Shown: positions 1 to 64,000 of the stretch, one piece after another
How positions within the stretch are numbered: position 1 is the stretch's first letter
Layout: the number at the start of each line of letters is the position of its first letter
NCBI GenBank assembly: GCA_964615375.1
Contig: CAZTOW010000012.1
Coordinates: 1-64,000, forward strand
Reading direction: 5' to 3'
Length of the DNA stretch: 64,000 nucleotides
From: an uncultured Enterobacterales bacterium
GTDB lineage: Bacteria; Myxococcota_A; UBA796; CAZKWG01
Translations under genes and position numbers: made by a program
The notes under the pieces: generated by a model
What the model saw: the letters and a program-made list of their open reading frames with translations, nothing else
What the model was told of the DNA's origin: nothing
Databases searched by the model: none

Positions 1-183
1 CAAGGCGCATGCCCGACCATCCTCCTCCCGCGTCAGCGGGGGGAGGTGCCGGCGAAGCCGGCGGAGGGGGGGGCGTGTCGGAGTCCCCCCCTCCGGCCCT
101 CCGGGCCACCTCCCCCCGCTGGCGCGGGAGGAGGATCAAAGCTGCAATTCCATGGCGCTTTCGTCGTAAAAGAGCCGCACCCA
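1..183. repeat. MITE-like palindromic repeat element, copy A (left end truncated by window start)
   Basis: Bases 1-183 match the reverse complement of 32430-32653 over about 180 bp with few mismatches. Ends in TIR GAGCCGCACCC (173-183); internal nested inverted repeats (CCTCCCGCGTCAGCGGGGGGAGGTG ... CACCTCCCCCCGCTGGCGCGGGAGG). Confidence 0.75.
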
Positions 184-411
184 AGAAGGTTCCGACGGAC
201 TGAATCCGCGGCGAGATTCCGATATTTGTCGGCTGCTTCAGCGCGGAGCCCGCTGAGTTCGCAGAGCTCGCGGAGGCCTGCGCGAGCGAGGGCGAGGCGG
301 GTTGGGAGCTCGTCGCCGCGCTCGGGGTGGGGGAGGGGGCGTCGCCATCTGGGGGCGGTGAGCTTGCGACGTCGGGGGCAGGCGCGGATAGATCCCCGGT
401 GGAGGTCGCCC

Positions 412-1872
412 ATGTCCGAGCACGCGGTGGTGATCGTCGGCGCGGGGCCGACGGGGATGATGCTGGCGGGGGAGCTGGCGCTGGCGGGGGTGGAGGTGGT
501 GATCCTCGAGCGGCGCTCGAACCAGGAGATCGTGGGGACGCGGGCGCTGGGCCAGAACGCGCGGACCATCGAGGTGCTGGACCAGCGTGGGATCGCGGGG
601 CGGTTCCTGGGCGCGGGCCTGGCGATGCAGGTCGGGGGCTTCGCCTGGATGCCGCTGGACATCAGCGACCTGCCCGTGCGCCACCCCTACGGCCTCGCGC
701 TCAAGCAGAGCCGCTTCGAGGAGATCCTGGCGGAGTGGGTGCGCGAGCTGGGGGTGCCGACCCTCCACGGCGTCGAGGTGACGGGCTTCGCCCAGGACGA
801 GGCGGGCGTCACGGTGGAGGTCGCCGGCGGGCCCGCCCTCCGCGCCCGGTATCTGGTGGGCTGCGACGGGGGGCGCAGCCTGGTGCGCAAGACGGCGGGG
901 ATCGCGTTCCCGGGCTCCGACGCGACGATGAGCTTCCTCCTGGCGGAGGCCGAGATGGACGCCGCCCCGCCCTGGGGCCTGCACCGTGACACCGTCGGGG
1001 TGCTGGCCTTCGGCAAGGCCGAGGACGGCCGGTCCGTGCGCATGGTGGTGCGCGAGGAGCGCGTGGGGAGCAAGGGCCCGCCCACCCGCGAGGACCTGAG
1101 GGCCACGCTGATCGCGAAGTACGGCACCGACTTCGGCCTGCACGAGCCCGCGTGGATCTCGCGCTTCACCGACGCGACGCGGCAGGCGGCCACCTACCGC
1201 GACCGGCGCGTGCTCCTGGCGGGCGACGCGGCCCACGTTCACGCCCCGCTGGGCGGCCTCGGCCTCAACCTGGGCGTGCAGGACGCCGTGAACCTCGGCT
1301 GGAAGCTGGCGAGCGTGGTGAACGGCGCGGCCCCGGAGAGCCTGCTCGACACCTACCAGGCCGAGCGCCACCCGGTCGGCGCCCGCGTGCTGCAGATGTC
1401 GATGGCCCAGGTCCCGCTGATGCGCTCCGACGATCGCGTCGAGGCCCTCCGCGCCGTGCTGGCTGAGCTCCTGCGCCTGGGCGAGGCCCGCACCTTCCTC
1501 GGCGCGCAGATGTCCGGCCTCGACGTCCGTTACGAGCTCGGCGGCGCGCACCCGCTCGTCGGCCGCGCCATGCCCGACCTCGACCTCGTCACCCCCGAGG
1601 GCGAGGCGCGCGTGTACACGTTGCTCCACGCCGCGCGGCCCGTGCTCCTGGAGCTCGGCGAGGCGTCCGCGCTCGAGCTCGGCGCCTGGCGGGGGAGGGT
1701 CCGGCAGGTGCGGGCCCGCTACAACGGAGAGTGGAGGCTCGTGGGCGCGGGGGTCGTGTCGGCGCCGGTCGCGGCGCTGATCCGCCCCGATGGGCACGTC
1801 GCCTGGGTGAGCGAGGACGGGACGGACGCGGGGCTGGCCGACGCGCTGCAGCGCTGGTTCGGGGCGCCGTAG
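412..1872 (+). CDS. FAD-dependent aromatic-ring monooxygenase (PheA/TfdB-type)
   Basis: VVIVGAGPTGMMLAGELA dinucleotide-binding motif, DGGRSLVR, and GDAAHVHAPLGGLGLNLGVQDAVNLGWKLA FAD fingerprint. Start placed at the ATG giving MSEHAVV; the longer upstream ORF extension overlaps the repeat element. Confidence 0.85.
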   Translation: MSEHAVVIVGAGPTGMMLAGELALAGVEVVILERRSNQEIVGTRALGQNARTIEVLDQRGIAGRFLGAGLAMQVGGFAWMPLDISDLPVRHPYGLALKQSRFEEILAEWVRELGVPTLHGVEVTGFAQDEAGVTVEVAGGPALRARYLVGCDGGRSLVRKTAGIAFPGSDATMSFLLAEAEMDAAPPWGLHRDTVGVLAFGKAEDGRSVRMVVREERVGSKGPPTREDLRATLIAKYGTDFGLHEPAWISRFTDATRQAATYRDRRVLLAGDAAHVHAPLGGLGLNLGVQDAVNLGWKLASVVNGAAPESLLDTYQAERHPVGARVLQMSMAQVPLMRSDDRVEALRAVLAELLRLGEARTFLGAQMSGLDVRYELGGAHPLVGRAMPDLDLVTPEGEARVYTLLHAARPVLLELGEASALELGAWRGRVRQVRARYNGEWRLVGAGVVSAPVAALIRPDGHVAWVSEDGTDAGLADALQRWFGAP

Positions 1873-1940
1873 ACATTCGCGCGCCCCGGCCAGGGGTGGC
1901 TCTGCCCCGTTCGACGCGGTAAACTGGCCTGGGAGGCTCC

Positions 1941-3716
1941 ATGACGCTCGCCCTGCTCTCGCTGCTCGGCTGCGAGCCGACCACCGGCAAGGTCCCCGGC
2001 GTGGTCGACAGCGCCCTCGACACCGCCAGCCCCCAGGACAGCCAGCCCTCCGAGGACCCCGACCCCGCGATCGAGCCCGTCCCCGGCACGGATCTGGACG
2101 ACGAGGGCTGCCCCACGCTCTACCAGCAGGACCGCCTCCCCGTCTTCGAGCTGGAGATCACCGAGGAGGACTGGGCGGCCTTGGAGGCTGACTACAGCAC
2201 GGGCGTCGAGCAGTACCACCCGACGACCTTCCTCTACCGGAACGCCTCCGGCGGCGAGCTGCGCGTCGAGGACGCCAGCGTGCGCCTGCGCGGCAACCCC
2301 GGCTTCTCCTGGATCGGCGAGAAGATGCAGTTCGGGATCGCGTTCAACGAGGAGGACCCGGAGGGGCGCTTCCTCGGGCTGCGCCACCTGAGCCTGGACG
2401 CCGTCTGGTACGAGCCGTCCATGCTGCGCGACCGGCTGGCCTACGCCTACCTGCGCCGCCTGGGCGTGCCCGCCCCCTGCGCCAACAACGCGGAGCTCTG
2501 GGTGAACGGCGCCTATTACGGTCTCTACAAGAATGTAGAGTACCCCGACCGGGAGTGGGTGGAGCGCGTCTTCGGCGACGACGACGCGACGGGCGTGCTG
2601 TGGAAGTACGGCAGCGATCCGACCGTCAACGCCGAGAGCGCCGACGCCGCGCACATGGCCGAGTTCTGGGCCAACACCAGCGTCGCCTGGCAGGAGGCTC
2701 ACACCGACCTGGACGCCAACGTGCTGGAGTGGGCGGGGGAGGTCGTGCTCCCGCAGAACGACGGCTACTGGTGCTGCAACCACAACTTCTACTTGTATGA
2801 GCACCCCACGCGCGGCATCCTGTTCCTGCCCTGGGACATGGACTTCGCGTTTGACGACACGCCCTACTTCGCCGACCCCAACACCTTCTATCGTGACTCC
2901 AACTACCAGCCGCACCTGGACGCCGTCAGCGCCGACCCCACCTGGGGCCCGGTCTTCCTGTCCGCGCTGCGGGAGGCGGTGGACGCCTATGACCCCGACC
3001 TGATGCAGGGCTGGCTGGACGAGTGGCAGGCGCAGATCGCGGCCTCCCACGCGGCCGATCCCCACACGCCCCACTCGGTGCAGACCCAACAGGACGCCTA
3101 CGAGAGGTTGCGCGCCTATCTGCGCAACCGCCACGCCTGGATGGACGCCTGGGTGCGCTGTCGAGAGGGCGAGGGGGACGGGGACGGCGACGGCGTCGGC
3201 CCCTGCTCTGACTGCGACGACGCGGACGCCAGCATCTACCCCGGGGCGACGGAGACCTGCGACGGACGCGACACCGACTGCGACGGGCTCGTGGACGACG
3301 CGCTCGGCTGCGACACCTGCGACGCCTACAGCTTCGAGTCCGGCGAGTTCCGTCTCTGCACGACGCCGATGAGCTGGGAGGACGCGCAGGCCGCCTGCGA
3401 GGCCGAGGGGGGCGAGCTCGGGTTCCCTCTCAGCTCTGGCGAGTGGTACGTGTACTGGTTGCACCAGTACTGGCAGGAGCTCGCCTGGCTCGGCGTCAGC
3501 ACCTGGTGGCTCGGGGCCACCGACGCGGCCAGTGAGGGGACCTGGCTCACGCCGAGCGGAGAGCCCGCTTCCCCCTGGGCGAGCTGGGGCGCGGGCACCC
3601 CCAACGGCGGCGCCTCCGAGCAGTGCGCCATGACCAGCCCGTACACCTGGACCTGGGACGACGCGGACTGCGCGCTGGAGAAGCCCGCGTTCTGCCGGGT
3701 GGAGCTGGGGCCTTGA
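1941..3716 (+). CDS. CotH kinase-family lipoprotein with C-terminal MopE-like Cys/Asp motif and C-type lectin domain
   Basis: Lipobox LLSLLGC. CotH-like core (LRDRLAYAYLRRLGVPAPCANNAELWVNGAYYGLYKNVE). Acidic GEGDGDGDG linker. CSDCDDADASIYPGATETCDGRDTDCDG motif. C-type lectin signature (WLGATDAASEGTW ... CAMTSPYTWTWDDADC). Confidence 0.8.
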   Translation: MTLALLSLLGCEPTTGKVPGVVDSALDTASPQDSQPSEDPDPAIEPVPGTDLDDEGCPTLYQQDRLPVFELEITEEDWAALEADYSTGVEQYHPTTFLYRNASGGELRVEDASVRLRGNPGFSWIGEKMQFGIAFNEEDPEGRFLGLRHLSLDAVWYEPSMLRDRLAYAYLRRLGVPAPCANNAELWVNGAYYGLYKNVEYPDREWVERVFGDDDATGVLWKYGSDPTVNAESADAAHMAEFWANTSVAWQEAHTDLDANVLEWAGEVVLPQNDGYWCCNHNFYLYEHPTRGILFLPWDMDFAFDDTPYFADPNTFYRDSNYQPHLDAVSADPTWGPVFLSALREAVDAYDPDLMQGWLDEWQAQIAASHAADPHTPHSVQTQQDAYERLRAYLRNRHAWMDAWVRCREGEGDGDGDGVGPCSDCDDADASIYPGATETCDGRDTDCDGLVDDALGCDTCDAYSFESGEFRLCTTPMSWEDAQAACEAEGGELGFPLSSGEWYVYWLHQYWQELAWLGVSTWWLGATDAASEGTWLTPSGEPASPWASWGAGTPNGGASEQCAMTSPYTWTWDDADCALEKPAFCRVELGP

Positions 3717-3731
3717 GCCGTGGATCAGCCC

Positions 3732-4262
3732 TCACCGAGGCCGGATCCGCACCACGCGCGTCCCCGCGACCAGATCGTGCAGACAGCGGCGGTCCTTGCG
3801 GAAGATGAACAGGCTGTCGAGAATCAGCGCGGGCAGCGGCAGCAGCCCGCAAGAGGCCGCGCTCAGCACCCAGTACACCAGGAGCGGCAGCAGACCGCGC
3901 AACAGGAGCCGGTTCCCGGGCTTCTCTTCGCCCAGGATGTCTACGACCTGGAGCCCCAGGAGCCGCTTCCCCACGCTCTGCCCGGAGCGCCAGAGCAGGT
4001 AGAGCTGAAGGACCTGCCAGAGCGCGTAGGGCGCGATCAGGAGGGGCAAGGCGGCGTCGCTCGCGTCGAACACGTCGTTGGTGAGCCTCCACTCGCCCAC
4101 CTGCGAAGAGGCGAACATGCTCCCGATCGCCGCCAGGCTCGCGCCGCCCATGTCCACGAGCGCGGCCAGGAGCCGCTCCCCCCGGCTCGCCAGCTCGGAC
4201 AGATCGGGCTCGGGATCGGCCAGGACCGCCAGCGGAGGCTGATAGGGGTTGTGCTCGGCCAT
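3732..4262 (-). CDS. RDD family membrane protein
   Basis: GQSVGKRLLGLQVVD ... CLHDLVAGTRVV RDD motif with hydrophobic segments. The overlapping + strand ORF is a GC-frame artefact. Confidence 0.7.
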   Translation of the reverse strand: MAEHNPYQPPLAVLADPEPDLSELASRGERLLAALVDMGGASLAAIGSMFASSQVGEWRLTNDVFDASDAALPLLIAPYALWQVLQLYLLWRSGQSVGKRLLGLQVVDILGEEKPGNRLLLRGLLPLLVYWVLSAASCGLLPLPALILDSLFIFRKDRRCLHDLVAGTRVVRIRPR

Positions 4263-4314
4263 GACGCATCATAGCCCAGATGCATCGAGGCCCTCGTCGC
4301 CCGGGGAGGTCGTC

Positions 4315-5388
4315 ATGCTCACCATCCTCTTCTTCGCCTGCCACGCTGACGGCCCCGCGGTCGTCTCCGCCGAGGAGCTGGGCATCGTCAGCCAGAGCGA
4401 GGCCATCCAGGGGCGCGACGGCGGTCAGAGCGCGCGGCTGTGGGGGCGCTCGGTCTGGACCTACGGCGACACCGTGCTGAACGTGAACGACGTGGACGGA
4501 CGGAACTGGCACCACAACTCGGTGTCCTGGACCGAGGATCTGGACGCCACCGACGGCGTGGACGATCTCACCGAGCCCCTGGACGAGGTCGGCGCGCCCG
4601 CCTACCTCATCGCCCCCACCGACGACGAGCGCACGTTGAACGAGGCCCACTGGGACGACGGCGACTGCGAGGAGCCCTGCGGCGCCCGCTGGGCCGTCTG
4701 GCCCGGCAGCCCCGTCTGGGACGAGCAGAACCAGCGCGCGATCCTGTTCTATGGCCTCATCTACGCCGAGCCCGGGGACTTCAATTTCGAGGGGAAGGGG
4801 AGCTCCATCGCCCTCTGGACCGACCCCGACGGCCCCGCCGAGCGCCCCACCATCGGCCGCGTCGCCGATCATCCGGACCTGATCTGGGCCGAGGACGAGG
4901 GCGAGCTCGGCAACGGCTCCGCCATCGAGGACGGCTACCTCTACACCTTCTCCTGCCCGCAGCGCGGGTGGAGCCGACCCTGCGGGCTCGCCCGCGCGCC
5001 CCTGGATGACGTGCAGGATCACGACGCCTGGCGCTTCTGGGATGGCCGGGCCTGGGGCGAGGACATGGACGCGGCCGAGGGCCTCTTCGACGGCGCGCCC
5101 ATCCTCTCCCTCGACTACAACCCCTACCTGAATTCCTGGCTCGTGGTGTACTCGCCCACGCTGAGCAGCCAGATCGTCGCGCGCACCGCGCCCGAGCTCA
5201 CCGGCCCCTGGTCGCGCGAGGCCGTGCTCTACGAGCCCACCGGCGCGGACGAGGACCCCTACGACGCCGTCGCCCACGCCGAGCTCGCCGAGGACGACGG
5301 GCGCGTGATCTACGTCACCTGGTCGCGGAGCAACGGGGTCGGCTGGTTCGGGACGGAGTTCGCGCTGCTGCGGGTGGAATTCGAGTGA
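4315..5388 (+). CDS. hypothetical secreted lipoprotein
   Basis: Start at MLTILFFAC (lipobox). Diverse composition; W/D-rich globular protein; no domain confidently recognised. Confidence 0.6.
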   Translation: MLTILFFACHADGPAVVSAEELGIVSQSEAIQGRDGGQSARLWGRSVWTYGDTVLNVNDVDGRNWHHNSVSWTEDLDATDGVDDLTEPLDEVGAPAYLIAPTDDERTLNEAHWDDGDCEEPCGARWAVWPGSPVWDEQNQRAILFYGLIYAEPGDFNFEGKGSSIALWTDPDGPAERPTIGRVADHPDLIWAEDEGELGNGSAIEDGYLYTFSCPQRGWSRPCGLARAPLDDVQDHDAWRFWDGRAWGEDMDAAEGLFDGAPILSLDYNPYLNSWLVVYSPTLSSQIVARTAPELTGPWSREAVLYEPTGADEDPYDAVAHAELAEDDGRVIYVTWSRSNGVGWFGTEFALLRVEFE

Positions 5389-5565
5389 GGGGCGCTCCTG
5401 TCGGTCTCTGGGGTTGGCTGATGGCTGAGGTTCTGGTGAGTGTTCTGTCGTGGAAGTGTGCTTTAAAGAAGTAAGATCGCCATACGGCCATACGGTGTCA
5501 GGTTGTTCTCATTTCATTTTTCCTGCTTCTTGAACTCTCGCGACGCGCCTGGCATGTAAGGAGCG

Positions 5566-6606
5566 ATGAGCTCTCGCCTCTCCGCCGTCCTCGACCTCGA
5601 CCTCGCGCAGGCTCGCGCACAATGGGAGCGGGTGCGCGCGCGCGAGCGACGGTCGCGGCAGGAGCCCTTCCTGCCGATCGAGGTGATCCTCTGCTACGGC
5701 CTGTTCCGGTTGATCGACCCCCACCGCTTCGGCGGGAGCAACATCGGGTCCATCCCCGCAGAGGTGGCCGCCCTGGCCTCCACCCTGCAACGGTCCCCAG
5801 GGTCGCTCACCAACAAGATGTTGAACCTGGATGGATCGCGGCCGAACGCGGCGAAGGACGAGCCCGAGCTCTTCCTCCGCCTGTCGGTCGAGCCCGATCG
5901 CTTCGCGGCCCTCTACCTGTTGGTGATCCACGCCGCGCGCGAGGCCGGCCTCGACGAGCGCCAGGTCCCCGACCTGCTGGAGGGCCTGGAGGTAGACGAG
6001 ATCCCGATGCTCGGGCAGGACGAGCTCGGGAGCCGCGAGCTCGCCCTGATCGCCGATGAGCAGCGCGACGAGATCCAACGGATACACACAGACTTCGATC
6101 TCCCTGAACCTGCGACGACGCGGATCGTCGAGCAGCGTGTCCGCCTCGGCCAGCACCGCTTCGCGACGGCGGTGCTGCGGAACTATGACCATCGCTGCGC
6201 GTTCTGCGGCTTCGCCCCCAGGCGCCTGGCGCGCCATCGGATGCTGGTCGCCTCCCACATCAAGCCCTGGGCGGTCAGCAGCCCGCGCGAGCGTCTCGAC
6301 GTCCGCAACGGCATCGCCGCCTGTCCGATGCACGACAGCGCCTTCGACTCGGGGTTGATCACGGTCAATGGCGGCCTGCGCGTTCACCGCGCCGATCTGC
6401 TGGATCGCAGCATCCTGGAGGACGCCAGAGTCGGGTACTACTTCGAGGAGCCCGCTCTCCAGGACCGGCTGCTCCTCCCCGAGGGAGGCCGACGGCCGGC
6501 GGACATCTATCTGAAGTACCACCGCGAGCAGCGCTTCCGCGGCAAGGCTGATTGGGAGCTCGCGAAGGCCGGTGTCCGCCCCCTGCGCCGCCCCCCCCAC
6601 CCCTGA
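5566..6606 (+). CDS. HNH endonuclease (HNH_2-type, restriction-endonuclease-like) with N-terminal domain of unknown function
   Basis: C-terminal HRCAFCG ... ASHIKPW ... NGIAACPMHDSAFDSGLI HNH motif. Preceded by a 175-bp AT-rich spacer (5389-5565). GC slightly below neighbours. Confidence 0.75.
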   Translation: MSSRLSAVLDLDLAQARAQWERVRARERRSRQEPFLPIEVILCYGLFRLIDPHRFGGSNIGSIPAEVAALASTLQRSPGSLTNKMLNLDGSRPNAAKDEPELFLRLSVEPDRFAALYLLVIHAAREAGLDERQVPDLLEGLEVDEIPMLGQDELGSRELALIADEQRDEIQRIHTDFDLPEPATTRIVEQRVRLGQHRFATAVLRNYDHRCAFCGFAPRRLARHRMLVASHIKPWAVSSPRERLDVRNGIAACPMHDSAFDSGLITVNGGLRVHRADLLDRSILEDARVGYYFEEPALQDRLLLPEGGRRPADIYLKYHREQRFRGKADWELAKAGVRPLRRPPHP

Positions 6607-6609
6607 CCC

Positions 6610-7779
6610 TCACCCCCGCCGCAGCCGTAGGATCACCGGCGTCGCCAGCACCGCCAACCCCGACGACAGCGCCAGCGCCACCGGCGCCCCCTGCCGCTCC
6701 CACAACCACCCCAGCAGGCTCCCCCCCGTCGCCGCCCCGAGCCCCTGCACCAGGTGGAAGACCCCAAACGCCGCGCCCCGCCGCTCCGCGGGCGCCGTGT
6801 CCGCGATCAGGCTGGACATCACCCCCTGCGTCAGCCCCATGTGCAGGCCCCAGAGCGCCACGCCGACGATGACGCCCGCGAGCCCCAGCGGCAGGGCGAG
6901 CGCCAGGTTGGCCAGGACGAAGCAGCCGAAGCCGGCGGCGATGACGGCGCTCCGCCCCACGCGGTCGGAGGCCCAGCCGGCGGGCCAGGAGGAGAGGGCG
7001 TAGACGGCGCTCATCTCGGCCAGGAGCAGGGGGGTGCCGACCTCGCCCAGGCCCGCCTCGATGCCGCGGACCAGCAGCATCCCCTCGCCGTAGCGGGCGA
7101 AGGCCAGGGCGCCGACGACGGCGATGGCCAGCCAGAAGCGCCCGCCCAGGCCGCCGAGGCCTCCCCAGGGGGCGCGCCGGCTGGGCGCCCGCGACTCGGG
7201 CTCGCGCACGCCCAGGACCAGGAGCGCGACCGCGAAGACGGCGGGGACCACCGCCCAGCCCAGGACGGCCCGCACGTCGCCGCCGCTGGCCAGCATGAGC
7301 GCGCTCGCCAGCACCGGCCCGCCGATGGCGCCGACGTTGTCCAGGCTCTGGCGCAGGCCGTAGGCCCTCCCCCGCAGCGCGGGCGGCGTGACGTCGGCCA
7401 CCAGCGCGTCCCGCGGCGCCCCGCGCACGCCCTTGCCCAGGCGGTCCAGGAACCGTGCCCCCAGCACGAGCCCCGGCGTCGTGGCGTAGGGGAAGAGCGG
7501 GCGCACCAGGGCGGAGAGCCCGTAGCCAGCGACGGCGACCCACTTCCGGTGCCCCAGCCGGTCAGAGAGCGCGCCGGAGAAGACCTTGACCAGGCTGGCC
7601 GTGCCCTCGGCGATCCCGTCGATGAGCCCGACCATGGCCGGCCCGGCGCCCAGCGGGCCCATCAGGAAGGCCGGCAGGACCGCGTGCATCATCTCGGTGC
7701 CCAGGTCCATGAACAGGCTGACCAGCCCCAGCACGATGACGGCGCGTGGGATCCGCGTCGAAGCCGTCTCTTCGCTCAC
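6610..7779 (-). CDS. MFS transporter
   Basis: Multiple TM helices; MFS signature (GALSDRLGHRKW, GLVSLFMDLGTEM); about 12 hydrophobic spans. Confidence 0.8.
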   Translation of the reverse strand: MSEETASTRIPRAVIVLGLVSLFMDLGTEMMHAVLPAFLMGPLGAGPAMVGLIDGIAEGTASLVKVFSGALSDRLGHRKWVAVAGYGLSALVRPLFPYATTPGLVLGARFLDRLGKGVRGAPRDALVADVTPPALRGRAYGLRQSLDNVGAIGGPVLASALMLASGGDVRAVLGWAVVPAVFAVALLVLGVREPESRAPSRRAPWGGLGGLGGRFWLAIAVVGALAFARYGEGMLLVRGIEAGLGEVGTPLLLAEMSAVYALSSWPAGWASDRVGRSAVIAAGFGCFVLANLALALPLGLAGVIVGVALWGLHMGLTQGVMSSLIADTAPAERRGAAFGVFHLVQGLGAATGGSLLGWLWERQGAPVALALSSGLAVLATPVILRLRRG

Positions 7780-8708
7780 TCGAGCCCCTCCGCCGCCAGC
7801 CAGTCCAGCGCGTCCGCCAGGCCATCATCCAGCGAGGGCTGGGCGATCTCCCCCCAGAGCGAGCGCGCCAGGGAATGATCCCCGATCAGCGCCTCTATCT
7901 CGCCAGCCCGCCGAGGGAGCGCGCCCACCTGCACCAGTCCCGGGTCGGCGCCGGCCAGCCGGAAGACCCGCGCCACCACGTCGCGCACGCTGGCCACCTC
8001 GCCCCCGCCCAGGTTCAGCACCCGCCCCAGCGCGCCGGGGTGCGCGCCCGCCGCCACGATGCCCTCGGCCAGGGCGTCCATGTGGTTCCACTCGCGGAGC
8101 TGCGCCCCGTCGGTCATCGCGAAGGGCTCGCCGGCCAGGGCCGCGCGGGCGGCGCTGGCGATGACGCTCTGACGGTCGCCGGGCCCGTATCCGCGGAAGG
8201 GTCGTACAACCGTGGCTTGTAGTCCGGCGCTGCGGGTGAGCCCCAGCACCCAGGCCGTCGCCGCCACCTTCAGCGCCGAGTAGGGCGAGACCGGCTCCGG
8301 GGCCTGGTCCTCGCGGAAGGGCGGGGGCAGGGTGCCGTACTCCTCGCAGGTCCCCGCCGAGACCAGGCGCGCCCCCACCGCCAGGCAGGCCCGCGCCACC
8401 GCCGCCGTCCCGTCCAGGATGCCCGGCCGCAGGCGCTCGTAGAGGTGGGGGTCGCGGCGCAGGTCCACCGGGCTGGCCAGGTGGAAGACCACGGCGGGGC
8501 GCGTGGCGCCGATGACGGCCTCGGCCTCGTCGGGCAGGCTCATCGGGTGGGCGATGACGCCCTCGGGCGGCAGGCGCCGGCACCCGGTCCCGTGGACCTC
8601 GGCCCCGAGCTCCAGCAGCAGCCGCGCCACCGCCCCGCCGAGGAAGCCCGACGCGCCGGTGACCATCACCCTGACCCCGAGCCATCGGGTGGCGGAAGCC
8701 CACTCCAC
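7776..8708 (-). CDS. NAD-dependent epimerase/dehydratase family protein
   Basis: VTGASGFLGGAVARLL Rossmann motif; YSALK active-site motif. The true start may be the internal Met at about 8666. Stop overlaps the MFS start. Confidence 0.8.
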   Translation of the reverse strand: MEWASATRWLGVRVMVTGASGFLGGAVARLLLELGAEVHGTGCRRLPPEGVIAHPMSLPDEAEAVIGATRPAVVFHLASPVDLRRDPHLYERLRPGILDGTAAVARACLAVGARLVSAGTCEEYGTLPPPFREDQAPEPVSPYSALKVAATAWVLGLTRSAGLQATVVRPFRGYGPGDRQSVIASAARAALAGEPFAMTDGAQLREWNHMDALAEGIVAAGAHPGALGRVLNLGGGEVASVRDVVARVFRLAGADPGLVQVGALPRRAGEIEALIGDHSLARSLWGEIAQPSLDDGLADALDWLAAEGLE

Positions 8709-8776
8709 TGGGTACGACTCCGCGCACGAGGATACACCCTCGAGGGTCGGGCTTCGCCGAAGCCCAGGAGGCGCCC

Positions 8777-9466
8777 ATGATCCTGCTCGCCCTGCTGTTG
8801 AGCGCGTGTCGGTTCGAGGCCAGCTCGAAGATCAGCGACGACTCCGCCAGCGAGGGCGAAGGGGAGGGCGAGGGCGAGGGCGAAGGGGAGGGCGAAGGCG
8901 AAGGCGAGGGCGAGGGCGAGGGCGAGGAGCCCGACCCCGAGGACGTGGACGACGACGGCGACGGGATCACCGAGAACGACGGCGACTGCGACGACACCGA
9001 CGGCACGGTCTACCCGGGGGCCGAGGACGGCTGCGACGGCGTGGACGAGGACTGCGACGACGAGGTGGACGAGGACGCCTGGGCCGACGACGCCAACGAG
9101 CCGAACGACGACAGCGAGACCGATCTCGGCACCCTGGCCGAGGACGAGGTCATCAGCGCCTCCGGGATCCTGCACAACGACGAGGACGTGGACCTCTTCC
9201 TCTTCGACATGGAGGACTCGAGCTGGGGCTCCTTCGTGCTGACCGTGCGGCTGTCCGGCGTGCCCGACGACGCGGACTACGGGTTGAAGCTGGAGTTCCT
9301 GGACGGGGACGAGGTCATCGACCAGGTGGAGGGCGGGGGCACGCTCTCGATCGAGCTGGAGGACACGCTGGCCTACGAGGACGGCGGGACCTACCGGGTC
9401 ACCATCGACGCCGACAGCGGGGCGGACTGCAGCCGCAGCTACCTGCTCAGCCTGGATCTCGAGTAG
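8777..9466 (+). CDS. acidic lipoprotein with (GE)n linker, MopE-like Cys/Asp motif and pre-peptidase C-terminal-like domain
   Basis: RBS CAGGAGG upstream. Lipobox LLLSAC. (GE)x13 encoded by a (GAGGGC)n microsatellite. CDDTDGTVYPGAEDGCDGVDEDCDDE motif. Confidence 0.7.
   Translation: MILLALLLSACRFEASSKISDDSASEGEGEGEGEGEGEGEGEGEGEGEGEEPDPEDVDDDGDGITENDGDCDDTDGTVYPGAEDGCDGVDEDCDDEVDEDAWADDANEPNDDSETDLGTLAEDEVISASGILHNDEDVDLFLFDMEDSSWGSFVLTVRLSGVPDDADYGLKLEFLDGDEVIDQVEGGGTLSIELEDTLAYEDGGTYRVTIDADSGADCSRSYLLSLDLE
8853..8930 (+). repeat. (GAGGGC)n hexanucleotide microsatellite encoding (GE)13 linker
   Basis: Seen directly; inside the lipoprotein gene just after the lipobox. Confidence 0.9.
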
Positions 9467-9468
9467 AG

Positions 9469-11109
9469 ATGCCCGATCTCGACACGATCGTCATCGGCTC
9501 GGGGGCGGGCGGGCTCACGGCCGCGCTGGCGCTGGCGCAGGCGGGGCAGCGCGTGCTCGTGCTGGAGCAGCACTACCTCCCCGGCGGCTGGACCCACAGC
9601 TTCCCCCTGCACGGCCACCTCTTCAGCCCGGGCGTCCACTACATCGGCGGGCTGGGGCCGGACGGGGACTCGCGGCGCATCTACGAGGGCCTGGGCGTCT
9701 CGGGCGATCTGGTCTTCTGCGAGCTGAACCCGGACGGCTACGACCACATCCGCGTGGGCGAGCGGCGCGTCGATCTGGTCAAGGGCCGGGACCGCATGGC
9801 CGCGGTCCTGGGCGAGCAGTTCCCCGAGGATCGCGAGGGAATCGCCGGCTACCTGCGCGCGCACACCGAGATCGACCAGGGCGTGCGCGCGCTGAACGCC
9901 GCCCGCGGCCCCTGGGAGAAGGTCGGCGCCGTCGCCCGCCACCCGGCCCTGCCGCTGTGGGGGCTGGGCAGCCTGGACCGCATGCTCCGCCACTACGTGC
10001 GGGATCCGGTGGCGCGCATGGCGCTCTCCGCCCAGTGCGGGGATCACGGGCTCCCCCCGTCGCGGGCCCCGGCGGCGCTGCAGGCCGGGCTGTCCGCGCA
10101 CTACTTCGACGGGGCCTGGTACCCCATGGGCGGGGCGCGCTCCCTCCCGCGGGCCTTCATCCACGCCCTGCACCGGGCGGGCGGCGAGATCCGGGTAAAA
10201 GCCAGGGTGGAGAAGATCCTGGTCGAGCGGGCCGGCGGCGGCTGGAAGGCCAGCGGGGTCCAGCTGGCCGGGGGCGAGCGCATCACGGCCGCGCGGGTCA
10301 TCTCCAACGCCGACCCCGGCGTCACCTACGGGCGGCTGGTGGACCCCGAGGCCCAGGGCCCGGCGATCCGAAAGAAGCTCGGCGGCGCGCGCTGGTCGGT
10401 CTCCTGCCTCAGCCTGTTCATGGCGGCGGAGATCGACCCCGTCCAGCTCGGCCTGGACTCAGGGAACTACTGGCTCTTCGACGACGCTGACCCGGAGTCG
10501 GCCTTCCGCTTCGACGGGGGCCTGGACGGGCTGCTGCGCATGCCCGCCCTCTTCCTCACGGTCACCACGCTCAAGGACCCCACCAAGCTCAAGGGCGGGG
10601 TCCACACGATGGAGGCCTTCGCGCTGGTGCCTTACGCGCCGTTCGCCGCCTGGGCCTCGGGCGAGCCCGGGGAGCGGGGAGCCGATTACGAGGCCCTCAA
10701 GCAGCGCTTGAAGGACCGGATGATCGAGCGGCTCTCGCGCGTGCTGCCGGACCTGCGGGAGCGGCTCCACTTCGCCGAGCTCGGCACGCCGGTCACCAAC
10801 CACTACTACTGTGAGGCGACCGCGGGCTCCATGTACGGCACGGAGAAGACCATGAGCCAGCTGGGGCCCTGGTCCTTCCCCATCGAGAGCGAGATCGCCG
10901 GCCTCTACCTCTGCGGAGCCAGCACGCTCTCCCACGGCGTCATGGGGGCCACGATGTCCGGGCTGGTGGCGGCGGGGCGGGTGCTGGGCCTGCGCCGGCA
11001 GGAGCTGCTGCGCCAGCAGGGGCCCGCGCTGCGCACGGTGCCGGCCGACCACCCCGAGCGCTGGCCCGAGGACCTCCAGGCCCGGCTCAGGCGACCCGAC
11101 GAGGCCTGA
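9469..11109 (+). CDS. NAD(P)/FAD-dependent oxidoreductase, phytoene-desaturase (CrtI) family
   Basis: DTIVIGSGAGGLTAALALAQAGQRVLVLEQ FAD-binding motif. ATG lies 2 nt after the upstream stop. The long N-terminal extension in the ORF track (from 8503) is antisense to the epimerase and rejected. Confidence 0.8.
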   Translation: MPDLDTIVIGSGAGGLTAALALAQAGQRVLVLEQHYLPGGWTHSFPLHGHLFSPGVHYIGGLGPDGDSRRIYEGLGVSGDLVFCELNPDGYDHIRVGERRVDLVKGRDRMAAVLGEQFPEDREGIAGYLRAHTEIDQGVRALNAARGPWEKVGAVARHPALPLWGLGSLDRMLRHYVRDPVARMALSAQCGDHGLPPSRAPAALQAGLSAHYFDGAWYPMGGARSLPRAFIHALHRAGGEIRVKARVEKILVERAGGGWKASGVQLAGGERITAARVISNADPGVTYGRLVDPEAQGPAIRKKLGGARWSVSCLSLFMAAEIDPVQLGLDSGNYWLFDDADPESAFRFDGGLDGLLRMPALFLTVTTLKDPTKLKGGVHTMEAFALVPYAPFAAWASGEPGERGADYEALKQRLKDRMIERLSRVLPDLRERLHFAELGTPVTNHYYCEATAGSMYGTEKTMSQLGPWSFPIESEIAGLYLCGASTLSHGVMGATMSGLVAAGRVLGLRRQELLRQQGPALRTVPADHPERWPEDLQARLRRPDEA

Positions 11110-11347
11110 GAGCGAGGCCGGAGACCAGCTCCTCCATCACCAGCTGCACGTGCAGGTCCTCGCGGGCCACGGCGCGGCCGGGGTTCAGGTCGCGGATGCG
11201 GCTGGTGGCGTGCGTGACGTTCTCCTCGTCGTCCGGCCGCCCGGCCCAGCGCAGGTAGTCGCGGGCGGCGCGCTCCAGGGCCTGGGGGGCCGAGAGATCG
11301 AGCCGGTCCTGAGCGCTGAAGGGGAGGACGCCGTTTCCGCTGCGCAT
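11087..11347 (-). CDS. small hypothetical protein (86 aa)
   Basis: ATG preceded by AGGAGA RBS at correct spacing. Protein-like composition. Sits in a 320-bp gap downstream of the kinase-like gene. Confidence 0.4.
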   Translation of the reverse strand: MRSGNGVLPFSAQDRLDLSAPQALERAARDYLRWAGRPDDEENVTHATSRIRDLNPGRAVAREDLHVQLVMEELVSGLALRPRRVA

Positions 11348-11431
11348 GAGAACGTCTCCTGCGATCATCATGCGTCGCGCCCTGTCGGGTCGCAATGGCG
11401 GCGCGCGGGCCTTGCGCCTTCTTGACGACGC

Positions 11432-12610
11432 TCAGAGCCAGCTCGCGCCCTGCAGGCGGACCAGGGCGCGGAGGCGGGACATGGCGCTGAGCCAGCGGGC
11501 CATGGCGGCGGCGCCGCGGTCGTCGGTGCCCAGCAGGGCGCCCACCTCGGCGCGGTGCTCGCGGTCTCCGGCGTCGCGCTGGCTCCAGGCGCGGAGCACG
11601 GCGCGGGTGGCCTGGGCGTCCAGGCGGCCGGGCTCGTAGATGACGGGCAGGAAGCGGGCGTCGGGCTCCAGCGCCGCGCCGCCGCGCACCTGGCCGCCGT
11701 CGCTCTCCACCAGCACCAGGATGCCGTGGGGGTCGGCGCGCATGCAGAAGCGCCCGCGGGGCGGGGGGAGGGCGGTCGCCAGGGCGCGGGCCAGCTCGCC
11801 CAGGCGCTCCACGTCGGTCTGGCGGCGGGCGCGGCGGGCGCTGAGCTCGTGGCGGTGCCGCGCGTCCAGGAGCGTGGTGGCCAGCAGGCGGGACAGCAGC
11901 CTGGCCCCGTCCTCGGCGCTGGGGGGCGGTGCCGCGATCCAGTCCTGGGCCAGCAGGGCGACCGGATCCTCCTGGAGTGGATCCAGCGCGGCCACGGCGC
12001 GGCCCAGGTCGGAGAGGTCGCGCTCCGGTCCGCCCGCCGCCCCGAAGCGGTCCAGCCAGACCAGCCGGGGGCCGGCGCGCTCCTCGACGAGGTGGGCCAG
12101 GATGGGGCCTCCGTGGACCAGCCCGGCGGCGTGCAGGCGGGTCAGCGCGCGCAGCCCGGCCCCCAGCACCCGCGCCATGAAGACGGTGTCCGGCGGATCG
12201 TCGATGGGGAAGCGGTCCAGCAGCAGGGCGCCGGGGGCGTCGGCCCGCAGGTGGGGCCAGGCGCCGTCGGGGGCCCAGCGCGGCGGGTCGGGGCTCTGCT
12301 GGGCGCGGGCGAGGCGGCGCAACATCACGGCGTCCCGGCGCCACTCCGGGCGGATGCAGCGGATCAGCGCGCGCTCCCCGGTCTTCGCGTCCCAGGCGTC
12401 CCAGGTGGTGGCCAGCGCGTCGGCGGTCAGCAGGCGCCCGCGGCGGAGCCCGTCGATGACCGGCGGGAGCTGCTCGCCCGCCACCTCCAGCCCGCGCAGG
12501 CGCAGGAGGGCCTCGTCGTCGCGCGCGCGCTCGGCGGCCTCGCGCGAGGCCGTCCAGTCCGCGGGTTCCGTCGCGTAGAGATCAGCGTTCAAGGCAGGCT
12601 CGTGCGCCAC
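11432..12610 (-). CDS. hypothetical protein (possible kinase-like fold)
   Basis: Diverse composition, unlike the Arg/Pro-rich overlapping frames. In an operon with dNK and UGDH. No confident domain assignment. Confidence 0.55.
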   Translation of the reverse strand: MAHEPALNADLYATEPADWTASREAAERARDDEALLRLRGLEVAGEQLPPVIDGLRRGRLLTADALATTWDAWDAKTGERALIRCIRPEWRRDAVMLRRLARAQQSPDPPRWAPDGAWPHLRADAPGALLLDRFPIDDPPDTVFMARVLGAGLRALTRLHAAGLVHGGPILAHLVEERAGPRLVWLDRFGAAGGPERDLSDLGRAVAALDPLQEDPVALLAQDWIAAPPPSAEDGARLLSRLLATTLLDARHRHELSARRARRQTDVERLGELARALATALPPPRGRFCMRADPHGILVLVESDGGQVRGGAALEPDARFLPVIYEPGRLDAQATRAVLRAWSQRDAGDREHRAEVGALLGTDDRGAAAMARWLSAMSRLRALVRLQGASWL

Positions 12611-13239
12611 TGAGCCTCGCGGAGGAAGGAGCCCTGCAGGTACTCGCGCTCGATGACCTCGGCCATCTCGTTGACGTCCCGGAAGCGGTCCCAGTCCACC
12701 TTGATCACCGGCACCGCGCGCGAGATATCCTGGATGAAGCGCTCATACTCGTTGTAGAGCGCCGTCAGGTACTCCAGCGAGACCCCGCTCTCCACGTCGC
12801 GCGAGCGCTGCCGCACGCGCTCCATCGAGCGCTCGGGCTTGACGTCCAGGTAGACGATCACGCTGGGGCGGCACATGAAGTTGCTCATGTGCCGGAAGAG
12901 GTGCAGGTAGGTGCGGTAGTCGCGCTCCTGCATCAGCCCGAGGTCCACCAGCGTCTTGGCGAAGACGGCGTCCTCGTAGATGGTGCGGTCCTGCACGCCG
13001 CCGCCGCCGCGCCAGATGATCTCCTGGTGCTGCTGGAATCGGCGGTTCAGCAGGTAGATCTGCGTGGCGAAGGAGTAGCGGGCCGTGTCCCGGTAGAAGT
13101 CCTCCAGGTACTCGTTGTCCGCGACCGGCTCGTAGTAGACGGGCAGGGAGAGGTGCTCCCCCAGCGCCCGGGCGAGCGTGGACTTGCCCGCGCCGATGAT
13201 GCCCGCGATCCCGATGAAGAGTTCCTGAAGGTTCGCCAT
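12589..13239 (-). CDS. deoxynucleoside kinase
   Basis: P-loop IGIAGIIGAGKSTLARAL plus dNK family motifs (YLLNRRFQQ, ERS..R). Confidence 0.9.
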   Translation of the reverse strand: MANLQELFIGIAGIIGAGKSTLARALGEHLSLPVYYEPVADNEYLEDFYRDTARYSFATQIYLLNRRFQQHQEIIWRGGGGVQDRTIYEDAVFAKTLVDLGLMQERDYRTYLHLFRHMSNFMCRPSVIVYLDVKPERSMERVRQRSRDVESGVSLEYLTALYNEYERFIQDISRAVPVIKVDWDRFRDVNEMAEVIEREYLQGSFLREAQWRTSLP

Positions 13240-13261
13240 GCGGTGGAGTCTAACAGGCTCC

Positions 13262-14575
13262 TTACCAGGACGCCCCGCGCACGCCCGGCTGACCCAGCAG
13301 ACCCGGCACCCGCGCGAGATCCAGCACGGGCACCCGGGGCTCTCGCGTGGCGGCCCAGCGCTCGGAGGCCGGGGTGCGGTGCCCCACCACGATGTAGTCG
13401 GCCCAGCTCTCCAGCGCGTCGAAGCCCTGGACCAGCAGGCCCATGAAGTGCGGGATCAACGCCTCGATGTACTGACGGTTGGCCCCGGTCAGCCTCTCGG
13501 GCTGGATGTACTCGTCGTAGATGCGCAGCTGCACGCCCTTGCCGATGAGGCGCTCGGCCAGGGCGACGAAGGGGCTCTCGCGGAGGTCGTCCGTGTTCGG
13601 CTTGAAGGCGAGCCCGTAGAGGCCCACCTTGCGCGCCCCGCTGTCCAGCACGCGGCGGGTGACGCTCTCGATCTGCCGCTCGTTGCTCTGGAGCACGCCG
13701 GAGAGCAGGGGCAGGTCCAGGTCCTGGTGGCGGGCGTGGTAGGTGAGCGCGCGCAGGTCCTTGGGCAGGCAGGAGCCGCCGAACGCGAAGCCCGGCCGCA
13801 GGTAGTAGGGCGAGATGTTCAGGTGGCGGTCGGAGAGGAAGATCTCCATGACCTGGTGGCTGTCCACGCCCGCCGAGCGGCAGACCTCGCCGATCTCGTT
13901 GCCAAACGCGACCTTGGTGGCGTGCCAGGTGTTGTCCGCGTACTTGACCATCTCCGCCACCTCGGGCGGGACGACGAAGACCTGGGCCTTCAAGCGGGAG
14001 TAGATGTCGCGCAGCACGGCCTCGGCGGCGGGCGCCCGCGTGCCCAGCACGATCTTCGGTGGATCGTCGTAGTCGCGGATGGCGGTGCCCTCGCGCAGGA
14101 ACTCGGGGTTCATGGCGATGTGGAAGTGCTCGCCCTCGCGCAGGCCGCTGGCCCGCTCCAGCGCGGGCTTGACGACGGTGGCCAGAGAGCCGGGCAGCAT
14201 GGTGCTGCGCACGCAGACCACGAAGCCGGGGGCGCGGTCGCGCAGGGCGGCGCCGATCTGCTCGCAGACGCGCACCACGTAGCTGAGGTCGAGGCCGCCC
14301 AGCCGGTTGGAGGGCGTGCCCACGCAGATCAGGGCGAGGTCCGTGCTGTTCACGGCCTCGGAGATGTCCTCGGTGACCTTCAGCAGGCCGGCGTCCACGG
14401 CCCCGCGGATGAGCGCGTCCAGGCCGGGCTCGCCGATGGGGGACTCGCCGCGGCGCAGGGCGTCCAGCTTGACCGCGGACACGTCCACGCCCGTGACCGG
14501 GTGCCCGTCGCGCGCGAGGCAGGCCGCGGAGACGCAGCCGACATAGCCCATTCCGAAGACGCTGACCCGAACCAT
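13262..14575 (-). CDS. nucleotide-sugar 6-dehydrogenase (UDP-glucose/GDP-mannose dehydrogenase family)
   Basis: N-terminal VSVFGMGYVGCVSAACLA Rossmann motif; catalytic GFAFGGSCLPKD; LAFKPNTDDLRESP C-terminal domain. Confidence 0.9.
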   Translation of the reverse strand: MVRVSVFGMGYVGCVSAACLARDGHPVTGVDVSAVKLDALRRGESPIGEPGLDALIRGAVDAGLLKVTEDISEAVNSTDLALICVGTPSNRLGGLDLSYVVRVCEQIGAALRDRAPGFVVCVRSTMLPGSLATVVKPALERASGLREGEHFHIAMNPEFLREGTAIRDYDDPPKIVLGTRAPAAEAVLRDIYSRLKAQVFVVPPEVAEMVKYADNTWHATKVAFGNEIGEVCRSAGVDSHQVMEIFLSDRHLNISPYYLRPGFAFGGSCLPKDLRALTYHARHQDLDLPLLSGVLQSNERQIESVTRRVLDSGARKVGLYGLAFKPNTDDLRESPFVALAERLIGKGVQLRIYDEYIQPERLTGANRQYIEALIPHFMGLLVQGFDALESWADYIVVGHRTPASERWAATREPRVPVLDLARVPGLLGQPGVRGASW

Positions 14576-14645
14576 GCGTCGCTCCCGTCGATCGAGACCA
14601 GGTCCAGCCTAACCGCTCGGCGCGGGAGACCGTGTCAGGGCCTCG

Positions 14646-16016
14646 TCAGGGCAGCGGCGGGGGAGGGGGCGCGGGGGGAGGGGGCGGGCCGCCGGCGTTG
14701 AGCGCGCTGGCGATCTCGGCGACCTCGGTGGCGTTCTTCCAGCCGTCGAAGCCGGCGCGCCAGACGAGGTGGCGGCCCTGGGGCGCGCCCTGGATGTTGC
14801 GCACGATGTCGGCCACCGAGAGCTCACCCTGGCCCGCCGGGCCGTTGTAGTGGAACGTCAGGTTGGCGGACGGGGGCGGCGGCATCTCCGGGGGCACGAG
14901 GCTGGCGATCTCGGGCACCTGGCCCCAGGGCTTCCAGCCGGCCCAGCCAGCTGCCCAGACGTTGTGGGCGCCCTTGCGGTCCTTGGCGATGAGGGCCGCG
15001 ATCTCGGCCGCGCCGTACTCGCCCTGGCCGGAGGGGCCGTGGTAGTGGAAGCGCGCGGCGGCCGGAGGCGGCGGGGGCGCAGGAGGAGCGGGCGGGGCGG
15101 CGCCCGCGCCGGGCATGCCGGTCTGCGGGTCGAAGACGGCGCCGGGGCCGCGGGCCAGCTGGGCGCCCATCGCGCCGCCCATGGCCATGCCCATGCCCGC
15201 CTCCATCATCGGGTTGCCCGCGCCGGGGCGGTTGGCCATCGCCTCGATCGCGTTGGCGGACTGGAACTGGGTAAACGCGCCCATGTCGCCGATGATCCCC
15301 ATGCTCGTCCGCTTGTCGAGCATCTTCTCCACCTCAGGCGGGAGAGAGACGTTCTCGACCACGAAGTCGGTCAGGGCGATGCCGAAATTCTGCTCGAACC
15401 AGCCCGTCATGCGCTGGCGGAGCGCGTCGCCCACGTCCATGTAGTGGGCCGCGAGGTCCAGGACGGGGATCTTCGTCTCGCCCAGCGTGTCGGCGAAGGC
15501 GCTCACCAGCTTGCGCTTGACGTGGCCGTTGACCTCCTCGGTCGTGAACAGGCCGTTGGTCCCCACGATCTCGCGCAGGAACACCGCCGGGTCGCTGACA
15601 CGGAAGGCGTAGGAGCCAAAGGCCCGCACGCGCACCGGCCCCAGGTGGGCGTCGCGCATCATGATGGGGTTCGGCGTGCCCCACTTCTGGTTGGTGAACT
15701 GCCGCGTGCTGACGAAGTAGATGTCGCCCTTGTACGGGTAGTTCAACTGGTACTTGATGCTCTCGAAGAAGCTCCAGACCGCCTTGGTCCGGGTGGAGAG
15801 CTCATACGTGCCGGGCGTGAACACGCCGGACAGCTGGCCCTCGCTCACGAAGACCGCGGCCTGCCCCTCACGCACCACCAGCTTCCCGCCGTCCTGGATG
15901 GCCTGGTTGAAGATCGGGAAGCGGTAGACGATGGTGTCCTGCGTGTCGTCCAGCCACTGGATCACGTCCAGGAATTGCGCCTTCGCGTGCGTCTTGAGCG
16001 TGTCCCAGATGCCCAT
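14646..16016 (-). CDS. SPFH/band-7 domain protein with two C-terminal DUF4339 (GYF-like) modules
   Basis: SPFH core followed by Pro-rich linkers and two FHY(H/N)GP.GQGE...W..GW modules. Start placed at MGIWDTL. Confidence 0.75.
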   Translation of the reverse strand: MGIWDTLKTHAKAQFLDVIQWLDDTQDTIVYRFPIFNQAIQDGGKLVVREGQAAVFVSEGQLSGVFTPGTYELSTRTKAVWSFFESIKYQLNYPYKGDIYFVSTRQFTNQKWGTPNPIMMRDAHLGPVRVRAFGSYAFRVSDPAVFLREIVGTNGLFTTEEVNGHVKRKLVSAFADTLGETKIPVLDLAAHYMDVGDALRQRMTGWFEQNFGIALTDFVVENVSLPPEVEKMLDKRTSMGIIGDMGAFTQFQSANAIEAMANRPGAGNPMMEAGMGMAMGGAMGAQLARGPGAVFDPQTGMPGAGAAPPAPPAPPPPPAAARFHYHGPSGQGEYGAAEIAALIAKDRKGAHNVWAAGWAGWKPWGQVPEIASLVPPEMPPPPSANLTFHYNGPAGQGELSVADIVRNIQGAPQGRHLVWRAGFDGWKNATEVAEIASALNAGGPPPPPAPPPPPLP

Positions 16017-16169
16017 GGTGCTGTCTCCTGCAGGCTGCCCGCCGCCGAGCGGTCGGCCGGAGGGCGCCCCGTGGTCCACGAGGTCCAAGATCATTAACAC
16101 CGCTCCCGCGCTCGGCGAGACCCCACGGGGAGCGCGCGCGTCGTCGTCGCGCGGATCCTCGCCGCGGAG

Positions 16170-16976
16170 CTACTCGAAGCGCAGGCTGGAGCGGCTGGCG
16201 AACACGTAGACGTCCACCCCGCGGCTGGAGAGCTCGTCGGCCAGGGGCGTGAGCACGGTGGTGGGCATGCCCATCGAGCGCCGGACGTCGCTGACCAGAT
16301 CCGCGAGCAGCAGCCGCTTCGGGGCCAGCCGCTCGACGCGGTCCAGGAAGCCCCGCTCGTGCCCGTAGTCCACGCCGCACAGCAGCCAGTCGGCCCCGCC
16401 AAAGCGAGCCGCGGCCTCCTCCAGCCAGCCCTGGGGCGTGTCGTTGTGCAACGCCAGGTTCAGGTGGACGAAGCGCCGGCCGCTGGGGAGGGTGAGGGCG
16501 TAGGCCCGCGGCTTCGCTCGGGGGAGCCGCAGGCGGTTGTAGAGGCGCGCGGCCCCCCGGCGCGGATCGGAGAGGGCCGACCACAGCTTCCAGCCGATCT
16601 CGGTCCCCTCGGCGTAGGCGATGGGCTCGAAGGGGATGGCCTCCACGCTCACGCCGTCCAGGGTGGTGGGCGTCTCCGCCCCGCGCACCTCGCCGAACTG
16701 TTGGAGCCAGTCCAGCACCTCGGGCGGGGCGATGACCGTGGGCCTCCGCCCGTCGCGCAGGGCGTGGGCGGTGGCGACGAGGCGCTCGTGCTCGCAGAAG
16801 CTGAGCAGGACCACGTCCTCGTCGGTGATGGGCTGGGTCAGCGGCGTCTCGCCCAGGGTGGCCCAGGGCTCGTCTGGGATGGGATCGATCCGCAGGCGCC
16901 GGCCGCGCCGCTCCAGGCGCAGCGAGGCGAAGCCCTCGTGCTCGATCCGCAGCTCCCAGGGGAAGGAATCAGGCAT
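16170..16976 (-). CDS. hypothetical protein
   Basis: Protein-like composition; start overlaps rocD stop (operon). No recognised domain. Confidence 0.55.
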   Translation of the reverse strand: MPDSFPWELRIEHEGFASLRLERRGRRLRIDPIPDEPWATLGETPLTQPITDEDVVLLSFCEHERLVATAHALRDGRRPTVIAPPEVLDWLQQFGEVRGAETPTTLDGVSVEAIPFEPIAYAEGTEIGWKLWSALSDPRRGAARLYNRLRLPRAKPRAYALTLPSGRRFVHLNLALHNDTPQGWLEEAAARFGGADWLLCGVDYGHERGFLDRVERLAPKRLLLADLVSDVRRSMGMPTTVLTPLADELSSRGVDVYVFASRSSLRFE

Positions 16977-18219
16977 CAGGGCCCCGCAGCAGCACGTCCT
17001 CCACCTGGTCCAGGCCCCAGGACAGATCGTCCTCGGAGATGGTCAGGGGCGGCGCGAGCCGGATGACGCGGTCGTGGGTCTCCTTGCAGAGCACGCCGCG
17101 GCGCATCAGGGCCTCGCACCAGGGGCGGGCGCGCTGGTCGAGCTCGATGCCGATCAGCAGCCCGAGCCCGCGGATCTCCACGACGTGCTCGGCCCCCAGC
17201 GCGCGGAGCCGGCCCATCGCCATGTCGCCCAGGGCGCGGGCGCGCTCCGCCAGGTCCTCGTCCACCAGCACGTCCAGCGAGGCCAGACCCACCGCCGCCG
17301 CCAGCGGGTTCCCGCCGAAGGTGGAGCCGTGGTCGCCCGGGTGGAAGACGCCCATCAGCTCGTCGTCGGCCACGAACGCGCTGACCGGCAGCACGCCGCC
17401 GCCCAGGGCCTTGCCCAGCGACATGCAGTCCGGGCGGATGCCGTAGTGCTCAAACGCGAACATCTTGCCGGTGCGGGCGAGGCCGGTCTGGATCTCGTCC
17501 AGGAAGAGCATCACGCGGTGGCGGGTGCAGATCTCGCGAACGCGCTCCAGGTAGCCGGCCGGGGGCATGAGGATGCCGCCCTCGGCCTGGATGGGCTCCA
17601 CCAGGAAGGCCGCGGTGTTCGGGGTGATCGCCGCCTCGAGCGCGTCGGCGTCGCCGAAGGGCACCACCTTGAAGCCGGGGGTGAAGGGCCCGAAGCCCGC
17701 GCGGTACTGGGGCTCGGTGCTGAAGCTGACCACCGTGGTCGTGCGGCCGTGGAAGTTGTTCTCCGCCACGATGATCTCGGCCTGGCCGTCCGGCACGCCC
17801 TTGTGCGTATACGCCCACTTGCGGCAGGCCTTCACCCCGGTCTCCACCGCCTCGGCGCCCGTGTTCATCGGGAGCACGCGGGAGAAGCCGGAGATCTGCA
17901 CGAGGCGCTTGAGGAAGGGCCCCAGGCGGTCGTTGTGGAAGGCGCGGCTGGTCAGCGTGACGCGGTCGGCCTGGTCCTTGAGCGCCTGGATGATGCGCGG
18001 GTGGCGGTGGCCCTGGTTGATGGCCGAGTACGCCGAGAGCATGTCCAGGTAGCGCCGCCCCTCGGGATCGAAGACCCAGGACCCCTCGGCCTCGCTGACC
18101 ACGACGGGCAGCGGGTGGTAGTTGTGCGCGCCGTAGTCTTCGGCCATCTGGATGAAGGCGTCGGTGGCGAGGGTCTCGGCGGCGCGGGTCGGGGTGGGCG
18201 CCAGGGTCGCGGAGGACAT
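16969..18219 (-). CDS. rocD: ornithine aminotransferase
   Basis: Class-III PLP aminotransferase signature ([21 protein letters not shown]) with OAT-specific N-terminal region. Confidence 0.9.
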
Positions 18220-18315
18220 GAGGGCTCCTTGGGGGCGAAAGGACAGTGTGCCCTAACCCTCGCCCGGCCGCTCGGGGAGGTGGGCTCGACGGCGCGCGCA
18301 CGATACGGACAGGAA

Positions 18316-19872
18316 GTGACCGGGGGTGCCTTGACGCTCTGCCTGCTCGCCGCGGTTGCCCTGGCCGGGTCCTCCACCTTGGAGCTCGAACCCGAGGATC
18401 TGGTGCGCGTGGACGTGCCGGACTACCCTGGCGCCCTGGCCACCAGCGCGCAGGGGAGCCTGCTCCTGGCCCCGCCCGAGGACGTCGCCTGGCGCCCAGA
18501 GCCCATCGGCGTGCCCGACACCTACGACGCCTGGGAGGCGAAGGAGGCCATGGACGTCGAGCCCTGGCACGAGGCCGGGGTGGACGGCAGCGGGGTCAAG
18601 GTGGCGGTCTTCGACTACCTGTGGTTCGGCAGCACGCTGGAGACCGAGGAGCTGGGCGCCTACGCCACCCACGACTGCCTGTCCCAGCGCTCCTGCGATC
18701 TGCCCTTCGACCCGGAGAGCCCGCAGTTCGGCTGGGAGGAGGGCAGCCACGGGCTCGCCTGCGCCGAGGTCATCCGCGACCTCGCCCCGGGGGTGGAGCT
18801 GCACCTGGTCCGCGTCAACGGGCTCACCAGCCTGGAGAACGGCGTGGACTGGGCGGCGCGCGAGGGCATCGACGTCATCAGCATGTCGCTCTCCTTCTTC
18901 GGGGAGAGCTTCTACGACGGGACCGGGGCGATCTCGGCGGCGGCGGAGCGCTTCTCCGCGTCGGGCGGGGTCTTCGTGACCAGCGCGGGGAACTACGCCG
19001 AGGAGCACCTGGCCGACAGCTTCCGCGACGGGGACGCGGACGGCTGGCACGAGTGGCCGAGCGGGCTCGAGACGCTGTCGGTGGAGCTCTCCGAGGGCAC
19101 GAGCTCGGTGCTGGTCCACTGGGACGAATTCGGCGACTGCGGGCAGACGGACCTGGACGTCTACGTCCTGGACAAGAACGGGGACGTGGTCGGGCGCAGC
19201 GAGAACCTGCAGGAGCCCATCGACGAGGACACGCAGGGCTGCTCGCCCACGGAGAAGGCCAGCGTCACGGCCTCCTACGACGGCTGGTACTGGATCATGG
19301 TGCGTCGGGCGGCGGGCGAGGAGGCGCCGCGCATGGCCCTCTTCGCGCGCGGGGGCGAGCTCTACAGCCCCACGCCCGAGGGCTCCATCGTGGACCCCGG
19401 CTCCAGCGCCGCGACGTTCACGGTGGGGGCGGTGCGGGCCACCGCCAGCTACCTCTCCAACGGGCCGGAGAGCTTCTCGTCCTGGGGGCCCACGCGCGGG
19501 GGGCTCAGCAAACCGGACGTCTCGGGCCCGGACGGGCTCAGCACCTCGGTCTACGGGCCCTCGGGCTTCTACGGGACCTCGGCCGCCACCCCGGCGGTGG
19601 CGGCGGCGGTGGCCCTGGTGCTGAGCGGCGATCCCTCGCTCACGCCGCAGCAGGCGGCCGAGCGCGTGCGCGCGACGGCGTGGAGCTCGGACGCGCTCTG
19701 GGCGGAGCCCGATCCGGGGCTGGGGGCCGGGCGTGCGCGCCTTCCTCCTCCCGAAACGTCTGTCGATGAGGGCGTCGGCTGCGGCGGGCGCGGCGCCCTG
19801 CTCCCGGGGCTGCTATGGTTCATGGTCGTGCGCAAGAGGCGCCTGGAGGCCCGGTGCGAGCTCCGTCCCTGA
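18316..19872 (+). CDS. S8 family (subtilisin-like) serine peptidase with MYXO-CTERM sorting domain
   Basis: Asp/His/Ser triad contexts (AVFDY, SHGLACAEV, GTSAATPAVAAAVAL). C-terminal GCGGRGALLPGLLWFMVVRKRR. GTG start after AGGAAG. The upstream part of the 1083-aa ORF is antisense to rocD and rejected. Confidence 0.8.
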   Translation: MTGGALTLCLLAAVALAGSSTLELEPEDLVRVDVPDYPGALATSAQGSLLLAPPEDVAWRPEPIGVPDTYDAWEAKEAMDVEPWHEAGVDGSGVKVAVFDYLWFGSTLETEELGAYATHDCLSQRSCDLPFDPESPQFGWEEGSHGLACAEVIRDLAPGVELHLVRVNGLTSLENGVDWAAREGIDVISMSLSFFGESFYDGTGAISAAAERFSASGGVFVTSAGNYAEEHLADSFRDGDADGWHEWPSGLETLSVELSEGTSSVLVHWDEFGDCGQTDLDVYVLDKNGDVVGRSENLQEPIDEDTQGCSPTEKASVTASYDGWYWIMVRRAAGEEAPRMALFARGGELYSPTPEGSIVDPGSSAATFTVGAVRATASYLSNGPESFSSWGPTRGGLSKPDVSGPDGLSTSVYGPSGFYGTSAATPAVAAAVALVLSGDPSLTPQQAAERVRATAWSSDALWAEPDPGLGAGRARLPPPETSVDEGVGCGGRGALLPGLLWFMVVRKRRLEARCELRP

Positions 19873-20861
19873 TCCCCGCTCTGTCGCTCACGGGGTGCCA
19901 CCTCTTCAGCGATGGCTATATCGAGTGTACGGCCCAGGGGCCGCAGTCGTGCTTCGAGGAAGGGGACACCGACACGGACACGGACACGGACACGGACACG
20001 GACACCGACACCGACACGGATCTCCCGGAGATGTCGCTCGGGGTCTCCCTCTCGTTTGGCGGCGAGGGGCTCTGGTGGGCGCAGAGCTGGGAGCCGCCGA
20101 GCTGGGACGGGCCGAGCATCACGCGCTCGGGCGAGAGCGGCGATCTGCTGGGGCCCGCCGACTACGACGTGGACGGCGAGGCCATCTACGTCGCCTCCTC
20201 CGACGGCAAGCTCTACCGGCTGCGCGGCGCCACCTCCAGCAGCCCCACCCAGACTTTCGCGCTGGGCGACGATGTGGTCCACGATCTGGCGGTGCAGGAG
20301 GGGGTGGCCTGGCTGGCCGGCTCCAGCACGCTCTACCGCCTGGATCCGACCAGCGGCTCGGGCGTGGAGAGCGTGGCGCTGGTGACCGAGGGGGGCGAGA
20401 GCCTCTCGGTCTCCTCGCTGGGCGCGGTGGAGTCGCGGAGCGGCGGCGTGCTGATCGTCAGCACGGACGCGACGGGCAACCAGGATCTGCTCTTCCTCGA
20501 GCCGGGATCGAGCGCGACGCGGAGCTTCACGACGGTCCTGGTGGACGACTTCCTCAGCGCGGGCGCGCTGGATGTGGCCGACGTCTTCTTCGGAGAGGAC
20601 GACAGCCCCTGGATCTGCGACGTCTCGGGCGTGATCTACCAGGTCTCCGAGCTCGCCGAGGGCAACTCCGACACGGCCCTCCGCCCGAACCGCGACGAAG
20701 ACTCCGATGTGCTGACCTGCGGCTGGGACGATAGTCTTCAGATGTTCGTCTTCGTCTCGGAGGGAGGCGGCGTCTTCGGCGTGGACAGCGACGGGGAGCT
20801 GACCTCGCTGCTGGAGCCGGAGGCGCAGGGCTACGAGATTCATGGCGCCGGGCTGTTCTGA
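19815..20861 (+). CDS. hypothetical lipoprotein with (DT)8 linker
   Basis: Lipobox LSLTGC; a GTG at 19854 is an alternative start. (GACACG)n microsatellite encodes DTDTDTDT. Beta-rich Ser/Gly-rich body. Confidence 0.6.
   Translation: MVHGRAQEAPGGPVRAPSLIPALSLTGCHLFSDGYIECTAQGPQSCFEEGDTDTDTDTDTDTDTDTDTDLPEMSLGVSLSFGGEGLWWAQSWEPPSWDGPSITRSGESGDLLGPADYDVDGEAIYVASSDGKLYRLRGATSSSPTQTFALGDDVVHDLAVQEGVAWLAGSSTLYRLDPTSGSGVESVALVTEGGESLSVSSLGAVESRSGGVLIVSTDATGNQDLLFLEPGSSATRSFTTVLVDDFLSAGALDVADVFFGEDDSPWICDVSGVIYQVSELAEGNSDTALRPNRDEDSDVLTCGWDDSLQMFVFVSEGGGVFGVDSDGELTSLLEPEAQGYEIHGAGLF
19965..20018 (+). repeat. (GACACG)n hexanucleotide microsatellite encoding (DT)8-9 linker
   Basis: Seen directly; just after the lipobox of the 19815 lipoprotein. 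Confidence 0.9.
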
Positions 20862-20903
20862 GACCCGGGCGCGCGGGTAAACTTCGAGCGAGGAGATTCC
20901 AGG

Positions 20904-23234
20904 ATGCGCGCTTCCGCTCTGCTGCTTGTCCTGCTGGTCGGCTGCCCGGCTCCCACCACGGAGGTCGAGCCCGTGATGAAGGCCGTCGAGGATCTCGACC
21001 AGATCGTCGACGTCGAGGTCGTGGACGCGCTGGGCGTGGGCACCGTCGAGGTCCCCGTCCGGCTGGTCAACGACTATGGGGCCGCCATCCCGGGGGGGAA
21101 CGTGACCGTCAGCGTGGAGGGCGAGACCGCCGCGCTGGCCGCCACCTCCATCGTGGTGGACGAGGGCGGCTACGGGGTGGCCGAGGTCGCCGTGGACGGC
21201 TCGGAGGCGTTCACGCTCACGGTGGTGAGCACGGACGTCGGCGTGAGCGGCGGCGCCTCCGGGCAGGGCTTCGGGGTGGCCGGCGCCGCGCCCGACCTGG
21301 CCATCGACGCTGGGCTCGCGCTCTCCGACGACATCCACAACCCGGACTTCTTCGCCCGGGGCTCGCGGGGCTTCGCCGTGGCGAAGGACAACCTGGTCTG
21401 GTACGTGCCGGCCAGCTCGGGCACGCCGGCCCACCAGGTCGCGGCCTTCCCCTTCTCCATCGAGGGGATGTGGGCCTGCAACCTGGACACGGACGGGGTG
21501 CTGGACCTGGCGCTCTGGGGGGAGGACCAGGCGGTCTTCCTGCGCGGGCGCGCCGCGGGCGGCTACAGCTGGGGCGGGGCCTGGCAGGCGGACGCGGGCG
21601 ACGTGGTCGGCGTGGGCGTGGACGACCTGGACGGCGACCGGCTGCCCGACGTGGCGATCGGCATGAGCTCCAGCGAGTCGGGCTCGGTGCAGATCCTCAC
21701 GGGTGATGGGGCCTGGGGCTTCGAGCCCACCGACAGCCTGGACCTGAACTTCGAGATCATGGGCCTGGCCGCGGCGGACGAGGGGGACGACGGCACGGCG
21801 GAGGTCACCGTGCTGGCTACCTCCACCGGCTACCTGCGCCGCTACACGCAGTCCGAGGACGGCTGGATCGGCGCCACCGCGCCGGAGCTCGGGGAGGGCT
21901 TCCTCGACGAGTTCGCCGGGGCCACGGGCGCGGTGCTCATGCCGGCGGTGGACCTGAACGCCAACGGCGAGGAGGACTACATCCTCGTCGCCCCCACCGG
22001 GACCTCGCAGACCATCAAGTTCCTCACCATCGAGGACGAGGTCACCTACTTCACCCTGGAGTACAGCCAGGCCAACCCGACCACCGGCGACCTGGACCCG
22101 GGCTCGCCCGACGAGCTGGTGGTGCTGGACGCCGAGGGCGGCAACGTGCTGGCCTTCCAGGGAGAAGGCTCGGATCCGCAGTACCGCTCGCGCTCGATCT
22201 CGCTGGGCGACGTGCCCGCGCCCATCGCGCTGGTGGACGCGGACCAGGACGGCACCCTGGACGTCGGCGTGGCCACGGACATGGTCGCGCTCTACCGCGG
22301 GCAGGCCACGGAGGGGGTCTGGGACAACCAGGATCTGACCTGGCGCGCCTACGACGCCGACCTGAGCGGGCCGGTGGTGTACGGGGACTTCGACGGCGAC
22401 GGGCTGGTGGACTTCGCCAGCCTGACGGACGAGTCGGGCACGGCCACCCTGGAGCTCTGGTTCTTCTCGGTCGCGACGGGCGAGATCAAGCTGGTCAGCG
22501 GCGACGATCTGGACCTGGACGAGCTGGAGGGCAAGAGCCTGGCGGTGTGCCAGGAGGGCGACGACTTCATCTTCTACGCCGTCGTCAGCTCCGGCAGCAC
22601 GGACATGCTGAACCGCCTGCGCTACGAGCCGGGCACCAGCACGCTCTCGCTGGAGGCCAGCGCCATGGTGTCCGGCGATCACGTCGGCTGCGGCGACTTC
22701 GGCTCGGGCGAGGTGGCGGTGGCCAACAGCGCGGGCGCCTGGCAGGCCTACAGCTACAGCGAGGCCAGCGGGCTGACCGCCAGCACGGAGTCCGGCTCGC
22801 TGGGCTCGGTGTACGCGGCCACGGCGGCGGACACCGACGGCGACGGGATCGCCGAGATGGTGGGGTGCTCGGACAGCGGCTGCTCCATCGTGGCCGGCGA
22901 CATCGACGGGGACGGCGCGGACGAGGTCGTGACCGGCGGCAGCGCGCTGGGCTACGAGGACGACGGCAGCAGCAGCACGCTCGGCCTGGGCGGCGCGGTC
23001 TCGCTGGTGGACACCGACGGGGACGGGCACCTGGACGTGGTCTCGGTGGACGCCGAGGAGGGCCGGATCTACTTGCTGCGTGGCCTGGTGGGCGGGCTCG
23101 CCCCCGCGGTGCTGATGCACACGGAGCGCGAGATCGAGGGCACCGGCACGCTGGGCGACGTCAACGGCGACGGGACACCTGAGCTGGTGGTCGGCGGGAC
23201 CGGCGGCTCCATCCTCCACACGGACGCGGACTGA
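20904..23234 (+). CDS. FG-GAP/VCBS-repeat lipoprotein
   Basis: Lipobox LLVGC. Multiple DxDGDGxxD FG-GAP-like calcium-binding loops (DLDGDRLPD, DFDGDGLVD, DTDGDGIAE, DIDGDGADE, DTDGDGHLD, DVNGDGTPE). Confidence 0.8.
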   Translation: MRASALLLVLLVGCPAPTTEVEPVMKAVEDLDQIVDVEVVDALGVGTVEVPVRLVNDYGAAIPGGNVTVSVEGETAALAATSIVVDEGGYGVAEVAVDGSEAFTLTVVSTDVGVSGGASGQGFGVAGAAPDLAIDAGLALSDDIHNPDFFARGSRGFAVAKDNLVWYVPASSGTPAHQVAAFPFSIEGMWACNLDTDGVLDLALWGEDQAVFLRGRAAGGYSWGGAWQADAGDVVGVGVDDLDGDRLPDVAIGMSSSESGSVQILTGDGAWGFEPTDSLDLNFEIMGLAAADEGDDGTAEVTVLATSTGYLRRYTQSEDGWIGATAPELGEGFLDEFAGATGAVLMPAVDLNANGEEDYILVAPTGTSQTIKFLTIEDEVTYFTLEYSQANPTTGDLDPGSPDELVVLDAEGGNVLAFQGEGSDPQYRSRSISLGDVPAPIALVDADQDGTLDVGVATDMVALYRGQATEGVWDNQDLTWRAYDADLSGPVVYGDFDGDGLVDFASLTDESGTATLELWFFSVATGEIKLVSGDDLDLDELEGKSLAVCQEGDDFIFYAVVSSGSTDMLNRLRYEPGTSTLSLEASAMVSGDHVGCGDFGSGEVAVANSAGAWQAYSYSEASGLTASTESGSLGSVYAATAADTDGDGIAEMVGCSDSGCSIVAGDIDGDGADEVVTGGSALGYEDDGSSSTLGLGGAVSLVDTDGDGHLDVVSVDAEEGRIYLLRGLVGGLAPAVLMHTEREIEGTGTLGDVNGDGTPELVVGGTGGSILHTDAD

Positions 23235-23256
23235 GCGCGCGGGAGGGAGGTCAGCC

Positions 23257-24249
23257 GTGCGGATCTTCGTGACCGGGGCCGCGGGCCGCCTGGGCCTCCC
23301 GCTGGTGCGCGCGCTGGTGGGCTCGGGCGCGGAGGTGGTCGGGCTCGCCAGCACGAAAGAGAAAGCCGCCGAGCTGGAGAAGCTCGGGGCCAGGGCCCTG
23401 GTGGGCCGGCTCGACCGACAGGACGTGCTGGTCCAGGGGCTCCGCGGAGCGCGCCGGGTCTACCACCTGGCGGGCGGGGTGCGCGGGGCCGGCGCGGACA
23501 CCGCCGAGGTCATCAACCACCAGGGCACCCGCCACCTCTGCGACGCGCTGCGTTCGGTGGGGCACCGCGAGCTGGACGCGCTGGTGTTCACGAGCTCGGT
23601 GTCGGTCTATGGGGATCGCGCGGGGCTGTGGGTGGACGAGTCGATGCCGCCCTACCCCCAGACACTCTACGCGGAGAGCAAGGTGGCGGCCGAGCGGCTG
23701 CTGCTGCAGCTCGCCCGCGAGGAGGGGCTTCCCGCCCGGATCGTCCGGGTGGGCGCCGTCTACGGGCCGGGCTTCGGCGTGACCATGGACGCCGCCATCC
23801 GCGCCGGGCGCTGCTGGCTGCCGGGGGAGGGTCGGAACTACGTCCCCTCCTTGCACTGCGACGACGCCGTGGCTGGGCTGCTGTGCGTGGCCGATCGCGG
23901 CGCTGACGGCGAGATCTACAACCTCTCCGATCCGAACCCCGTGATCCAGCGGGAGTTCTACGCGGAGGTCGCGCGCCTGGTGGGCGGGCGCCCCCCGCGC
24001 TTCTGGTCCACCTGGATCCCCAGCTACGCCCAGCAGTGGGTGGCCAGCCGCGGCGAGGCCCTGCAGGCCCGGCTGGGGCGGCGACCCCGGCTGACCCCGG
24101 ACACGCTCAAGCTCTACACCGCCTCCGTGCGGATGAAGGTGGAGCGGCTGGAGAAGCAGCTCGGATTCACCTGGAAGTACCCGACGCACACGCTCGGGCT
24201 CGGCGCCACCTTCGCCCCCACAGGCGCGGCAGGGTCGGGCTATCCTTGA
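23257..24249 (+). CDS. NAD-dependent epimerase/dehydratase family protein
   Basis: IFVTGAAGRLG Rossmann motif; YAESK catalytic motif; GTG start. Confidence 0.8.
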   Translation: MRIFVTGAAGRLGLPLVRALVGSGAEVVGLASTKEKAAELEKLGARALVGRLDRQDVLVQGLRGARRVYHLAGGVRGAGADTAEVINHQGTRHLCDALRSVGHRELDALVFTSSVSVYGDRAGLWVDESMPPYPQTLYAESKVAAERLLLQLAREEGLPARIVRVGAVYGPGFGVTMDAAIRAGRCWLPGEGRNYVPSLHCDDAVAGLLCVADRGADGEIYNLSDPNPVIQREFYAEVARLVGGRPPRFWSTWIPSYAQQWVASRGEALQARLGRRPRLTPDTLKLYTASVRMKVERLEKQLGFTWKYPTHTLGLGATFAPTGAAGSGYP

Positions 24250-24308
24250 CCTCTGACGGTGGATGCCGTATAGAACGCTCTCAACCTCTCCCGACTCCTG
24301 GAGCCCGC

Positions 24309-25592
24309 ATGCGCCCGATGCTCGCCCTTCTTCTGGCGGGTTGCAACCCCCACGACGCGGAGGTCACCGGGACCTGGACCGTGTGGCTGGCGGCCAACTC
24401 GTCGGAGACCGTGGACGCCGAGATCGTGGACCTCTCGAGCGCCTCGCGGGTCGACTGCGCGTATGACGAGGACGATCCGCGCTCCATCGGCAACAGCGAC
24501 GGCGCGCCCTCCTGCGACGCGGTGGAGGATCTGGGCTGGCAGACCTGGCTTCAGGACGACGGCTTCTACTCGCTGAGCGACAGCCTGGAGCCCTGGCGCA
24601 CCGACGCCATCATCAACGGCGAGGGCGACTTCCAGCTCACGGTCCACCACAAGCTGGGCAACGGCGAGGACTTCCGCTTCGCCTTCTCCATCGACCCCGA
24701 CTTCGCGCCCTCGAACTGCACCTCCGACGGCGACGGCAACCTGAAGCTGGAGTACGAGGACGGGTCGAGCTGGCTGGACAAGTGGTCGGAGGACGAGGAC
24801 GGCTACACGATCTACTATCTGAACGCCGGGGCCTATCAGTACGACCCGAACAACACCTCGAACTACTGGTCCTTCGACTCGGACTGGCTGTCGGGCATCG
24901 GCGTCGCCAAGTGGAGCGACGACGACTTCTACTCCTACGGCGTGGATTACAGCTGGTTCGACCCGGACTATCCGGTCTACGTCTACTGCGAGGACGCCCG
25001 CTCCGGCGACGTGCTGCTGGACGAGTGCATCGAGTACGACGAGATCGACGCCCGCGTCCAGGAGCTCGCCGACGGCGGCGCGCGCACCAGCGAGTGCCCG
25101 TCCTCGGCCGACAGCTACAACCTGCGCCTGTTCTACCGCAGCGGCTACCACAGCACCTACTGTGAGAACACGCTGGGCGGCGAGGGGACCGAGAACTACC
25201 AGCAGGCCGTCATCGAGAAGCTGGAGGAGCGCACGGCGGTCTGGGCGGAGGAGATGACGCAGGTCTACGGGGCCGACGCCTTCGAGTTCCGCATCGAGGA
25301 CAACGCCTGGCGTGAGGCCGACTCCACCGACCAGGGCCTGGACGGCTGGGTGGACGTGCACACCTCCTGGGTCCGCATCAAGGATCCGAGCCAGCTGAAG
25401 GTGGACGGGACCCCCGAGGGCGACTTCCAGATCTACTTCTACGGCGCCGAGGCGAACTCGCACCTCCTGGTGCGCGGCAGCTTCAAGGCGGAGAAGGTCC
25501 GGGAGGACAAGTGGGCCTACGAGGACCTCGACGCCGTCAAGCGCGAGGAGAACGGCACGGAGTACTGCGGCGGCGCGACGCTGGAGCCTTGA
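24309..25592 (+). CDS. hypothetical acidic lipoprotein
   Basis: Lipobox LLLAGC; W/D/Y-rich secreted-protein composition; no recognised domain. Confidence 0.65.
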   Translation: MRPMLALLLAGCNPHDAEVTGTWTVWLAANSSETVDAEIVDLSSASRVDCAYDEDDPRSIGNSDGAPSCDAVEDLGWQTWLQDDGFYSLSDSLEPWRTDAIINGEGDFQLTVHHKLGNGEDFRFAFSIDPDFAPSNCTSDGDGNLKLEYEDGSSWLDKWSEDEDGYTIYYLNAGAYQYDPNNTSNYWSFDSDWLSGIGVAKWSDDDFYSYGVDYSWFDPDYPVYVYCEDARSGDVLLDECIEYDEIDARVQELADGGARTSECPSSADSYNLRLFYRSGYHSTYCENTLGGEGTENYQQAVIEKLEERTAVWAEEMTQVYGADAFEFRIEDNAWREADSTDQGLDGWVDVHTSWVRIKDPSQLKVDGTPEGDFQIYFYGAEANSHLLVRGSFKAEKVREDKWAYEDLDAVKREENGTEYCGGATLEP

Positions 25593-25775
25593 GCTGCAAC
25601 TGAATTCCGTTGTCAATTTCGAGGGCCGGGGATAGCTTCTCCCCGTCCACGCCTCCGTGTGTGGCCCTACGGCTGGGACCTCCTGCCCGGGACCGTGTGC
25701 ACCCCCCCCAGCACGCGGCGGTTACAGGAGGCCCGGCCATTTCTTTTTCTGGCGACCCCTCTCCGGGGCGCCCGA

Positions 25776-26327
25776 TCAGCGGATGCGCCGGCTGACCTCT
25801 CGGAAGAGCGGGGTCCCGGCGGATCCGATGAGCTCGAACAGGGCGGCCTCGGTGGTGACGACGCGCGCCCCGTCGGCGCGGGCGCGCTCCACCCCCAGGC
25901 TCCAGTCCAGGGGGCGGCGCGAGAGGCAGGCGTCGGCCACCAGCCACACGGCGTAGCCCGCCTCCAGGAGATCGCGGCAGGTCTGGGCCACGCAGATGTG
26001 GGTCTCCATGCCGCTCAGGATCACGGAGGCCCCCGGGTCGGGCCGGGCCGCCGCCAGGCGCTCCCCGAAGCCGCTCGCGCCCAGCGCCGAGAAGCTCAGC
26101 TTCTCCGCCGTGTCCGGGACCGCGAGGTCCGGCAGCGTGGGGCCCAGACCCTTGGGGTACTGCTCGGTGGCCAGGGTGGGGAGGGACAGCTCGCCCGCCA
26201 GCCAGCGGAGGTTCGCCGCGCGGGCGCGGGCCAGGTCGCGCTCGCCCTCGGGCATGGCGGTGAACAGGCGCTCCTGCCAGTCCACGAGGAGGAGGATCGC
26301 GCGGTCGGGATCGAGTCGAGCGGGCAT
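25776..26327 (-). CDS. isochorismatase-family cysteine hydrolase
   Basis: LLLVDWQ ... GMETHICVAQT catalytic Cys context typical of the isochorismatase/YcaC family. Confidence 0.8.
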   Translation of the reverse strand: MPARLDPDRAILLLVDWQERLFTAMPEGERDLARARAANLRWLAGELSLPTLATEQYPKGLGPTLPDLAVPDTAEKLSFSALGASGFGERLAAARPDPGASVILSGMETHICVAQTCRDLLEAGYAVWLVADACLSRRPLDWSLGVERARADGARVVTTEAALFELIGSAGTPLFREVSRRIR

Positions 26328-26370
26328 GAGAGCTCTTGGCAGCCGCGAGGGCCCGGTTTACGGGGAGGGG

Positions 26371-27165
26371 ATGTGGCTCCTCCTCCTCGGCGTCTTCAGC
26401 TGCAGCCCCTCTAACGAGGGCGTGCCCCCCGCGCAGGCGCCGCCCGCCGTGGAGCAGGCGCCTCCCCAGGCCGAGGTCGTCGAGCCGAAGGCGGCCACGG
26501 GCGAGGCGGCCACCGTGGACCTCACGCTGGGGGAGGGCTGGGGGGCCGTGTTCTGGCGCGACGGGGTGGCCTCGCGCTCGGGCGGCGGGGACGGGCTGCT
26601 GGGCCCGGCCGGCGCGGGCTCGGCGAAGCTCACGGGGGCGAGCGGGCCCTGCGGCGCGGTGTTGGAGGGGGCCCCCGCGCGCGCGGCCGTGGCGCTGCCC
26701 GCGGGGAAGACCCCGCCGACCCTGCCAGAGTCCCCGGCCACGCGCGCCGATCTGGTGGAGCGCGCCGCCTGGCGCCTGGACGAGGTGCTGCCGCCGCGCG
26801 ACCGCTTCTCCCCGGCCATCGAGTCGCCCGACCCGGCCCTGCAGCGCGGCGTGCGCGTGGCGAGCGTGGCCAAGACCCGGCGGACCGGCGCGCCCCCGGT
26901 GCTGCTGAGCTCGGGCGCGCGGGACTGCGTGGGCGTGGTGGCGGCGCTGGACCAGGAGGCCTCCAAGACCCTCTCCTGGGACCAGATCCCCGAGCTCTGC
27001 GAGCCGCTCTCCCTGCTGCCCGCCGCCGACCTGGACGGGGACGGGGCGCGGGAGGTGGTGGGCTACAGCGAGGCCCGGGTCATGCTCTGGCGCATCGAGG
27101 AGAAGCCCGGCGTGTTCCGCCTGATCCGCGCGGGTGACTGGCGCTGTGAGGACAGCGCGAAGTGA
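26371..27165 (+). CDS. hypothetical lipoprotein
   Basis: Lipobox LLLGVFSCS; Ala/Pro-rich; stop overlaps the murJ GTG start (GTGA). Confidence 0.6.
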   Translation: MWLLLLGVFSCSPSNEGVPPAQAPPAVEQAPPQAEVVEPKAATGEAATVDLTLGEGWGAVFWRDGVASRSGGGDGLLGPAGAGSAKLTGASGPCGAVLEGAPARAAVALPAGKTPPTLPESPATRADLVERAAWRLDEVLPPRDRFSPAIESPDPALQRGVRVASVAKTRRTGAPPVLLSSGARDCVGVVAALDQEASKTLSWDQIPELCEPLSLLPAADLDGDGAREVVGYSEARVMLWRIEEKPGVFRLIRAGDWRCEDSAK

Positions 27166-28700
27166 GCCGGCGCATCGCGATCGCCAGCGCCATCTGGGGC
27201 CTGTCCATCCTGCTGTCGCGCGTGATCGGGCTCGTGCGCGAGGCCGTGATCGGGCGCGTGCTGGGCGGCGGGGCCGAGGCCGACGTCTACCTGGCCAGCT
27301 TCGGCATCCCGGACTTCCTGAACCACCTGCTGGCCGGCGGCGCGCTGTCCATCGTGTTCATCCCCATCTTCGGGGGCTATCTGGCGCGGGGCGAGGAGGA
27401 GGAGGGCTGGCGCGTCTTCAGCCTCATCACCAACCTGCTGCTGGCGCTGATCGCGGTGGGTCTGGCGGTGTTCTGGATCTACGCGCCGGAGCTGGCGCGG
27501 CTCGTGGGCCCGGGATTCGACGAGGCGCAGCTCGCGCGGCTCACGGAGCTGACCCGCATCCTGCTGCCGGCGCAGGCCTTCCACGTCATCGGGGGGCTGC
27601 TGAGCGCGGTGCTCCAGGCCCGCGACCGCCACACCCTGCCGGCCCTGGCGCCGCTGCTGTACACGGTCTGCGTGATCGCGGGCGGGCTGCTGGCCGGGCC
27701 GGAGCTCGGCGCGGAGGGCTTCGCCTGGGGCGTGGTGGTGGGCAGCGTGATCGGCCCCTTCGGGCTCCCGCTCATCGGCTGCCTGCGAAGCGGGCTCCAC
27801 TGGCGGCCGGTCTTCGACCTGCGTCACCCGGACCTCAAGACCTACCTGGTTCGCTCGCTGCCGGTGATGGTCGGCTTCTCCATCGTGCTGGCGGACGACT
27901 GGTTCCTCCGGGCCATCGGCTCCATGCAGGGGGAGGGGGCGGTGGCCACCGTGCAGTACGCCAAGACGCTGATGCGCGTGCCGATGGGCGTGTTCGGGAT
28001 GGCGACGGGGGTCGCGGCCTATCCGACGCTCACGCGCCTCATCGCGCAGGGCAAGGACGCGGAGGCCTACGCCACCCTGAGCACGGCGACCCGGCGCATG
28101 CTCGTGCTCGCGCTGGCGAGCCAGGTGGCGCTGACGGTGGCGGGTGAGGACATCGCCCGGGTGATCTACGGGGCGCGCATCCCCGACGCGCAGTACGAGC
28201 AGATCGGGACCTGCCTCGGCCTCGTGTCGGTGGGGCTGTGGGCCTGGGCGGCGCAGACCGTGGTCTCGCGCGGCTTCTGGGCGCGGGGGCGGACCTGGGG
28301 GCCCACCCTGCTGGGGACCCTGACGGCGGCGCTCTCGCTCCCGGTGTACCTGGCGCTCGCCGAGCTCTGGGGGACGGCCGGGCTGGCGCTGGCCTCCTCG
28401 GTGGCGATGACCGTCTACGTGGTGGTGCTGATGATCTGGCTGCGCCGGGACTTCTCGGGCGCGGAGGACGGGTACCTGTCCTTCTTCCTGCGGGCGCTGC
28501 CCGCGGTGGGGGTGGGCGTGGGGGTCGGCTTCGGGCTGGAGGGCCTGCTGCCGCCGCTGGCGCCGCTCCTGCGCGGGGGGCTGCTGGCGGTGGCGGGGAT
28601 GGTCGCCTTCTTCGGCGCGGCGGCGCTGTTCCGGGTGCCCGACCTGCAGGACGTGGTGGGGCTGATCACGCGAAGGCTGAGGCGGAAGGGGAGCGCATGA
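27162..28700 (+). CDS. murJ: lipid II flippase MurJ
   Basis: MviN/MurJ N-terminal signature (SRVIGLVREAVIGRVLG, DVYLASFGIPDFL); 12+ TM helices. Confidence 0.9.
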   Translation: MSRRIAIASAIWGLSILLSRVIGLVREAVIGRVLGGGAEADVYLASFGIPDFLNHLLAGGALSIVFIPIFGGYLARGEEEEGWRVFSLITNLLLALIAVGLAVFWIYAPELARLVGPGFDEAQLARLTELTRILLPAQAFHVIGGLLSAVLQARDRHTLPALAPLLYTVCVIAGGLLAGPELGAEGFAWGVVVGSVIGPFGLPLIGCLRSGLHWRPVFDLRHPDLKTYLVRSLPVMVGFSIVLADDWFLRAIGSMQGEGAVATVQYAKTLMRVPMGVFGMATGVAAYPTLTRLIAQGKDAEAYATLSTATRRMLVLALASQVALTVAGEDIARVIYGARIPDAQYEQIGTCLGLVSVGLWAWAAQTVVSRGFWARGRTWGPTLLGTLTAALSLPVYLALAELWGTAGLALASSVAMTVYVVVLMIWLRRDFSGAEDGYLSFFLRALPAVGVGVGVGFGLEGLLPPLAPLLRGGLLAVAGMVAFFGAAALFRVPDLQDVVGLITRRLRRKGSA

Positions 28701-29719
28701 GGCGGGAGGGTGTAGCGCGACTGCAGGAGGCGGCCCTGGACGGGGTCGCCACGGGGGTCGGCAGCCTGCCGACGATGAGCCCGCGCGAGGCGGTGGCGCT
28801 CTCGGCGCGCTGCTGCCCGATCCTGCCTTTCTGGCCGCAGCTCCCGGGGCGCGGCGGGCGGGAGTCGGCCCTGGACCAGGGGCTGGCCGGGCTGGAGGAG
28901 GAGCTGGCCCCGGGGGATGGCCCCTTCCTCCACGAGATCCGCGACCGGGATCGCTTCCTGCTGGCCGCCGCCGCGCCGCCGGCCTGGGGCGCGGAGGAGG
29001 CGAGCGGGCTCCTGGAGTTTGAGGCCGCCATCGCCGATGGTCGGCTTCGTGGCGCGCGGGCGCTCAAGGGGCAGCTCATCGGCCCGGTCACGCTGGCGGC
29101 CTCGCTGCGCTGGCGCGGGCGGCCCATCTGGGAGGACGCCGGGCTCCTGCGGGCGCTGGGCGTGCGGGCGGCCTGGCAGGCGGCGGATCAGGCGGCGCGG
29201 CTGCGCCGGGGGCACGTCCCCGTGCTCCTGGTCCTGGACGAGCCGGGGCTGGGGCTGCTGCCGGCCGCCGCGCTGGCGCCGGACGGGGCGGCCTTCGAGG
29301 CCCTGGTCTGGGCCCTCGCCGCGGCGCAGGCCAACGGGGCGGTGGTCGGCGTCCACTGCTGCAGCGCGCCGCCCTGGGGCCTGCTCTCGCGCCTGCCGAT
29401 GGACCTCATCTCCTTCGACGCGAGCCGGGACGGGGCCGGCCTGCTCACGGACCCCGACGGCCGCACCCTGGCCGCCACGCGCTGGATCGCCTGGGGGCTG
29501 GTGCCCACCGATCGGCCGCCGACCGAGCTCGACCCCGAGCAGATCGCCGCGCAGTGGAGCGCCTCCATGCCGCCCGGCCTGGACCCGGCCGTGGTCGCCC
29601 GCCGGGCGCTCTTCTCCCCGGCCTGCGGGCTCGCCGGCAGCACCGTGGAGGAGGCCGAGCAGCGCCTCCGCCTCTCCGCCCAGATCGGCGAGCGGATCCG
29701 GCGCCTCAGCCTGCGTTGA
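28697..29719 (+). CDS. hypothetical protein co-transcribed with murJ
   Basis: ATGA overlap with the murJ stop; protein-like composition; no confident domain. Confidence 0.55.
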   Translation: MRREGVARLQEAALDGVATGVGSLPTMSPREAVALSARCCPILPFWPQLPGRGGRESALDQGLAGLEEELAPGDGPFLHEIRDRDRFLLAAAAPPAWGAEEASGLLEFEAAIADGRLRGARALKGQLIGPVTLAASLRWRGRPIWEDAGLLRALGVRAAWQAADQAARLRRGHVPVLLVLDEPGLGLLPAAALAPDGAAFEALVWALAAAQANGAVVGVHCCSAPPWGLLSRLPMDLISFDASRDGAGLLTDPDGRTLAATRWIAWGLVPTDRPPTELDPEQIAAQWSASMPPGLDPAVVARRALFSPACGLAGSTVEEAEQRLRLSAQIGERIRRLSLR

Positions 29720-30908
29720 GCTGGCCGGGGAAGAGGCGCTCGTAGACGCTCAGCAGGGCGCGCTGCTGGTGGTGCCAGGCCAGCACCCGCTCGACCCGCT
29801 CGCGGCCGAGCTGCCCGAGGCGCGCGCGGCGGGCGGGATCGTCGGCCAGCGCCTGCACGGCGTCCGCCAGGGCCTCGGCGGATCCGCCCGGAGCGTAGAG
29901 CGCCGCGTCTCCGCCCGACACCCGGGACTCCGTGAGATCGAAGGAGACGACGGCCTTCCCCAGCGCCATGTACTCCATCAGCTTGTTCATGGTGGAGTGG
30001 TCGTTGAGCCCGCCCGGCGGATCGGGCTGCACGCAGACGTCGCAGGCCGAGAGCGCGGCCAGCACGTCCTTCCAGGGCACGCGCCCGGTCATCTTCACCG
30101 CGTCGGTGAGCCCGTACTGATCGCGCAGCCGGCCCAGGCTGTCGAAGGAGTCGCCGGTCCCCACCATCACGAAGCCGATGTCCTTGCGCCCGCGGTCGTT
30201 GCGCAGGATGCGCGCGAGCTCCAGGAAGAGGTCCACGCCGTCCTGGGGGTTCATGTTCCCCAGGTAGCCGACCACCGTGCGGCCGAGCGCCCGCACCGCC
30301 GGATCGGGCTCGGTGGGCGGGAAGTCGCTGAGCCGCGGCCCGTTGCGCACCACCGTCACCTCCTCGGGGCGCTTGCCCCCGCGGTCCAGCGCGACCTTGC
30401 GGTAGGTCTCGTTGGTGGAGATGACGTGGTCCGCCAGCTTGAAGGTCACCTTCTCCATGGCCTTGACCATGGGGATGAGGCGGGGGTGGGCCTCGCCGAA
30501 GCGCCACTCGAAGAGCTCGGGGACCAGATCGTGGTGGTCGAAGACGAACTTCACGCCCAGCGGCTTGTAGGGCGCCGCCACGGTCCACAGCAGGTCCGGC
30601 GGGTTGGCCGCGTGGATGGCGTGGAAGCCGTGGCGCCGGTACACCAGCGCGGCGAGCGCGCTCATGCTGCTGAGCGAGACCGCGTACTCGCCCAGGTGCG
30701 CGGCGAAGCCCTCGCTGAGCGTGGGCACGGCGTAGCGGTAGACGTGGATGCCGGCCACCTCCTCGTGCCAGCTCTCGCCCTTGCCCCTCGGCGAGATCAC
30801 GCAGACCTGCGCCCCGGCGTCTCGAAGCGTGGCGGTCTCCCGCTTGATCCGGTTGTCGAAGGTGTAGGGGAGGTCCTGGGAGATGAACAGCACTTTGAGC
30901 ATGGGCAC
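29706..30908 (-). CDS. glycosyltransferase family 4
   Basis: GT-B GT4 C-terminal motif (NKLMEYMALGKAVVS, E..G.VVE.G); N-terminal KVLFISQDLPY. Confidence 0.85.
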   Translation of the reverse strand: MPMLKVLFISQDLPYTFDNRIKRETATLRDAGAQVCVISPRGKGESWHEEVAGIHVYRYAVPTLSEGFAAHLGEYAVSLSSMSALAALVYRRHGFHAIHAANPPDLLWTVAAPYKPLGVKFVFDHHDLVPELFEWRFGEAHPRLIPMVKAMEKVTFKLADHVISTNETYRKVALDRGGKRPEEVTVVRNGPRLSDFPPTEPDPAVRALGRTVVGYLGNMNPQDGVDLFLELARILRNDRGRKDIGFVMVGTGDSFDSLGRLRDQYGLTDAVKMTGRVPWKDVLAALSACDVCVQPDPPGGLNDHSTMNKLMEYMALGKAVVSFDLTESRVSGGDAALYAPGGSAEALADAVQALADDPARRARLGQLGRERVERVLAWHHQQRALLSVYERLFPGQLNAG

Positions 30909-30987
30909 GCCCCCGCTTGAAGTACCCCGCGCCCACGCCCCGGGCCAAGCGGGCCGCCGAGTGCTGGCGAAGGCTTGACCAGCGCGC

Positions 30988-32337
30988 TCAGCCCCCGCCC
31001 GTGTCCAGCTGCTCCGCGTCGAACCAGGTCAGACAGGTCTGGTCCGACAGCGCGTACACGCAGACCCGCCGGTCGCTCTCGCGCAGGAAGAGCGTCGCGT
31101 CGTCCGGCGAGAGGTTCAGGTTGGTGGGGATGAAGGGCGTCGCCAGCGTGGTCGCGACGGCGGCGCGCAGGTCGAGCGCGTACAGCCCCGGCTCCTCGTA
31201 GAAGGTGTCCGGGTGGAGCACGTAGGCCATCGCCCCGTCGCTGGAGAGCGCATAGTGGTCCAGGTAGAGCCCGGGGCCCTCGACGGCGCGGAAGGTGCCG
31301 GTCTCCAGGTCGAAGAGGGTGGTCGGCGCCTCGTTGAAGGCGCCGTCCACCAGGATGACCTGACCGTCCGGGGCGACGCTGAAGCGCGGCAGGGTGTCCC
31401 CGTACTCCGCGAAGCGGTAGCTGAGGTCCGCCCCGTCGATGATCATCAGGTGGTACTCCGCGCTGTCCTCGGCGGGCATCTGCGCGGGGTCCTCGAACAG
31501 GCTCTCGTCCCCCTGCGAGACGCTGTAGAAGGCCACCGCCGTCCAGCCGTCCGAGGAGACCGCCACGGGCCCGAAGCCGGGGAGGTTGCGCTCGAAGCCC
31601 TCCTCTCCCTCCAGGAGCGAGATCACGGACACGGGGTCCCGCGAGCAGCTCGTGGGCGCCATGAAGGCGCGCTGGGCCAGCGGCATGACGGAGAGCGTCG
31701 CGGCGCAATTCGGGACGGAGAAGCTGGTCCCCTGCCAGCTGGCCGTGTCGATGACCTCCACGGTGCTGATGGGGGACTCGCCGTGCCAGACCTCGGCCAG
31801 CACGACGAAGAGGCGCGTATCCAGGATGTCCACGTCCACGATGCGCCGGTCGAAGGCGCGGTCGTAGAGGACCAGGCCCGTGGCCGGATCGAGGACGCGG
31901 AGGTGGGCGTCGTCGTGGGTGACCAGCAGCCCGTCGGTGGCGCTCATGTCGAGCTTCAGCACATCCTTCGACGCGCTCTCCACCGGGGCCTCCCAGAGCT
32001 CCGCGCCCGTGCTCACGTCCACGGCGACCACGGTGGCCGCGCTCTCCTGTCCGACGAAGATGGTTCGGCTCGTGTTGGCGAAGGCGAGGACCGAGGGGTC
32101 GCGCGGCGAGAGCAGCTCGAGCGTGCCCGTCTGCGTCCACCCCACCGCCAGCCCGTCCCCGTGGGAGAAGACCACGTAGGAGCCATCGACGCTCACGGCG
32201 ATGTCCCCGACGCCCAGCGTCACCCCGCCTTCTTGCGAGCCCGCGCTCTGCTGGTTCGGGTTCTCACCCCCACCGCAAGCCAGGATGAGACCGCCGATGC
32301 CCACGCCGACGAGGACGAGAGGATGGTGTACGCGCAT
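30988..32337 (-). CDS. hypothetical beta-propeller-like lipoprotein
   Basis: Lipobox GGLILAC. Repeated beta-strand-rich segments. Start placed at MRVHH; an upstream Met at 32358 is also possible. Confidence 0.6.
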   Translation of the reverse strand: MRVHHPLVLVGVGIGGLILACGGGENPNQQSAGSQEGGVTLGVGDIAVSVDGSYVVFSHGDGLAVGWTQTGTLELLSPRDPSVLAFANTSRTIFVGQESAATVVAVDVSTGAELWEAPVESASKDVLKLDMSATDGLLVTHDDAHLRVLDPATGLVLYDRAFDRRIVDVDILDTRLFVVLAEVWHGESPISTVEVIDTASWQGTSFSVPNCAATLSVMPLAQRAFMAPTSCSRDPVSVISLLEGEEGFERNLPGFGPVAVSSDGWTAVAFYSVSQGDESLFEDPAQMPAEDSAEYHLMIIDGADLSYRFAEYGDTLPRFSVAPDGQVILVDGAFNEAPTTLFDLETGTFRAVEGPGLYLDHYALSSDGAMAYVLHPDTFYEEPGLYALDLRAAVATTLATPFIPTNLNLSPDDATLFLRESDRRVCVYALSDQTCLTWFDAEQLDTGGG

Positions 32338-32429
32338 GTTCTCTCCAAGAGGACCCACCCGATGCCACGATACTAAACACCGGAGCGGTGATCGCCTCCC
32401 GCCGCCGCGGAATTGCCCTGAAAAGGGTC

Positions 32430-32653
32430 GGGTGCGGCTCCTTTACGACGACGAAAACGCCATCGAGTTGCAGCTTTCATCCACCTCCCGCGCCAGCGGG
32501 GGAGGTGGCCCGGAGGGCCGGAGGGGGGACTCCGACACGAGCTCCCCCCTCCGCCGGCTTCGCCGGCACCTCCCCCCGCTGACGCGGGAGGAGGAGGATT
32601 GGGCAGGCGCCCTTGATCCGACCAACCACCTCGACGCAGAAGAGCCGCACCCA
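32430..32653. repeat. MITE-like palindromic repeat element, copy B (complete, inverted relative to copy A)
   Basis: 11-bp TIRs GGGTGCGGCTC (32430-32440) and GAGCCGCACCC (32643-32653). Interior is the reverse complement of bases 1-183 with few mismatches. Intergenic. Confidence 0.75.
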
Positions 32654-32697
32654 AAGGTTTCCGGGGCCTGTGTCGGTTAACCTCCCGACGAGCCCCC

Positions 32698-34662
32698 ATG
32701 GTCAAGCCACCCGCGAAGCTCCACTGGTACCTGAACCGCCTGCGCAGCATGCCGCCGGCCGAGCTGCCCCACCGCGCTCGGGAGCTGGTGAAGAAGCGCC
32801 TGGATCGGCACGGGGTGGCGGCGCGGCTGGCGGCGCGGCTGCCCGAGGCGGCGCTCTCGGCCCCACTGCCGGCCCTGCCCGTGGATCGCGCGCTCCTGGT
32901 GGAGAGCCTCGCGGGGGAGCGCGCGCGCCTGCGCCGGCTCACCGAGGAGCTCCTCCGGGGTGAGCTGACCCTGCTGGGGCAGCCCTGGCCCCCGGGCAGC
33001 CGGCGCGACTGGCAGCTCGACCCGGAGAGCGGCGAGCGCTGGCCCGCCGACCGGGGCTGCCACGACATCCCCTACCGGCAGGAGTCCGGTCCGGGGGACG
33101 TGAAATTCGTGTGGGAGTTGAACCGGCTCCAGCACCTCGTCGTGCTGGCGCTCGGCGCCGTGGCGCTGGACGAGCCCCGCGCGGCCGAGGCGGTCTGGGG
33201 GGACCTGGAGGCCTGGATCGACGAGAACCCGCCCTACCGCGGCGTGTCCTGGGCCTGCGGCATCGAGCTGGCCAGCCGCGTCGCCTCCATCCTGGCGGTC
33301 CTCGGGATCCTGGGCCCCGAGCGTGCGCCGGCCTCGCTGCGGCCGAAGCTGCAGCGCAGCCTGTACGCCCACGGCCTCTTCATGGCGCGCTACCCGAGCC
33401 GCTTCTCCAGCGCGAACAACCACCTGATCGCCGAGGCGGCGGCGCTGCTGCTGCTCGGGCTGCTGGCCCCCCACCTGCCGGGGGCGGCGGGCTGGGAGGC
33501 CGAGGGGCGGGAGGAGCTGGAGCGCGAGGTGCTGCTCCAGATCTTCGCCGACGGGGTGGGCGGCGAGCAGGCCCCCACCTACACGGCCTACACCCTGGAG
33601 TGGTACACGCTGGCCCGCCAGGTCGCGCGGGCCGCGGGGAGGCCGCTCTCGGAGGCGGTGGATCGGCGGCTGGGGCTCGCGCTGCTGCACCTCCACGCGA
33701 TCATGGACCGCTCGGGCAACGTGCCGCACCTGGGCGACGACGACGGGGCGGTGGTGCTGCGGGCCTCCTGGGATCGCGAGGACGACGTGCGCAGCGTCAT
33801 GGGCGCGCTGGCCGGGCTGCTGGGCCGACCCGAGCTCGCGCCCCCAGGAGCGCGACAGGACGCGCTGGCCGGGCTGCTGGGGGCGCGGGTGCCGACCGGG
33901 GGCTGGACGGCGCCGCCGGGGCGCTCCTTCGTCGAGGGCGGGGTCACGGCGCTGCGCCACGCGGAGGGCGAGCGCGAGCTGCTGGCGGTGCTGGACCACG
34001 GTCCCCTGGGCTACGGGCCCATCGCGGCCCACGGTCACGCCGACGCGCTCTCGTTGTGTGTCCACCTGGACGGGGTCCCGCTCCTGGTCGATCCCGGGGC
34101 CTACCGCTACAACCACTCCGGCGGCTGGCGCGAGCACCTGCGCAGCACGGCCGCCCACAACACCATCGAGGTGGGCGGCCTCTCCCAGAGCGTGCCCACG
34201 GGGTCCTTCAACTGGGGCGCCCGCGCCGTCTCCACCCGCGAGTCGCTGAGCCTGGGCGCGGAGCAGAGCCGCGTCGCCGCCACCCACGACGGCTACCGCG
34301 CGCGCCTGGGCGTCCTGCACCGGCGGGCGGTGTCGCTCGAGGGCCTGGCCACCCTGCGCGTGGAGGATGAGCTGCTGGGCACCGGGTCCCGGCCCGCGCG
34401 GATCACCTGGCAGCTGGGGCCGGACTGGGCGCTGGAGCCCGCGGGCGGGGGCTGGCTGGCGCGCGGGCCGCGGGGGCTGCTGGTGCGGATCTCCGTAGAG
34501 GGCGCGCCGCTCTCGGCGACGGTGCTCCAGGGCGGAGAGAGTCCAGGTTCAGGGGTGATCTCGCCCTCCTACAACCGCCTCGTCCCCGCCCCCTGCCTGG
34601 CGCTGGAGGGGGAGGCCCGCCTGCCCGCGAAGTGGGCTTGGACCTTCGTGATCACGCGCTGA
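32698..34662 (+). CDS. heparinase II/III-like (alginate-lyase superfamily) protein
   Basis: N-terminal alginate-lyase-like helical domain; C-terminal HGHADALSLCVHLDG heparinase II/III signature. Confidence 0.8.
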   Translation: MVKPPAKLHWYLNRLRSMPPAELPHRARELVKKRLDRHGVAARLAARLPEAALSAPLPALPVDRALLVESLAGERARLRRLTEELLRGELTLLGQPWPPGSRRDWQLDPESGERWPADRGCHDIPYRQESGPGDVKFVWELNRLQHLVVLALGAVALDEPRAAEAVWGDLEAWIDENPPYRGVSWACGIELASRVASILAVLGILGPERAPASLRPKLQRSLYAHGLFMARYPSRFSSANNHLIAEAAALLLLGLLAPHLPGAAGWEAEGREELEREVLLQIFADGVGGEQAPTYTAYTLEWYTLARQVARAAGRPLSEAVDRRLGLALLHLHAIMDRSGNVPHLGDDDGAVVLRASWDREDDVRSVMGALAGLLGRPELAPPGARQDALAGLLGARVPTGGWTAPPGRSFVEGGVTALRHAEGERELLAVLDHGPLGYGPIAAHGHADALSLCVHLDGVPLLVDPGAYRYNHSGGWREHLRSTAAHNTIEVGGLSQSVPTGSFNWGARAVSTRESLSLGAEQSRVAATHDGYRARLGVLHRRAVSLEGLATLRVEDELLGTGSRPARITWQLGPDWALEPAGGGWLARGPRGLLVRISVEGAPLSATVLQGGESPGSGVISPSYNRLVPAPCLALEGEARLPAKWAWTFVITR

Positions 34663-34685
34663 AGCGGCGCGGTGGAGGCGGGCAA

Positions 34686-34743
34686 TGAAGCGGACATAAT
34701 CTGTCCGCGCCAATTTTGAAGCGGACAGATTATGTCCGCATAC
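34686..34743. promoter_or_regulatory. tandem pair of 7-bp-stem hairpins (TGAAGCGGACA-N5-TGTCCGC) forming a composite inverted repeat
   Basis: Seen directly: GCGGACATAATCTGTCCGC and GCGGACAGATTATGTCCGC, 12 nt apart. The loops are reverse complements of each other. Lies 55 bp upstream of the 34799 ORF. Confidence 0.5.
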
Positions 34744-34798
34744 GCCGTCAGCACAGGAATGGCCTTGCTATGTTGAGTGGGTCAGAAATGGAGGCCCG

Positions 34799-35212
34799 AT
34801 GTCCTGCTCTCTCGCCACTCTCGTCCTCTCGCTGATCTTCGGCTTCGACAGCGCCATCGTCTGCGGGATCGGCTCCTGCGATCTGCCCGCGGAGCTGCAC
34901 CTGGAGAACGAGCGTTACGACACCCTCCCCGCCGACGAGTGGTCCTGGATGAACCACGATCTCGCGCTGGCCCGCGTGGCGCTGGCCAACGGTGATCACA
35001 ACCGCGCCGAGAACATCGGCCGATGGCTGGAGCATGCCATCGACCTGCGCATGGACGCCATGGTCGACGGGCGCGGGAAGCGCCGGGTCAAGGCCCTGAA
35101 CCGCGCGGTGAACGGGATCATCTCCGGCTCTGCCATCCGCACCGGCGGGATCGCTGGGTTCAAGGGGAGCTCTTCCGAGATCCCCGTGCATCGCCCGGGC
35201 GCTCAGGGCTGA
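34799..35212 (+). CDS. hypothetical small secreted/membrane protein
   Basis: GGAGG RBS; hydrophobic N-terminus; 137 aa; no recognised domain. Confidence 0.5.
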   Translation: MSCSLATLVLSLIFGFDSAIVCGIGSCDLPAELHLENERYDTLPADEWSWMNHDLALARVALANGDHNRAENIGRWLEHAIDLRMDAMVDGRGKRRVKALNRAVNGIISGSAIRTGGIAGFKGSSSEIPVHRPGAQG

Positions 35213-35225
35213 GCTGCGCGACGGC

Positions 35226-35450
35226 TCAGTCCTTCGGCTCCTCGCTCGCCGGCTTCGGCGGGCGCGGCCGGGAGCGATCATAGCGGCGCATCAGCTCGTC
35301 CACCGCGTCCGGGGCGCGGTCGACGGGCGCCTCCTCGGCGGCGGCCTTCGCGGCGCGGGCGGCGCGGGTCTTCCTCAGGCGGCGCGCGAGCTCCAGCGTG
35401 AGGCGCTCCGCGTCGTCGATGGGCAGCTCTGTAGATCGCTTCTTCGGCAT
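35226..35450 (-). CDS. small highly charged hypothetical protein (74 aa) downstream of the AmmeMemoRadiSam radical SAM gene
   Basis: Begins MPKKRSTELPIDD; 17-nt gap after the radical SAM stop. Lys/Arg/Glu/Ala-rich. Confidence 0.45.
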   Translation of the reverse strand: MPKKRSTELPIDDAERLTLELARRLRKTRAARAAKAAAEEAPVDRAPDAVDELMRRYDRSRPRPPKPASEEPKD

Positions 35451-35469
35451 CACGGGCTCCGAGGGCAGA

Positions 35470-36588
35470 CTAAGGGCGCTCCCCGCGCTCGCGCAAGGGG
35501 GATCGGTGCAGATCCCGCAGCCGGACGGGCAGGCGCCGCGCTCCCCAGGCGCCGGGCCGAGCCTCGAAGCGCCCGGGGATCGCCAGCCCACAGCGCGCGC
35601 AGCGGCCCGCGGGGTCCAGCCCCCAGCGCCCCAGGTGGTAGCCGTCGCGCTCGATGATCAGGGCCTGGCAGCCGGGACACCAGGTGCTGGAGCCGGCGCG
35701 ATCGGAAACGTTGCCCAGGTAGACGTAGCGCAGGCCGCTCTCCAGGGCGATCTGGCGCGCGCGCTGCAGCGTCCGGGGCGGGGTGGGCGGGCGGTTCAGC
35801 TTGAAGTCCGGGTGGTAGGCCGTAAAGTGCAGGGGCACGTTCGGGGAGAGCTCGCCCGCGACGAAGGCGCAGAGCCGCGCGATCTCCTCGTCGGAGTCGT
35901 TCTCCTCGGGGATGAGCAGGGTGGTGATCTCCGTCCAGACCTTGGACTCGTGGACCAGCCAGCGCAGGGTCTCCTTGACCGGCTCCAGGCGCCCGTAGCA
36001 GAGCTCCTTGTAAAAGCGCTCGGTGAAGCCCTTGAGATCGACGTTGGTCGCGTCCATGGCGGCGAAGAACTCGGGGCGGGCCAGCTCGCTGATGTAGCCG
36101 GCGGTGACGGCCACGGTGGCGATGCCGCGCTCCCGGCAGGCCCGCGCCACGTCGATGGCGTACTCGGCGAAGATCACGGGGTCGTTGTAGGTGAAGGCCA
36201 CGCTGCGGCTGCCGGTGAGCTGCGCGGCCTCGGCGATGTCCTCGGGGCCCGCCTCGTCCTGCAGGCGGTCGAGCTCGCGCGCCTTGGAGATGTCCCAGTT
36301 CTGGCAGAAGCGGCAGCCCAGGTTGCAGCCGGCGGTGCCAAACGAGAGCACCGGGGTGCCGGGCAGGAAGTGGAAGAGCGGCTTCTTCTCGATGGGGTCC
36401 ACGCAGAAGCCCGAGGACCGCCCGTAGGTGTCCAGCACGACGCCCTGGTCGGTGGCCTTGCGGACGAAGCAGAAGGCGCGCTGGCCCGGGCTCAGGTGGC
36501 AGCGGCGCGGGCAGAGCTCGCAGACCATCCGCTCGCCCTCCCAGCGCCACCAGCGCGCAGGGTGCGGCGAGGACGCGGTGGCGCTCAC
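35470..36588 (-). CDS. AmmeMemoRadiSam system radical SAM enzyme
   Basis: CELCPRRC N-terminal motif plus CNLGCRFCQNWDIS radical SAM cluster motif, characteristic of the AmmeMemoRadiSam radical SAM family (pyruvate-formate-lyase-activase-like). Confidence 0.85.
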   Translation of the reverse strand: MSATASSPHPARWWRWEGERMVCELCPRRCHLSPGQRAFCFVRKATDQGVVLDTYGRSSGFCVDPIEKKPLFHFLPGTPVLSFGTAGCNLGCRFCQNWDISKARELDRLQDEAGPEDIAEAAQLTGSRSVAFTYNDPVIFAEYAIDVARACRERGIATVAVTAGYISELARPEFFAAMDATNVDLKGFTERFYKELCYGRLEPVKETLRWLVHESKVWTEITTLLIPEENDSDEEIARLCAFVAGELSPNVPLHFTAYHPDFKLNRPPTPPRTLQRARQIALESGLRYVYLGNVSDRAGSSTWCPGCQALIIERDGYHLGRWGLDPAGRCARCGLAIPGRFEARPGAWGARRLPVRLRDLHRSPLRERGERP

Positions 36589-37820
36589 GGCTGAACCTCC
36601 TTGCGCACGGCGAAGCGCTCCACGGTGATCGGCTCGTGCGCGCCGATCCCGGCCTTGCGGCGGGTGATCGCGAGCTGGCGCTCTACCGTGTCCACGCCCT
36701 CGATGTCCGGCAGCAGCACGCCGCGTCGCCCGCCCGAGCTCACCACCACGCCCCAGCGCCGCGGGTCCAGGGCGCCGAGGTCCGGGGCGGGCTCGGGCGG
36801 CTCGAGCACGCTGACCTCGATGTCCAGGTCGTCCAGCTCGTGGGGTCCGAGCGGCGGGAAGCGCGGATCCTGGAACGCGCTGCTGCGGGCGACCTCGGCC
36901 ACCTCCTCGTACAGGCGGCCGCGGGTGGCGGCCATGTGGCCGATGCAGCCGCGCAGCTCGCCCTGGCGGTAGAGGGTGACGAAGACCCCGGCCGAGGGCT
37001 CGCCCCCCTCGGGCGGCAGGTACTTCCGGCCCTCCAGGCGGGCGCGGATGGAGGCGCGGGCCACGGCGTAAAGGGGCGGGCTCGGGTCGTAGAGCACGGC
37101 CTCGCTGTAGCCCACCCCCCAGGGGCCCTCGTAGGCGAGCACCTCGTCGTGCAGCGGGCCAGGGGTCGTGGCCATGGCGAAGGCGGTGCTGTCGACCACG
37201 TCCTCCGCGGCGAGCTCACGCGGGCCGGCAGCCAGCGCATCCTCCCAGCGCCCGGCGCGCAGGGCGGCCACGAAGGCGCGATCGAAGTCCTGGGCCCGCG
37301 GGTGGTAGCCCGAGGGGGCGCCGGGCTTCAGCCGGTGGCTCATGTCGCCGCTGGCGATGACGGCCGTGCGGCCGGGGAGCGCGGCCACGGCCTCGGCCAG
37401 GACCCGGGGATCCTCGCTCCTCCAGGGCAGCGCGAGGACGGCGGTGGGGCCGCGCCAGCCCTCCTCCCACAGGAAGGCGAGCGGGACCATGGCGCCGTGG
37501 TCCAGGGGGCGCGGGGCGATGGCCTCGGCCCCGGTGGCGGCGCGCACCTCGGGGGCGTCGGGCAGGTCCACCGCGATCTGCGGGGCGCGGAAGTCGGCCA
37601 GGCTGCCCTGATGGCGCCCGGTCCAGGCCCCCCAGGCGTCCTCCCGCCGCGGCGAGTGGGGCGAGACCAGCACGATCCGTTCGGGTCGGCTCCCTACCGC
37701 CCGGCGGGCGATCTCGCGCATGGCGCGGGTGGTGGACCGGCAACGATCGGCCTCGGGCCCGGCGACCGCGGGGACGACGATCGGTGCGTGACACATGAGC
37801 GCGGCGAAGCAGGTCGACAT
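36585..37820 (-). CDS. AmmeMemoRadiSam system protein B (Memo/extradiol-dioxygenase class III-like) fused to protein A (AMMECR1 domain)
   Basis: N-terminal half is Memo-like (IVLVSPHSP, ASGDMSH). C-terminal half is AMMECR1 (GVFVTLYRQGELRGCIGH). Stop overlaps the radical SAM start. Confidence 0.8.
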   Translation of the reverse strand: MSTCFAALMCHAPIVVPAVAGPEADRCRSTTRAMREIARRAVGSRPERIVLVSPHSPRREDAWGAWTGRHQGSLADFRAPQIAVDLPDAPEVRAATGAEAIAPRPLDHGAMVPLAFLWEEGWRGPTAVLALPWRSEDPRVLAEAVAALPGRTAVIASGDMSHRLKPGAPSGYHPRAQDFDRAFVAALRAGRWEDALAAGPRELAAEDVVDSTAFAMATTPGPLHDEVLAYEGPWGVGYSEAVLYDPSPPLYAVARASIRARLEGRKYLPPEGGEPSAGVFVTLYRQGELRGCIGHMAATRGRLYEEVAEVARSSAFQDPRFPPLGPHELDDLDIEVSVLEPPEPAPDLGALDPRRWGVVVSSGGRRGVLLPDIEGVDTVERQLAITRRKAGIGAHEPITVERFAVRKEVQP

Positions 37821-37855
37821 ACCCGAAGATAAGGACGGGAGAGGGGATCGGGAAC

Positions 37856-38824
37856 ATGGCGCTCTTCGTCACGGGCGGCAACGGCTTCATCGGGTCGCGG
37901 GTGGTCGCGGCGGCGCGCGCGCGCGGGGACGAGGTGCGCTGCCTGCTGCGGGCCAGCTCCAACACCTCCCGCATCGAGGGGCTCGGCTACCAGCGCCACC
38001 TGGGCGACGTCACCGACCGCGCCAGCCTCGTCGAGGGGATGCGCGGCTGCGAGGGGGTGATTCACCTTGCTAGTATATCTAGTTGGTCCCAGATCCGCAG
38101 CCCGAAGATGCGCGAGGTGGTGGTGGGCGGCACGGAGAACGTGCTGGCCGCGGCGCGCGAGGCGGGCGGGCTCCGGGTGGTCTTCGTGAGCTCGGGCACG
38201 GCCATCCAGGGGACGAAGGACCCGCGGGTGCTCGACGAGCGCGCCGCCTGGGACATGGACCGCGAGGTCTTCCTGTACGCCGCCGCCAAGCACGACGCCG
38301 AGCAGATCTGCGCCTGCTACGCCGCCGAGGGGCTGCCGGTGGTCACCGTGAACCCGTGCGAGGTCTACGGCCCGCAGGACGAGGAGCTGATCACCGCGGC
38401 CAACCTCATCGACATCCTGAAGGGCTGGCCGGCGCTCGCCGTGGAGGGCGGGACGGCGGTGGCCCACGTCGACGACGTGGCGGCGGGGATCCTGGCGGCC
38501 CTGGACCGCGGGCGGCCGGGCGAGCGCTACATCCTGGGGGGCGAGAACCTGAGCGTGCGGCAGCTCGTGGAGCTGACCCTGGAGATCGGCGGGCAGAAGA
38601 AGTGGGTGTTGCAGCTGCCGAACGGGGTCGTGAAGGGCGCGGTGGGGGCGCTGGCGAAGCTGGGGCTCCCGACGCCCGTGATCCCGGACGTGCTGGACTA
38701 CGCCTGCCTCTACTGGTGGGTGGACAGCGCCAAGGCGCAGCGCGAGCTGGGCTACCGCTACCGCCCGCCCCGGGAGGTGCTGGAGCCCACCATCGCCTGG
38801 CTGCGCGAGCGCGGGCGTGTCTGA
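37856..38824 (+). CDS. NAD-dependent epimerase/dehydratase (HpnA / dihydroflavonol-reductase-like)
   Basis: LFVTGGNGFIGSRVV Rossmann motif; YAAAK catalytic motif. Contains an odd low-GC patch at 38055-38095. Confidence 0.85.
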   Translation: MALFVTGGNGFIGSRVVAAARARGDEVRCLLRASSNTSRIEGLGYQRHLGDVTDRASLVEGMRGCEGVIHLASISSWSQIRSPKMREVVVGGTENVLAAAREAGGLRVVFVSSGTAIQGTKDPRVLDERAAWDMDREVFLYAAAKHDAEQICACYAAEGLPVVTVNPCEVYGPQDEELITAANLIDILKGWPALAVEGGTAVAHVDDVAAGILAALDRGRPGERYILGGENLSVRQLVELTLEIGGQKKWVLQLPNGVVKGAVGALAKLGLPTPVIPDVLDYACLYWWVDSAKAQRELGYRYRPPREVLEPTIAWLRERGRV

Positions 38825-38839
38825 GGCGGGCGGGCCGGC

Positions 38840-40105
38840 TCACTCCGGCCAGGGCGGCGGCACCTCCCCCGGGTGGGCCTCCGTGAGGTCCAGCAGGAGG
38901 AGGATCGCGGCGCTGAGGTAGGTGCCCTGCAGATCGTCGCCCACCACCCCCGCGTCCACCGTGGCGTCGAAGTCCGCCTTCAGGTCCGTGAGCGTGTCGC
39001 GCTCGTCCTCCGTGATCTCCTCCGATCCCAGCACCCCGGCCAGCAGGGCCGAGGCGTCCGCGGCGTCCTCCACGGACAGCTCCTGCTCGCCCTGGTCCTC
39101 GTAGCGGGCCTCGTCGTTGGCGAAGGTGGTGATCAGGTTGGCCAGGAAGCGGCTGTGATCGCGGATCGTGCGGTAGTCGATGGTCTCGGCGTCGTCGTCC
39201 ACCGTGTGGTACCAGGTCATCCCCGGGCTGACGAACCAGAAGGCCGGGACGGGCACGTCCTGCTCGTAGAAGGGGTCCTGGTCGCTGGCGAAGACGGGGA
39301 TGGGGCCGCGGTTGACGAAGGTGACGTCCATGTCGGCGGTCGCCGCGACGTCTCGCACGGCCTCCTTCAGCTCGGGGCAGCGCTCCAGCCCCAGCAGGAT
39401 GAGCGGCCAGTAGTCGGGCAGCAGGCCGCGGCCCAGCGGATCGATGGAGAAGGCCACGGCCACGTCCTCGAGGGACAGCGTCGGGTCGGAGGTCCAGTCG
39501 TAAGCGCCCTTGAGCCCGCCCTCCTCGCTGTCGGTGATGAGCAGGAGCACCGAGCGGTCCAGGCTCACGCCCTCCTCGACCAGCACGCGCGCGACCTCCA
39601 GCAGCGTCGCCACGCCGGCCGCGTCGTCGAAGGCGCCGTTGTAGACCGCGCCCTCCTCCGTCACGCCCAGGTGGTCGTAGTGCGCCATGACCACCACGGT
39701 CTCCTGCGCGCGCTCGGGGTCGGAGCCCGGCAGCAGCGCGACGAGGTTGTCGCCCACGGTGGCCTCGATGGGGTAGACCGCGCCGTCCTCGTCCAGGGCC
39801 CAGCGCTCGCGGTCCAGCTCCAGATCGAAGCGGATGGTGTAGCCGCCGTCGTCGCCCACCGGCTCCAGGCCGATGGCGGCCAGCTCGCCCGCGATGTGGT
39901 CCCGCGCGATCCCGTGCCCCAGCGAGGTCGGCGTGCGCCCGCCCAGATCGTCGGACGCCAGGAATTCGATGTCCGCCTTGATCCGTGTCAGATCGATGGC
40001 GTCCAACACCTCGTCCGGGAGCGCGCTCGTCGCCTCGTCGGCGGAGTCGGGGGGCGCGGTCTCCTTGTCGGTGTCGCAGGCCGCGAGGAGGAGGAGGGAG
40101 AGCAT
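38840..40105 (-). CDS. M28 family metallopeptidase lipoprotein
   Basis: Lipobox LLLAAC. M28 zinc-ligand motifs (MAHYDHLG, DDAAGVATLLEVAR, ITDSEEGGLKG). Confidence 0.85.
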   Translation of the reverse strand: MLSLLLLAACDTDKETAPPDSADEATSALPDEVLDAIDLTRIKADIEFLASDDLGGRTPTSLGHGIARDHIAGELAAIGLEPVGDDGGYTIRFDLELDRERWALDEDGAVYPIEATVGDNLVALLPGSDPERAQETVVVMAHYDHLGVTEEGAVYNGAFDDAAGVATLLEVARVLVEEGVSLDRSVLLLITDSEEGGLKGAYDWTSDPTLSLEDVAVAFSIDPLGRGLLPDYWPLILLGLERCPELKEAVRDVAATADMDVTFVNRGPIPVFASDQDPFYEQDVPVPAFWFVSPGMTWYHTVDDDAETIDYRTIRDHSRFLANLITTFANDEARYEDQGEQELSVEDAADASALLAGVLGSEEITEDERDTLTDLKADFDATVDAGVVGDDLQGTYLSAAILLLLDLTEAHPGEVPPPWPE

Positions 40106-40346
40106 GGTCGGATCCTGGGTTCGGGGGGAGGGAGGCTTATCCCGGCGGGTCGGGACGAAAGAGGCGCCAGGCACACAGAGCCTCGAGCACGGTCAAAAAT
40201 CTTCGCCGATGTACATGTTTGTATACATCAAGCGTACAGTTTCGCGACAGATCTGGGGACTGTGGCATGGAATGATCTCTACAGGTCGGGCGGGGTGTGG
40301 GACCTCGCGCTGGCCGAACATGAACAGTCCACTCCCAGGAGTACCC

Positions 40347-40811
40347 ATGCGCACCCTCCTCGCCCTCACCGTGCTCGCCCTGTCCAACGCCGCCTTCGCC
40401 ACGGACGCGAAGATCTATCCAGGGGTCAATTGCTATCCGACGAGCGGTAGCACGGACATTGCCTACGCTCACGGAGCCATCCTGAACACGGGCAGCAGCG
40501 CCATGATCGTGCACTGTCCGATCGTCACGGACAACACCTCCACCACCTCTCTGTACGACGCTGACGTGTACGTGCTCGATCGCAGCGGCAGCGCAAGCGT
40601 GTCCTGCACGGTCTACGCGGTCGAGGTGTCCACCCAGGACAGCGAGTCCTCGACTGGGAGCTCGTCGGGGTCGTCCGCGGACCCGATGCAGGTGGACATC
40701 GGCGAGGTGGGCACCGGCGTGCCGAGTACGCTGTACATCACCTGCAACATCCCGGCGGTCTACGGCTACTCCTCCAGCGGGATCCTGGGCTACCGGATCG
40801 AGGAGAACTGA
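40347..40811 (+). CDS. small secreted Cys-containing protein (155 aa)
   Basis: AGGAG RBS; Sec signal peptide (MRTLLALTVLALSNAAFATDA); four Cys; Ser/Thr-rich. GC lower than neighbours. Confidence 0.65.
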   Translation: MRTLLALTVLALSNAAFATDAKIYPGVNCYPTSGSTDIAYAHGAILNTGSSAMIVHCPIVTDNTSTTSLYDADVYVLDRSGSASVSCTVYAVEVSTQDSESSTGSSSGSSADPMQVDIGEVGTGVPSTLYITCNIPAVYGYSSSGILGYRIEEN

Positions 40812-40825
40812 GCGACCCCGCCTCT

Positions 40826-42676
40826 CTACGGCTCCCCTACGCCCAGCGCGTAGGCCCGGTGATCCCCCGGCGGCAGGACCAGGCGCTCGCTGATCACGGC
40901 GGGCGCTGCGGCCTCGTCCCCGCGCGCCAGGGTGAGCGAGAGCTCGCCCAGGGCCGCCGTCGAGAGGGCGTCCTCGTTGACCAGCACCAGCACGCGCTCG
41001 TCGGCCGAGGCGAGCGGCACCTCGCCCCCGTCGCCGAGCGCGCCCTCAGCCAGGACGGGTGTAGAGAGGCCGTCCAGCCAGCTCGCGTAGCCGTCCAGCG
41101 TGGTCACGAACCAGCGGACGGTGGGGGCGGCGTCCTCCACTGTGAACGTGTCCGGCCCGTAGGCCAGGCTCTCGGCGATGACGCGGCCCTCGGTGGCCTC
41201 GCCGCCCACGGTCAGCAGGAGCTCGGGCTCCAGGTCGGGCGCGAGCGCCTCGCGGGCCGTGGGGGTGGGGATCGCGCCCACGATGGAGACCTCGATCACG
41301 TCCGTCTCGCCCGCGGCGATCCCCACCGATCCGTAGGTGATCTGGCTCGAGCTCTCCGGGTAGCCGCCCGCCGGGCTGTCTACACGGAAGGCGAACTCCT
41401 GATCGGCGGTCAGCGTGAACGAGGCCACACCCTGGCTGTCGGTAGACTGCTCCCCCGCGTACCACCAGGAGGTGTCGTAAGGCGACCAGATGGAGACCAC
41501 CGCGCCGTCCACCGGCGCCCCGTTCGCGTCCGTGACGTGGACCTCCATCGTGAACCAGTTGTCCGTGTCGTCCTCCGTCACCATCAACACCCGCGCGTCG
41601 CCTCGCGTCGTGTGGTTGGCGTAGGGCGCGCCGTAGGCGTGATCGAACCACCAGTTGACCGGCTCCCAGCGCACCCAGCGCTCCGACGAGGGGTCGAAGA
41701 AGGCGTTCCAGGTGTGGTCCCAGGAGGAGGGGACCACGTTGTAGTTGGGGATCAACGCGATGCGCGACAGGGCGGTGGTCATGTCCGCCCACTCGCCGCA
41801 GTTGCCCGCCCCCAGCCCGTAGATGCGGTTCGGTTGGATGCTGCGCTCGCTGCCCGCGCCGAAATTGAACCAGCGCCCCAGCGTAGGGTCGCTGGACAGC
41901 ATGAAGCCGGCGATGGCGCCCACCGCGCCCACCCCGCCGCCGTCGGAGGACCAGAGGGTGGTGACCTCGCTCATCGCGTCGGACAGCACGGGGCAGAACT
42001 CGCCCTCGGGGCAGTCCGCCGCGGCGCCCTCCCACAGGTAGCCGCGCCAGAAGGCGCCCTCTTCGGCGGTGCTGGGGCACTCCAGCGAGCGGCGGCGGCA
42101 GCTCTCCCAGGCGTCGATGTAGAGTGGGTGCTCGTCCTCGATGCGCGGGTGGACCACGTACCAGTAGTAGTCCTCGGCGGGCAGGTCGAAGCTCTGCAGC
42201 GCACCGTCCACCTCCACCACGTAGCGGGCGGTGGTCCGGTAGTCGGCGTCCACGCCCGGCTCGCCCTCGTCGACCAGGTCCACGTAGGCCAGGGACGGGT
42301 CCACGTCGCGGAGCCATTCGACGTTCTCCAGCAACAACTGGGGGTCGAAGTCCTCGTCGTCGAGGACCTCGGGCGAGAGGTGAGCGATGATGAAGGCCAG
42401 CTCGTCGGTGAGCCAGGGGTCGTCCAGATCGACGATCAGCGCGGCGAGCTCCTCGCGGGTGTCGGCGTCCACGCGGCGCAGCGCCAGCTCGAGATCGTCC
42501 TGCAGCCAGCCCGGGGCGCGCGCCAGGGCCTCGTCGGAGAGCTCGCCCAGGGCGTGCTCGGAGAGCGCCTCGAGCGCGGGCACGGGCGCCCGGGGCTCCG
42601 CGCTGTCTTCGGCCTCGGGCGCCGGCTTCTCCGGGGTCGAGGGATCGCAGGCCAGGAGGAGGGCGAGCAGGGTCAT
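40826..42676 (-). CDS. transglutaminase-like cysteine-protease-domain lipoprotein
   Basis: Lipobox LLLACD. Transglutaminase core with Cys (GNCGEWADMTT), His (WDHTWNAFFDP) and Asp. Confidence 0.75.
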   Translation of the reverse strand: MTLLALLLACDPSTPEKPAPEAEDSAEPRAPVPALEALSEHALGELSDEALARAPGWLQDDLELALRRVDADTREELAALIVDLDDPWLTDELAFIIAHLSPEVLDDEDFDPQLLLENVEWLRDVDPSLAYVDLVDEGEPGVDADYRTTARYVVEVDGALQSFDLPAEDYYWYVVHPRIEDEHPLYIDAWESCRRRSLECPSTAEEGAFWRGYLWEGAAADCPEGEFCPVLSDAMSEVTTLWSSDGGGVGAVGAIAGFMLSSDPTLGRWFNFGAGSERSIQPNRIYGLGAGNCGEWADMTTALSRIALIPNYNVVPSSWDHTWNAFFDPSSERWVRWEPVNWWFDHAYGAPYANHTTRGDARVLMVTEDDTDNWFTMEVHVTDANGAPVDGAVVSIWSPYDTSWWYAGEQSTDSQGVASFTLTADQEFAFRVDSPAGGYPESSSQITYGSVGIAAGETDVIEVSIVGAIPTPTAREALAPDLEPELLLTVGGEATEGRVIAESLAYGPDTFTVEDAAPTVRWFVTTLDGYASWLDGLSTPVLAEGALGDGGEVPLASADERVLVLVNEDALSTAALGELSLTLARGDEAAAPAVISERLVLPPGDHRAYALGVGEP

Positions 42677-42729
42677 GGCGACTCCGGGTGACCCGATCAG
42701 GATAGCAGCTTCTCCCGGGCGCGGCGCGA

Positions 42730-43413
42730 TCAGACCCCCAACCTCCTGCGCAGCGCGCGGGCGGCGGCGCGGGAGACGGCGACCAGGGCGCCCCCGCGGA
42801 GGGTGGCGATGGCCCCGCCGTCCTCGCCGGGGCTCAGCAGGGTGATCGCGTCCAGCGAGACCAGGGCGCGGCGGCTCACGCGGAGGAAGCGGTCGGGCAG
42901 GCGGCGCTCCAGGTCACCCAGGGTGAGCGCGCAGATCAGCGGCCCCTCGCGGGTGTGGATGGTCAGGGTCTCGCCGTCCAGGGTGGCGTGGCTGATGTCC
43001 TCGGGCCGCACGAGCCGGAGCCCGCGGGCGCCGGGGATGGCGAGGGGGTCGGGGCTCGCCGCGCGGGGGCGGACGCGGGCCAGCGCGCGGGCGAGGTGTT
43101 GCGCGTCCACGGGCTTGAGCAGGTAGTCGGTGGCGCCCACCCCAAAGGCCGCCAGCGCGTGCTCGGGGTGGGCGGTGACGAAGACCACCTCCGGCCCGTC
43201 CTCCCCCAGCAGCGCGGCCAGGTCGAGGCCGCTCAGCCCGGGCATGTCGATGTCCAGGAAGGCCACGTCGCAGGGCTCCTCGCGCAGGGCGCTGAGCGCG
43301 TCGGCGGATGTGGCGCAGCTCGCCACGATCTCCACGCCGGGGAGTGAGGATACTAATCGATTTAGTCTCTGGAGCGCGAGCGCCTCGTCGTCGGCCAGGA
43401 TCACCCGGATCAC
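42730..43413 (-). CDS. LytTR-family response regulator
   Basis: REC domain (MIRVILADDE ... DIDMPGLSGLD) plus C-terminal LytTR DNA-binding domain. GTG start overlaps the kinase stop (GTGA). The 519-aa ORF-track frame is an artefact spanning both genes. Confidence 0.85.
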   Translation of the reverse strand: MIRVILADDEALALQRLNRLVSSLPGVEIVASCATSADALSALREEPCDVAFLDIDMPGLSGLDLAALLGEDGPEVVFVTAHPEHALAAFGVGATDYLLKPVDAQHLARALARVRPRAASPDPLAIPGARGLRLVRPEDISHATLDGETLTIHTREGPLICALTLGDLERRLPDRFLRVSRRALVSLDAITLLSPGEDGGAIATLRGGALVAVSRAAARALRRRLGV

Positions 43414-44411
43414 GGCGCCTCCAGCGGCGGACCGGGCAGGCTCAGGCTCAGGCGGGTCCCCCCGTCGGCCTCGCCGAGCTCCAGCGCGCTCCCGATATAG
43501 CCCAGGCTCAGGCGCCGCCGCGTCAGCGCCAGCCCCTCGCCCCCCGCTCGCGGGCCTCGACAGGGGCCGGGGTTCTGGATCTGTATCTGTACACCATCGC
43601 CCTCCGCGGTGACCGAGATCCGCACAGACCCCGCGTGCCCGGCGGCCGGGCCGTGCTTGACGGCGTTCTCCACCAGCGGCAGCAGCAGCAGGGGCGGGAC
43701 CTGGAGCGCGGGGATCTCTCCCAGGATCTCGTAGGTGTAACGTCCGGGATCGCGCGTGTGGTACAGCTCCAGCACGTCTCTGCACAACGCGAGCTCGCGC
43801 TGCAAGGGCCAGCTGGCCAGCTGAACCCCGCTCTGGATGGCCCGCAGCAGATCGGAGAGGCGCAGGATCGCGCGCTCGGCGACCAGCGGATCGCTGTGAC
43901 ACCACTCGGCGATGGCGGAGAGGGTGTTGAACAGGAAGTGCGGGTCGAGCTGGGCGCGCAGGGCGAGGAGCTCGGCCCGCTCCCGATCGCGTAACAGCGC
44001 CTCCGCCCGCGCCTCGGCTCGCTGGAGGCGCCCCTCGTCCTCGATGTCTCGCCCCAGCCCGTAGCCGGCCACCGCCAGCAGGCCGAAGACCAGGGGCATC
44101 GTGACGGGGTGCGTCAGGAAGCGGTCCTCGAAGCCCGACCATCGCGGGAGGAGGAGCGCCAGGACCAGGGTGGCCAGCAGGCAGACGAGCCCGTAGCGCA
44201 GCGGGTGAGGGGAGAGGGCGCGCCAGGCGGCGGGGGCCACGAGCAGGGTGCCCAGGATGAGCGTGAGCCCCGCCAGCACGCCGCTCCACGGGTCCTCGTT
44301 CCAGGCCGCCTGCGCCAGCAGGAGCGGGATCGCGACCAGCGTGACGGCCGCCGCCCGCCGCGGCGCCAGCAGCGCGGACCAGGTGTCGCGGACCAGCGAG
44401 AGGGTGCTCAT
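43410..44411 (-). CDS. sensor histidine kinase, LytS/YehU family
   Basis: Three to four N-terminal TM helices; HFLFNTL His_kinase motif; HATPase_c (LVENAVKHG). Confidence 0.85.
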   Translation of the reverse strand: MSTLSLVRDTWSALLAPRRAAAVTLVAIPLLLAQAAWNEDPWSGVLAGLTLILGTLLVAPAAWRALSPHPLRYGLVCLLATLVLALLLPRWSGFEDRFLTHPVTMPLVFGLLAVAGYGLGRDIEDEGRLQRAEARAEALLRDRERAELLALRAQLDPHFLFNTLSAIAEWCHSDPLVAERAILRLSDLLRAIQSGVQLASWPLQRELALCRDVLELYHTRDPGRYTYEILGEIPALQVPPLLLLPLVENAVKHGPAAGHAGSVRISVTAEGDGVQIQIQNPGPCRGPRAGGEGLALTRRRLSLGYIGSALELGEADGGTRLSLSLPGPPLEAP

Positions 44412-44421
44412 CGACGCTCCC

Positions 44422-45561
44422 CTATCCCAGCACCCGCTCCCACAGCGGCCCCGCCACCATGCCCGCCAGGATGACGGCGTCGCCCACGGCGTTGCTGGCC
44501 CGGAAGCGGCGCCGCCCCTGCTCCTCGACGGGCAGGGCGGTCACCTGCAGGGAGGCGCGCAGGGCCCGGTGCCAGCGCAGATCCCCGAAGCTCCGGGAGG
44601 CGAGGATGGCGAGGCCGGACGAGGAGGGGCTGGCCTGGAGCACGGGCAGGACGATCCCGGAGTCCACGTCCATGGCCCCGCTCACCCCGGGCGGCCACTC
44701 TCGCGCGTAGCCGAGGCCCAGCACGGTGCGGCCCAGGGCCTCGCGGGCCAGGACGTACTGCTCCTCGGCCAGATCGGCGTCGATGAGGCGCAGCATGTGG
44801 GCCACCAGCCAGATGGTCGAGCCCTCCGGCCCGTCCCCGTGCGTGCCCGACCAGGTGAAGCTGGACACCAGCATCCCCGTCCGCGGGTCGATGAGCCGCT
44901 CCCGCGCGAGGGCCGCCCAGCGCGCCCGAAAGGCGCCGTCGTCCGTGCCCTCCAGCCGGTCCATCATGCGCTGCGCCGCCAGGGCGAGCGTGTTGCAGAA
45001 GGTCCAGCACTCGTTGGGGTAGCTCTCGGCGGAGAGCATGGGGCTCGCGGCCATGGAGGCGCGGACGCTGTCTCTCAGCGCGCGGGAGCGACGGGCCAGC
45101 TCGGGGTCGTCGTCGGAGAGCAGGCGGCGGATGACCATCATCATCAGGCGCTCGCCGTCGGTGAACAGGCTGCGGCCGTCTCCCCGGCAGGTCTCGGCGG
45201 CCCAGTAGGACATGAGGAAGTACTCCTGGCCGTACCTCTGGACGTGCTCCTCGGTGTCGGCGATCATCTGGTCCAGCGCCCCGACCGCCCGCTCCTGCCA
45301 GCCGCCCGGGTCCAGCACCGCCAGATCGCCCAGGGCCAGGGCCAGGAAGGTGCGGGACATGAGGTCGTACTCCGGGTTCATGGCGTGCGCGACCCGGAGA
45401 TCGTCCTGGGGTCCGCCCTCCCAGGGCCACAGCCGGGCCTCAGCCAGCGCGGCGACCTCCCGGTCCCCATCCACCGCCCGCGCCAGCACCGGCACCGATC
45501 CAATCCCCAGCGCGCCGAGCGAGAGCGCGCCACCGAGCAGGGTCCTTCGCGTGAGCTCCAT
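44422..45561 (-). CDS. Tat-exported hypothetical protein, first gene of the LytS/LytTR operon
   Basis: Twin-arginine signal MELTRRTLLGGALSLGALG. 10-nt gap before the kinase gene. No recognised domain. Confidence 0.6.
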   Translation of the reverse strand: MELTRRTLLGGALSLGALGIGSVPVLARAVDGDREVAALAEARLWPWEGGPQDDLRVAHAMNPEYDLMSRTFLALALGDLAVLDPGGWQERAVGALDQMIADTEEHVQRYGQEYFLMSYWAAETCRGDGRSLFTDGERLMMMVIRRLLSDDDPELARRSRALRDSVRASMAASPMLSAESYPNECWTFCNTLALAAQRMMDRLEGTDDGAFRARWAALARERLIDPRTGMLVSSFTWSGTHGDGPEGSTIWLVAHMLRLIDADLAEEQYVLAREALGRTVLGLGYAREWPPGVSGAMDVDSGIVLPVLQASPSSSGLAILASRSFGDLRWHRALRASLQVTALPVEEQGRRRFRASNAVGDAVILAGMVAGPLWERVLG

Positions 45562-45692
45562 GTTGACCTCCACCCCCAGCTTCACCCGCGTCCGGAGGCG
45601 CCGGAGCGGGGATCGGGCTGAGCGGTCGGAGGTCCCGCCTGAGCGGTCGGGGGCGGGGGCTGAGCGGCGCGGCGGGCGGCGTGGTGGGGCCC

Positions 45693-46667
45693 CTACGCGT
45701 GGATCGTCACGATCACGCTGCCCTTCTTGCGCCCGGAGTCCACGACGCGGTAGGCGTCGACGATGCGATCGAAGGGGAAGCGCGCCTCGATGACGGCCTT
45801 GAACGCGCCCTCCTCGGCCAGCCTCACCAGGGTCTGAAAGTCTTCGGGGCGCTCCGAAGCCGGCCCGGCCACCATCCGATGCTTCTCCTTTCCCCCAACG
45901 AAGAGGCCGCTGAGGTTGTCGCCGAGGGTGGCGAGCACGGCCAGGAGCCGGCCGCCCGGGGCCAGGACGGGCTTCACCCGGGTGTAGGGCGCGGTGCCCG
46001 CGGTGTCGATGATGACGTCATAGCGCTCCTTGCCGGCGGCGAAGTCGGTCTTCGCGTAGTCCAGGACCTCGTCCGCGCCCAGCGCGCGCACCAGCTCCAT
46101 GTTGGCGGCGCTGCACACCGCCGTCACGTGCGCGCCGAGGTGCTTCGCCAGCTGCACCGCCGCCGAGCCCACGTTCCCCGAGGCCCCGTTGACCAGCACC
46201 CGCTCGCCCCGCTTCACGGCGCCCCGATTCAGGAAGTCCAGCGCGGTCATGCCGCCAAAGGGCAGGCCCGCCGCCTCCTCGAAGCTCATCGTCGCGGGGA
46301 TCTTCGCGATCCGGCCGTCTTCGGGCATGATCAGGTGCTCGGCGTGGCCGCCCATCGCGCTCCCGGGGAAGGCGACGACCCGGTCACCCACGGCGAAGCG
46401 GGTGACGCCCTCGCCCACGGCGTCCACGCGCCCGGCCGCGTCCGTCCCCAGCACGCCCTTCCGCGGCCCGCCGAAGCCGATCGCCACGCCGCGCAGCAGG
46501 CCGAAGCCGCTGGGCAGCACGCCGCTGCGCAGCCGCCAGTCGCCCGCCGTGACGGCGGCGGCGTGGACCTGCACGCGCACCTGTCCGGGGCCGGGGGTGG
46601 GGGAGGGGAGCTCGCGGAGCTCGACGACCTCGGGGGGACCATAGTGGGGGACATAGGCGGCTCTCAT
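45693..46667 (-). CDS. zinc-binding alcohol dehydrogenase / NADPH:quinone oxidoreductase (MDR family)
   Basis: GroES-like N-terminal domain; NAD(P) Rossmann motif VLVNGASGNVGSAAVQLAK. Confidence 0.85.
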   Translation of the reverse strand: MRAAYVPHYGPPEVVELRELPSPTPGPGQVRVQVHAAAVTAGDWRLRSGVLPSGFGLLRGVAIGFGGPRKGVLGTDAAGRVDAVGEGVTRFAVGDRVVAFPGSAMGGHAEHLIMPEDGRIAKIPATMSFEEAAGLPFGGMTALDFLNRGAVKRGERVLVNGASGNVGSAAVQLAKHLGAHVTAVCSAANMELVRALGADEVLDYAKTDFAAGKERYDVIIDTAGTAPYTRVKPVLAPGGRLLAVLATLGDNLSGLFVGGKEKHRMVAGPASERPEDFQTLVRLAEEGAFKAVIEARFPFDRIVDAYRVVDSGRKKGSVIVTIHA

Positions 46668-46698
46668 GGGTGTCGTGCTCCAGGGTGGCGTTGTTGAT

Positions 46699-46726
46699 GT
46701 TTACAGTGTAAGCTTACATCGTAAAC
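46699..46726. promoter_or_regulatory. 28-bp palindromic operator GTTTACAGTGTAAG|CTTACATCGTAAAC in the divergent MDR-oxidoreductase/TetR intergenic region
   Basis: 12 of 14 half-site positions symmetric; AT-rich in a 70% GC background; between divergent genes, one a TetR regulator. Confidence 0.6.
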
Positions 46727-46797
46727 TCGTCAAGGCCCCTGGCTGCGATAGATCTGGGGCGCTACACCGGCGGGACGCCGCCCCGCCTGGGAGCCCC

Positions 46798-47484
46798 ATG
46801 AAGACCGAGACCTCGTCACCTCGCCCGCCCCGTCAGCCGCTCACCCGCGAGCGGGTGGTGGCGGCGGCGCTGGCGCTGGTGGACCAGGGGGGGATCGAGG
46901 CGCTCTCCATGCGCGCGGTCGCCGCCGAGCTGGGCGTGGAGGCGATGTCGCTCTACCGGCACGTCTCCAGCCGGGAGGACCTGATCCTGGCCGTGGCCGA
47001 CCGCGTCCTGGACGAGGTGGAGGTGCCGCCCCCCGGGACCCCCTGGCGGGAGGCGATGCGGCGGCGGGCGCTCTCGGCGCGGGAGGTCTTTCTGCGGCAC
47101 CCGTCCTCAGCGATCGTGATGGAGAGCTGCGCCACGATGACGCCGGCCCGGCTGCGGTACTCGGACGCCATCGTCGGGCTGCTGATGGCGGACGGCTTCG
47201 ATCCCACGCTGGCCTACCGGGCGTTCCTGATGCTGGACTCCTATGTCTACGGCTTCACCATGCAGGAGCTGAGCTGGCCGCACCCCGGCTCCTCCGCCGA
47301 GCCGGTGGAGGCGGTGGCGGTGCCCCCGGAGCGCTACCCGCACTTCGCGGCGGTGATGGGGGCGGTGATGTCCAAGGTGGGGGAGCGGGGGTTGGAGCAG
47401 TCTTATGCGGACGAGTTCGTGTTCGGGCTGGAGCTCGTGTTGGACGCGTTGGGGCGGGGGCGGGCTCTATCCCGCGCGGGATAG
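46798..47484 (+). CDS. TetR/AcrR family transcriptional regulator
   Basis: N-terminal HTH (ALSMRAVAAELGVEAMSLYRHVSSREDL) and TetR C-terminal domain. Confidence 0.85.
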   Translation: MKTETSSPRPPRQPLTRERVVAAALALVDQGGIEALSMRAVAAELGVEAMSLYRHVSSREDLILAVADRVLDEVEVPPPGTPWREAMRRRALSAREVFLRHPSSAIVMESCATMTPARLRYSDAIVGLLMADGFDPTLAYRAFLMLDSYVYGFTMQELSWPHPGSSAEPVEAVAVPPERYPHFAAVMGAVMSKVGERGLEQSYADEFVFGLELVLDALGRGRALSRAG

Positions 47485-47493
47485 AGCCCTCGA

Positions 47494-48348
47494 ATGGACC
47501 TCTTCCGCACCCCCACCCGTCACGCCGGCGGCGAGGCCGACCTCGTCGTCCTCGACCCGGATCATCCCGGCTTCCGCGATCCCGCCTACCGGGCGCGCCG
47601 CGACCAGATCGCGCGCCTGGCCCTGGCGCACCAGACCGGCCAGCGCGTGGTGTCGGTGGACTACACGGCCGAGGAGCACGAGACCTGGCGCACGGTCTGG
47701 GGTCGGCTGGCGCCGCTGCACCGCGCGCGGGTGTGCCGGGAGATCCTGGAGCTCCAGGAGATCCTGCCGCTGCCGCACGAGGCCATCCCCCAGCTCGAGG
47801 ACCTGAACCCCATCGTGGACGCCGTGGCCGGCTTCCGGCTGGAGCCCGTGGCGGGCCTGGTCAGCCCGCGCACCTTCCTGCGCTACCTCGGGCGGCGGGT
47901 CTTCCTCAGCACCCAGTACATCCGCCACCCCAGCCGGCCCTTCTATACGCCCGAGCCCGACGTCGTCCACGAGCTGGTGGGCCACGTCGCGACCCTGGTC
48001 CACCCCGGGATCGCCGAGCTCAACCGCGTGCTGGGCGAGGCGGCGGAGGTGGCCGACGAGGCGGAGATGGCGCGGCTCGACCGGGTGTACTGGTACACGC
48101 TCGAGTTCGGCGTGGTCCTCCAGGACGGTGAGCCCCGGGCGTTCGGCGCCGGGCTGCTGTCGAGCGTGGGCGAGCTCGCCGAGTATGACCGGCACGCCAC
48201 CCTCACCGGCTGGGACGTGGACCGCATGGCGGCCACCCCCTTCGACCCGACGCGCTACCAGGACGTGCTCTTCGTCGCGCCCTCGTTCACGCGCCTGCTG
48301 TGCGACACGGCGGCCTGGGTGCGGACCGGGCGCTGGCGGGCGGCTTAG
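47494..48348 (+). CDS. phhA: phenylalanine 4-monooxygenase (aromatic amino acid hydroxylase)
   Basis: Iron-ligand motif PDVVHELVGHVATL ... E; biopterin hydroxylase family, monomeric bacterial size. Confidence 0.85.
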   Translation: MDLFRTPTRHAGGEADLVVLDPDHPGFRDPAYRARRDQIARLALAHQTGQRVVSVDYTAEEHETWRTVWGRLAPLHRARVCREILELQEILPLPHEAIPQLEDLNPIVDAVAGFRLEPVAGLVSPRTFLRYLGRRVFLSTQYIRHPSRPFYTPEPDVVHELVGHVATLVHPGIAELNRVLGEAAEVADEAEMARLDRVYWYTLEFGVVLQDGEPRAFGAGLLSSVGELAEYDRHATLTGWDVDRMAATPFDPTRYQDVLFVAPSFTRLLCDTAAWVRTGRWRAA

Positions 48349-51300
48349 CGCGCCTCCGACGTGTCCGCCCCGTTCGCGCACTGGGCGTCGTCGGCGTCCA
48401 CCTTCCCGTCCAGATCGTTGTCACGCCCGTCGTTGCACTGGGTGGAGCCGTAGCCGCCGGTCTCCTCCTCGACGTAGATCGAGGTGCAGACAGGGTCGTC
48501 GAGGTCAACCCAGCCGTCGTCGTCATTGTCGATCCCGTCGTTGCACTCCGTCTCTGGATCCGTCTCGTCATCATCGGTCGCGCTGATGCAGCCGAGATCG
48601 GCGGAGTCGGTGAGCCCGTCGCCGTCGTCGTCCTCGCCGTCGTTGCAGGCGGTCAGGCCGAAGATGGCGCCGTCCTCGGCGTTGTCGTCCGCGTCGGTAC
48701 AGTCGGGGTCGTCGAGGTCGTACCAGCCGTCGCCGTCGTTGTCGCTGTCGTCCTCACACTGCGGGATGTGCGTCTCATCGGTGTCGAAGGCGCTCTCGCA
48801 GCCCGGATCGGAGGCGTCGGCGTCGCCGTCGCTGTCGTCGTCCACCTCGTTGTTGCAGGTGAAGCCGTCCTCGTAGCCCAGCTCCTCGCCGGCCCAGGCG
48901 CAGTCCGGGTCGTCGTCGTCTGTCCAGCCGTCGCCGTCGCCGTCGATCCCGTCGGCGCAGTCCGCGCCTTCGACGTCCTCGGACTCCGAGCTGTCCAGCG
49001 CGCTCTCGCAGTCGGGGTCGTCCGCGTCGGCGTCGCCGTCGCCGTCGTCGTCCTCGCCGTCGTTGCACACGGTGTCGCCCGTGCCGCGCTCGGCCACGCC
49101 GCTGACGCAGTCGGGGTCGTCCACGTCGATCCATCCATCACGATCATTGTCGCTGCTGTCAGCGCAGCCGGGGCCTGTGTTGGTCTCCAACGGATCGAGC
49201 GCGCTGGTGCAGCCGTAGTCCGTCGCGTCGATGACGCCGTCGCTGTCGTCGTCCTCCTGGTTGTTGCAGGGCAGGTCGCCGTAGCCCACCTCGCTGTCGC
49301 CCACGAAGCAGTCGGGATCCTCCTCGTCGGTCCAGCCGTCGCCGTCCTCGTCGGCGCCGTCCTCGCAGGTCCCGGTGGTGGGGCCCTCCACCGTGTCGCG
49401 CGCCCTGGCGCAGTCGGGGTCCTCGGCGTCGATGAGACCGTCGTCGTCGTCGTCCTCGCCGTCGTTGCAGGCGGTGGCGCCGTAGCCCTCCTCCGTGTCT
49501 CCGCCGTCGCAGTCGGGGTCCGCCGCGTCGGTCCAGCCGTCGCCGTCCTCGTCCTCGCCGTCCGAGCAGTCCACGGAGGCGGCCTCCTCCTGCGCGTCCC
49601 AGCCGTCGGCGCAGTCCTCGTCGTCGGCGTCGGTGTAGCCGTCGCCGTCGCCGTCGTCCCCGTCGTTGCAGCCGAGGGTGGAGAGGCCGATCTCGTCGTC
49701 GTAGAGCGTGCAGTCGGGGTCCGCGAGGTCCGACCAGCCGTCGGCGTCGTCGTCGCGGCCGTTGGCGCAGGGGCCCGGGTCCGGGGCCTCGTCGTCGTCC
49801 CAGGCGGCGCCGCAGTCGGGGTCGTCGCCGTCGATGCTGTCGTCACCGTCGTCATCGACGCCGTTGCTGCAGGCGAAGTCGCTGGTGCCCGACTCGGCGT
49901 CGCCGCTCAGGCAGTCCAGGTCGTCGGTGTCGATGTAGCCGTCGCCGTCGTCGTCCGCGCCGTCCGCGCAGCTCTCGGCGTCGGCGTCCTCGACCGTGTC
50001 GAAGGCGTTGGCGCAGCCCGGGTCCGCGCCGTCCAGGCGCAGGTTGCCGTCGTCGTCCAGCCCGTTGTTGCAGGCGATGGAGCCGTAGCCGAGCTCGGCG
50101 TCGCCGTCTGCGCAGTCGGGATCCTCGGCGTCCACCCAGCCGTCCAGGTCGTTGTCCGAGCCGTCGATGCAGCCGTCCCCGCCCGCGCCGACCTCTACGT
50201 CGCCGGACGCGCAGTCGGGGTCGTCCGCGTCGGTGAGCCCGTCCTCGTCGTCGTCTACGCCGTTCTCGCACTCGGTGGTGGCGGTGGGCTCGTCGTCGGC
50301 GCCGTCGGCGCAGTCGGTGTCGGCGCTGTCGATGGCCCCGTCGCGGTCGTTGTCGAGCCCGTCGTTGCACCCGGCGTCGGAGAGGCCGAGCTCGGCGTCC
50401 CCGCTGGTCGAGCAGTCCGGGTCCTCGTCGTCGATCCAGCCGTCGGCGTCGTTGTCCTCGCCGTCCCCGCAGGGCTCGCTCTCGTCGTCGTCGCTGGCGT
50501 CCAGGCAGCCCGCGTCCTCGCCGTCGATGAGCCCGTCGTCGTCGTCGTCCTCGCCGTCGTTGCAGGCGGTGGCGCCGTAGCCCGCCTCGGGCCCGCCGCC
50601 GTCGCAGTCAGGGTCGGCGGCGTCGGTCCAGCCGTCGCCGTCGTCGTCCAGATCGTCGGCGCAGCTCCCGGACTCGTCGTCGTCCCACGCGTCGTCACAG
50701 TCGGCGTCGAAGGCGTCGATGTCGCCGTCGCCGTCGTCGTCCTCGCCGTCGCTGCACTCGGAGACGGCCTCGAACGCGCCCTCGTCGTCGTCCAGATCGT
50801 CGTCGCAGCCCGGGTCGTCCAGGTCCACCCAGCCGTCGCCGTCGCCGTCGAGCCCGTCCTCGCAGGCGTTGGCCTCGCTGTCGTCGAGCGCGTCCGCACA
50901 CGAGGGGTCGAGCCCGTCGGCGAGCCCGTCGCCGTCGTCGTCCTCGCCGTTGTTGCAGGCCAGATCGGAGTAGCCCGCCTCGGCGTCGCCGGAGGTGCAG
51001 TCGGGATCGTCGGCGTCCGTCCAGCCGTCCTCGTCGCCGTCGAGCCCGTCCTCGCAGTCGGGCTGGGCCTCGTCGTCGTCCAGCGCGTCCTCGCACTCGG
51101 GGTCGGCGCTGTCGATGGAGCCGTCACCGTCGTTGTCGGCGAGGTCATTGCAGTCGGTCCCGCCCGCCCCCAGCTCCTCGTCGCCGAACTGGCAGTCGGG
51201 ATCTTCCAGGTCCACCCAGCCGTCGCCGTCGCCGTCCTCACCGTCCGCGCAGGGATCGGCCTCGGTGGCCTCGTCGTCGTCCGCCGCGTGGTCGCAGTCG

Positions 51301-51956
51301 GGGTCCTCGCTGTCGATGGCCAGATCGCCGTCGTCGTCCTCGCCGTTGTTGCAGGCGTGGTCGCCGTAGCCCTTCTCCTCGGTGCCCGCCGCGCAGTCGG
51401 GGTCCCGCCCGTCGGTCCAGCCGTCCCCGTCGTTGTCTTCGCCGTCCTCGCAGCCGGAGACCTCCACGATTCCCGTGAGCGTGACGGACTCGCGCTGGAT
51501 CTGCTCGCCCACGAACTCGAGCGGGCCGAGCACGTCCGAGCTGCTCACCAGCGCGCCCCCGCTGAGGCCGAGGGCCCACACGTCGAAGGGGTCGTTGCCC
51601 TCTCCGGGCTGGAGCTCGATGTCGGCCAGCCAGTCGCCCTCGGTGAGCGGGCTCACGCTCACCACCAGCTCCAGGTTGGCGTCGCCGGTGTCCGCGTCGC
51701 TCAGGCTGGCGTCGTCGCCGTCGTAATCCTCGGGCTGGAGCGCGATGCCGTGCTCGTCGGAGAAGGGCAGCGACGGGTCCACCACCAGGCGCACCTCGTC
51801 GAGCTGCCCGCGCATGGCCTCGACGTCGTCGGCGACCACGCGGATCTGGATGGCCGTCCGCGGCGGCTCGCCGCAGGCCGTGAGCAGGAGCAGCAGGACA
51901 AGGGTCCTCAGGGGAGCACCACGCACGGGAGCACCACGCACGGGAGCACTACTCAT
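48345..51956 (-). CDS. giant hyper-acidic repeat lipoprotein (~30 tandem Cys-bracketed DxDxDG TSP3/MopE-like modules)
   Basis: Lipobox LLLLLTAC. About 15 alternating pairs of CxDGxDxDxDGWxDxxDPDC and ACN(D/N)GxDDDxDGxxDxxDxxC modules; roughly 35% Asp+Glu. Start ATGA-coupled to the PEGA gene. Converges stop-to-stop with phhA. Confidence 0.8.
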   Translation of the reverse strand: MSSAPVRGAPVRGAPLRTLVLLLLLTACGEPPRTAIQIRVVADDVEAMRGQLDEVRLVVDPSLPFSDEHGIALQPEDYDGDDASLSDADTGDANLELVVSVSPLTEGDWLADIELQPGEGNDPFDVWALGLSGGALVSSSDVLGPLEFVGEQIQRESVTLTGIVEVSGCEDGEDNDGDGWTDGRDPDCAAGTEEKGYGDHACNNGEDDDGDLAIDSEDPDCDHAADDDEATEADPCADGEDGDGDGWVDLEDPDCQFGDEELGAGGTDCNDLADNDGDGSIDSADPECEDALDDDEAQPDCEDGLDGDEDGWTDADDPDCTSGDAEAGYSDLACNNGEDDDGDGLADGLDPSCADALDDSEANACEDGLDGDGDGWVDLDDPGCDDDLDDDEGAFEAVSECSDGEDDDGDGDIDAFDADCDDAWDDDESGSCADDLDDDGDGWTDAADPDCDGGGPEAGYGATACNDGEDDDDDGLIDGEDAGCLDASDDDESEPCGDGEDNDADGWIDDEDPDCSTSGDAELGLSDAGCNDGLDNDRDGAIDSADTDCADGADDEPTATTECENGVDDDEDGLTDADDPDCASGDVEVGAGGDGCIDGSDNDLDGWVDAEDPDCADGDAELGYGSIACNNGLDDDGNLRLDGADPGCANAFDTVEDADAESCADGADDDGDGYIDTDDLDCLSGDAESGTSDFACSNGVDDDGDDSIDGDDPDCGAAWDDDEAPDPGPCANGRDDDADGWSDLADPDCTLYDDEIGLSTLGCNDGDDGDGDGYTDADDEDCADGWDAQEEAASVDCSDGEDEDGDGWTDAADPDCDGGDTEEGYGATACNDGEDDDDDGLIDAEDPDCARARDTVEGPTTGTCEDGADEDGDGWTDEEDPDCFVGDSEVGYGDLPCNNQEDDDSDGVIDATDYGCTSALDPLETNTGPGCADSSDNDRDGWIDVDDPDCVSGVAERGTGDTVCNDGEDDDGDGDADADDPDCESALDSSESEDVEGADCADGIDGDGDGWTDDDDPDCAWAGEELGYEDGFTCNNEVDDDSDGDADASDPGCESAFDTDETHIPQCEDDSDNDGDGWYDLDDPDCTDADDNAEDGAIFGLTACNDGEDDDGDGLTDSADLGCISATDDDETDPETECNDGIDNDDDGWVDLDDPVCTSIYVEEETGGYGSTQCNDGRDNDLDGKVDADDAQCANGADTSEAR

Positions 51957-53071
51957 GGCAGCACCACGACGGTCTCGCTCTCCGGGACCGGCTCCGGGGT
52001 CAGCGCGTTGGCCAGCAGCACGCCCCCGGCGGCGGCGGCTCCGGCGCCCAGGGTGACGCCGCCCCAGAAGGTCCAGCGCGCCAGCAGGGGGCGCTCGCGC
52101 AGGAGCTTGCCGGTGCCGCTCTCGCCCTCGCGGACCAGCTCGGCCCGGTAGAGCAGCTTGCCCTTGGGCGGGACCTCCAGCGTCTGCTCGAGGGCCTGGT
52201 ATCCCGGGGCGCTCACGCTGAGGCGGTAGCGCCCGCGCTCCAGCTCGGCGACGCGCACCACCTCACCCTCGCCGAGGAGGTGGCCCTCCAGGCGCACCGC
52301 GCCCTGCGGATGGCCGGTCTCGATGACCAGCCCCGCGCCCTCCGGGGGCAGGGAGACGGTGACCTCACCCTTCGATCCATTTGAATTGTCGAAGCGTCGA
52401 AAGACCGTCGCGTACTCGGCGAGCTCCAGGCGCACGACGTGAGCGCCGGGCGGCACGCCCTCTACCGAGAGCGGCGTGTCTCCGATGCTCTTGTCGTCCA
52501 GCCAGACGCGCGCCGGGGCGGGGGTGGAGCTCACCTGAAGCAGGCCCGCCGTGCTCTTCAGCCGCACGTTGAAGAGCAGGTTCTTCCCCTTGACGAAGGT
52601 GAAGCTGCCCTCTTCGGGCTCGTGGCCGGGAGCGCTGATGGTGTAGCGGTACTCCCCCGGGCTCAGGTCGCGCAGGCGCACCGGGGTGGGGACGGGATCG
52701 GCGCCGTTGAGCACCAGCTTCGCCCCGCCCGGCTGGACCAGGAACTCCACCGTGCCCTGGCCGGCGACGAGCTGGGCCGCGACCTCCAGGGTGGTGCCGG
52801 GGCTGACCTCGACCCGGCGCACGAAGGGGTCGTGCCCGTCGGCGGCCACGCGGATCAGGTGCATCCCGGCCGACAGGTAGCGCACGACCGGGGCCTCGCC
52901 CACCACCTCGTTGTCCACGTAGACGGTGGCGCCAGCCACGGGGCTGGTGATGCGGACGATGCCGGTGGGGGCGGCCTGCTCCTGCGCCTGGGCAGGGGGC
53001 GCGAGGCCGATCAGGGCGCCGAGGCCGAGGGCCAGGACCAGGAGCAGGGGAGCGGGGCGCTGCGCACGCAT
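51953..53071 (-). CDS. PEGA-domain protein (signal peptide, three to four PEGA repeats, C-terminal TM anchor)
   Basis: Signal peptide ending AQAQE. Repeated P(E/G)GA-type motifs (SPGEYRY, PPGAHVVR, ERGRYRL). C-terminal WTFWGGVTLGAGAAAAGGVLL TM helix. Confidence 0.75.
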   Translation of the reverse strand: MRAQRPAPLLLVLALGLGALIGLAPPAQAQEQAAPTGIVRITSPVAGATVYVDNEVVGEAPVVRYLSAGMHLIRVAADGHDPFVRRVEVSPGTTLEVAAQLVAGQGTVEFLVQPGGAKLVLNGADPVPTPVRLRDLSPGEYRYTISAPGHEPEEGSFTFVKGKNLLFNVRLKSTAGLLQVSSTPAPARVWLDDKSIGDTPLSVEGVPPGAHVVRLELAEYATVFRRFDNSNGSKGEVTVSLPPEGAGLVIETGHPQGAVRLEGHLLGEGEVVRVAELERGRYRLSVSAPGYQALEQTLEVPPKGKLLYRAELVREGESGTGKLLRERPLLARWTFWGGVTLGAGAAAAGGVLLANALTPEPVPESETVVVLP

Positions 53072-53111
53072 GACCTCTGAAGGGTATCAGAGTTCCACCT
53101 GGCCGGCAGGC

Positions 53112-54929
<1,818 letters not shown>

Positions 54930-54932
54930 GCT

Positions 54933-55880
54933 TCAGGTCCTCGTGAGCCTGCGGAAGACCTCTTCCAGGTTGCTGCGCTCCAGCGTGAGCTCCAGCAGCA
55001 CGAGGCCCTGGTCCACCGCGAGCTGGAAGAGGGCGGGGCGCAGGTCGGCGCGGGCCAGGACCTCCAGCGCCATGTGCGCGGGGTCCTCGTCCTCCAGCGT
55101 GCGGACGCGCTCGACGTCGGTCAGGGCCTCGACGGCTTGGACCACCGCCTCGCGCCGGGGCGCCACCTTGCCGGGGGCGTAGGTGACGCGCATCAGGCGC
55201 CCGCCCTGGTCGCGCAGGGTGACCTCGCCCGTGGGGCCGTCGGCCACGATCTCGCCCTTGTTGACGATGATCACGCGGTCGCAGGTGGCCTGGACCTCCG
55301 ACAGGATGTGCGTGGACAGCAGCACCGTCTTCTTGCGGCCGATCTCCCGGATCAGGTTGCGGATGTCCACGATCTGGTTCGGGTCGAGGCCGGTGGTGGG
55401 CTCGTCCAGGATGAGGATGCTCGGGTCGTGCAGCAGGGCCTGGGCGAGCCCGGTGCGCTGGCGGTAGCCCTTGGACAGCGTGCCGATGGCCTGGTCCATG
55501 CGGTCGGTGACGCCGCAGAGGCCGGCGACGCGCTCGATGGCGGTGGCGCGCTCGGCCGAGCCGAGGCCGCGGACCCGACCCACGAAGTCCAGGTAGTCGC
55601 CCACGCGCATCTCGGTGTAGAGCGGCGCGCTCTCCGGCAGGTAGCCGATCTTCGCGCGGGCCTCGATGGGCTCGTCCAGCACGTCGTGGCCCTCGATGGC
55701 GGCCTGCCCCCCGCTCGGCGTCAGGAAGCCCGTCAGGATCTTCATCGCCGTGGACTTGCCCGCGCCGTTGGGGCCCAGGAAGCCCACGACCTCGCCGTGC
55801 TCGACCGAGAAGCTGATCCCGCGCAGCGCGACGTGGTTCCCGTAGGACTTTCGGAGCTCGCGGACCTCGATGGCGGACAT
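54933..55880 (-). CDS. ABC transporter ATP-binding protein (ABC-2 type), no adjacent permease
   Basis: Walker A GPNGAGKST; signature LSKGYRQR; Walker B ILILDEP. The ORF-track 762-aa frame continues upstream antisense to the Rpn gene and is rejected beyond 55880. Confidence 0.85.
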   Translation of the reverse strand: MSAIEVRELRKSYGNHVALRGISFSVEHGEVVGFLGPNGAGKSTAMKILTGFLTPSGGQAAIEGHDVLDEPIEARAKIGYLPESAPLYTEMRVGDYLDFVGRVRGLGSAERATAIERVAGLCGVTDRMDQAIGTLSKGYRQRTGLAQALLHDPSILILDEPTTGLDPNQIVDIRNLIREIGRKKTVLLSTHILSEVQATCDRVIIVNKGEIVADGPTGEVTLRDQGGRLMRVTYAPGKVAPRREAVVQAVEALTDVERVRTLEDEDPAHMALEVLARADLRPALFQLAVDQGLVLLELTLERSNLEEVFRRLTRT

Positions 55881-56050
55881 GGGGACCCTCAGGCAGGACC
55901 ATAACACCCGATGACCGGCGGAGGCGGGGCGGGGGAGGGCTGCGATAGCTCCAGGAGGGCACATGGTCGCTGCTCGGCGCGGTCCTGGCCTCCGTCGGGC
56001 GCTCCCGGCGTTCGAGGCGAGCTCTCCGCACCTGAACACACTCCCGGTAG

Positions 56051-56070
56051 CCGGACATTTTCTGTCCGCC
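56051..56070. promoter_or_regulatory. hairpin motif CGGACA-TTTTC-TGTCCG upstream of the Rpn-family gene
   Basis: Same stem as the 34690/34721 hairpins; 41 bp upstream of the 56112 ATG. Confidence 0.45.
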
Positions 56071-56111
56071 TCATTTTGCCTGCCCGCGAGCCCAGGTCTA
56101 AGGGGGCGGGC

Positions 56112-57050
56112 ATGATGAAGCATCGAATCAACCCTCTCATCGACTGCGTGTTCAAGCGGCTGATGGGCACGGCCGAGAACCTCGACCTGCTCGCCAGCTT
56201 CCTGAACGCGCTCCTCGCTCCCCCCAACCCCATCGTCTCGCTGACGCTGGTGGACACCCACGTCAAGAAACAGACCCGCAAGGATGACACCACCATCGTG
56301 GACGTGCTGGCGACGGACAGCGCCGGCTACGTCTACCAGGTCGAGGTGCAGCTCACCCGCCACACCTGGCTGTTGGAGCGGATGCTCTACTGCTGGGCCG
56401 ACATCTACCAGGAGCAGATCCAGGCGGGCCAGGACTTCGACGTGCTGCGGCCGGTGATCTCCATCTGGATCCTGGATCGCCCCGTGTTCCGCGGTCACGG
56501 ACCCTGGCACCGACGCTTCCAGGTGCGCGACGACCACGAGGGGGCCCTGCTCAGCCCGCACCTCGACATCCACACCGTCGAGCTCAACAAGTGGCGCCCC
56601 CCGAGCGAGGCCCCCCTTGTCGCGCTGGACCGTTGGATGTACTTCTTCAAAGAGGCGCGCGCGTGGACCTCCCTGCCCGAGGTCCTCGACAGCCCGGAGA
56701 TGAGGAAGGCCATGAGCGTGATCGAGCGCTGGTCGGAGAAGGAGAGCGACTACCGCGCCTACCGCAGGCGGCTCCACGCGCTGCGCGTGAGCCGGATCCA
56801 GGAGAAGGAGCGGGTCCAGCTCCGGGAGGAGAAGAGCCAGCTTCTGGAGGAGACTGGCCTGCTTCGGGGCGAGAAGGCCGCCCTCCAAGGCGAGAAGGCC
56901 GCCCTCCAAGGCGAGAAGGCCGCCCTCCAAGGCGAGAAGGCCGCCCTCCAAGGCGAGAAGGCCGCCCTCCAAGGCGAAAACCAGCAGCTCCATACCGAGC
57001 TCGAGGCCCTCCGGGCCGAGCTCGCGCGCCTGCGCGCCGCGGGGGCCTGA
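56112..57050 (+). CDS. Rpn-family recombination-promoting nuclease / putative transposase (PD-(D/E)XK, YhgA-like) with C-terminal coiled-coil heptad repeats
   Basis: N-terminal LIDCVFKRLMG ... LLASFLNALL typical of the YhgA/Rpn family. C-terminal (GEKAALQ)x5 then ELEALRAELARLRAAGA. Confidence 0.8.
   Translation: MMKHRINPLIDCVFKRLMGTAENLDLLASFLNALLAPPNPIVSLTLVDTHVKKQTRKDDTTIVDVLATDSAGYVYQVEVQLTRHTWLLERMLYCWADIYQEQIQAGQDFDVLRPVISIWILDRPVFRGHGPWHRRFQVRDDHEGALLSPHLDIHTVELNKWRPPSEAPLVALDRWMYFFKEARAWTSLPEVLDSPEMRKAMSVIERWSEKESDYRAYRRRLHALRVSRIQEKERVQLREEKSQLLEETGLLRGEKAALQGEKAALQGEKAALQGEKAALQGEKAALQGENQQLHTELEALRAELARLRAAGA
56869..56973 (+). repeat. five perfect tandem copies of a 21-bp unit GGCGAGAAGGCCGCCCTCCAA
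   Basis: Seen directly in the sequence, inside the Rpn gene 3' region; in-frame heptad coiled-coil. Confidence 0.9.
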
Positions 57051-57111
57051 GCCGGCGGGCGTGCGCCGCGCCCGTCGCTGGGCTATCTCCCGAGCCCACG
57101 CGGAGGTGCAC

Positions 57112-57924
57112 ATGATGTCCAGGCTGGAGAAGGGCCTGCTGCGCGAGGTCGGGCGCGCCGTGAAGGACTTCCGGCTCATCGAGCCCGGCGACCGGATCAT
57201 GGTCGCGGTCTCGGGGGGCAAGGACTCCTACTCCATGCTGTCGCTGCTGCGCCGGCTGCAGGAGCGCGCGCCCATCGAGTTCTCGCTGGTGGCGGTGAAC
57301 CTGGACCAGGGGCACCCGGGCTTCCCCGGCCACCTGCTGGAGGGCTGGCTCAAGGACAACGGCTACGAGTATCGGATGATCAAGCGCGACACCTACAGCG
57401 TCGTGCTGGAGAAGATCCCTGAGGGAAAGACCTACTGCTCGCTCTGCTCGCGCCTGCGTCGCGGCATCCTCTACGACGTGGCCGTGGACCTGGGCGCGAC
57501 CAGGATCGCGCTCGGCCACCACCGCGACGACGTCATCGAGACGCTGATGCTGAACCTGCTCTACGCGGGCCAGATCAAGGCCATGCCGCCGCGCCTGCGC
57601 TCGGACGACGGCCGGAACGTGGTCATCCGGCCGCTCAGCTACTGCGCGGAGGAGGATCTGGCGGCCTACGCCGAGGAGCAGCGCTTCCCCATCCTGCCCT
57701 GCGACCTCTGCGGCTCCCAGGAGAACCTGCAGCGCAAGCGCATCAAGCGCATGATCGCCGATCTCCACGCGGAGAACCCCAACGTGAAGGGCAACCTCTT
57801 CGCCGCCCTCTCCAACGTGCGCCCCAGCCACCTGCTGGACCCGAAGCTGCGCGAGGCCATGGGCCTGGACGAGCTGGAGACCCTGGCGCGCGGGCGGGAC
57901 GAGACCCTGGACGCGCTGGGCTGA
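57112..57924 (+). CDS. ttcA: tRNA 2-thiocytidine(32) synthetase
   Basis: PP-loop SGGKDS. TtcA-specific CxxC pairs (CSLCSRLRRG, CDLCGS). GGAGGTG RBS. Confidence 0.9.
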   Translation: MMSRLEKGLLREVGRAVKDFRLIEPGDRIMVAVSGGKDSYSMLSLLRRLQERAPIEFSLVAVNLDQGHPGFPGHLLEGWLKDNGYEYRMIKRDTYSVVLEKIPEGKTYCSLCSRLRRGILYDVAVDLGATRIALGHHRDDVIETLMLNLLYAGQIKAMPPRLRSDDGRNVVIRPLSYCAEEDLAAYAEEQRFPILPCDLCGSQENLQRKRIKRMIADLHAENPNVKGNLFAALSNVRPSHLLDPKLREAMGLDELETLARGRDETLDALG

Positions 57925-57932
57925 GCCCTCCC

Positions 57933-58778
57933 TCAGACCCGGCGGAAGCGCAGCAGGTGGCAGCAGCCCGGGGTGTCGGGATCCGTCTCCTGGCGCGCCT
58001 CCAGCGCGAAGCGCTCTCCCAGCAGCTCCGCGAGCGTGTCCGCCGGAGGCAAGTACAGGCGGTCGGGGACGTCGCGGCCGTCCTCGAAGGGCAGGAAGCT
58101 CTCGGGGGGCCACCCCAGCATGCGGGCGAGCCCGACCGGATCGGGGACCTCCGCGCGCAGGGCCTGCCAGAGCGCGGAGACGGGGACCCCCTCGTCGTGC
58201 GCGTCCGAATGCAGGGCGGCGAGCAGGCGCATGCGCAGGCTCTCGGCGCTGGCCAGCTCACCCCGGCGCAGCCGCTCGAAGAGCCGCGCGGCGGGCTCGG
58301 CGGAGCGTGGTCGGGCGAAGATCCGCGTGACGAAGGCGGTCCCCGGGCGGAGGACCCGGTGAAGCTCCGCCGCCAACGCCGCCCGGTCCTCGGCGCAGAG
58401 CAGGGACAGCACCCCGTCCCCCAGGACCAGGTCCACCGATCCGTCCTCCAGGGGCAGGCGGCGCCAGTCCGCGCAGCGCGCGCGCGCCAGCGGCCCGCGA
58501 TCCCGCCACAGCGCCGCGATCATGGCCTCCGACCGATCGACCGCCACCAGCCTCCCCCGCGCCGCGGCGAGCTCGGCGAGCTCGGGCGTGACCCCCAGCA
58601 GCAGCGTGGTCCCGCCCGGCGGGAGCTCGGCGAGGGCCGCGGTGGCGGCGATCACCTCGGGGCTCGGGCGCCAGGGCGGACGCACCCGCCCCCAGGCCGC
58701 GGCCCGGCGCGCCCAGTACGCGCCCGCGGGATCGGCCGCTGGGGTCGCGGCGCCAGGGTCGCGGGCTTCGTGGCTCAT
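57933..58778 (-). CDS. class I SAM-dependent methyltransferase
   Basis: Motif I LLLGVTPELAELAA / VAVDRSEAM and motif II VDLVLGDGVL typical of small-molecule methyltransferases. Confidence 0.7.
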   Translation of the reverse strand: MSHEARDPGAATPAADPAGAYWARRAAAWGRVRPPWRPSPEVIAATAALAELPPGGTTLLLGVTPELAELAAARGRLVAVDRSEAMIAALWRDRGPLARARCADWRRLPLEDGSVDLVLGDGVLSLLCAEDRAALAAELHRVLRPGTAFVTRIFARPRSAEPAARLFERLRRGELASAESLRMRLLAALHSDAHDEGVPVSALWQALRAEVPDPVGLARMLGWPPESFLPFEDGRDVPDRLYLPPADTLAELLGERFALEARQETDPDTPGCCHLLRFRRV

Positions 58779-58854
58779 GGACGACCATCGTACCCGCTAC
58801 CCAAACAGATGTTCAATTGACGGGCCGCCGCTCTGGGGCGTTAATCGGGGTCTC

Positions 58855-60336
58855 ATGGACACCCGAGGGCCGGCGCACGTCGCGGACGCCTGGGCGAGCG
58901 CGCTCGTCCGCGCGGAGCAGCCCTACCTGATCGACGCAGCAGACGGCAGCGTATTCACCGTGGGCGAGCTGGATCTGCTCAGCCGCCGCGCCGTGAGCGC
59001 CCTGAGCGCCCTCGGCTTCGGGCCGGGAGACCGGGCCATCCTGGTCGCGCGGCCGGAGGTGGAGACGCTGCTCACCGTGCTGGGCGCGCTGCGCCTCGGG
59101 GTCACGCTGGCCCTGCTCCCGCCTCAGGCGCCCCCGACGCACGCGGAGGAGCTCGCCCGCCTCTGGGAGGGCGCGCGCACGCTGGAGCTGGACGCCGCGC
59201 TGGGGGAGGCGCTCGCCCGGCTCGAGCCCGCTCCGCCCCCCGCCCCCGTGGACCCCGACCAGGACGCCGTCGTCCTCTTCTCCTCGGGCAGCACGGGCCC
59301 CGCCCGCGGCGTGCGCCTCTCCTGGCGCGCCCTGGCCGGCGGGCTGGGGCGGCTGGCGCAGATCGAGGCCGAGAGCGAGGCCGCGCGGGTCGCCACCGGG
59401 CTCCTGCGCGCCGGCGCCCGCGAGGGCTGCGCCGCCCTGCCCCACACGGTCACCGGGTACCGCCTGCTGCTGGCGCCCCTCTATCGCGGGACGACCACCG
59501 TTTTGCTGCCGCCCGGGGCCGGCGCGGCGGAGCTCCTCGACCTCGCCGCGACCCACGCCCTGGATCTCCTACACGCCGGGCCCGGCTTCGCCCGCGCCTG
59601 CCTGCGCGCGCCCGAGCGCCACGCCGCCCTGGTGGGCCCCTCGCTGCGGGCGGTCGCCCTGGGCGGAGGCGCCATCGAGGCCGGGGATCGGCAGCGGCTC
59701 GCCGACGCGCTGGGCGTGGCCGTGATCCACACCTACGGACTCACCGAGTCCGCCGGGCTGGTGGCCGCCGCCATCGCCACCCCCGGCGGCCTCGCCCCCG
59801 TAGGGATGGGGAGGCCGATGGTGCCCGTGCGCGTGCTCGACGAGGCGGGCCGCGAGACGACGGGGGAGGGGAGGATCGAGGTGGCGCCCCCCACGGCGGC
59901 CTCGGGCTACCTGGGCGGCGGCGCGCTGTTCTCCGACGCGGCGCGGCGCTGGGTGCGCACGGGGGATCTGGGCTGGCTGGACGCGGCGGGGCGCCTGCAC
60001 GTCCGCGGACGGGCCGCGCGCCTGCTCACGCTGCCGTCTGGCGAGAAGGTGCAGCTCGAGGACGTCGAGCAGGTCATCCGCGCCGCGCTGGGCCTGGAGG
60101 TCGTCGTCGTCGCCGTGGACGGCCTGGAGCGGGAGCCCGTGCTGGGGGCCCTGGTGGTGGGGCCGCCGCTGAGCCCGGCCTGGGAGCGCCGCGCGCGCCT
60201 GACCCTCACCGAGCGGCTCTGCGCCCGGGAGCTGCCGCGCCTCTGGAGGGCCTGCGAGGCGCTGCCGCTCACGCCCACGGGGAAGGTGGACCTGCGCGCC
60301 GCCTCAGCCCTGCTGGCCGAGCCCGCCCTGCCCTGA
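58855..60336 (+). CDS. AMP-dependent synthetase/ligase (acyl-CoA synthetase-like)
   Basis: AMP-binding motifs FSSGSTGPARGV, YGLTES, TGDLG ... R, and C-terminal GKVD lysine. Confidence 0.8.
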   Translation: MDTRGPAHVADAWASALVRAEQPYLIDAADGSVFTVGELDLLSRRAVSALSALGFGPGDRAILVARPEVETLLTVLGALRLGVTLALLPPQAPPTHAEELARLWEGARTLELDAALGEALARLEPAPPPAPVDPDQDAVVLFSSGSTGPARGVRLSWRALAGGLGRLAQIEAESEAARVATGLLRAGAREGCAALPHTVTGYRLLLAPLYRGTTTVLLPPGAGAAELLDLAATHALDLLHAGPGFARACLRAPERHAALVGPSLRAVALGGGAIEAGDRQRLADALGVAVIHTYGLTESAGLVAAAIATPGGLAPVGMGRPMVPVRVLDEAGRETTGEGRIEVAPPTAASGYLGGGALFSDAARRWVRTGDLGWLDAAGRLHVRGRAARLLTLPSGEKVQLEDVEQVIRAALGLEVVVVAVDGLEREPVLGALVVGPPLSPAWERRARLTLTERLCARELPRLWRACEALPLTPTGKVDLRAASALLAEPALP

Positions 60337-61068
60337 GCGCTCTGGCGGTCGAGGAGGCCGATCCCAGGTGTGGACCCACTGATCCGAGGGCGCGAAGCCG
60401 GCGCGAGCCAGCGCGGGGCCTCCGCCCGAGGGCGCCCCCAGGGCCAGCACGAGCTCCAGCCCGGCCCGCCGCGCCAGGACCAGCCGCGCCTCCAGCAGCG
60501 CCCGATGAACGCCCTGTCTGCGCCAGCGGGGCGCCGTGACCGCCCCCCAGAGGAGCCCGATCCCGTGCCCGCCGATCACCTGGAGGGCGCCGACCCCCCG
60601 CACCTCGCCCTCGCGCTCCTCCAGGACGAGGTGGTGCGCGCTCCCCACCAGGAGCCCCCAGGGGAGGCCCGGATCCAGCGCCTCGGGCAGCCCGCGCAGG
60701 CGCAGCGCGGCCGCGCACCAGCCCCGCACCTCGCCGGCCGTCCGGGCCAGCCGCACCTCCGCCCTCGCCTCGGGCGCGGGTCTCCCCCGCAGATCCAGGC
60801 TCCAGAGCTCCACCGGGTCGCGCGGGTGATAGCCCCGCGCCTCGAGCAGCGGCCCCAGCCCGTCCAGGGCTCGCGTGACGCTCACGCGCGACCAGACGCC
60901 CGCGTGCTCCCGCGACACGAGGTCCAGGAAGCCCGGGTCCGCCACCTCCGGGCGGGCCGCGTTGAGCTGCGCGAGCGGGATCGGGTGGCTCGCGCACCAG
61001 CCCTCGGGCGTCCGGAGCGCCCGCGTCCCCGGGGCCAGCTCTTTCGGGTCGGTGACCGCGGCCAGCAT
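60304..61068 (-). CDS. GNAT family N-acetyltransferase
   Basis: Acetyl-CoA binding motif RWRRQGVHRALLEA (R/Q-x-x-G-x-G/A) in a GNAT fold-sized protein. 8 nt downstream of the MBOAT stop. Confidence 0.65.
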   Translation of the reverse strand: MLAAVTDPKELAPGTRALRTPEGWCASHPIPLAQLNAARPEVADPGFLDLVSREHAGVWSRVSVTRALDGLGPLLEARGYHPRDPVELWSLDLRGRPAPEARAEVRLARTAGEVRGWCAAALRLRGLPEALDPGLPWGLLVGSAHHLVLEEREGEVRGVGALQVIGGHGIGLLWGAVTAPRWRRQGVHRALLEARLVLARRAGLELVLALGAPSGGGPALARAGFAPSDQWVHTWDRPPRPPERSGQGGLGQQG

Positions 61069-61076
61069 CCGGGCGA

Positions 61077-62138
61077 TCAACGCTGTACCCAGGCGAGCCA
61101 GCGCGGCCAGGCCCGCAGGATCCAGAAGCCCGCCATCACCCAGCTCATCGTGAGAAGCCAGCCCAGCGGGCGCCAGCGCGGCGGGAGCTCCCGCGGGAGC
61201 AGCCGGGACCACAGCGCGAGGCCGAGCGCGTGCCAGATCCCCCAGAGCAGGTAGCCCAGGCTCAGCTCGTGCCAGAGCGCAAAGGTCGACATCGCCGCCA
61301 CCGTCGCCAGCGTCGCGCGCCGGGTGCGGGCCAGGATCGGCAGGTACACATAGGTCCGGCACCACTCCGAGACCGTGATGTGCCAGGAGCGCCAGAAGCC
61401 CGGCAGGCTGGTCTGGAGGAAGGGCGCGTCGAAGTTCTCGGGGACGCGCTGCCCGCCCAGCCGCCCGAGCCCGATGGCCACGCCGCTGAGCCCGGAGAAG
61501 GTGAGGTAGAGGCTCAGCGCGCCCAGCGTCGTCCAGAACAGCTGCTCGGGGAAGTAGCCGGCCCAGGCCGGAAGGACGGTCCCCACCAGCCAGAAGGAGA
61601 GCACGACCACCCGCACGTAGCCGTAGAGGATGCGCCGCAGCCCGAGGGCGGCGTCCTCTTCGTCCCAACGCCGGCGCCGCTCCCAGCGCAGCCAGTCGTC
61701 GAAGCGCTGCACCGGCCCCACCAGCACCGTGGGGAAGTAGAGCAGCCAGCCGATCACGTCCTGGGGGCCGTGCTCGGGCAGGTTCTCGCGCGCGGACTCG
61801 ATCCAGTAGTGGGCGAGGCGCATGATGAAGAAGCCGAAGCCGGCCGGGGCCAGCAGGGCGCCTGCGCTCAGCTCCCGCACCAGCACGCGCTCCCCCAGGA
61901 AGAGGGCCGCCAGCCCCAGCAGCCCGAGCCAGAACAGGCGCCGCCCCGGGCGCCGCCCCAGCAGCCAGGCGCCGAGCCCCAGCAGCACCGCGACCAGGGC
62001 GGCCTCGCCGTCCCACCAGCTCACGAAGCCCAGCGAGAGCAGGTCGCGGGCGACGGGCCAGCGGCGCCCCTCCAGCAGCCGCGCCGCCAGGACGAAGCCG
62101 AGCGCGAACAGCAGGAAGGTGGAGGTGACGTAGGGCAT
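61077..62138 (-). CDS. MBOAT family membrane-bound O-acyltransferase (DltB/AlgI-like)
   Basis: Multi-TM protein; conserved His context WRSWHITVSEW and C-terminal FALWHE typical of MBOAT. ATGA-coupled to the upstream gene. Confidence 0.8.
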   Translation of the reverse strand: MPYVTSTFLLFALGFVLAARLLEGRRWPVARDLLSLGFVSWWDGEAALVAVLLGLGAWLLGRRPGRRLFWLGLLGLAALFLGERVLVRELSAGALLAPAGFGFFIMRLAHYWIESARENLPEHGPQDVIGWLLYFPTVLVGPVQRFDDWLRWERRRRWDEEDAALGLRRILYGYVRVVVLSFWLVGTVLPAWAGYFPEQLFWTTLGALSLYLTFSGLSGVAIGLGRLGGQRVPENFDAPFLQTSLPGFWRSWHITVSEWCRTYVYLPILARTRRATLATVAAMSTFALWHELSLGYLLWGIWHALGLALWSRLLPRELPPRWRPLGWLLTMSWVMAGFWILRAWPRWLAWVQR

Positions 62139-62860
62139 CAGGGCTCCGCCAGCTCCTGACCGAGCCAGCGGCGGAAGGTAAACGCCCCCTCGGCGCTGAA
62201 GTGGAGCCCGTCCAGGTAGAGCGGGTCCGGCCAGCTCTCGTCCTCGGCGAGCACCTCGAGGTCGAGCGCGCGCAGGCGATCGTGCAGTGCGCGGCGCTCG
62301 GCCCACCAGCTCGCCCCCAGGCGCCCGGCCATGGTCCTGCCCATCGGCACCTCCAGCACGACCCGACGCGCCCACCACAGGCGTGAGAGCAGCTGGAGCC
62401 CGGCCTCCAGATCGGGGCCGGAGCGCTCGAAGGCCAGCAGGCGCCCCACGGGGTTGTTCTCCCGGCGCTTGGGCCCCAGCGGGAAGAGCAGGTCGATCTG
62501 CACCACCACCACGCTCGGGTGGTAGGCGACCAGCCGCCACAGGCCCTGCTCCAGCGTCGTGGCCACCAGCTCGGGGCCGAAGACCAGGTGGGTCGGGCCG
62601 TCGATGCCCGCCGCGCTGCCCACCTGGTCCGTCAGCCGGCGCTCCTGCATGGCGAAGCCGACGCGGGAATTGCCGAGGATGAGCAGGGCGTCGCCACCGC
62701 TGCGCGCCGGGGTGGTGTCGAGGGTGCTCAGCGTGGCGTCTGTGGTGGACGACGCCACGTCCCAGCTCCAGCCGATCTCACGCCCCACCTCCAGGACCAG
62801 GAGCGCGACCAGGGCCGCGACGATCCGCCAGGGCAGGAGCGGGCTCCAGGCCTCAGCCAT
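62138..62860 (-). CDS. membrane-anchored hypothetical protein in DltD/AlgJ-equivalent position
   Basis: N-terminal TM helix WRIVAALVALLVL; lies between the ligase-ACP gene and the MBOAT gene; start overlaps the ligase-ACP stop by 8 nt. Confidence 0.55.
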   Translation of the reverse strand: MAEAWSPLLPWRIVAALVALLVLEVGREIGWSWDVASSTTDATLSTLDTTPARSGGDALLILGNSRVGFAMQERRLTDQVGSAAGIDGPTHLVFGPELVATTLEQGLWRLVAYHPSVVVVQIDLLFPLGPKRRENNPVGRLLAFERSGPDLEAGLQLLSRLWWARRVVLEVPMGRTMAGRLGASWWAERRALHDRLRALDLEVLAEDESWPDPLYLDGLHFSAEGAFTFRRWLGQELAEP

Positions 62861-64000
62861 GGGCGCGCTCCAGCAGGGCCACCGCGTCGGCCAGCGAGCG
62901 CAGGCGCAGGAGGTCGCGGCCCAGGATGCGGACCTCGAAGCTGCGCTCCAGCGCGTCCACCAGATCCAGGTGCCCGAGCGAGTCCCAGCCGGGGAGCTCG
63001 CCGATGCGCGCGGAGAGGGTGAGCGTGGCCCGGTTCGCCCCGAAGACGCGGGCCGCCAGGTCCAGCACGCGCTCCTCCAGCGGATCCTCGGGGCGGGCCT
63101 GGGGCTTGCCGGTCTCGCCGCGGCGCAGGTGATCGACCAGGCGCCAGCGGCGGGGGATCTTGTGCTCGGAGAGGCGCTCGCGCAGGAAGCTCGCCAGCTC
63201 GGCCTCGCTCACGCCCTCGGCCACCACCTCGGCCGCCACGCGCTCGCCCCAGACCGGGTCGGGCTCGCCGCGGACCTGGGCGTCGCGGACGGCGGGGTGC
63301 TCCAGCAGCGCGCGCTCGACCTCGCCGGGCTCGACCTTCAAGCCGCCCACGGAGAGCATGGACTTCAGGCGCCCGTGTACGCGGACCAGGCCGTCGGGCT
63401 CGATCGTGGCGAGGTCGCCGGTGGGGTAGTAACCCTGGCGGAGGGCGCGCCCGGGGTCGGGGGGCGCGCGGGTGACGCTGGGGCCGCGGATCTCCAGCTC
63501 GCCCGGCTCGCCCACGGGCAGCGGGCTCCCCTCCGGGCTCACGACGCGGATCTCGCAGTCGCGCGGGCGGCCCACGGTCCCGATCCGGCGGGTGGCGGGA
63601 TCGGGGCCGGCGAAGAGGAGGTTGCCGGTCTCGGTGAGCCCGTAGACGTTCACCACGGGGCGCCCGGTGGTCGCCTCGACCTGGCGCCAGAGCGCGTCGG
63701 GCAGGGGCGCGGCGGTGGAGATGAAGAAACGGAAGCGTCGCGCGTCGAAGAGCTCACGGAGGTCCTCGCCCGCGCGCAGCAGCATGGAGAGCAGCGCGGG
63801 GGTGAGCACGAGGTGGGTGACGCGCTCGCGCCACACGCTGTCCAGGACCTCGCTCAGGTGCTGGAGGACCGGGCCGCGCGTGCGGACCAGCGCGCAGCCG
63901 ACGTGCTCCGCCACCAGCAGGCCCATCACGAGCCCGTCGATGTGGTGCAGGGGCAGCAGGTTCAGGAGGCGGCTCTGCGCGTCGAGCTCGAGGGCCTGGG
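62853..64000 (-). CDS. DltA-like AMP-ligase fused to a C-terminal acyl/peptidyl carrier protein domain (5' end beyond window)
   Basis: AMP-binding C-terminal half (YGLTETG, TGDLA, GKPQ) followed by a carrier domain (ARIGELPGWDSLGHLDLV). The reading frame stays open to the window end (LPLHHIDGLVMG). Confidence 0.75.
   Translation of the reverse strand, partial: QALELDAQSRLLNLLPLHHIDGLVMGLLVAEHVGCALVRTRGPVLQHLSEVLDSVWRERVTHLVLTPALLSMLLRAGEDLRELFDARRFRFFISTAAPLPDALWRQVEATTGRPVVNVYGLTETGNLLFAGPDPATRRIGTVGRPRDCEIRVVSPEGSPLPVGEPGELEIRGPSVTRAPPDPGRALRQGYYPTGDLATIEPDGLVRVHGRLKSMLSVGGLKVEPGEVERALLEHPAVRDAQVRGEPDPVWGERVAAEVVAEGVSEAELASFLRERLSEHKIPRRWRLVDHLRRGETGKPQARPEDPLEERVLDLAARVFGANRATLTLSARIGELPGWDSLGHLDLVDALERSFEVRILGRDLLRLRSLADAVALLERAHG

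Follow-up and report, generated by a model that had tools for sequence, protein, structure and literature searches.

A conserved carrier-dependent gene cassette that probably encodes a Dlt-type MBOAT-SGNH acyl relay in Gram-negative-type bacteria

Do genes that resemble the Dlt system necessarily transfer D-alanine, or can they serve another acyl group in a Gram-negative-type bacterium? This question was raised by one end of a 64,000-nt stretch of DNA (the window), where a sequence-only reading had described four co-directional, overlapping or nearly overlapping minus-strand genes for a DltA-like ligase fused to a carrier, a membrane protein in the position of DltD, an MBOAT acyltransferase and a GNAT. 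Open reading frame analysis and Pfam matches confirmed all four genes at their coordinates (Table 1). The Lig2, SGNH and MBOAT genes are joined by stop/start overlaps of 8 nt and 1 nt, and the start of the GNAT gene is coupled to the MBOAT stop, either by a TTGA overlap or across a 9-nt gap. GC content at third codon positions is 92-97% in these frames vs 58-86% in two competing open reading frames. The four genes are a tightly coupled, real and stand-alone set.

Table 1. Positions of the cassette genes and their neighbors within the window.
Feature	Position	Strand	Support
Lig2::carrier, C-terminal 381 of 554 aa	62853..64000	-	Pfam AMP-binding 8e-35, AMP-binding_C 6e-15
Carrier (ACP-like) domain of Lig2	62856..63110	-	PP-binding, aligned loci
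Putative membrane-anchored SGNH-fold protein, 240 aa	62138..62860	-	
Short DltB-like MBOAT, 353 aa	61077..62138	-	Pfam MBOAT 1.9e-22
GNAT-family acyltransferase, 254 aa	60304..61068	-	Acetyltransf_1 24.5 bits
Lig1, stand-alone adenylate-forming enzyme, 493 aa	58855..60336	+	Pfam AMP-binding 1.3e-34
Class I SAM methyltransferase, 281 aa	57933..58778	-	Methyltransf_11 1.8e-12

As had been noted, the cluster leaves the window, and the ligase-carrier frame is open to the edge at 64000. The N-terminus of the ligase was recovered beyond this point from a contig (L001) that is 100% identical over 2281 nt and adds the 517 nt missing from the gene (its start lies at L001 8344) and a further 8.3 kb. Beyond the edge this contig encodes a DltX-like microprotein, a lipoprotein and an outer-membrane barrel. 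The original inventory of four genes stands, but it lacked two core genes, namely Lig1 inside the window and the microprotein just past its edge.

A five-gene cassette of Lig1, Lig2::carrier, SGNH, MBOAT and microprotein was found in about 40 loci. Since the order ligase-carrier/SGNH/MBOAT recurs in these roughly 40 independent loci, the arrangement is not due to chance. The hosts are rare MAGs of Myxococcota/Oligoflexia type, with the closest relatives labelled Oligoflexia, Deltaproteobacteria and Myxococcota, and a more distant form is present in cultured Janthinobacterium, Duganella and Massilia. Between the two lineages the identity of the MBOAT falls to 35-42%, with the gene set kept. In the genome analyzed here the gene order is rearranged, while gene set and coupling are conserved. 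Lig1 is convergent with the GNAT gene, their 3' ends sharing 33 nt; its orthologues (42-44% identity) immediately precede Lig2, in the same direction, in loci L003, L004, L005, L011, L013 and all Oxalobacteraceae loci. We found no published description of the cassette in the literature. Two related MBOAT clusters (L032 and L080) contain acyl-CoA-dehydrogenase-family and radical SAM genes beside a free ACP.

The MBOAT protein was identified with confidence (80.5 bits against PF03062, cut-off 27), and its claimed likeness to Dlt held in sequence and in fold. In a phmmer comparison DltB (6bug) was the best PDB match by sequence (5e-17). Likewise, DltB was the best fold match of the AF2 model (pLDDT 89; TM 0.81, E 1e-13), ahead of HHAT, PORCN and LPCAT3, with DGAT and ACAT far worse. 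The NCBIfam model LTA_dltB scored 103 bits, well under its cut-off of 375. Two conserved histidines, His253 (61380-61382) and His290 (61269-61271), are invariant in 25 MBOAT sequences, and His290 aligned to the histidine of the DltB motif FWHG (residue 336, printed numbering). An FxYxxF C-terminal extension was not found on the MBOAT, which ends in ...AWVQR.

A motif of this kind is present on the microprotein, a polypeptide of 46-64 aa with one hydrophobic helix followed by F-x-Y-x-x-(M/V/I/L). It was found in every locus that reaches its position, and the motif is always located at the very C-terminus, with an aliphatic last residue and not Phe. Here the gene lies before Lig2 vs after the MBOAT elsewhere; this difference in position argues for a real, selected gene, and its GC3 is 0.97. 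No Pfam model, that for DltX (DUF3687) included, matched at E up to 0.1, and hence no membership in the DltX family is detectable for the microprotein.

The protein in the DltD position appears to be a membrane-anchored protein of SGNH fold, with an N-terminal helix and invariant Ser, Asp and His, in agreement with its assignment from position. The catalytic candidates are Ser65 (62666-62668), Asp217 (62210-62212) and His220 (62201-62203). They would correspond to the block I Ser and block V Asp-x-x-His of the superfamily; the Gly of block II and the Asn of block III are not recognizable. The structural model is moderately confident, with pLDDT <50 around Asp217/His220. Neither an NCBIfam model nor the Pfam DltD model matched the protein, and we propose that it may act as the functional counterpart of DltD.

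The ligases depart from the Dlt expectation. Both belong to the ANL superfamily by their Pfam AMP-binding matches (Table 1) and the core motifs that they keep. In NRPS adenylation domains and DltA, the A4 position is occupied by F-D-x-S, and the Asp found there in amino-acid-activating ANL domains binds the alpha-amino group. Lig1 and Lig2 have LPxxH(x)xG instead, as in acyl-CoA ligases, and thus His in place of Asp. The best NCBIfam matches of both are FadD-like CoA ligases, all far under their cut-offs, and no DltA model was among the 25 best matches of either. For Lig2, the best solved relatives are oxalate-, malonyl- and feruloyl-CoA ligases, MenE and FadD13, and DltA is absent among the best 60 in the PDB. 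LPLHHIDGL of Lig2 aligned to LPLFHVHGL of oxalate-CoA ligase, and the motifs TSG(T/S)T, LPxxHxDGLV, YGL(T/S)ETG, TGD, GRxK and GK are invariant in 6 Lig2 orthologues. The relatives rank too close together for a substrate to be named (oxalate-CoA ligase 1e-40 vs 1e-35 for MenE/FadD13). The description as DltA-like was consequently not borne out by the NCBIfam matches, the solved relatives or the motif alignment, all of which point to the acyl-CoA-ligase type. Because the ligases resemble acyl-CoA ligases and not DltA, the transferred group is probably a carboxylic acid and not D-alanine; of the "amino/acyl group" suggested earlier, the acyl part is retained and an amino-acyl group becomes less likely.

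Judged by its motifs, Lig1 appears to be a second, catalytically intact adenylating enzyme, and it is present in every complete cassette. SGSTG, H198, YGLTE, TGD, GR and GK are kept in at least 95% of 24 Lig1 sequences. Its best solved relatives are all weak (6e-18 to 3e-13) and comprise FadD13, 4CL, NRPS A domains and DltA, the latter matching at 3e-13 over residues 240-482 only, that is, the C-terminal half.

The "DSL Ser" of the carrier domain is Ser513 of the full protein (62979-62981), and it is invariant in 10/10 aligned carrier domains. Within the motif PGWDSLxH, the residues G, W, D, S and H do not vary in this alignment of 10 loci from both branches. PP-binding was weak on whole Lig2 (1e-3), and the domain scanned alone reached 23.5 bits vs a cut-off of 20.8; 8 of the 10 members matched this model. 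Furthermore, the carrier profile matched solved acyl carrier proteins, with WDSLSH aligned in 2lml (1.7e-10).

In both Dlt and PatAB, the tyrosine of an FXYXXF motif shuttles the acyl group between MBOAT and SGNH protein (PMC12148441). The domains were identified, and the catalytic residues and the coupled gene set were found to be conserved; from this we infer the chemical steps, membrane topology, acyl group and acceptor of a similar pathway. We consider it probable that the locus encodes a carrier-dependent Dlt-type MBOAT-SGNH relay, which places an ester-linked acyl group other than D-alanine onto a periplasmic or surface molecule. In the cytoplasm, Lig2 would adenylate a carboxylic acid, probably a small one, and load it as a thioester onto the phosphopantetheine arm of its own carrier at Ser513. 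The DltB-like MBOAT would then bring this group across the inner membrane via His290, with the tyrosine in the F-x-Y-x-x-(M/V/I/L) tail of the microprotein as putative receiver. Ser65 of the predicted Ser65/Asp217/His220 triad would accept the group and finally esterify a hydroxyl of the envelope acceptor. Lig1 may act in trans on this carrier and supply it with a second acid; alternatively, if the acyl group is composite, Lig1 may activate a further carboxyl or building block of it. The Dlt paradigm offers no explanation for this second ligase. In this lineage, the GNAT and possibly the methyltransferase too could tailor the substrate. If this reading is correct, a Dlt-like relay would operate in Gram-negative-type bacteria, from which no such pathway is known, and would do so with other activating enzymes.

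How does the proposed relay compare with known systems, and could one of these explain the locus? Dlt (DltX-DltA-DltB-DltC-DltD) carries out teichoic-acid D-alanylation in Firmicutes, and there, as proposed here, an adenylating enzyme in the cytoplasm charges the phosphopantetheine arm of a carrier. In both, the MBOAT is short, with a catalytic His (putative here) and no shuttle motif of its own at the C-terminus; a single-pass microprotein with an F-x-Y-x-x-hydrophobic tail is encoded separately; and the SGNH-fold partner (predicted here) has Ser/Asp/His and an N-terminal helix as its anchor. The gene order of this genome is a further parallel, with the microprotein ahead of the ligase just as dltX is ahead of dltA. 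Alanine transfer by a canonical system of dltXABCD type would account for the same parts (ligase, carrier, DltB-nearest MBOAT, SGNH protein and Tyr-motif microprotein), and some Gram-negatives are known to carry dlt genes (PMC5541007). However, we regard it as very improbable: neither ligase resembles DltA, the A4 histidines replace the Asp of amino-acid-activating domains, DltA models are absent among the 25 best NCBIfam matches of each ligase, no DltD model (Pfam or NCBIfam) and no Pfam DltX model matched, and the LTA_dltB score is low. Moreover, canonical dlt comprises one ligase and a free-standing carrier (DltC), whereas the cassette has two adenylating enzymes of acyl-CoA-ligase and not DltA/NRPS type and a carrier fused to Lig2. 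Its SGNH protein has 240 aa vs about 390 for DltD and no sequence similarity to it, and its microprotein is missed by the Pfam DltX model and ends in M/V/I/L, not F. Since the host lineages are of didermic type and lack teichoic acids, both acceptor and acyl group should differ from those of Dlt. In Vibrio cholerae, another Gram-negative with a modified envelope, AlmE/AlmF/AlmG decorate lipid A with glycine by means of a DltA-like ligase and a carrier. Their transferase, AlmG, is a cytoplasmic-side enzyme of the lipid A late acyltransferase family, and the system works without MBOAT, SGNH protein or microprotein. PatA/PatB, AlgI/AlgJ/AlgX and WssH share with the proposed relay a Gram-negative MBOAT and SGNH pair, an extracytoplasmic polymer as target and an acyl-tyrosine in an FXYXXF-type motif, but they use acetyl-CoA directly and have no carrier, ligase or microprotein. 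That the cassette performs such acyl-CoA-dependent O-acylation, with ligases that only make the acyl-CoA donor and a vestigial carrier, would fit the acyl-CoA-ligase class of both ligases and the normal use of acyl-CoA by Gram-negative MBOAT-SGNH pairs (PMC12148441). We give this reading hardly any credence, given the invariance of carrier domain and serine in both branches. In addition, PatA/AlgI-type MBOATs carry the shuttle motif themselves, on two additional helices (PMC12148441), whereas the cassette MBOAT lacks these and is short (353 aa vs about 460-500 aa for AlgI-type matches), with the motif on a separate protein, as in Dlt.

A small NRPS-like cluster that makes a lipid or a secreted metabolite is an unlikely explanation, although two adenylating enzymes plus a carrier are typical of natural-product logic. 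Here the ligases would produce an acyl intermediate bound to the carrier, the MBOAT would, like its eukaryotic counterparts, esterify a lipid or a small alcohol, the SGNH protein would be a thioesterase or lipase, and no envelope polymer would be modified. The GNAT and methyltransferase-like accessories suggest small-molecule tailoring, and the gene content of L032 and L080 also speaks for this explanation. On the other hand, the MBOAT fold is nearest to DltB and far from DGAT/ACAT, the cassette of L007 sits among housekeeping genes, and genes for condensation, KS, AT, thioesterase or reductase functions are absent from about 9 kb to each side. The sequence-only reading had favored a stand-alone module over an NRPS/PKS assembly line, and the upstream sequence agrees with it: NRPS/PKS domains were found neither in the 8.9 kb outside the window (L001) nor in 14 kb inside, nor adjoining the cassette in L004, L005 and L007. 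Finally, a microprotein with an FxYxx tail and an anchored SGNH protein are hallmarks of polymer-acylating MBOAT-SGNH relays (PMC12148441).

The GNAT gene, although present as claimed, is not a core member of the cluster but a recurrent accessory of this branch. Its product matched Acetyltransf_1 over residues 142-209, above the cut-off of 20.7 bits, and its GC3 is 0.925. In L004/L090 (35% identity, 1e-18) and L013, a GNAT homologue precedes Lig1 in divergent orientation. Of the distinct close-relative lineages with known flanks, 3/4 have the gene; it was undetected in the remaining cassette loci, all Oxalobacteraceae-type loci included. A search of 5.8 billion proteins revealed no further relatives, and no solved relative was found by sequence. 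The methyltransferase and Lig1 genes are divergently oriented and separated by 76 nt. In the other loci compared, no methyltransferase homologue was detected next to the cassette, and an hhalign comparison with the N-terminal extension of Oxalobacteraceae Lig1 was not significant (probability 3.5%); it is possibly a lineage-specific accessory. The flanking genes point to no acceptor, and the neighbors differ in each lineage compared. In Duganella sp. Leaf61 (L007), for example, the cassette is surrounded by proB, obg, rpmA and rplU.

The four co-directional minus-strand genes read from sequence alone in positions 60304-64000 were confirmed by their open reading frames, Pfam domains and third-codon-position GC. 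The window DNA is about 75% GC and many spurious ORFs overlie the real genes; third-position GC is 92-97% in the claimed frames versus 58-86% in two competing ORFs. Adjacent minus-strand genes overlap by 8 nt at one junction and by 1 nt (TGATG) at another, and the third junction can be read as an overlap at TTGA or as a gap of 9 nt. At the far end, the GNAT gene and the gene of the stand-alone adenylating enzyme Lig1 converge and share 33 nt at their 3' ends (60304-60336), leaving no space for a terminator between them. The reading frame of the second ligase, Lig2, which is fused to a carrier domain, runs open up to the window edge. An exact match to the 240-aa SGNH protein retrieved a 14-kb contig, L001, that matches the window at 100% identity over the 2281 nt they have in common and extends 8860 nt past position 64000. 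This contig completes Lig2 and carries the microprotein gene discussed below.

Features of the window, its extension L001 and the compared contigs
Feature	Location	Strand or order	Size	Matches and remarks
1203-aa ORF and PEGA protein	window 48345-53071	minus	1203 aa; 372 aa	ORF without any Pfam match, then protein with four PEGA domains
SelB	window 53112-54929			
PDDEXK_2 protein	window 55911-57050	plus		PD-(D/E)XK "transposase" family, 3.5e-44
Methyltransferase	window 57933-58778	minus		
Lig1	window 58855-60336	plus		
GNAT	window 60304-61068	minus	254 aa	Acetyltransf_1, 24.5 bits (cut-off 20.7)
MBOAT	window 61077-62138	minus	353 aa	Pfam, 1.9e-22
SGNH protein	window 62138-62860	minus	240 aa	N-terminal helix; GDSL match weak
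Lig2::carrier	window 62853 to beyond 64000	minus	554 aa (complete on L001)	AMP-binding 8e-35, AMP-binding_C 6e-15, C-terminal phosphopantetheine-binding domain
Microprotein	L001	5' of Lig2, co-directional	64 aa	
Acidic lipoprotein	L001 3903-8071, with barrel (window-equivalent 64790-68958)	upstream, co-directional	463 aa	PPC-domain match weak
Oar-like outer-membrane barrel	as lipoprotein	upstream, co-directional	924 aa	CarboxypepD_reg N-terminus and OMP_b-brl_4, Plug weak
Lig1 N-terminal extension	L007 2430-5300, L009 2483-5299, L014-L031		about 470 aa	distant branch
MopE-like large protein	L004 14355-16481, L005 16325-17986	opposite to cassette		FG-GAP / Cu-binding
Carrier-dependent MBOAT cluster	L032 7107-15631			Omnitrophota MAG
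Carrier-dependent MBOAT cluster	L080 6181-11144			Kofleriaceae MAG

The barrel and lipoprotein genes lie directly 5' of the microprotein gene, the intergenic gaps being 2 and 16 nt, and may belong to one operon with the cassette. Both are missing from all other loci, so that such an operon would be limited to the window's genome; they were rejected as conserved partners and are regarded as local context only. Farther upstream, L001 carries divergent housekeeping genes (Exo_endo_phos, cobW, aconitase). The flank inside the window holds Lig1 as a second AMP-ligase, the methyltransferase, TtcA, the PDDEXK_2 protein, an ABC ATPase, SelB, the PEGA protein, a TetR regulator and phenylalanine hydroxylase. 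Neither the L001 extension nor the window flank contains an NRPS or PKS module, and the proposal of a stand-alone module rather than part of an assembly line thus held. The window gave no rRNA or other Rfam match.

We compared contigs with relatives of the SGNH protein, contigs with MBOAT homologues, and loci that an MBOAT alignment picked out of GTDB genomes and JGI metagenomes, all annotated by HMMs built on the first loci. Relatives of the SGNH protein are rare, with only five among 5.8 billion proteins and 48 among 1.84 billion representatives. An SGNH alignment (A1) retrieved nothing from the GTDB genomes, whereas the MBOAT alignment did retrieve loci; beyond the earlier loci, all that the metagenome scan contributed was cassettes of the Oxalobacteraceae type and a second copy of contig L004. 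Five genes recur throughout, most often in the order Lig1 (about 500 aa), Lig2::carrier (about 555-600 aa), SGNH protein (240-300 aa), MBOAT (353-376 aa) and microprotein (46-64 aa). The window's genome has all five in a rearranged form, in which the microprotein precedes Lig2, GNAT follows MBOAT and Lig1 is convergent with GNAT. Its Lig1 shares 42-44% identity with those that lie immediately 5' of Lig2 in other loci. In a close branch, with MBOATs 50-74% identical to the window's, the hosts are unlabelled metagenome contigs and MAGs labelled Oligoflexia, Deltaproteobacteria or "uncultured Enterobacterales", the last of which we suspect to be a wrong label. In a distant branch (35-42% identity) they are many cultured Janthinobacterium, Duganella and Massilia genomes and one MAG each from Burkholderiales, Myxococcota and Proteobacteria. 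MBOAT loci of the Ruminococcus type (L034-L089) have neither ligase and were rejected as a different system.

The MBOAT has only one strong solved relative by sequence, DltB (6bug, 5e-17). Window His290 aligns with the histidine of DltB FWHG (residue 336 in the printed numbering) and His253 with that of WHMS, and both are invariant in all 25 family members. An AlphaFold2 model built from the 25-member alignment (pLDDT 89) matched DltB best (TM 0.81, E 1e-13), followed by HHAT and PORCN. The NCBIfam model LTA_dltB scored 103 bits against a cut-off of 375, and by this measure the protein is not a DltB equivalog. The window MBOAT has no C-terminal FXYXXF-type motif. A related motif is found on the microprotein, which in all versions consists of one hydrophobic helix and a short tail ending in F-x-Y-x-x-(M/V/I/L). 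The tail reads FSYLGM in the window's genome and FAYLRM, FLYFGV, FAYLGV, FAYLDV, FRYGQL or FRYLDI elsewhere. The microprotein has no Pfam match and DltX is placed by Pfam in DUF3687 (PMC5541007), hence the likeness is one of motif and architecture, not of detectable homology.

In the SGNH protein, Ser65 of the G-N/D-S motif and Asp217 and His220 of the D-x-x-H motif are invariant in 18 of 18 sequences, and a PDB sequence search with the family profile gave no match. The protein, read from sequence alone as occupying the DltD position, probably represents a small SGNH family, new to date, that fills this role without being homologous to DltD as the term is ordinarily understood.

Core ANL motifs are kept across both ligase families, and both enzymes therefore appear catalytically competent. 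The description of Lig2 as DltA-like had to be abandoned: DltA is not among its best 60 solved relatives, which include oxalate-, malonyl- and feruloyl-CoA ligases, MenE, FadD13 and aryl-acid ligases (1e-40 to 1e-31). Their ranking is too flat to assign a substrate, and this attempt was dropped. An invariant LPLHHIDGL of Lig2 aligns with LPLFHVHGL of oxalate-CoA ligase, and Lig1, whose solved matches are weak and mixed (FadD13, 4CL, NRPS A domains, DltA; 6e-18 to 3e-13), has LPHTVTG at the equivalent position. Amino-acid-activating domains carry F-D-x-S here, with the Asp binding the alpha-amino group. In its place both Lig1 and Lig2 have the His of acid:CoA ligases, which suggests that a carboxylic acid, and not D-alanine, is activated. 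The phosphopantetheine-binding domain scored 23.5 bits on its own (Pfam cut-off 20.8), its PGWDSLxH is invariant, and in a profile search it hits acyl carrier proteins (2lml, 1.7e-10).

The gene set and its conserved residues are observed, and everything on chemistry, topology, donor and acceptor is inferred. In the Dlt system, DltB takes D-Ala from DltC and transfers it to DltX, where the invariant Tyr in the C-terminal FXYXXF motif receives it; from this Tyr it goes to DltD, an SGNH protein, which accepts it on its catalytic Ser (PMC12148441). We consider it probable that the cassette works as a similar relay. Lig2 would load an acid onto its own carrier, MBOAT would pass the acyl group to the Tyr of the microprotein at the periplasmic face, and the SGNH Ser would accept it and then esterify an envelope acceptor. 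Lig1 might supply a second acid or activate the second carboxyl of a composite group. Flanking genes differ in each lineage, and in Duganella sp. Leaf61 (L007) the cassette is set among housekeeping genes; the acceptor is thus probably a general envelope component, and the flanking genes of the compared loci indicate none in particular.

A metabolite or lipid pathway is an unlikely reading of a cassette that holds a DltB-like MBOAT, a Tyr-bearing tail and an SGNH protein together. True D-alanylation would share this arrangement and is less likely still, given the acid:CoA-ligase His in both ligases. Least probable is acyl-CoA-dependent acetylation with a vestigial carrier. Here, PatAB and other MBOAT-SGNH systems do use an acyl-CoA donor, with FXYXXF fused to the MBOAT (PMC12148441); the cassette has its motif on a separate protein and an invariant carrier serine motif.

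Among bacterial MBOAT-SGNH acylation systems, only Dlt is stated to use a carrier protein and a DltX-type microprotein (PMC12148441). The cassette resembles Dlt in having a related motif on a separate microprotein and an MBOAT without a C-terminal motif, but differs in its predicted activating chemistry and in its hosts, which possess an outer membrane but lack teichoic acids. We found no description of it in the literature. If the relay operates as proposed, it points to an undescribed ester-linked decoration on a Gram-negative envelope component; comparable decorations alter charge, antimicrobial-peptide resistance, phage recognition and immune sensing. Since easily grown strains of Janthinobacterium, Duganella and Massilia carry the cassette, the prediction is directly testable by genetics and mass spectrometry. 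The cassette is also a natural test of the generality of the acyl-tyrosine shuttle and of the acyl-group size limit of a DltB-type channel.

Two more carrier-dependent MBOAT clusters have DltX-like tails on small ORFs. The Omnitrophota cluster (L032) encodes, in order, a GDSL+TPR protein, MBOAT, a free ACP, an acyl-CoA dehydrogenase, two radical SAM enzymes, an AMP-ligase and an ORF ending in TTFLYQQF; that of Kofleriaceae (L080) encodes an acyl-CoA dehydrogenase, an AMP-ligase, MBOAT, an arginase-family protein and an ORF ending in MQFLYMMF. They suggest that Dlt-type relays with tailored acyl groups exist in a wider range of forms than has been characterised. More speculatively, the cassette could represent a second, unrecognised class of carrier- and microprotein-dependent MBOAT-SGNH systems outside Firmicutes. 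In such a class, the pair of acyl-CoA-ligase-type enzymes would build, or provide by turns, an acyl group that is not an amino acid and possibly consists of two parts, and the relay would attach it as a decoration to a Gram-negative envelope glycan. Further members would be the Omnitrophota cluster, with its free ACP and radical SAM genes, and the Kofleriaceae cluster, both of which have acyl-CoA-dehydrogenase-family genes.

GNAT is present in three of the four distinct close-branch lineages with known flanks (divergent and upstream of Lig1 on contigs L004/L090 and L013) and was not found in the distant branch. Its search of the 5.8-billion-protein database returned only the query itself, and a PDB sequence search gave no match; we regard it as a lineage-specific enzyme for tailoring or for substrate supply. 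Distant-branch Lig1 proteins (Janthinobacterium, Duganella, Massilia and two MAGs) share a conserved N-terminal extension covered by no Pfam family, with a weak Trm112-like zinc-ribbon match and methyltransferase-like motifs seen by eye, e.g., LILDTWGRTGW and PLPFGDSRFALVHGLDSLHRY. In the window a separate methyltransferase adjoins Lig1; its equivalence to the Oxalobacteraceae extension was dropped, as BLAST and hhalign were not significant.

A MopE-like gene lies 3-5 kb downstream of two independent close-branch cassettes (L004, L005), which may be coincidence or a lineage trait. The window's PDDEXK_2 gene ends in a coiled-coil tail of five exact GEKAALQ heptads, encoded by a 21-nt tandem repeat, and its stretch has a GC content of 64-68%, below the surroundings. 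The pair of the 1203-aa ORF and the PEGA protein adjoins SelB, whose presence implies that the organism uses selenocysteine.
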